Source of the DNA: a virus | Lineage: Duplodnaviria; Heunggongvirae; Uroviricota; Caudoviricetes | Reading direction: 5' to 3' (one strand) | Length of the DNA stretch: 21,839 nt | Virus record (IMG/VR): IMGVR_UViG_2690316311_000003 | Shown here: positions 1 through 21,839 of the stretch, one piece after another | Numbering within the stretch: position 1 is the stretch's first letter | Layout of the letters: every line of letters starts with the position of its first letter | Program-made: the position numbers and the translations under genes | Notes under the pieces: generated by a model | Databases searched by the model: none | What the model was told of the DNA's origin: nothing | The model's input: only the letters and a program-made list of their open reading frames with translations

Positions 1-104
1 CGGAGCTGACCACCATGTTCTGCTACATCGTCGGTGTGAGCAAATGCCTGCGTGATATCCAGACCCACGCGGAGTACATCAACGACAAGGCAGGGTTCTT
101 CTGA
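1..104 (+). CDS. 3' end of an unidentified CDS entering from the left edge
   Basis: Open frame 3 from the window edge to TGA at 102-104 (…AEYINDKAGFF*), GC-rich; followed by a weak hairpin at 112-127 and an A/T tract. Confidence 0.3.
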   Translation, partial: ELTTMFCYIVGVSKCLRDIQTHAEYINDKAGFF

Positions 105-147
105 CGGCGGCGGCACAGGGACGTGCCTTTAAATAATTCTGTACAGA

Positions 148-176
148 TTGCAGACTGGGGGTGAATAGCGTACTAT
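148..176 (+). promoter_or_regulatory. Putative sigma70 promoter for the 210-aa accessory gene
   Basis: TTGCAG (148-153), 17-nt spacer, TACTAT (171-176); lies about 75 nt upstream of the SD GGGAGGA (239-245) and ATG at 250. Confidence 0.4.
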
Positions 177-249
177 TACCTCAAGGGTAAGAAAGCATTT
201 TTAATCTTCCCTTCAAAACGCGTCCTGTAGCCAAACATGGGAGGACGAA

Positions 250-882
250 ATGAGAACAAATACAACAAGAAAAGCGATGCCATACATTATCCCAGAAGCA
301 GATTTCGATAGAAAACTGAACATGTCTGAGAAGAACACTAGTCACACCGAAAGCTACTTAGCGAAAGGTGTGGTTGATTTCGTTCTTCCGGGATTCACAA
401 CACCTTATGGTTATCGCCTTGTAAAATCTTGTAATGGCGATCATTACAGAATGATTACTACCAGCGATACTCCAGAAACGGTGTATGCGGTTAAGTTAAT
501 CTTTCGGGAAGATATCGTCGAAGCCAAAAGAACATGTACGCAGATCATGGTATGGCGTACGCCTAATGTTATTCATGACCGTGCTGTTCATGGTTTGCCT
601 CAGATTTTTTTTCAGTTCTTCCTAGAGCAATATGCGATCGTTGTATCTGATGAGCAACAAACAATCGATGGGAGAAGATTCTGGGAAAGAATGATTTCTT
701 GGGCTATAAACACCCCGGGATATAATGTATACGTTTCAGATGGCTCTGAAGAAGATAGACCTCTTAGCTTCATGACATCATGGGATGATTTCTATAGCCA
801 GTGGGCTGATTTCTGTTGGGGCAGTGATAAAGATGTGCATACCCACAGACTACTGGTTATAAGCAAAGATAAACTGCATTAA
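250..882 (+). CDS. Hypothetical 210-aa cytoplasmic protein; AT-rich accessory (moron) gene of unknown function
   Basis: ATG start with strong SD, about 40% GC against about 52% in neighbouring phage genes, 10 of 14 Arg codons are AGA, own promoter-like element and terminator, opposite strand to the structural operon. No motif recognised. Confidence 0.8.
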   Translation: MRTNTTRKAMPYIIPEADFDRKLNMSEKNTSHTESYLAKGVVDFVLPGFTTPYGYRLVKSCNGDHYRMITTSDTPETVYAVKLIFREDIVEAKRTCTQIMVWRTPNVIHDRAVHGLPQIFFQFFLEQYAIVVSDEQQTIDGRRFWERMISWAINTPGYNVYVSDGSEEDRPLSFMTSWDDFYSQWADFCWGSDKDVHTHRLLVISKDKLH

Positions 883-885
883 TAG

Positions 886-908
886 AAGCCCGCAGCGCGG
901 GCTTTTTT
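886..908 (+). terminator. Rho-independent terminator
   Basis: Stem AGCCCGC (887-893) / GCGGGCT (897-903) with a 3-nt loop, then a T-run to 908, starting 4 nt after the stop at 880-882. Confidence 0.75.
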
Positions 909-980
909 GTGGACGAAACAAAAGTCAGTGCTACACTCATTGACGCCACATTGAGGTGGCTTATAGATGGAAATTTCACA

Positions 981-1142
981 ATGAAAAAAGCATTTGCTGC
1001 ACTGTTCGTTTTGTTGTCTCTGGTAGCTTCAACTCAGGCCTTTGCCGGTCGTTGTCAGCACGACAGCGATACTGCCGCTGACGGCTCCCGCTGCGGTGGG
1101 CGTTCTGCGGATTCCCGCCCGGGCGGCGGTGGCATTCGTTAA
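981..1142 (+). CDS. Small secreted peptide precursor (53 aa): Sec-type signal peptide, then a 31-aa Gly-rich mature peptide with two Cys
   Basis: MKK + hydrophobic core + AFA|G cleavage motif; mature GRCQHDSDTAADGSRCGGRSADSRPGGGGIR. The ORF track's GTG start at 909 would place the signal peptide internally, so ATG 981 is preferred. GC-rich, unlike the adjacent 210-aa gene. Confidence 0.55.
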   Translation: MKKAFAALFVLLSLVASTQAFAGRCQHDSDTAADGSRCGGRSADSRPGGGGIR

Positions 1143-1164
1143 AAACAAGGCCGCGAAAGCGGCC
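1141..1164 (-). terminator. Rho-independent terminator ending the minus-strand structural operon
   Basis: Hairpin GGCCGC-GAAA-GCGGCC (1149-1164); on the minus strand it is followed by TTGTTTTT. Plus-strand side is not T-rich, so it is mainly unidirectional. Confidence 0.65.
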
Positions 1165-1165
1165 T

Positions 1166-1177
1166 GTGACATGTCAC
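1166..1177. repeat. Perfect 12-bp palindrome GTGACATGTCAC (copy 1)
   Basis: Lies between the stop of the 46-aa ORF and the terminator hairpin. Identical copy at 20657-20668; one-mismatch copies at 18392-18403 and 15353-15364. Confidence 0.6.
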
Positions 1178-1184
1178 GCTCACG

Positions 1185-1325
1185 TTATGACAAGCCTATG
1201 TACCCTGCTACACCAGATAATATCAAAATAACTGCAACAGCAAATTCGCCATCGTCAATGATACATTTGCGGTTCATAACGCCAAGTGCAACAAGCGCAA
1301 ACACAACAAGAATAAAAGCAATCAT
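1185..1325 (-). CDS. Small hydrophobic membrane protein (46 aa, two predicted TM helices), not in the ORF track
   Basis: Hand translation: MIAFILVVFALVALGVMNRKCIIDDGEFAVAVILILSGVAGYIGLS*. SD AAGGA 6 nt upstream of ATG, starts 10 nt after the stop of the 824-aa gene, followed by the operon terminator. Confidence 0.5.
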   Translation of the reverse strand: MIAFILVVFALVALGVMNRKCIIDDGEFAVAVILILSGVAGYIGLS

Positions 1326-1334
1326 TTCTCATCC

Positions 1335-3809
1335 TTATTGCGGAGTGACATCCTGTGGTCGCCACCAGTATGTCTGGTTAAACTCTTTCTTCGAACGTTG
1401 CTCCATTTTACGCAAATAACCTGGTGAAAAATACTCCTGCATCTGGTTAAAGATCATGTGATCGAGAGCCGCCTTTAAGTACCAGAGATTCGCACCAGGC
1501 ATCAAACCTTTCCCCAGCTTCACCAGATCACCACCAGTCTGCTCACTCTTCCCTTCCACAGCATTTAACGGTATGCCCTGAGCAATCTTCACTACGTCAT
1601 CAACCAGACCAGCTACCGGGCCAAGCATCGACGCCAGCGCGCCGCTTCCGTACCTAGTGTGATCTGACAATAAAAAGTCACCGTAAAGGCCAAGACCACC
1701 ACCTTTCAGTAGAGCACCAAGCCAGAATTTTGCGGCATCTTCTCCTGTCATCTCTCGAGGATTACGACCAGACGCAAGGTCGTTAAGTTGCTGCGACAAA
1801 GCGCCAAGAATGGTCGTACTGGCAATAAACGTCGCAATATATGCCGCACGCCCACCAGCAGACGGCATACCCATAGCGCGTGACCAGTGACGCATAACAA
1901 CCGAGATAGGGAACGATTTAAACAGGAAAACACTTCTCGTTAATTCACCTTTCCATGTTCCACGCTGAATACCAGAACCGGTTATCAGTTGCTCACGTGC
2001 TCCCGGTGTAATAACAGCCATATCAACTTCTTCAGTTACGGCACCGAGCAGTTTACGCATTGCCTCAAATTTCACGCGTTCAGGCTCACCAAGATGTTTA
2101 ACTGCTGAATCAGGGATACGCATAATGCTTTCCGGTGTCAGCATCGTATTATTACCGTTCCCCCAGTCCTCCTGTTGCGCCAGCTTCCATACGCTCCAGT
2201 CTGTGTCAGTAATCCCTTTACTTTTCAGGATACGAAAATCAGAGTCATCGAGGCTACGAAGGTCTGGTGTCCGTGACACTACTTCTCCCAGGCTTCCCAT
2301 CATGGTTACGCCATAGGCGCGCTTGTGCGCATCTGACCATGCTGTAAGCCCACTGGCACGCATTACCGCCGTTGCCGCCCAACGAGACACAGACGGCCCC
2401 ATATTATCCATCGCCCAGCGGTTAACGCTGCCAAGTAGAGATTCCATCGCCAGGCCAGCGCGGCGCGCCCGCGCAAGCTCAGTACGGTTCGTTGGGTCCA
2501 TAGCTTCAAGCTGGTTGCGAAATAACTGGTTCATTGGAAGGTTGGTAACCTTCGCAGACAGATACATGGTTCCAAGATCAGAGAACGATGACAGCAACGC
2601 GGATCCGAGTCTGCTGGCAACCAGCCAGTTGCGGATATTGTCAGACCATCGCGCGATGTGCGGATTCGCTACAGGCTGTGTTTTTCCGGAAATAAAGTTG
2701 TACAAGTTCTCTGTTTTGTTCGCCAGACGCTCGACGCTACCGGTTTTACTCGGGTTAGCTGTTGCCGTTTCTGCCTTAACCTGATCAAGAAGAGAGCGGA
2801 AAACATGATCGGGGTTTGGGCCATATGTTTCCACCAGCGCAATATCTTTACTGATACCTTCCAGGTGACCGACCATGATTTCCCATAGAGAGCGATCGCC
2901 ATAAAGTTGCTGATATTGCAGATAGGAATCTGCATCTTTGAAATGTATCTGTCGTGATGCATTACCACGGTTAGCACGTACGCCGGAAATTCGCATTCCG
3001 GTATCAGTAAGCTTATTCAGCCCACCAGTAGCGATCGTGTTATAAGCCTCTCCAAGAAATGCAGACAACTCGGCATCGTTCATCAGTTGTCCATCGGCTC
3101 GGGTATAATATTTGCGATCCAGCTTACCTATAACATCGCTAACCCATTTATCTTTTGATACCGCCCCAACCTTTTCCATAGAATGATGTTGAGGGATCCC
3201 CCAGTTTTCGAGATAGCCAATGTCCCCACCAGCATCATTAAACCGGCGGCGCAGTAGATCTGTCACTTCTCTCCACGCCTTAGCACCTTTTCTTGCTTTA
3301 GCATTGCCAGTATTTTGCCCTCGCATTTCATATACCAGGTCACGCACGCCCGCTTCATCTTCAAACAGGCCAAAAAAGCGAGGATCAACTGCTTCAAATG
3401 CCTCCTGCAATTGACTCAATGCATAATCACGAGTGGCTTTTGTTCTGGATTCAACAGAGAGGAAATTCGATTTACCGTCTGCATTAAAAGCAATAGTACG
3501 GTTAAGAGCGCCAAGTTTCCCATCAGCCCCTTGATAGCTATTGATAAATTTATCCAATCTCTGACGTGCGGCTATAGTGAGGGCCACACGACGTTTCTTT
3601 AATGCCGCTTCTCGCTGTAATTCTTCAGATGCCAATTGTGCTGCACGATACAACCGTTCTGATTCGGAAAGTTGTCGCCACGACATCGGGTCATCACGAG
3701 CAATGGAGCGCATATTTCGATAAATGCGGTCTTCAATGTTCTGTATTTCTCGCGCCGTTAACGTGCGCTGCGCCGCCTGCTGGACCGCTTGTATACATTC
3801 CTGTCTCAT
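1335..3809 (-). CDS. Internal virion / ejection protein (824 aa); C-terminal hydrophobic region resembles the C-terminus of T7 gp16
   Basis: Long ORF with SD GAGAGG; helical, FKSF-containing hydrophobic C-terminal segments; last large gene of the structural operon. Confidence 0.8.
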   Translation of the reverse strand: MRQECIQAVQQAAQRTLTAREIQNIEDRIYRNMRSIARDDPMSWRQLSESERLYRAAQLASEELQREAALKKRRVALTIAARQRLDKFINSYQGADGKLGALNRTIAFNADGKSNFLSVESRTKATRDYALSQLQEAFEAVDPRFFGLFEDEAGVRDLVYEMRGQNTGNAKARKGAKAWREVTDLLRRRFNDAGGDIGYLENWGIPQHHSMEKVGAVSKDKWVSDVIGKLDRKYYTRADGQLMNDAELSAFLGEAYNTIATGGLNKLTDTGMRISGVRANRGNASRQIHFKDADSYLQYQQLYGDRSLWEIMVGHLEGISKDIALVETYGPNPDHVFRSLLDQVKAETATANPSKTGSVERLANKTENLYNFISGKTQPVANPHIARWSDNIRNWLVASRLGSALLSSFSDLGTMYLSAKVTNLPMNQLFRNQLEAMDPTNRTELARARRAGLAMESLLGSVNRWAMDNMGPSVSRWAATAVMRASGLTAWSDAHKRAYGVTMMGSLGEVVSRTPDLRSLDDSDFRILKSKGITDTDWSVWKLAQQEDWGNGNNTMLTPESIMRIPDSAVKHLGEPERVKFEAMRKLLGAVTEEVDMAVITPGAREQLITGSGIQRGTWKGELTRSVFLFKSFPISVVMRHWSRAMGMPSAGGRAAYIATFIASTTILGALSQQLNDLASGRNPREMTGEDAAKFWLGALLKGGGLGLYGDFLLSDHTRYGSGALASMLGPVAGLVDDVVKIAQGIPLNAVEGKSEQTGGDLVKLGKGLMPGANLWYLKAALDHMIFNQMQEYFSPGYLRKMEQRSKKEFNQTYWWRPQDVTPQ

Positions 3810-3814
3810 TTAAT

Positions 3815-5617
3815 TTAACCTCTCAAGAAACACGCCACAGCAACATCAAACAGGCTGGAATCCTGTATTGCCTGCTCACTTTCCCTGTTCGCTTCATCCA
3901 GTACTTCACGCGCACTGCGCGATTGTGGATTACCATCATCATCCAGCACGGTGATTATCATGTCCGGAGATTCAAGCAGCGAGTCTTCAGCTATACGCAG
4001 ATCAATATCTCCTGCCGGATCTGCCATCATTTTTTGTTCTGTCTGTTGCAATATCTTACCGGGCTCAAAAGGAGCTACTTCGTCTGGCGTCCTGACCTCT
4101 GCTGTTTTATAGAATGAAACAGCCTGAGCATTAAGTTCACTTTCTGCCTGCTGTCTCCGAGCCAGTTCTGCTCGAGCTTCAAAAAACTGACCGCCAGGCT
4201 CATGCGGTGCCAACGCGTTACGAGAAAATTCCAGGCGTTCTTGTGCCTGCCGGATTCGTTGGTCAATATCGCGAAGTCTGGCCTGTTTATCTGATCGAGC
4301 ACGAGACAAAGCTTTACCGCTACCGGTTGGCTCTTCTGCAAGAATTTGTGCACGCTGTTCAGTGAGATTTTCAATAATTCGTTGGCTATTAGCGATTTCA
4401 GACTGGTAAACCTGTCTATCTCCACGCGGCAAAAGCTGCGCGGCCTGTTCTTCAAGCAACCGATTTTCTATAGCGCGCGCCGTTACTCCATCATCTACAG
4501 ATGACAGAGCCTCATTAACTGCCTGAGACAGCAGACTCTTGCGCCCAGGAATTTCACTGAAAGATGCAGACTCAACAATGCTGGCAACGTCTACAGGTCT
4601 CCCCTGGCTAACATCAGACATAGCTTTTCGCAGAGCCTGAATGTGAGAATTGCGCGAAAGCACGTTGATCGGCACGCCGGGAGAAATATCAATTTCAGCA
4701 TGATGAGCGGCATTCGCCGCCAGTGCCGCATCGACATCAACTGGTGAAAAATTGGGGGTGCTTGTAGCCTCACCGCGAGAGTTAATAAATCTGCCGACAC
4801 CACCAAACGCCACCCCAAGAACAGCATCAATAGCGATTGCCTGTCGATCCAACACATCATACTGGTTAGCCATTTCGCTATAGCCACCATCACGAAGCGT
4901 TTTTGCAGTAAGCCCACGCTGTGCCATACCGAACGCAATATTTGTACCTGCGGCATAGGCAATATCTGGCGTTGCACGTACTGCTGTTGCTGCGGCGCGT
5001 CGCACTGAACTTTCACCCGTCCGCGCAAGCTGAGCCGCCACACCTTCCGCCAGCGCACCACCAGCACGTAACCCGAGGCTCATAGGGATCAGTGTTCCGG
5101 CACCAGCAGTAATACCCTGCACTAATCCCGCTTCCTGCGCCGTCCTGAAATCAACACCCTGTGCTGTCAGCCGTTCAAACTCAGAAAAACCCTGTAGCGA
5201 AGTTACCGCCGCAGCACCTCCGACCGGACCACCGAGCGTTGTACCGATAACAGCCTGCCCGCCCATATCGAACAACCCATAAAGAACCTGCCCGGCGGTT
5301 CCGGTTGTCGCGGCATCAGGCGTCAGCCGCTTAACCTGCTGCTCTGCTAGTTTTCTCTGCTCGGCAATGTATGAAACTGAAGTGTCATTGAGCGAGGTGT
5401 TTTCGTTAACAAACTGAGCAATCGGGGATACGATTTTATCCATCCCTGCCCAGAGCAACTGATCTGGCTTTGCCACCAGCCCGGAGTACAAACCAGACAA
5501 TGCCGCTCCTACAGCATTGTCGAAAAAACCAACATCGCTGTTAAAGCCAACTGGATTTGATGCTGCTTCGTCAAGCTGCTGATTCTGGTTTACTGGATTA
5601 AGGCCAAAGTAACTCAT
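3815..5617 (-). CDS. Internal virion protein (600 aa), Gly/Ala-rich central region
   Basis: ATGA start/stop overlap with the upstream gene; Gly/Ala-rich segments typical of podovirus core proteins. Confidence 0.8.
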   Translation of the reverse strand: MSYFGLNPVNQNQQLDEAASNPVGFNSDVGFFDNAVGAALSGLYSGLVAKPDQLLWAGMDKIVSPIAQFVNENTSLNDTSVSYIAEQRKLAEQQVKRLTPDAATTGTAGQVLYGLFDMGGQAVIGTTLGGPVGGAAAVTSLQGFSEFERLTAQGVDFRTAQEAGLVQGITAGAGTLIPMSLGLRAGGALAEGVAAQLARTGESSVRRAAATAVRATPDIAYAAGTNIAFGMAQRGLTAKTLRDGGYSEMANQYDVLDRQAIAIDAVLGVAFGGVGRFINSRGEATSTPNFSPVDVDAALAANAAHHAEIDISPGVPINVLSRNSHIQALRKAMSDVSQGRPVDVASIVESASFSEIPGRKSLLSQAVNEALSSVDDGVTARAIENRLLEEQAAQLLPRGDRQVYQSEIANSQRIIENLTEQRAQILAEEPTGSGKALSRARSDKQARLRDIDQRIRQAQERLEFSRNALAPHEPGGQFFEARAELARRQQAESELNAQAVSFYKTAEVRTPDEVAPFEPGKILQQTEQKMMADPAGDIDLRIAEDSLLESPDMIITVLDDDGNPQSRSAREVLDEANRESEQAIQDSSLFDVAVACFLRG

Positions 5618-8127
5618 TGCGGAATATCTCCGGAGAATCTCTGACGCTTCTGTGTCAGATCAAGAACAACGGGAGAACCATCATCTTTTAGCAGATAACC
5701 AGTACCAAGTTTCACCAGGTACTGACTATCGCCGTAACTTTGCAAACCATACTGACCAGGCGGTGTTTTTATCCCTGTGCCAACAACTTGTTCATTCCAA
5801 GCCTGATTAACCTGCTTATCGAATTGCTCTGCAGACATTCCCCACGGCAAAAGAACATTCCCCATTCCGTTATAGTCATGCACGCCACCTGTAGCTACGT
5901 TAACAGCCTGTTTCCAGATATCATTGTCAATTTCGCCTGATACCACGCCTTTTTTCGCCATCACACCAGCGTAATAGTCCTTTGCGATCTCGTATGCCAT
6001 TGATGCCCCCTGAGCATCACCAGCAAATGCATCCTTCACCATGTCAGAAAACTCAAGGCGAAGATCAGCATCTTTAGGCATCGGAATACCTTTCGCGTCA
6101 TCAGTACCTTTACGAGCCGCCGCGCCAGCAAGAATTGTCTGCGCAGCGGTTTCTGGAGACACGGAAACATCCGGATTAAACCAGTTTTTTTCTGCCAAAA
6201 TACCACCTGGCTTATCCATCAGTATCCCGGCAACGGCAGCAGATGGAGCGTTGGCACTGATCTGCTGTAGTGCTGACATATACACCTGCCCACCACCAGT
6301 GCTCTGCCTGATGGTATCGAGATATGCTGCCTGTTGGGAAACGGGCGCATCACGAAAGAAAACACCGATCTGATTGGCCTCGTCTTTGGAAAAGAACGTC
6401 AGTGGAGTGCCATATGACTTAGCAAGGTCACTGACCTGAGCAGCACGCAAGGCAACGCTCTGTCCAAAGTTATCCTTATTGCTCATGTCGATAGGCTTTG
6501 CCTGTCCGGCGGCAAGAGAGAACTGTACAGGATCAGCCTGTCGCTGCTTTATCACCTGACTTGCAGCCGACACAACGTTGTCATAAAGAGCGGCTCGTGC
6601 CGCATAACCCTCCCCTGTCTCACCAGTATCCGGGCGTAATTGCTCAACATATGCTGTAATGCTGCTTGTCGGCATGTTGCGGAAAGAGCCTATATACTGT
6701 CCGGCGATTTGCGTATTTCTGAACTCGGTATATCGCAGGTTTCCTTCTCTTACTCCATAAGCTGCAATAAAATCAGCCTCACCAGGTGGGTTAGGAAATT
6801 CAACGCCACGCATATACGCAGCTGTCGCATCGCGAACCTGGCTGTCAATCATCGTTTTATATTCAGCCTGCTGCTGCCGACGCAGTTGATCCGCCTGTCG
6901 CATAAAACTTGCCTGCGCCTCAGGAGATGCCGCATCGAATGCTGCATTACCGGTATAGCGTTTGGTGTTGGTTGGAATTGTTGATAAACCAAGTGCTGCA
7001 CTGACACCAGCAGTTAACTGCTGATCACTGTATGGCTGGCTACCGTTCTCATGATGGATAATGGCTGCACAAAGCGCCTTCAGGGTATCAGGATTAGATG
7101 CATCGAGAGGCTCATCAGCAGAAACGCCAAGTTGTTCGCACACTGCTTTGATATACGACATAGTGTCATTTTTATCAGCAGGCGGTGCCCAGCGATTAAT
7201 TATCTCGCTGACGGTATCAATACCCTGCCTCTGATACGACATCAGGTTCCGCCCTAATGCACGAATCCCGTGTTCAGGTGTTTCGAATTTAGCAAATCGA
7301 CCATCATCACCGGTCTGGCCTACCCACGGATTAGTTTTGCTGTATTCGAGATTTCCTGGGTTATTGTTGCGTATGCCACGGGCACGCTCGGAAGAGTCAC
7401 TATCTGCTACAGCACGGCGAGCTCCAGCAGCAGTATCACTTAACTCGCCATTACTTTGGATGAATGCGGTCGCATTGTTTGCCGACCACTGGGACAATGC
7501 AGCATCAGCAACCTTCTCTTTAAACTCGATTTTCTTGGCATGGATTTGCTCGTTGCTCCAGCCATGTGCAACACCGTACTCCTCAATTTGCTGGAAAGTT
7601 TGCTTGTTAGCCAATACGTATGCGGCGTTGTCGCCATACAATGCTGCGGCATTTTTACCATTGTTCAGCAGTGTCGCCTGAAACTGGCCTTCTTCGTAGG
7701 CATTAATTTGCCCTATCTCGTGTCGCCCGGCCTGCGTAGTGAACTGAATGCGCTGCTGCTGCGCCTGCTGCATGAAAGCATTACGAGCCTGTTCATCCGG
7801 CAGCGACATAGCCAGTTGTTCGACCTGAGCATCAAACTGCTGCGTATACTCATGGCCTTTTCCAATAGCATTTTTCCCTTTCAGGTTAAGCAATCCTGTT
7901 TCAGGATTATTCAGCAGATCGCTGCTTATCTGACTGAGGTTAAGAGATGCCTCCTGAGCCAGAGCGATATTGGCACGCTGTTTTGCCTGCCCCAAAACAT
8001 CAATTGCCTCTGTCCCTGCCCGAACAAAAGCATCACCAATACCTTGCTGAGAAAACGTCTGCAAGCCTGCTGACTGAACTCCACGACTCTCAACCTGACG
8101 TCCGGATACTGTTGGTACGACTGGCAT
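5614..8127 (-). CDS. Internal virion protein (838 aa), T7 gp15/gp16-like by position
   Basis: ORF-track start at 8202 overlaps the upstream gene by 75 nt; ATG at 8127 has SD GGAGGA and a TAATG overlap with the upstream stop. Contains the motif RGIRNNNPGNLEY of unknown significance. Confidence 0.8.
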   Translation of the reverse strand: MPVVPTVSGRQVESRGVQSAGLQTFSQQGIGDAFVRAGTEAIDVLGQAKQRANIALAQEASLNLSQISSDLLNNPETGLLNLKGKNAIGKGHEYTQQFDAQVEQLAMSLPDEQARNAFMQQAQQQRIQFTTQAGRHEIGQINAYEEGQFQATLLNNGKNAAALYGDNAAYVLANKQTFQQIEEYGVAHGWSNEQIHAKKIEFKEKVADAALSQWSANNATAFIQSNGELSDTAAGARRAVADSDSSERARGIRNNNPGNLEYSKTNPWVGQTGDDGRFAKFETPEHGIRALGRNLMSYQRQGIDTVSEIINRWAPPADKNDTMSYIKAVCEQLGVSADEPLDASNPDTLKALCAAIIHHENGSQPYSDQQLTAGVSAALGLSTIPTNTKRYTGNAAFDAASPEAQASFMRQADQLRRQQQAEYKTMIDSQVRDATAAYMRGVEFPNPPGEADFIAAYGVREGNLRYTEFRNTQIAGQYIGSFRNMPTSSITAYVEQLRPDTGETGEGYAARAALYDNVVSAASQVIKQRQADPVQFSLAAGQAKPIDMSNKDNFGQSVALRAAQVSDLAKSYGTPLTFFSKDEANQIGVFFRDAPVSQQAAYLDTIRQSTGGGQVYMSALQQISANAPSAAVAGILMDKPGGILAEKNWFNPDVSVSPETAAQTILAGAAARKGTDDAKGIPMPKDADLRLEFSDMVKDAFAGDAQGASMAYEIAKDYYAGVMAKKGVVSGEIDNDIWKQAVNVATGGVHDYNGMGNVLLPWGMSAEQFDKQVNQAWNEQVVGTGIKTPPGQYGLQSYGDSQYLVKLGTGYLLKDDGSPVVLDLTQKRQRFSGDIPQ

Positions 8128-8672
8128 TATAATCCTCCGGGTAATCTGGTTCCTGCTGCTGCCCCGATTGGCGCAGGAGTGCTTTGAGTAAACGGACTCC
8201 ACGTCCCACCAAACATCTGGTACGCACCGTATGCCTTCAGAGGCGCAGTGAGCAATGTTGTTGCTGCTCCCACATTCCCCTGTTTACGGGCTGAACTGGC
8301 TTCTGCTTTATAGTTGGCAGCCTGAACCTGATAACCGTAAGCCTCGCGTTGCGCGTTATTCACCGTCGTCAGCGAATCAAGAGCGCCAAACTGGGCAGTG
8401 TCGCCAAATATATCCAGCGCGTTACCTGTAGATAAATCAGCGCCGGTAGCCCCCATTGTCGCCGCCTGTGTACCAAGCCGCTGTCGGGTCTCTCTGCGTC
8501 GTTGCTCAGCTTCAGCGTTACCTCTGTTTATTGCATCATTTGCCTGAGCTGTGGCTATATCTGCGTTCGCTTCTGCAACCTTCGAGGCATACTTTCCCTG
8601 TTGGTACTGGGTGTATGCCTGAATGCCACTCATGGCGAGCATTGCGCCACCAGCAATAACCGGATCGCACAT
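8127..8672 (-). CDS. Internal virion protein (181 aa), T7 gp14-like by size and position
   Basis: TAATG coupling at both ends; Ala/Gln-rich low-complexity protein. Confidence 0.75.
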   Translation of the reverse strand: MCDPVIAGGAMLAMSGIQAYTQYQQGKYASKVAEANADIATAQANDAINRGNAEAEQRRRETRQRLGTQAATMGATGADLSTGNALDIFGDTAQFGALDSLTTVNNAQREAYGYQVQAANYKAEASSARKQGNVGAATTLLTAPLKAYGAYQMFGGTWSPFTQSTPAPIGAAAGTRLPGGL

Positions 8673-9136
8673 TATTTTCTCTCCATGTGAAATCTGTGGA
8701 AATTAAGACCAAGAGCACCATAAGGCGCGGCTTCTTCAAGCCTGAATCCAAGCCAGTGCAGCCATGCTTTGGCAACATGGTTTCGCTCGTCGACGTAGTT
8801 TTCCAGGCGCGGATAAACTGCCAGCATCTGCTGCAATACAGGGCGGCAGTGGCGAAGAAATGTCTTCTGATATTTTTCAATACGGCTGGTTCCTACCAGC
8901 CAGGGCGTACCATTGCCACCGATCATTGACGCCGGAGATACACCAAACATGGTTACCAGTTCTCCGTTCGCGAACCCTGACCAGGCCATAGTCGCAGTGC
9001 GAAGACCAACACGTAGCGCATCTTCGGTAGTCATCAGTGATACTGCATACAGTTCGTCAATATCAGCCTGACGAACATCCGGCAAAATCATCTGAAGATG
9101 CTCTTCGGTAGCGGGAATAATTTTAACGTCGATCAT
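8672..9136 (-). CDS. Hypothetical virion or assembly protein (154 aa), gp13-like by position
   Basis: ORF-track TTG at 9139 replaced by ATG at 9136 (SD GGGGGA, overlaps TGA of upstream gene). Confidence 0.75.
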   Translation of the reverse strand: MIDVKIIPATEEHLQMILPDVRQADIDELYAVSLMTTEDALRVGLRTATMAWSGFANGELVTMFGVSPASMIGGNGTPWLVGTSRIEKYQKTFLRHCRPVLQQMLAVYPRLENYVDERNHVAKAWLHWLGFRLEEAAPYGALGLNFHRFHMERK

Positions 9137-17980: not shown

Positions 17981-18004
17981 GCCCGGTTCGCCGGGCATTT
18001 TTTT
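17981..18004 (+). terminator. Second terminator- or attenuator-like hairpin directly upstream of the gp49-like gene
   Basis: GCCCGG-TTCG-CCGGGC followed by A + TTTTTTT, ending 1 nt before the SD AAGGTG of the gene at 18016. Confidence 0.6.
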
Positions 18005-18015
18005 AAGGTGAGATT

Positions 18016-18387
18016 ATGAACGACCAGCAAATCGAAAAAGAAATCGTTGAGAAAGGCAAAACGGCACCGCGCGTTACGCCAGACCATATCGAAGGCATTA
18101 TTGCTCAGGAGGCATATTTCACAGCAGAAGATGGTGCCTTTGGCAAAGCCATAAAAGCGAAACATACTGGCGGAGAGGTAAACTACCAGCCGCACGAATC
18201 ACTTTCTCTGCTGACGTTCTGCGTCCTGGTGCTGCGCAACGGCTTCACCGTCACCGGAGAGAGTTCCTGTGCAAGTCCGGAAAATTTTGATGCAGAAATT
18301 GGTCGGAAGATTGCCCGGCAGAATGCTGTAAACAAAATCTGGATGCTCGAAGGTTACTTGCTGAAGCAGAAGTTAAGCGAGCAATAA
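18016..18387 (+). CDS. Hypothetical protein (123 aa), resembles the N4 gp49 / Sf6 gp66 family
   Basis: ATG with SD AAGGTGAG; motif LTFCVLVLRNGFTVTGESSCASPENFDAEIGRKIARQNAVNKIW recalled as characteristic of this family; antisense to the structural operon. Confidence 0.75.
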   Translation: MNDQQIEKEIVEKGKTAPRVTPDHIEGIIAQEAYFTAEDGAFGKAIKAKHTGGEVNYQPHESLSLLTFCVLVLRNGFTVTGESSCASPENFDAEIGRKIARQNAVNKIWMLEGYLLKQKLSEQ

Positions 18388-18407
18388 CACCGTGGCATGT
18401 CACAAAC

Positions 18408-18435
18408 AGCCAGCCTATGAGCTGGCTTTGTTTTA
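18408..18435 (+). terminator. Rho-independent terminator shared by the convergent gp49-like and large terminase genes
   Basis: AGCCAGC-CTATGA-GCTGGCT followed by TTTGTTTTA. Confidence 0.75.
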
Positions 18436-18477
18436 TCCTCACCAGAGGATATCAACGACATTATCCCCACCAGCGGA

Positions 18478-19953
18478 TTAAGCATAAGGGTCATAATCCG
18501 TTATGGCCCTTCCCTGCTGGCTTTGCTGTCCTGGTATATTTATGCGTTTCGAGACCGGGAAAGCAAACGTCAGCAGTAGCGCATCGCCTTTACCAGGAGA
18601 ACGCCCAAGACGCTCTTTGATATCTTCCTTCGGTTCGATAACGATTTTACCGTCCACACGAACTTTGTACTCTGCCGCCGACAGGTCGTCTGCAGTTTCT
18701 TGGTCATCCAGCATGCCGCCCAGCCTCAGCCATGTCTTACATGAGTTGAACATCTCCCCACGCTTGTTAAGCATCTGCGGGTCAGTGGACGCACCGCCGA
18801 ACGGAACAAGTTGCCATGTACGTCCCCAGCCATCACCGATTGACTTCAAACCGGTTCCATAACCGAAGTCGATGAACACCGCGTCAGCCTGATACTGGTC
18901 TTCAAAGTCAGCGATACGCTTCGCCATAATCAGATCGTCGGTGGTCTTGTTACCAGTCCATAGCACCTTACTGTGCAGCCCCTGCCGCAGGTATATCACA
19001 GCGTCATCAACGCCGGAGTATGCCGGGTCAACGCCGATTATCACCGGAGCATGTGCAACCTGCGCAGCGGTTACCACCCGTTTCATTGCCTCGTCAGTAA
19101 GGCCGGTAGGGATAAACTGCAATTCAGATGCATCCGGGAATATGCCGCGCACACGGATTTTAACGAAGTCGCTGTCTTCCCCGTAGTCATCAACCCATTT
19201 CTGCAACTGCTGTTTGTTAGTGCCTTCCACCGTCCGGCTGTCAATCTGCGCAGTTTTCCAGCGGTGTTTATATTTGCGGAAACATTCGCGGAAACGCCCG
19301 GTGTTACGTGTAGGGTTTCCGAATGCCACCCAGATAATCTCAGTGTCTTCGTCCGTCAGCGCACCCTCTGCTACCTCCCACACCAGATCGGCAATGTTGG
19401 ATGCTTCGTCGAATACCACGATGATGCGTTTGCGCTCGTTGTGTAGTCCGGCGAATGCCTCAGTGTTGTGCTCAGACCAGGGGATTGCGTCAGCTCGCCA
19501 CCGCTTGTCGTGCCCAGGGTCATTGCTGTACATCGCGGTAGCGGTACAGGTAAACCAGTCTTTCGTGATAGCAAGGTTCGACCACTTGATAATTTCCGGC
19601 CAAGTCTTCGTTCGTAGCTGGTTGTCGGTGTTGGCGGTCACCACGACCTTACAATCCTCGCAAGTGGACATGCCCCAGTTGATCAGCATTGAGATGAATG
19701 CGGATTTACCAATACCGTGACCAGAAGCACGTGCCAGCATAAGCGGCTGATATCGCGTCTCTGGATTCTGCAGGTGATCACGTATCTCTCGGAACGCATC
19801 GGCCTGCCACTGACGTGGACCGGTGGCATGTGCCAGTTCAGTACCCTCTTCCCCCCACGGGAACGCATAGAGGGCATAGCCAAGCGGATCGTGAGTGAAC
19901 CCTGCAATATCCTCGATTAACTGCTCTTCAGGAGATAACGCTGTATCTGTCAC
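18478..19953 (-). CDS. terL: Terminase large subunit (491 aa)
   Basis: P-loop-like SGHGIGKS and Walker B-like IIVVFDEAS; GTG start overlapping the terS stop (GTGA), the only start that retains the ATPase N-terminus. Confidence 0.9.
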   Translation of the reverse strand: MTDTALSPEEQLIEDIAGFTHDPLGYALYAFPWGEEGTELAHATGPRQWQADAFREIRDHLQNPETRYQPLMLARASGHGIGKSAFISMLINWGMSTCEDCKVVVTANTDNQLRTKTWPEIIKWSNLAITKDWFTCTATAMYSNDPGHDKRWRADAIPWSEHNTEAFAGLHNERKRIIVVFDEASNIADLVWEVAEGALTDEDTEIIWVAFGNPTRNTGRFRECFRKYKHRWKTAQIDSRTVEGTNKQQLQKWVDDYGEDSDFVKIRVRGIFPDASELQFIPTGLTDEAMKRVVTAAQVAHAPVIIGVDPAYSGVDDAVIYLRQGLHSKVLWTGNKTTDDLIMAKRIADFEDQYQADAVFIDFGYGTGLKSIGDGWGRTWQLVPFGGASTDPQMLNKRGEMFNSCKTWLRLGGMLDDQETADDLSAAEYKVRVDGKIVIEPKEDIKERLGRSPGKGDALLLTFAFPVSKRINIPGQQSQQGRAITDYDPYA

Positions 19954-20546
19954 TGATTGCCATCCTGACGTTCTTTCAGTCTCTTCCTGGCTGCCGCTAT
20001 GCGATCAGCAATTGTCACATTCACATTAACATCCAGGCGTTCTTTGAATGCGTTGACGTCGACGTGCTTACCAATCAGTTCGAGGTTCTTCACCTTGTCA
20101 GGCCATTTAATTTTTTTGAGGATTGTCTCTATCGAATCCTCGTTCATGTTCATGATGGTCGATGACAGATCAAAGCCACTAAGCGTAGTGCGCCAGATTT
20201 TCGGCCACTCACGGATTGGTTTAAGGCTCCCATCGTCGTTGAGGATATCGATCACGTCCATCTGGTCGATCTCCACCAGGCGCATGAGAACGTAATCAGC
20301 ACTGACGCGCATTCGTTTGTTGCGCTCCTCCATCAACTCGGCAATCCGTTTTTGAATGCGTTCATCGCGCATCATGACACTGGCTTTAACTGCCGCTGTA
20401 TTTGGGGAGAATCCTGCGTTAATCGCTGCCTGAGTCTGGTTTTCAGGCGTTTTGATGTATGACTGGCAATAAGCCTCCTGCATTGCTGTTAGTGGCTTAA
20501 ATTGCGTTGATTTGCGTTTATAGGTTTTAGGTTCAGCAGGAATCAT
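19950..20546 (-). CDS. terS: Terminase small subunit (198 aa from ATG 20546; exact start uncertain)
   Basis: Motif LTAMQEAYCQSYIKTPENQTQAAINAGFSPNTAAVKAS matches the Terminase_2-type small-subunit HTH region. The ORF-track TTG start at 20624 lies upstream of an intrinsic terminator and its N-terminal 26 aa look non-coding. Confidence 0.8.
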   Translation of the reverse strand: MIPAEPKTYKRKSTQFKPLTAMQEAYCQSYIKTPENQTQAAINAGFSPNTAAVKASVMMRDERIQKRIAELMEERNKRMRVSADYVLMRLVEIDQMDVIDILNDDGSLKPIREWPKIWRTTLSGFDLSSTIMNMNEDSIETILKKIKWPDKVKNLELIGKHVDVNAFKERLDVNVNVTIADRIAAARKRLKERQDGNQ

Positions 20547-20552
20547 AACCAC

Positions 20553-20585
20553 CGTGGTAATAGTTACCGTTGTGGTAATAGTACC
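20553..20585. repeat. Tandem direct repeat, two copies of about 16 bp containing GTGGTAATAGT, period 18 bp
   Basis: Core at 20554-20564 and 20572-20582, between the upstream terminator and the terS start codon. Confidence 0.5.
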
Positions 20586-20588
20586 ATG

Positions 20589-20615
20589 CAAAATAAAGCC
20601 GCCATAGTTGGCGGC
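20589..20615 (-). terminator. Rho-independent terminator immediately upstream of terS
   Basis: GCCGCCA-4 nt-TGGCGGC (20598-20615); on the minus strand followed by TTTATTTTG. Confidence 0.75.
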
Positions 20616-20656
20616 AGTATTCAAAACACATCAAATTCATCATGCATAATCCACTC

Positions 20657-20668
20657 GTGACATGTCAC
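20657..20668. repeat. Perfect 12-bp palindrome GTGACATGTCAC (copy 2), overlapping the stop codon of the 112-aa gene
   Basis: Identical to 1166-1177; sits 42 nt upstream of the terminator at 20589-20615. Confidence 0.6.
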
Positions 20669-21003
20669 ACTATTAATTTCGTTTCATGCCAGCCTTTAGT
20701 CACCCAGCATTGCGAGTCACCATTGCACGGGCATGAATTAACTGGAACTCTCTCGCCGCACTTACCGCAACGTTTTCTGCTGATCGATTTTATACGCCCG
20801 CGCACGCGTGCATCATCCTGGCGGATCAGTAACGCTATATACTCACCAAATTCGTAAGGCGCACGCCCGGGGCGACGCGTGGCACAGTTACGCTCCAGCA
20901 TTTCAATTTCCTGAGCATCAAGCACAATTTCCAGCTTACGCACACCAGATGCAGCTTGTCTGGCTCTCTGAGCGGCTTTGCGCTCTGCTGCTGATTTAGC
21001 CAT
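20665..21003 (-). CDS. Small basic protein with C-terminal Cys-rich zinc-ribbon-like motif (112 aa), putative DNA-binding regulator
   Basis: ATG at 21003 with SD AAGGT 8 nt upstream (ORF-track TTG at 21006); C-terminal CGKCG…CPCNGDSQC; Arg/Lys-rich N-terminus. Confidence 0.7.
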   Translation of the reverse strand: MAKSAAERKAAQRARQAASGVRKLEIVLDAQEIEMLERNCATRRPGRAPYEFGEYIALLIRQDDARVRGRIKSISRKRCGKCGERVPVNSCPCNGDSQCWVTKGWHETKLIV

Positions 21004-21277
21004 CAATATTTACCTTTATCGCGAACACCTTTACCGGTTTATCACCGAAGTGGGGATGTGTGATTGTCTTGATTTCATATCCGTCATACGGGACGTTAAT
21101 TCTGCGGCTGGAGTCGTCGCGCTTCGGATATCCCTTTGTGATAATCAGACGGTCATACTTACGGTTAACGAGGCGCTTTTTCCAGTAGTCATTACACAGG
21201 CGATACTCTTCCGTTTTCTCTCCGCGAATCATGGCATCGAAGTATTCACCTTTGACGGCAAGTTGCAGGTTAGCCAT
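20996..21277 (-). CDS. ASCH / DUF3850-like (PUA-fold) small protein, 93 aa
   Basis: N-terminal LAVKGEYFDAMIRGEKTEEYR resembles the ASCH-like pattern K-x-x-YF-x-A-x-x-x-G-x-KT-x-E-x-R; SD AGGAGG 6 nt upstream. Confidence 0.7.
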   Translation of the reverse strand: MANLQLAVKGEYFDAMIRGEKTEEYRLCNDYWKKRLVNRKYDRLIITKGYPKRDDSSRRINVPYDGYEIKTITHPHFGDKPVKVFAIKVNIDG

Positions 21278-21794
21278 GGTTAACCTCCTGCGGCGGTTCT
21301 GGTAGAGGCATCCAGTGAGTTACGTCATCCAAGATATTTCCTGATAAATACGTGAAAGCTCTATATTTTTTGTAATCAATTGGATTTACAACCCAGTTCC
21401 AATATGCGGCCACGATTTCACCTTGACTAAATGCCAGTAACATTTTGGTGTCTTCCGGCATTCGATCACTACAGCTTATCCAACCACCCGGAGTTACCGG
21501 AGAATTGCCATTTACCAAGTCAGCTCGAACATATAGCGTGTCATCATGGTGCTGATTGTGGCTGCACCACGTTAATTCGCTTAACTCGCCATCTTCTGGC
21601 CATACTCCAGCTGTTTGCAGCCAGATATGGGCTGGCGCATCCTGGCAAGGTGTATTAACTGGCAACTTGTAAGTTTGGCTTACAGGTTGGATACCCTGAA
21701 GCATGGCAGCGTGGCAGGCATTCCAGCCAGTAGCGTAATATTTCGCATCCTGCCAGCTCGTTTGTACATTTGAGTACGCTTTTTCCTCTGTCAT
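21270..21794 (-). CDS. DUF551-domain phage protein (at least 174 aa; may extend beyond the right edge)
   Basis: C-terminal WISCSDRMPEDTK…VTHWMPLPEPP is the DUF551 signature. The frame stays open from the ATG at 21794 to the window end, and the SD before that ATG is weak. Confidence 0.7.
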   Translation of the reverse strand: MTEEKAYSNVQTSWQDAKYYATGWNACHAAMLQGIQPVSQTYKLPVNTPCQDAPAHIWLQTAGVWPEDGELSELTWCSHNQHHDDTLYVRADLVNGNSPVTPGGWISCSDRMPEDTKMLLAFSQGEIVAAYWNWVVNPIDYKKYRAFTYLSGNILDDVTHWMPLPEPPQEVNHG

Positions 21795-21839
21795 GGCCTC
21801 TGGTATTGATGCCGGTGCAATTCGTGGCAGGCCGATATA

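Follow-up and report, generated by a model that had tools for sequence, protein, structure and literature searches.

Classical phage morons include lambda bor, lambda lom and HK97 gp15, and phage morons were reportedly reviewed by Taylor et al. in 2019, as cited in PMC7724020. Two further points of comparison are MgrB, a 47-aa enterobacterial peptide that inhibits PhoQ, and Excalibur (PF05901), an extracellular Ca2+-binding domain with the signature D-x-D-x-D-G-x-x-C-E. A third is HxsA, the periplasmic effector of the HXS anti-phage system (PMC13128918).

Here we analysed a stretch of 21,839 nucleotides (the window) that belongs to an epsilon15/phiV10-like (Uetakevirus) prophage of E. coli and carries a gene for a 53-aa protein. 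By organisation, this peptide gene is an ordinary phage moron. Like the classical examples, it is short, can be spared by the phage and lies between essential modules; terminator hairpins flank it, a promoter-like element of its own precedes it, close relatives differ in whether they carry it, and the predicted destination of its product is the envelope. However, the peptide has no sequence relation to bor, lom or gp15 and is far smaller (31 aa when mature), and unlike classical morons its gene also resides on plasmids and at non-phage chromosomal sites of distant phyla. The 53-aa protein belongs to the same protein family as PHROG 14503 and its RefSeq counterpart, and the sequence is identical in named phages.

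The other systems resemble the peptide in part. MgrB is of similar size and likewise has an N-terminal hydrophobic segment and two conserved periplasmic cysteines, but it keeps its transmembrane anchor, whereas the 53-aa protein has a conserved signal-peptidase site; the two share no sequence similarity, and MgrB is tied to PhoQ while the peptide family spans phyla. HxsA also bears a signal peptide and is a proposed periplasmic inhibitor of phage entry; HxS repeats and neighbouring rSAM maturases mark its system. The hit of our peptide to the HxsA3 NCBIfam model (NF038309) is weak, at 12.9 bits against a cut-off of 65, and denotes an analogy only; no conserved neighbours were found at 57 genome loci. 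Excalibur shares a short secreted, Cys-bracketed loop with D...DG..C spacing, but the peptide reads D-T-A-A-D-G-S-R-C-G, has a much shorter loop and gives no HMM match.

Coding sequence and predicted export

The features of the locus, in window coordinates, are:

885–908, plus strand: intrinsic terminator of the upstream cargo gene, which would insulate the cassette from it (stem 885–893/897–905, T-tract to 908)
910–937, plus strand: putative sigma-70 promoter, its -10 TACACT conserved across genera
945–960, plus strand: 5' stem-loop GCCAC-AUUGAG-GUGGC, based on folding and covariation
961–980, plus strand: single-stranded leader with a weak Shine-Dalgarno-like GGA at 969–971, 9 nt before the ATG
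981–1046, plus strand: predicted signal peptide MKKAFAALFVLLSLVASTQAFA, 22 codons, based on the -3/-1 rule (dN/dS 0.16)
1047–1142, plus strand: predicted mature 31-aa peptide GRCQHDSDTAADGSRCGGRSADSRPGGGGIR and stop codon (dN/dS 0.06; invariant positions)
1148–1165, no single strand: GC-rich hairpin common to the converging units, a terminator on the minus strand and a 3' hairpin without U-tract on the plus strand

The reading frame opens with an ATG at 981–983 and closes with a TAA at 1140–1142, and its 53 codons translate to MKKAFAALFVLLSLVASTQAFA followed directly by GRCQHDSDTAADGSRCGGRSADSRPGGGGIR. An earlier, sequence-only reading had described this ORF as a signal peptide with an AFA|G site ahead of a 31-aa mature part with C-x12-C spacing and a GGGG tail; all of these elements are present, the predicted signal peptide being 22 aa long and the two cysteines being Cys25 and Cys38. 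With 46 ORFs of 25 aa or more overlapping the first 3.5 kb, the size of the ORF alone is no proof of a gene; it is conservation that lifts it above chance. When the codons of 18 enterobacterial orthologues were aligned, pS reached 0.6–0.9, close to saturation at synonymous sites, against a pN of 0.05–0.13 in the mature part across genera. Pooled dN/dS was 0.06 in the mature part and 0.16 in the presequence. This shows strong purifying selection on the 981 frame. Because cross-genus changes are mostly synonymous in it, the reading frame is fixed at 981 and overlapping ORFs on both strands are excluded, and we regard it as practically certain, at the least, that 981–1142 is a real gene.

Two alternative readings of the start region were rejected. 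A 77-aa form beginning at GTG 909, which is modelled by PHROG 3117 and some gene callers, runs into an in-frame stop in Klebsiella (ATG GAT GAA ATC TAA). The other, a 5-codon uORF at 967–984 that overlaps the ATG as ATGA and could provide translational coupling, is missing from most orthologues; the GAGGTGG that would serve as its Shine-Dalgarno sequence is instead the 3' arm of the conserved stem-loop at 945–960. Upstream starts have also been chosen by some gene callers for the homologues P0004, P0009 and P0021.

The presequence comprises an n-region with K2K3, a hydrophobic core over residues 4–17, and alanines at positions 20 (-3) and 22 (-1), followed by a glycine at +1. Across 83 homologues, position -3 is always A, S or V and +1 always G, and 82 of them have A at -1. 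The presequence has a median length of 22 aa and an N-terminal net charge of +2 in the same set, and its sequence drifts while hydrophobicity is retained. A lipobox ([LVI][ASTVI][GAS]C) was not found, as the cysteine of the segment Q-A-F-A-G-R-C is the third residue past the predicted cleavage site; family members normally have G-x-C here, and a few distant ones A-A-C. From the conserved -3/-1 site, the drifting hydrophobic presequence and the missing lipobox we infer Sec export followed by signal peptidase I cleavage, and the conservation of the site rules across 83 homologues supports the cleavable Sec-type signal peptide predicted from the window. On these sequence grounds, the peptide is very likely exported and cleaved, and the database label 'transmembrane anchored' is probably wrong given the conserved cleavage site.

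Setting, exchange and spread of the gene

The minus strand of the prophage encodes terminase, portal/adaptor, major head, tail and internal-virion/ejection genes; the ejection proteins are encoded at 1335–3809, 3815–5617 and 5614–8202. A short plus-strand unit diverges from the tail-fibre gene and consists, in this order, of a small hypothetical gene, a BRO-N antirepressor, a variable cargo and, as its last member, the peptide gene. The latter converges on the end of the virion operon, where a gp17-like pilot/structural protein is encoded, preceded by a small membrane protein. The same position is used in Uetakevirus-like phages of E. coli, Klebsiella and Cronobacter, and a 56%-identical homologue occupies it in Alcaligenes phage Piluca. 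The genomes of phiV10, PAS61 and the SPN1S group (Salmonella) align on both flanks and have no such ORF. Because phiV10 and the SPN1S group do without it, the peptide gene is dispensable for the phage.

Around the identical peptide gene, 80 IMG/VR contigs show 10 or more different sequences upstream and 8 or more downstream. What stays constant is therefore the peptide cassette, with the gene as the fixed middle of an otherwise hypervariable accessory region. The AT-rich 210-aa gene at 250–882 (phrog_1349) is one of many interchangeable cargos; alternatives beside the cassette include YafO, DUF2335 and DUF4760. The sequence-only reading had taken the small ORF for a separate acquisition on account of its GC content. 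The contrast is real (GC 0.58 in the ORF and 0.70 in its mature part, 0.41 in the upstream 210-aa gene), and the two genes do have separate histories, but the GC argument itself is weak. GC amounts to 0.74 at the first, 0.77 at the second and 0.58 at the third codon position (GC3), the high values at positions 1 and 2 representing Gly, Arg, Ala and Asp codons. Since the GC-richness comes mostly from these two positions, it is weak evidence for a foreign origin. In the comparative data, it is the small ORF that stays in place while its neighbours are exchanged as cargo.

The peptide gene is found in at least six prophage layouts. Elsewhere in Enterobacterales it takes other sites typical of morons, where it follows Rz and precedes terS (small terminase), separates Q from the lysis genes, or adjoins a tape-measure-like gene, a CI-like repressor or a MuF_C protein. 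A 3,360-bp mobilisable Klebsiella plasmid has no other gene outside its backbone, and the region upstream of the gene differs in this small-plasmid lineage. Copies are also present on IncF plasmids and Rahnella megaplasmids, and in a Shigella-like remnant the gene adjoins ipaH. As an isolated gene it occurs in Alphaproteobacteria, Cyanobacteria, Vibrio, Bacteriovorax and a myxobacterial MAG. No recurrent neighbour or phage enrichment was seen in those isolated chromosomal loci, and the neighbours in Alphaproteobacteria and Cyanobacteria are heterogeneous. At the 57 genome loci inspected, no conserved partner gene was detected outside the virion genes of Uetakevirus.

Signals flanking the coding sequence

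The terminator proposed upstream of the gene by the sequence-only reading was confirmed as a hairpin with a T-tract at 885–908 (-14.9 kcal/mol, z -3.0 by folding). In phiv142-3, TL-2011b and EC.W1-9, whose cargo genes differ, the same hairpin stands ahead of the cassette, and terminator-like hairpins are likewise located upstream of the cassette in Klebsiella, Rahnella and Rouxiella loci. The putative promoter that follows is composed of a weak -35-like TGGACG (910–915), a 16-nt spacer, a TG at 929–930 and the -10 hexamer TACACT (932–937). It has 8 of 12 consensus matches, which is below the generic scan threshold. In an alignment (A6) of 18 orthologous upstream regions from at least 12 genera, the -10 takes the form TAnnnT, with T1 and A2 invariant and T6 nearly so. 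The TTGACG-16-TATAGA element first suggested as the promoter does exist in the window (940–945 and 962–967) but is not conserved: Klebsiella has the hexamers ATGAAG ... TACACA in its place, and TATAGA is without a T at -10 position 6. We therefore rejected it as a conserved promoter.

The stem-loop at 945–960 (-8.4 kcal/mol, z -3.2 by folding) has counterparts in the orthologues. In 15 of the 18, a GC-rich hairpin of 4–7 bp lies 6–8 nt past the -10, near the expected transcription start. Its stems vary (GCCAC/GTGGC, GCCGTC/GATGGC, GCCGC/GCGGC, CACCAC/GTGGTT and TTGCC/GGCAA), and all six of six pairs have changed on both sides in the alignment. The proportion of stem-loop cells that are paired is 80%, compared to 69% in shuffles (0 of 500 as high) and 25–59% in slid controls. 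We read this element as the putative 5'-terminal stem-loop of a leader of ~36 nt, where it may stabilise the mRNA or control initiation. All orthologues have a GG, AGG or GGA element 8–12 nt before the start codon. The sequence-only reading had suggested terminator read-through as a possible route of expression; given the conserved -10 at 932–937 and a stem-loop leader of ~36 nt, this route is not needed. We consider it likely that the peptide gene is an independently expressed accessory gene.

Downstream of the stop codon, the hairpin at 1148–1165 folds with -15.7 kcal/mol on the plus strand and -14.3 kcal/mol on the minus strand (z -4.8 and -4.0). A terminator scan calls it on the minus strand, where the T-tract is found, as the intrinsic terminator of the virion operon. 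The hairpin is kept in E. coli, Klebsiella, Kluyvera and Buttiauxella, and also in phiV10, which is without the ORF. A transcript study of phage phiv142-3 did not have orf11, which is identical to our gene, among the serum-induced genes, and the gene tested there was its neighbour orf10, not orf11 (PMC7724020).

Protein family and candidate function

The 53-aa protein matches phrog_14503 over its full length (E 2.3e-40, positions 1–53 of 53) and phrog_3117 with E 4e-36; phrog 27544 is a distant relative. The label of phrog_14503 is 'membrane associated protein', in the moron category, and RefSeq uses 'hypothetical protein' (WP_000708858.1) or 'transmembrane anchored protein' (e.g. TL-2011b gp43, YP_007001994.1). 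Phages phiv142-3 (Orf11), TL-2011b (gp43), HEMP4 and EC.W1-9 encode the identical peptide. We identified 57 close homologues, as well as 385 relatives (representatives at 50% identity) in a profile search of 1.8 billion cluster representatives and 1132 homologous clusters at 90% identity in a second profile search; none of the 385 relatives or 1132 clusters carries a functional name. Orthologues are present in Klebsiella, Cronobacter, Enterobacter, Franconibacter, Kluyvera, Buttiauxella, Pantoea, Rahnella, Rouxiella, Pectobacterium, Dickeya, Salmonella and Tolumonas. The family is thus shown to be large and already catalogued in PHROG and RefSeq, and it is uncharacterised.

Its members share the core G-x-C-x5-D-x-A-x-DGSRCG-x-R-[SA]-[AS]-x-x-RPGG, usually followed by one residue and the stop codon. 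Ten positions (C25, A32, G35, S36, C38, G39, R41, R46, G48 and G49) are invariant in all 83 aligned homologues, and the 53-aa protein carries all the family hallmarks (two cysteines and DGS-x-CG-x-R ... R-x-GG). Conservation of the two cysteines had been named by the sequence-only reading as a check on its proposal, and both, encoded at 1053–1055 (Cys25) and 1092–1094 (Cys38), are retained in 83 of 83. The mature peptide is nearly unchanged across Enterobacterales and recognisable in Alphaproteobacteria and Cyanobacteria. Its predicted mass is 3058 Da when oxidised, or 3056.34 Da as the monoisotopic value, with a pI of 8.1 and a net charge of about +1, and an AlphaFold2 model reached a mean pLDDT of 77 (76–84 over residues 21–50).

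Searches of reference collections gave no assignment. Pfam returned no match for the 53-aa protein or any of the 83 homologues (E up to 10), and NCBIfam returned no family match for the peptide, nor in a scan of fusion relatives. PADLOC-DB held no match for the peptide, its two neighbours or seven module-bearing relatives. No match to the peptide was found among PDB sequences, nor an analogue among PDB folds searched with the AlphaFold2 model, and Rfam gave only sub-threshold chance hits over 700–1400. A literature search on the family name, the motif and the carrier phages yielded no functional study of the peptide. By the sequence tests applied here, the peptide would not belong to the lipoproteins, Excalibur, HxsA or known defence proteins. 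The databases and searched literature do not contain the breadth of the family, its status as a mini-domain without a Pfam model, its role as the fixed centre of the swap region, or the conserved promoter and stem-loop.

The core also recurs outside the short form. Larger proteins contain a module of ~27 residues at either terminus or internally, occasionally in two copies. Fusion layouts include a signal peptide, the module, a proline-rich linker and unrelated C-terminal domains; the module ahead of a transmembrane helix and cytoplasmic domain; and a C-terminal module behind a membrane anchor. Since it is found in such varied protein positions, the module behaves as an independent extracytoplasmic mini-domain. 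In 106 longer module-bearing proteins, the Pfam domains that recur beside it were limited to SH3_3/SH3_4 (3) and PG_binding_1/2 (2). The peptidoglycan-domain proteins that we inspected (P0139, P0153, P0196 and P0197) belong to a more distant subfamily with four cysteines, CPCPY...NGSRCGGRSAYSRPGG...CY.

Based on these results, we propose, as a reasonably probable reading, that an autonomous moron supplies a cleaved, disulfide-looped periplasmic mini-protein that acts on a conserved envelope target and benefits its carrier. Sec would export the 53-aa precursor, signal peptidase I would cleave it behind AFA22, and the product would be a free 31-aa mini-protein in the periplasm, where oxidation of Cys25 and Cys38 would close a 12-residue disulfide loop. 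A mature length of 31 aa, the lack of partner genes, and carriage on phages and a 3.4-kb plasmid suggest that the peptide has a useful function on its own; judging from its distribution, it may work without a modifying enzyme, dedicated transporter or partner gene. Since the peptide is conserved between phyla, one would expect its target in the envelope to be conserved as well, and the distribution points to one that is shared among Gram-negative bacteria. As the only recurrent module partners bind peptidoglycan, the target could be the cell wall or an enzyme acting on it; peptidoglycan-domain partners occur in only 5 of the 106 proteins, and those inspected are of the distant four-cysteine subfamily, which counts against the cell-wall reading. 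That temperate phages and small plasmids have captured the gene time and again suggests that the carrier cell benefits, and with it the prophage or plasmid, perhaps through an envelope-level advantage such as protection from incoming phages or lytic enzymes. Target and benefit are the weakest steps of this explanation, and a protective function at the envelope is a tentative suggestion that we rather doubt. Further points that count against the explanation are the weak -35 and sub-threshold promoter, the different upstream region in the small-plasmid lineage, the absence of orf11 from the serum-induced genes of phiv142-3, and the negative searches for a defence-protein match or a structural analogue. 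A bolder version, which we think unlikely, would make the 27-residue core an undescribed periplasmic mini-domain that is universal in Gram-negatives and binds a conserved component of the cell wall or envelope; spread as a free peptide by phages and small plasmids, it would form a minimal single-gene shield that keeps out incoming phages or lytic enzymes. If true, such a shield would open up a new class of defence or immunity factors, and all known ones would be far larger. The candidate roles named by the sequence-only reading were a periplasmic effector, an exclusion or immunity factor, and a signalling peptide.

The peptide could alternatively be a superinfection-exclusion factor that blocks genome delivery by incoming phages from the periplasm, for example by binding ejection/pilot proteins or their transglycosylase, like the HxsA effector or T4 Sp. 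Its gene occupies moron positions in many temperate phages and always converges on the gp17-like pilot/ejection gene in Uetakevirus-like phages of Gamma- and Betaproteobacteria, and there is a precedent for a periplasmic effector that stops phage DNA from entering (PMC13128918). However, the gp17 link may merely reflect a permissive gap between converging operons, and the isolated chromosomal homologues in Alphaproteobacteria and Cyanobacteria have no phage context. Given also that PADLOC has no match, that the HxsA3 model scores far below its cut-off with no rSAM neighbours, and that the mature net charge is so low, we judge exclusion to have a small chance of being correct. Another possibility is a small membrane-anchored regulator, whose uncleaved signal anchor would hold a two-Cys periplasmic tail that modulates a membrane sensor or transporter, much as MgrB does with PhoQ. 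A membrane anchor is what the names in RefSeq and PHROG imply, and by analogy the size, hydrophobic segment and periplasmic cysteines would suit this role. The A-x-A|G site, canonical and conserved in 83 of 83 homologues, and a hydrophobic core of only ~14 residues argue against an anchor, as does a presequence that evolves faster than the tail and is absent from other architectures of the module. A tail conserved between phyla is moreover unlike a partner of a lineage-specific sensor domain, and there is no Pfam MgrB match, which leaves this regulator quite improbable.

The peptide might also be a minimal binder of metal or Ca2+, akin to the Excalibur/DxDxDG class of calcium-binding loops. 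Its spacing D30-x-A-x-D34-G35-x-x-C38 corresponds to Excalibur positions 1, 5, 6 and 9 and is accompanied by an upstream cysteine, a likeness that is a lead only. Position 3 of that signature is, however, an invariant Ala in the peptide family and position 10 an invariant Gly, 23 of 83 homologues have Q in place of D30, many wider relatives lack His27, and none of the 83 members matches the Pfam Excalibur model even at E up to 10. We accordingly give metal binding little credence. Finally, the conserved signal might not lie in this protein at all but in an RNA, in the terminator region of the opposite operon or in an overlapping ORF, for which the candidates are GTG 909 (77 aa), TTG 1042 (125 aa) and the minus-strand frame 1029–1172. 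PHROG 3117 does model the 77-aa form, some gene callers start upstream, and the stop codon abuts the shared terminator. Against this, cross-genus substitutions are overwhelmingly synonymous in the 981 frame, the upstream extension is interrupted by the Klebsiella stop, Rfam offers nothing above threshold and the uORF at 967–984 is mostly absent, so that a non-protein explanation is exceedingly improbable.

For the preferred reading of a free periplasmic mini-protein, a role in protecting the envelope or blocking phage entry would make the peptide relevant to host range in phage therapy and to lysogenic conversion; with neither role, it would be an ordinary uncharacterised moron. The peptide is highly tractable, as it lends itself to synthetic production and to single-gene knock-in and knock-out. 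Its gene is present in 422–538 of 5426 complete E. coli genomes, about one in ten.

Variable positions flanking the peptide gene

The cargo slot, a variable position between the BRO-N antirepressor gene and the peptide cassette, is occupied here by an AT-rich gene, and the virion operon ends in a small membrane protein gene on the opposite strand:

250-882 (+), AT-rich gene of 210 aa, phrog_1349 match
1185-1325 (-), two-helix membrane protein of 46 aa, phrog_7892, the same as PhiV10p21, terminal in the virion operon

The upstream gene has a GC content of 0.41 (GC3 0.38), and its product had no match in Pfam, NCBIfam and PADLOC scans. The slot has at least 10 alternative cargos, this gene among them; a YafO toxin, DUF2335 and DUF4760 are others. 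The position of the membrane protein gene is likewise variable, with at least eight different sequences, membrane proteins of 98 and 119 aa from relatives among them, and may represent a second accessory or exclusion slot.

In phage phiv142-3 (L002), the cargo slot is occupied by a longer ORF that contains the annotated orf10:

3395-3832 of L002, longer ORF, ending at the terminator immediately before the peptide cassette
3522-3680 of L002, orf10 as annotated, out of frame within the longer ORF

The annotated orf10 was reported to increase serum resistance of APEC DE142 (PMC7724020); the longer ORF may be the true source of this phenotype. In the same study, no mutant was made of orf11, the identical peptide gene, which is absent from the serum-induced genes.

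Truncated copies and a plasmid-borne homologue

Two further copies lie in other genomic settings:

3505-3645 of L011 (E. coli VL7S7), N-terminally truncated copy of 46 aa, like P0016 of Shigella dysenteriae
2104-2265 of K. pneumoniae plasmid NZ_CP138754.1 (L153), homologue with 72% identity

The truncated copy adjoins the T3SS effector gene ipaH and lies in a prophage remnant flanked by yfhH and a pinE pseudogene. Some E. coli genomes (H73-H77) match this part of the window only at 1104-1180, over the last ~39 nt of the ORF and the terminator hairpin, which suggests deletion variants with a junction inside the peptide gene.

The plasmid is small (3,360 bp), ColE1-like and mobilisable, with the homologue as its only annotated non-mobilisation gene, and the region upstream is unlike that of the prophage cassette. 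For the homologous proteins P0033 and P0036 there are likewise matching contigs of ~3 kb.

Four-cysteine variant of the module

Pfam holds no model for the two-Cys module, nor for a four-Cys variant (Y-S-G-x-C-x-C-P-Y ... NGSRCGGRSAYSRPGG ... P-x-C-Y) carried by larger secreted proteins among the profile-search relatives (P0125, P0139, P0153, P0180, P0196 and P0197). In some cases this variant is repeated, or fused to SH3b or PG_binding_1 domains.

Follow-up and report, generated by a model that had tools for sequence, protein, structure and literature searches.

A short predicted membrane-hairpin gene in an exchangeable cassette slot behind the last ejection-protein gene of epsilon15/phiV10-like prophages

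The window analyzed here, the whole stretch of 21,839 nucleotides of the IMG/VR virus record IMGVR_UViG_2690316311_000003, resembles the Uetakevirus (epsilon15-like) phages; phiV10, PAS61 and E. coli phages related to them share 98–99% nucleotide identity with it throughout the region, and a 321-bp query around the open reading frame (ORF) described below finds a prophage with 100% identity in E. coli strain 2015C-4944. Judged by these identities, the host element is an epsilon15/phiV10-like E. coli prophage (Uetakevirus). Its late genes lie on the minus strand and comprise the small and large terminase, portal, protease and major head protein genes, then those of the large internal virion proteins of 862 residues (with a lysozyme-like region), 600 residues and 824 residues. 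The last of these proteins shares 99% identity with its counterparts in phiV10-type phages and, over its C-terminal 321 residues, 31% identity (E=1e-37) with epsilon15 gp17, which has been assigned by published profile analysis as a homologue of T7 IVP-D (internal virion protein D)/gp16 (PMC4819975). Given this homology and the membership of the 824-residue protein in PHROG 684, "last ejection-protein gene", as its gene was called in the preliminary description, is a reasonable phrase; the gene is also referred to as gp17 below.

An ORF of 46 codons sits tightly behind gp17 (Table 1). Its ATG begins at the tenth base past the stop codon of the 824-residue gene, leaving 9 nt between the two genes, so that the position, the length and the spacing previously given for it are matched exactly. 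The Shine-Dalgarno sequence UAAGGA overlaps the stop codon of the upstream gene and stands 6 nt 5' of the AUG with a six-base match to the consensus, which bears out its description as well placed; TAAGGA is kept in nearly all compared loci. Downstream of the ORF, an intrinsic terminator combines a seven-pair G+C-rich stem and a UUUC loop with the stretch UGUUUUU (centroid structure of -13.8 kcal/mol), and the ORF is indeed the last gene before the operon terminator. This element is already annotated as such in phiV10 and epsilon15. The stem (GGCCGC/GCGGCC) is kept in most loci, while the loop differs (TTTC, CTCTTG, AATA, AGAA, AACA and others). The virion-structure transcription unit ends with the 46-codon gene as its last cistron, and the arrangement of the junction indicates translation from its own Shine-Dalgarno sequence, overlapping the stop codon of the IVP-D-type gene. 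Two other readings of the junction were considered and rejected. A 55-residue form with an upstream start, called in some databases, is excluded in the lineage of the window by an in-frame TGA 6 nt before the ATG, and such forms are confined to lineages whose spacer has one extra base. Read-through of gp17 into the ORF is excluded in the window, where the two share the same frame but are separated by two stop codons (TAA and TGA); in the SPN1S lineage the ORF is out of frame with gp17.

Table 1. Features of the locus, copies of the palindrome in the window, and cassettes found between the gp17 stop codon and the palindrome in related contigs
Feature	Position in window	Length	Strand	Description	Basis or occurrence
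824-aa internal virion (ejection) protein gene	1335..3809		-	PHROG 684 (virion structural protein), epsilon15 gp17 homologue; ends in TAA	
Gene junction	1326..1337		-	TAA of the 824-aa gene (1337..1335) and 9-nt spacer GGATGAGAA	sequence
46-aa ORF	1185..1325	46 aa	-	ATG to TAA; product MIAFILVVFALVALGVMNRKCIIDDGEFAVAVILILSGVAGYIGLS	sequence, PHROG 7892, annotation of relatives, pN/pS, AlphaFold2
Palindrome, perfect	1166..1177	12 bp	.	GTGACATGTCAC; right edge of the cassette slot	between ORF stop and terminator
Intrinsic terminator	1141..1165		-	stem-loop AGGCCGC-UUUC-GCGGCCU (1165..1148) and U-tract (1147..1141)	folding, annotation of relatives
Palindrome, second perfect copy	20657..20668			right after the TAG of the 113-aa 'transcriptional regulator' gene (20668..21006; PHROG 536)	
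Palindrome, one-mismatch copy	18392..18403			directly after the hairpin following the large terminase gene	
Palindrome, one-mismatch copy	15353..15364			inside a coding region; may be chance	
Type I cassette		157 nt		46-aa gene	29 loci (5 frameshifted)
Type II cassette		488 nt		57-aa two-helix protein and 98-aa multi-helix protein (PHROG 3075)	about 40 loci
Type III cassette		596 nt		41-aa hydrophobic peptide and 126-aa lipoprotein with LVGC lipobox (PHROG 3716)	9 loci

The ORF had been introduced as unannotated, which holds for an ORF track with a 60-residue cut-off but not for the public records of phiV10, SPN1S, RefSeq and PHROG. The gene is in fact already known: its annotation dates from the phiV10 genome record, where it appears as PhiV10p21 (YP_512275), a 'putative integral membrane protein; two predicted transmembrane helices', with 97.8% identity. 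The 46-residue protein is 84.8% identical to SPN1S_0020 ('putative membrane protein'), the identical protein is held in RefSeq as WP_000559990.1 (annotated at a 100% nucleotide match in E. coli 2015C-4944), and PHROG 7892 is matched with E=5.5e-33, residues 1–46 falling on profile positions 1–46 of 46. PhiV10p21, SPN1S_0020 and WP_000559990.1 represent the same gene in the same place after the 824-residue virion protein, with the same terminator, and nothing material differs between them; the database entries give only 'putative integral membrane protein' or 'hypothetical protein', without a function. Nearly all of the 47 IMG/VR loci have the gene right after an IVP-D-type gene, as is also the case in phiV10, SPN1S and the remote homologue L143.

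The region was gathered from 47 IMG/VR contigs together with phiV10, SPN1S and one Citrobacter braakii genome. An intact ORF of exactly 46 codons is present in 38 of 51 sequences, in 22 distinct DNA versions, among which the variable sites at codon positions 1, 2 and 3 number 17, 6 and 27, respectively, with a pooled pN/pS of 0.21. Conservation of the reading frame in related phages, as seen from synonymous versus non-synonymous changes, had been named beforehand as the observation on which the proposed gene could fail, and this ratio favours the gene. Between the window and SPN1S there are 11 synonymous and 7 non-synonymous differences, the latter conservative, giving a dN/dS of 0.18 with no indel, and more than 40 loci keep the start codon, the Shine-Dalgarno sequence and the length. 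The substitution pattern thus indicates that the 46-codon ORF is a genuine protein-coding gene under purifying selection. A plus-strand ORF of 125 codons (1042..1419) also scores a pN/pS of 0.18, because its wobble positions coincide with those of the minus-strand 46-codon ORF. It was rejected as a real gene: it spans the terminator, enters gp17 and is interrupted by stop codons in relatives in which the minus-strand ORF is intact. Indeed, stop codons interrupt the plus-strand frame in phiV10 and in two of the contigs (L027 and L053); in three others (L046, L054 and L029) this frame ends just upstream of the region, and the minus-strand ORF is open in all six.

Hydropathy analysis places two hydrophobic segments at residues 2–17 and 28–45 (GRAVY 1.78), and AlphaFold2, run on a 22-sequence alignment, models helices at residues 2–19 and 25–45 with a mean pLDDT of 91.7. 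The agreement of the two upholds the earlier view of a two-helix membrane protein; as modelled, the product is a 46-residue helical hairpin made of two hydrophobic helices and a charged turn. The turn, (M/L)N-R-K-x-I-I-(D/E)-D-G-E-F, is strongly conserved and forms the most conserved part of the protein, K20, I22, I23, D25, E27 and F28 being invariant over the 22 variants, and an RKG(I/V)I motif is retained in the most distant family members. The C-terminus (...GYIGLS) carries no charged tail. The protein probably inserts into the inner membrane, and its turn is probably cytoplasmic by the positive-inside rule (R19, K20), the orientation being uncertain.

Concerning expression, no sigma-70-like site matching at 9 or more of 12 positions is present on the coding strand within 400 nt upstream of the ORF, and the only promoter-like site nearby lies on the coding strand inside the ORF itself. 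Since the 9-nt gap is too short for a promoter and the 400 nt upstream show no detectable one, the 46-residue protein is, on this sequence evidence, probably made late, together with the ejection proteins. The synonymous diversity of gp17 falls over its last 20 codons (0.13 vs. about 0.29), a dip that may reflect a constraint from the ribosome-binding site, homogenization at a recombination flank, or a weak promoter or other internal signal.

In order to characterize the surroundings of the gene, 80 IMG/VR contigs with a gp17 C-terminus at least 97% identical to that of the window were compared; two of them end before the palindrome that precedes the terminator, leaving 78 that could be scored. 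In all, IMG/VR contains 267 loci with this gp17. In all 78, the stretch from the gp17 TAA to this palindrome is occupied by one of three unrelated cassettes, designated types I to III (Table 1). All three start 8–9 nt past the TAA and end at the palindrome, and the edges of the slot are sharp: on the left, identity stops at the TAA, and on the right it returns with the first palindrome base. The last cassette gene of types II and III has its TGA stop codon within the palindrome. The G+C content of the cassettes is 0.38–0.43 vs. 0.51 for gp17. All three types encode small membrane proteins, the 46-codon gene being the smallest occupant. The same slot is filled by yet other unrelated genes in epsilon15 (gp18, 64 residues, two helices) and in Enterobacter phage Tyrion (gp19, 103 residues, two helices), both of which end at the same palindrome and terminator. 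Alignment of the profile of the 46-residue protein with hhalign against the type II 57-residue protein, epsilon15 gp18 and Tyrion gp19 gave no homology (probability below 1%). What epsilon15 gp18, Tyrion gp19 and the type II and III cassettes (in phiv142-3-like prophages) have in common with the present gene is the slot and a small hydrophobic membrane protein, mostly two-helix, as its first product, starting 8–13 nt after the IVP-D stop codon or, for epsilon15 gp18, overlapping it; on the other hand, they differ in size (41–103 residues), and some have a second gene. Moreover, the metagenomic contig L144 carries a Tyrion-type 92-residue protein and a 45-residue homologue of the present protein in tandem behind a very different IVP-D of 1129 residues, the 92-residue gene separating IVP-D from the homologue, which implies that the cassettes are not simple alleles of one function.

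More distant relatives have other arrangements. In BcepC6B and VP2 no such gene is present and the tail fibre gene follows IVP-D directly, and in Pseudomonas phage YA3 and Yersinia phage YeP6 a gene on the opposite strand comes after IVP-D. Frameshifted and stop-loss copies of the 46-codon gene also occur, and these show that it is dispensable, at least in prophages. Being swapped for unrelated genes among phages with near-identical gp17, missing in distant relatives and frameshifted in some copies, the gene appears from these comparisons to be an exchangeable accessory (moron-type) gene and not a core virion, assembly or lysis gene. That the ORF is a real gene, that its product is a hairpin and that it forms an accessory cassette can together be held with high confidence.

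The family to which the protein belongs is small. A search of 5.8 billion clustered proteins recovered 42 clusters, 74–98% identical and all from Escherichia, Salmonella, Citrobacter and Hafnia, and when 1.84 billion representative proteins were searched exhaustively with the profile, only 6 representatives emerged, each belonging to this same family. The gene is carried by 54 of 5,426 complete E. coli genomes, and a scan of one genome per species yielded a single locus, in Citrobacter braakii. As far as these searches reach, the family has very few members, all of them in Uetakevirus prophages of Enterobacteriaceae. The hosts of these phages have different O-antigens and include E. coli O157 and O146, Salmonella Typhimurium and Heidelberg, Citrobacter and Hafnia. 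No Pfam or NCBIfam family, holin and toxin families included, is matched by the protein (E up to 10 or 0.1), nor is any PADLOC model of anti-phage defence (E up to 10) or any holin or exclusion family of PHROG, and, apart from generic helical hairpins, only the family itself was recovered by the sequence search of the PDB and the Foldseek search of viral models (BFVD). In the literature, no paper was found on the protein accessions, on the palindrome sequence or on epsilon15 gp18.

The position of the gene invites comparison with sieA of phage P22, which directly follows the ejection gene 16; its product, a protein of the inner membrane, blocks the delivery of DNA, and mutations that escape it are found in the ejection proteins (PMC10883804). 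SieA has 162–164 residues, three predicted transmembrane helices, the conserved cytoplasmic motif FxRYPxEAxxFNK and its own promoter PsieA, active in lysogens (PMC10883804). Like sieA, the present gene directly follows the last ejection-protein gene, 9 nt after the IVP-D homologue and before the tailspike region, and its product is a predicted inner-membrane protein. Unlike SieA proteins (about 160–200 residues, three or four helices), it has 46 residues, two helices and no detectable similarity to them; its gene has no detectable promoter, and the ejection proteins upstream are of the T7-IVP type and not of the P22 type. The SieA motif is absent from the 46-residue sequence and from 48 homologues, so that by sequence the protein falls outside SieA on every criterion, be it size, helix number or motif. 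Other small inner-membrane proteins that stop incoming phage DNA are T4 Imm (about 83 residues, two helices), an early gene product, and HK97 gp15, which is expressed from the prophage; the present gene differs from both in that it appears to be late and in that its product has no match to such families in Pfam, PHROG or PADLOC.

If the analogy holds, the hairpin, made late, would lie in the inner membrane and would hinder the formation of the inner-membrane channel, or the entry of DNA, by incoming phages of the same ejection-protein type, and the specific contact surface would be the conserved turn and not the helices. The roles suggested in the preliminary description (superinfection exclusion, modulation of ejection or lysis, a toxic peptide) are speculative. 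The position of the gene and the behaviour of the cassettes favour, by analogy, an accessory, conflict-type role such as exclusion. The type III cassette, which pairs a small membrane peptide with a lipoprotein, was counted on the same side, lipoproteins being a common kind of phage exclusion protein. That the gene occurs across hosts with different O-antigens speaks for a conserved or phage-encoded target and not a serotype-specific one. Against exclusion stand the absence of similarity to any known exclusion or defence family in Pfam, NCBIfam, PADLOC, PDB and BFVD, and late-only expression, which would fit less well than expression from the prophage. Indeed, with no independent promoter found, expression in the lysogen, as needed for classical exclusion, is not supported. 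Furthermore, gp17 is near-identical in phages that have swapped cassettes, so that the small protein and the type of its supposed target do not vary together. The tandem arrangement in L144 and the dispensability seen from the frameshifted and stop-loss copies count on this side as well. By analogy, action as an inner-membrane exclusion factor would still be the single most likely role, a speculative assignment and taken by itself a somewhat unlikely one. The statement as a whole, a genuine accessory hairpin gene with a late role in exclusion, is offered as tentative. An inhibitor of O-antigen polymerase like epsilon15 gp22 was set aside as a candidate: the O-antigens of the hosts are unrelated, and the serotype-conversion genes are located beyond the tailspike gene.

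Among the other functions that could be assigned to such a protein, the one ranked next in our speculative order, below exclusion and above an effect on lysis, is modulation of a host inner-membrane complex such as a transporter, a sensor kinase or the machinery of envelope biogenesis. The size, the hydrophobicity and the conserved charged turn of the present protein fit what is generally seen in small regulatory membrane proteins of bacteria, of which MgrB and AcrZ are examples. Its presence across genera whatever the O-antigen type and the moron-like features of its gene, which is AT-rich, exchangeable and narrowly distributed, also speak for such a role. The protein has no homology to any family of this kind, however, and lysogenic conversion would need expression from the prophage, for which no promoter was found; we regard an MgrB/AcrZ-like function as unlikely. 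A toxic, depolarizing peptide would be a variant of it; type I toxins, however, usually consist of a single helix and have an antisense RNA partner, and no partner is evident here. As for a Hok/Gef-type toxin in particular, the protein has no Pfam or NCBIfam match and two helices, and the region holds no Rfam family.

A modulator of lysis timing, that is a late holin, antiholin or pinholin-like protein altering membrane energization or holin triggering, would suit the probable synthesis of the protein late with the virion genes, from a gene that follows at 9 nt with no promoter found, and its very hydrophobic hairpin with small-residue motifs (SGVAGYIG) suitable for helix packing. The Tyrion-type slot protein is even holin-like in outline, with two helices and a highly charged C-terminal tail (WLKRKKLEHLEKIKELKK). 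The 46-residue protein, by contrast, ends in GLS without a hydrophilic charged C-terminus, shows no dual-start motif and has no endolysin gene adjacent to its own. Moreover, these phages have a complete lysis cassette on the far side of the tailspike gene, at a distance of about 5 kb (PhiV10p27-30a in phiV10, gp23-27 in epsilon15), comprising a three-helix membrane protein, a DUF754 holin, an endolysin and Rz/Rz1. This separate cassette and the missing charged tail make a holin role unlikely and, with the replacement of the gene by unrelated cassettes in sister phages and the frameshifts in some copies, leave lysis modulation as a whole quite improbable. Still further down, the protein might help the upstream ejection protein in virion assembly or ejection, as a membrane chaperone or as a minor virion component, in keeping with its tight translational coupling to the IVP-D homologue and with its co-inheritance in all loci with the family. 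Unrelated cassettes are nevertheless found in phages with gp17 C-termini at least 97% identical, any such gene is missing in more distant relatives, and 5 of 29 copies are frameshifted. To our knowledge, gp18, which occupies the equivalent slot in epsilon15, is likewise not among the reported virion proteins of that phage, and a helper function of this kind appears highly improbable.

The gene itself adds little to what is recorded, as the phiV10 annotation, the PHROG family and the RefSeq accession already exist. The new context is given by the cassette slot and the operon-end palindrome, which provide a handle on the exchange of small membrane-protein genes and on the punctuation of transcription units. 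Phages of the phiV10 and SPN1S types are used and engineered for the detection and control of E. coli O157 and Salmonella, and an exclusion or membrane-active factor in their late operon, if it is one, would affect host range, the design of cocktails and the behaviour of lysogens.

Most loci carry the perfect 12-bp palindrome at the right edge of the slot, among them epsilon15 and Tyrion with their unrelated slot genes; it is absent from two more divergent contigs. By our own estimate, chance would give about 0.003 perfect copies in the window. The second perfect copy (Table 1) precedes a terminator-like hairpin and the small terminase gene by about 40 nt. Perfect copies stand at the same three operon ends in epsilon15 and SPN1S, and phiV10 has perfect copies at two of the three and a one-mismatch copy at the third. 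The palindrome could be the site of a dimeric DNA-binding protein, a signal at the RNA 3' end or an anchor for recombination. A wider conjecture, which we consider rather improbable, is that the slot between the gp17 stop codon and the palindrome serves as a dedicated diversity locus, in which cassettes directed against the T7-IVP-type channels of competitors would be swapped, the 46-residue hairpin being the minimal member of a new exclusion class and the palindrome an undescribed regulatory or recombination signal. In phiV10 as in SPN1S, GTGACATGTCAC is the only perfect palindrome of 12 bp that recurs, and in SPN1S a fourth copy, with one mismatch, lies over the stop codon of the Rz gene.

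The sequence GTGACATGTCAC, a 12-bp perfect palindrome, is repeated at the 3' ends of transcription units in Uetakevirus genomes, where it adjoins terminator hairpins, and the TGA stop codon of the last gene of the unit often lies inside it. By our own estimate, approximately 0.003 perfect copies would be expected in the window by chance. No other 12-bp palindrome recurs in phiV10 and SPN1S, and a literature search with the sequence of the palindrome found no paper containing it. On the minus strand at window positions 20560..20670, the gene of the 113-aa 'transcriptional regulator' is followed by the palindrome, then by the hairpin GCCGCCAACTATGGCGGC and then by TTTATTTT, the whole array being located just 5' of the small terminase gene. 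By analogy, this arrangement recalls a late regulator combined with a late promoter and a terminator, as in Q-like antitermination.

The interval between the stop codon of gp17 (the 824-aa internal virion protein) and the palindrome is occupied by three unrelated AT-rich cassettes among near-identical phages (IMG/VR contigs L063–L142, whose gp17 C-termini are at least 97% identical to that of the window). These cassettes encode either the 46-aa protein, or two membrane proteins of 57 and 98 aa, or a 41-aa peptide together with a 126-aa lipoprotein. Further, different two-helix proteins are found in the same slot in epsilon15 and Tyrion. The edges of the cassettes are sharp and correspond, on the left, to the gp17 stop codon and, on the right, to the first base of the palindrome. 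The coordinates of these and other features are listed in the table.

Coordinates of the palindrome copies, of further cassette-slot loci and of other genes
Feature	Position	Strand	Assignment
Palindrome, window	1166..1177, 20657..20668, 18392..18403, 15353..15364 (last two with one mismatch)		
Palindrome, epsilon15	2142, 19517, 39612		
Palindrome, SPN1S	2174, 19662, 26722, 38653		
Slot locus, L003	3585..3758 and 3275..3631	minus	
Slot locus, L005	2479..2790		
Slot locus, L004	7327..7521		
53-aa protein gene, window	981..1142	+	PHROG 14503, 'membrane associated protein'
210-aa protein gene, window	250..882	+	PHROG 1349, function unassigned
600-aa internal virion protein, window	3815..5617	minus	PHROG 1145, epsilon15 gp16 homologue
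tRNA-Arg gene (anticodon TCT), window	17741..17817	+	
113-aa 'transcriptional regulator' gene, window	20668..21006		PHROG 536

Over the final 20 codons of the gp17 gene (window 1335..1400), synonymous diversity is 0.13 among 36 distinct sequences, compared with an average of approximately 0.29 over its last 300 codons. This dip could reflect a constraint imposed by the downstream ribosome-binding site, homogenization through cassette recombination, or a signal embedded in the coding sequence.

In one lineage (L047–L050, corresponding to contigs L124, L128, L132, and L133) three changes are packed into about 170 nt: the Shine-Dalgarno sequence is altered from GGA to GGG, the small ORF is frameshifted near codon 41, and the palindrome carries one mismatch (GTGACATGCCAC). 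The entire cassette region looks as if it were decaying jointly in this lineage.

Two plus-strand genes converge on the terminator located downstream of the 46-aa gene. The product of the first one is 53 aa long, and has an N-terminus resembling a signal peptide (MKKAFAALFVLLSLVASTQAFA...) and a tail rich in cysteine and glycine; the second one, encoding a 210-aa protein, possesses its own terminator at about 888..905. Matches to a stretch of DNA that contains the terminator as well as the 3' end of the 53-aa gene occur in some 550 complete E. coli genomes, which far outnumber the carriers of the 46-aa gene.

In its annotation of the matching E. coli chromosome, RefSeq gives the 600-aa internal virion protein the name 'AAA family ATPase', which looks like a doubtful automatic label for an ejection or core protein. 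Finally, the tRNA-Arg gene is situated between the terminase and portal genes, on the opposite strand.

Follow-up and report, generated by a model that had tools for sequence, protein, structure and literature searches.

The locus in front of terS

The window, i.e. the entire stretch of 21,839 nucleotides that was analysed (IMG/VR record IMGVR_UViG_2690316311_000003), is a Uetakevirus prophage, an epsilon15/phiV10-like podovirus. Over 10,360 overlapping bases it is identical to a prophage of Escherichia coli 2015C-4944 (100% identity, 0 mismatches), named the source prophage below. The region upstream of the small terminase gene, terS, shares 99.3% identity with Escherichia phage TL-2011b and 97–98% identity with phiV10 and other Uetakeviruses. 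The 241-bp region was found in 503 of 5426 complete E. coli genomes (~9%). The 175 nt upstream of terS were compared in about 30 distinct relatives, sampled from Escherichia, Salmonella, Citrobacter, Klebsiella, Kluyvera, Erwinia, Scandinavium, Pseudescherichia and others, and 20 lineages are represented in the alignment.

All features studied belong to the gene strand, here the minus strand (Table 1). In 5′ to 3′ direction, the end of a 113-aa gene is followed by the palindrome GTGACATGTCAC, an 8-codon gene remnant, a hairpin, its T-run TTTATTTTG, a −10 element with two operators, and terS. The sequence after the T-run reads CATGG TACTATTACCAC AAC GGTA ACTATTACCAC GGT GGTT ATG, and the ATG at 20546 starts terS. 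The first-pass annotation had described the hairpin and the repeats correctly, but omitted both the minus strand and the inverted-repeat nature of the repeat units.

Table 1. Features at the terS boundary and further predicted operators, numbered from the first base of the window
Feature	Position	Strand	Basis
Further Rep operator (predicted), ATTACC-TCAAG-GGTAAG, 1 mismatch	175..191	.	before plus-strand ORF 250–882
Further Rep operator (predicted), ATTACC-TTTCA-GGTAAT, perfect	17403..17419	.	before portal/head unit; ortholog of the epsilon15 repressor site 2931–2947
terS (small terminase, Terminase_2), 198 codons	19950..20546	-	Pfam PF03592, E = 1e-29; TL-2011b start
Operator O2 (predicted), ATTACC-ACGGT-GGTTAT, 1 mismatch	20545..20561	.	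motif; kept in most lineages
Shine-Dalgarno-like GGTGG for terS	20549..20553	-	read from sequence and alignment
Operator O1 (predicted), ATTACC-ACAAC-GGTAAC, 1 mismatch	20563..20579	.	motif; ortholog of epsilon15 protein_bind 12–27
Extended −10 element TGG-TACTAT (predicted)	20578..20586	-	TG 20586–20585, hexamer 20583–20578; 20-lineage conservation
Intrinsic (rho-independent) terminator	20589..20615	-	terminator scan, fold, epsilon15/phiV10 annotation
8-codon cargo-gene remnant, ATG CAT GAT GAA TTT GAT GTG TTT TGA	20621..20647	-	3′-end homology to full genes of relatives
Perfect 12-bp palindrome GTGACATGTCAC	20657..20668	.	overlaps the regulator stop codon
Putative transcriptional regulator, 112/113 aa, last early-right gene	20665..21003	-	homologue of epsilon15 gp49 / phiV10 p55; PHROG 536

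The upstream regulator gene and the palindrome

The product of the last early-right gene matches PHROG 536, annotated as 'transcriptional regulator' (E = 1.6e-54). No sequence match was obtained in Pfam, NCBIfam or the PDB. The protein has a strand-helix-helix region at its N-terminus and a Cys cluster at its C-terminus, and its AlphaFold model is of low confidence (pLDDT 64). Among the 120 of 726 matches listed, the homologues are at least 77% identical and all named 'hypothetical'. The stop codon of the gene, at 20667–20665, is overlapped by the palindrome GTGACATGTCAC.

Exactly three copies of GTGACATGTCAC are present in the records of epsilon15 and SPC32H. They occupy the same three positions in phiV10, where the third was read from the near-identical window, as the linear phiV10 record breaks there. 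Each copy adjoins an intrinsic terminator that closes a unit transcribed rightward; one lies upstream of terS, another follows terL and another the last structural gene. The window copy after terL carries one mismatch. The palindrome is invariant, while the stems of the neighbouring terminators show compensatory substitutions. Its distance to the terminator or to terS ranges from ~20 nt to >400 nt among the relatives because cargo genes are inserted between.

The cargo slot and the terminator hairpin

What lies between the 113-aa gene and terS differs among the relatives; this slot has four alternative contents. The first is an 85-aa gene of PHROG 2100, a family of unknown function, with a consensus LexA box ahead of it and the hairpin behind it (L005, L010 and L016). 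A different gene of ~70 aa, again followed by the hairpin, occupies the slot in L162. The third content is a umuD-like gene without a hairpin. The fourth consists of remnants only, followed by the hairpin, as in the window. The LexA-box-preceded 85-aa gene of the Klebsiella and Citrobacter relatives was considered as a homologue of the SPC32H antirepressor gene ant and rejected (E = 16).

The 3′ end of the remnant (..HDEFDVF*) is homologous to the gene ends in L162 (..YDEFDGL*), L005 (..DEFKLE*) and L010, and in these three lineages the hairpin follows the full-length gene directly. Judged by this homology, the remnant of the window is the 3′ end of an L162-type gene. The hairpin is, on the same comparative grounds, the putative terminator of a moron-like cargo cassette, now closing the early-right unit at this locus.

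The hairpin, GCCGCCA-ACTA-TGGCGGC at 20615–20598, consists of a 7-bp stem (20609–20615 / 20598–20604), 6 of whose pairs are GC, and a 4-nt loop, ACTA. The T-run at 20597–20589 follows straight after the stem. Its folding energy is −15.8 kcal/mol (z = −4.4), a value that 200 shuffled versions all failed to reach. Termination is expected in one direction only, the plus strand having no T-run after the stem. In relatives with a full cargo gene, no more than ~10 nt separate its stop codon from the hairpin; the hairpin lies 3′-terminal in the unit, on the strand that is transcribed. The orthologous hairpins are annotated as rho-independent terminators in epsilon15 (39646–39672) and phiV10. Compensatory substitutions were not seen in the terS hairpin among the relatives because it is almost invariant. 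The hairpin is a predicted intrinsic terminator of the ordinary kind, closing the upstream, early-right unit. A strong terminator about 40 nt before terS had been reported in the first-pass annotation, and a textbook hairpin was confirmed there, with 43 nt from the end of the T-run to the ATG.

Five lineages (L006, L009, L011, L167 and L168) harbor no terminator at this position. In the same five, the umuD-like gene ends ~20 nt before the promoter/operator module. In phiV10, a terminator with a Rep-type operator 10–15 nt downstream recurs at 32014, 33111 and 35069, suggesting a general insulation of transcription units in these genomes.

The start codon of terS

The small terminase is annotated in two forms. 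A short TerS is given for TL-2011b, epsilon15 and SPC32H, a long form of 224 aa for phiV10, PAT1 and E. coli 2015C-4944 (PGAP). The frame of the window is open from TTG 20624, in accordance with the long starts, and the hairpin and the repeats might then be part of the coding sequence of a 224-aa TerS. Such a coding role is scarcely credible. Of 19 relatives, nine have the frame closed by stops 1–13 codons ahead of the conserved ATG, and indels of 1 nt and 2 nt between O1 and O2 break the upstream reading frame. The conserved TerS begins with M-P-A/K in all lineages, and the Pfam domain begins at residue 19 of the short form. On the basis of the in-frame stops and the frame-shifting indels, the coding extension of terS was rejected; the 224-aa annotation is probably wrong.

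Relatives keep GGTGG, or the motif with one base changed, 5 nt ahead of their conserved ATG. All 71 matching relatives among the loci fetched have ATG ATG at the start position. In the window, the codon aligned with the conserved ATG is ATT; therefore the preceding in-frame ATG (20546) must be used.

A predicted extended −10 promoter downstream of the terminator

A putative extended −10 element, with TG one base before a TAnnnT hexamer, is located between the T-run and terS. The consensus TGnTAnTAT is present in all 20 aligned lineages. L156 has TACCAT; otherwise only the 'n' positions vary. The element is also kept in the five lineages without the terminator. Thus, the promoter/operator module travels with terS and the terminator with the upstream content. 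A −35 element was not found for the terS promoter: its position lies inside the hairpin in the window and in unrelated sequence in the hairpin-less lineages. A two-hexamer promoter scan of the window did not report the terS promoter because of this missing −35 element.

The transcription start is predicted at ~20571. O1 overlaps the −10 element by 2 bp, with the hexamer ending in the 'AT' of ATTACC, and spans ~−8 to +9 of the predicted promoter. This is the classical repressing position for an operator. The same register of hexamer and operator is found at promoters that have good −35 boxes at exactly 17 bp: at PL (TTGACA-17-AATTAT in phiV10, TTGACA-17-GATTAT in epsilon15), at the p45 promoter (TTGATT-17-TTTAAT) and at the window operator 175–191, which is preceded by TACTAT (TTGCAG-17-TACTAT). 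The gene terS is probably transcribed from its own Rep-controlled promoter, as predicted from these conserved elements.

One option of the first-pass annotation was that expression of the packaging genes needs terminator read-through or antitermination. In a model of this kind, terS has no promoter of its own. Polymerase of the early-right unit would become terminator-resistant, e.g. by the 113-aa regulator and possibly via GTGACATGTCAC. The requirement is not supported, given the conserved −10 element downstream of the terminator and the module retained in the terminator-less lineages. The regulator gene is placed directly upstream of the late genes, like lambda Q, but its product has no match to antiterminator families in Pfam or NCBIfam. 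The invariant GTGACATGTCAC stands beside three terminators on the rightward transcription path, the one at terS included, but at the widely varying distance given above. A weak promoter-like match, GTGACA-18-CATGAT, exists upstream of the hairpin. However, a repressor operator at this place makes most sense with local initiation, and the conserved TGnTAnTAT would be left unaccounted for. A module of the Q type (pR′-tR′) was likewise not recognized at the locus, the upstream segment being the variable cargo slot. Read-through as the route to terS expression is considered unlikely; some read-through at the terminator may occur in addition to transcription from the local promoter.

The repeats as probable palindromic operators

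A pattern search located exactly two copies of the 11-mer ACTATTACCAC (plus-strand GTGGTAATAGT), at 20572–20582 and 20554–20564, with a period of 18. With at most one mismatch, the whole window contains three matches versus 0.19 expected. The two full 18-bp units are identical in 14 of 18 positions. Tandem Repeats Finder and a second repeat search did not report the two-copy repeat because just two short copies exist. Each unit is in itself an inverted repeat, ATTACC-N5-GGTAAC in O1 and ATTACC-N5-GGTTAT in O2, both one mismatch away from the 17-bp palindrome ATTACC-N5-GGTAAT. O2 overlaps the Shine-Dalgarno sequence GGTGG (20553–20549) and the first two bases of the terS ATG. The two 18-bp tandem repeats described earlier as overlapping the ribosome-binding region in front of terS are thereby verified.

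In the 20-lineage alignment, the arms of O1 are nearly invariant, and its 5-nt spacer is freely variable. O2 is weaker across the relatives, ATTAC(C/T)-N5-GGT(A/T)A(C/T); the Shine-Dalgarno sequence lies in its spacer, and its right arm reaches up to the ATG. Among the lineages, the O1–O2 gap differs by 0, +1 or +2 nt. Three Klebsiella/Kluyvera lineages (L005, L006 and L016) and SPC32H have a degenerate O2; the tandem layout is therefore not essential everywhere. The conserved core in the relatives is TGnTAnTAT plus ATTACC-N5-GGTAAT, and not the direct repeat as such.

Invariant arms around a variable spacer are typical of protein-recognised DNA. An action of the repeats at the RNA level was considered as well. 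As leader hairpins (AUUACC-N5-GGUAAY) they could sequester the ribosome-binding site or rival the terminator, resulting in translational control or attenuation. In the predicted fold, GGUAA-CUA-UUACC and its flanks can pair, and the fold of the 141-nt region is somewhat more stable than that of shuffled sequences (z = −2.7). The stems are, however, short and AU-rich, and covariation is not seen in the invariant arms. Sequence downstream of a terminator cannot prevent the terminator from forming, and identical palindromes are also found away from ribosome-binding sites. Control by such RNA structures is highly improbable, and an attenuator or leader structure was rejected on the weak stems, the invariant arms and the lack of covariation. 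The Rfam search of the window identified no family at the region; the search returned only a tRNA at another place in the window and an rseX match below threshold (28.5 bits versus a gathering score of 50). A known RNA family or riboswitch was rejected on this result.

Distribution of the motif and the cognate repressor

The palindrome ATTACC-N5-GGTAAT, with at most one mismatch, occurs four times in the window versus 0.03 expected. Nine sites were counted in phiV10, 11 in epsilon15 and 12 in SPC32H, versus ~0.1 expected per genome. In epsilon15, the repressor gene is flanked by site clusters (32478, 32554 and 32616 on one side; 33340 and 33357 on the other). The motif likewise clusters around the repressor gene in phiV10 and SPC32H. 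In the source genome L172 (E. coli 2015C-4944), sites at 1948 and 2660 flank rep (2021–2605). Further sites precede the portal/head, tail-fibre, lysis cassette and replication-region units. Seven motif sites are labelled 'protein_bind, repressor, lysogeny' in the epsilon15 RefSeq entry (NC_004775.2); one of them, 12–27, is located before terS and aligns with O1. Neither motif string was found in the literature searched, and the ZX5 phage paper offers no operator or promoter detail.

The rep gene lies outside the window and is encoded by the identical prophage of E. coli 2015C-4944. The Rep protein of the source prophage, WP_000836290.1, is 100% identical to phiV10 p40. Both share 42% identity over the full length with the SPC32H Rep and match the structure of the latter (PDB 5D50, E = 4e-42). 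According to a secondary source, the SPC32H Rep acts as a tetramer on palindromic sites, a pair of N-terminal domains reads each palindrome, and a single tetramer is enough for repression (PMC9638917). Two abutting palindromes would fit one Rep tetramer. The motif, its clustering at the repressor gene, the annotation of the ortholog and the cognate Rep in the source prophage all point to Rep operators. A regulator bound at the repeats, one of the options of the first-pass annotation, gains support from the dispersed motif and the repressor-site annotation in epsilon15. The repeats are most likely the operators O1 and O2 of the prophage repressor Rep, and binding of Rep at the terS site would follow from the database annotation and the logic of the motif.

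A terminase-binding or packaging-related site had been offered as the other option. The repeats would then be TerS recognition elements comparable to the R sites of lambda cosB or to SPP1 pacL. They adjoin terS, and TerS belongs to the Terminase_2 family, as does SPP1 G1P, which reportedly binds repeats around its own promoter. However, the 9–12 sites per genome are dispersed, densest around the repressor gene and otherwise placed before tail-fibre, lysis and replication units; the elements are thus not specific to a packaging-initiation region, and their spread suits an operator rather than a unique pac site. Several phage records begin at or near the repeats, but these starts look conventional: epsilon15 and SPC32H share the base just after the T-run, while phiV10 starts right after the regulator stop. 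More distant TerS homologues in other phage types have no such motif upstream. Among the upstream regions of ~70 more distant terS homologues, the motif was absent except in Samsonia L019, which has an operator and TGGTATGAT in a different arrangement, and in the Pseudomonas prophage L018, which has a partial palindrome around the ribosome-binding site. The packaging site lacks support and is very unlikely; the pac/TerS site was rejected on the genome-wide distribution of the motif.

Proposed regulation of terS

What the analysis established directly is how the hairpin, the −10 element and the operators are built and conserved, together with the genome-wide spread of the motif and the cognate rep gene of the source genome. 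A terminator followed by a Rep-controlled extended −10 promoter with O1 and O2 before terS is the likely arrangement predicted from them. The region would represent the boundary of two transcription units in a Uetakevirus prophage. The hairpin would end early-right transcription and, in relatives, also that of the small cargo gene just upstream. Directly downstream of the hairpin, a sigma-70 extended −10 promoter (TGG TACTAT, no −35) would drive terS. Rep, a member of the epsilon15 gp38 / SPC32H Rep family, would bind to the abutting O1 and O2. O1 would cover the promoter from ~−8 to +9, and O2 would occupy the DNA of the leader, ribosome-binding site and start codon. Within the Rep tetramer, each pair of DNA-binding domains would read one palindrome. 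In the lysogen, Rep on O1 and O2 would block initiation and may also stop polymerase leaking past the terminator. Inactivation of Rep by an antirepressor would allow terS and terL to be transcribed from their own promoter, rendering read-through unneeded. Binding of Rep at O1 and O2, the activity of the promoter, its start site and the occupancy by one tetramer are what this model would entail.

If Rep released every unit simultaneously, this model would not account for the 'late' timing of terS.

The presence of GTGACATGTCAC beside the terS terminator and two others leaves room for an extra layer of control. The three modules of GTGACATGTCAC and terminator might let some factor modulate termination or read-through along the late region, atop the control by Rep, and the hairpin before terS would then be more than a plain terminator. 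This is a doubtful proposal. The factor would perhaps be the 113-aa protein with its strand-helix-helix region and Cys cluster. If true, the GTGACATGTCAC module would be an undescribed DNA-site-linked device for termination or antitermination in epsilon15-like phages.

Implications

The annotations of terS in phiV10 and in E. coli (PGAP) should be corrected, as a TTG start places the terminator, the promoter and both operators inside the 'coding' sequence. Prophages of the epsilon15 type probably silence the packaging, head, tail-fibre and lysis units by direct binding of the repressor at each unit. Each unit would in addition be insulated by an upstream terminator and not rely on a regulatory cascade alone. 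This knowledge may be useful for the engineering of reporter phages of the phiV10/SPN1S type and for the prediction of leaky prophage genes in lysogens; it does not represent a new principle.

Comparison with known systems

The element is real but ordinary, as its ortholog is already annotated in epsilon15 (NC_004775.2). The first-pass annotation had found a real feature and missed the known phage group in which it was annotated. In epsilon15, the order of regulator gene, GTGACATGTCAC, hairpin, TGnTACTAT, ATTACC-N5-GGTAAT and terS is the same, and the hairpin is identical except for one base. O1 of the window has GGTAAC where epsilon15 has GGTAAT. O2 has one mismatch in the window and two in epsilon15, and the window reads as a clean tandem repeat because of this better match. 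The spacer between palindrome and hairpin also differs, the gene remnant of the window being unlike that of epsilon15.

The Rep/Ant switch of SPC32H employs a full-length homologue of the source Rep, and the same operator motif is found at the same places, terS included. Differences are the degenerate O2 and the location of the small ant gene elsewhere in the SPC32H genome.

Terminators and repeated sites directly before the first late or packaging gene are familiar from lambda pR′-tR′ with Q, lambda cosB and SPP1 pacL. In contrast to these, no Q-family protein was found in Pfam searches, the promoter lies downstream of the terminator and the motif is not specific to terS.

In phage P1 and mycobacteriophage L5, one repressor, C1 and gp71 (acting on stoperators), respectively, serves many scattered sites, including those of morphogenesis, packaging and lysis units. 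The dispersed operators resemble those of the Uetakevirus Rep, whereas proteins and motifs are unrelated. The stoperators of L5 are asymmetric and act on elongation; the Uetakevirus sites are symmetric and overlap promoters.

Translational start of terS

The second codon of terS in the window is ATT, and translation must therefore begin at the preceding ATG, located only 2 nt past the Shine-Dalgarno-like GGTGG. Each of the 71 matching relatives in the set of retrieved loci carries an ATG at this codon position (GGTGGTTATGATGCC), which lines up with the start conserved among other TerS proteins of Uetakevirus. The 241-bp region of the window recurs at 100% identity in five complete genomes of E. 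coli. In RefSeq/PGAP and in the phiV10 record, terS is called from a TTG 78 nt upstream, an annotation that makes the terminator, promoter and operators coding sequence. The comparative sequence data argue for the short form of terS.

Coordinates of the features
Feature	Sequence	Position	Strand	Remark
terS codon 2 (ATT)	window	20541-20543	-	
terS, long annotation	window	19950-20624	-	
terS, long annotation	E. coli 2015C-4944 prophage (L172)	9097-9771		
terS, long annotation	phiV10 (L169)	41-715		
GTGACATGTCAC	window	20657-20668; 18392-18403; 1166-1177		second copy with 1 mismatch
GTGACATGTCAC	epsilon15 (L170)	39612; 2142; 19517		
GTGACATGTCAC	SPC32H (L171)	38629; 2145; 19634		
GTGACATGTCAC	phiV10 (L169)	2262; 19493		
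Cargo slot	L005 (related locus)	1100-1420		
Cargo slot	L006 (related locus)	1040-1440		
Cargo slot	L162 (related locus)	1193-1426		
Cargo remnant	window	20621-20647	-	8 codons
Predicted Rep operator	window	17403-17419		perfect match; before portal/head unit
Predicted Rep operator	window	175-191		1 mismatch; before plus-strand ORF 250-882
CATATGTGGTT	window	17352-17362	-	
CATATGTGGTT	phiV10 (L169)	3308, 20921, 24739, 35116		
CATATGTGGTT	epsilon15 (L170)	2988, 24751, 35953		
tRNA gene	window	17741-17814	+	annotated tRNA-Arg in identical E. coli prophage

Palindrome and cargo slot upstream of terS

A pattern search of the window, epsilon15, SPC32H and phiV10 located the perfect 12-bp palindrome GTGACATGTCAC at three positions per Uetakevirus genome; the third position of phiV10, where its linear record breaks, was taken from the nearly identical window. 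Every copy directly adjoins an intrinsic terminator that closes a rightward transcription unit at its 3' end. The stems of these terminators vary by compensatory changes, whereas the palindrome stays invariant. The string had no match in the literature searched.

Between the putative 113-aa regulator gene and terS lies a slot that is a hotspot for cargo genes. Among the related loci compared, this slot holds an 85-aa gene (PHROG 2100), a umuD-like gene or another small gene. A LexA box precedes both the 85-aa and the umuD-like gene. Just a remnant is left in the slot of the window.

Further operators and a second conserved motif

Two further Rep operators, sites of the prophage repressor, are predicted in the window. 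The ORF behind the imperfect one is the positional equivalent of the phiV10 Bro-N gene, and this operator is preceded by TACTAT in the register also seen at terS. Another conserved motif, CATATGTGGTT, occurs approximately 35-45 nt downstream of several predicted Rep operators, preceding portal, tail-fibre, lysis and replication-region units; in the comparison of motif positions it was absent before terS. It may represent a different class of promoter or activator element. The tRNA gene of the window separates the terL unit from the portal unit and, unlike the late genes, is encoded on the plus strand.

A Samsonia relative

The Samsonia erythrinae prophage (L019) is a more distant relative, with a TerS 66% identical. 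Its region at approximately 1385-1460 contains ATTACC-GCGCC-GGTAAT upstream of TGGTATGAT, and two additional ATTACC half-sites are located ahead of terS. Neither a terminator nor the 12-bp palindrome was found upstream of terS in this prophage. L019 would therefore retain the repressor control of terS, in a geometry different from that of the window.
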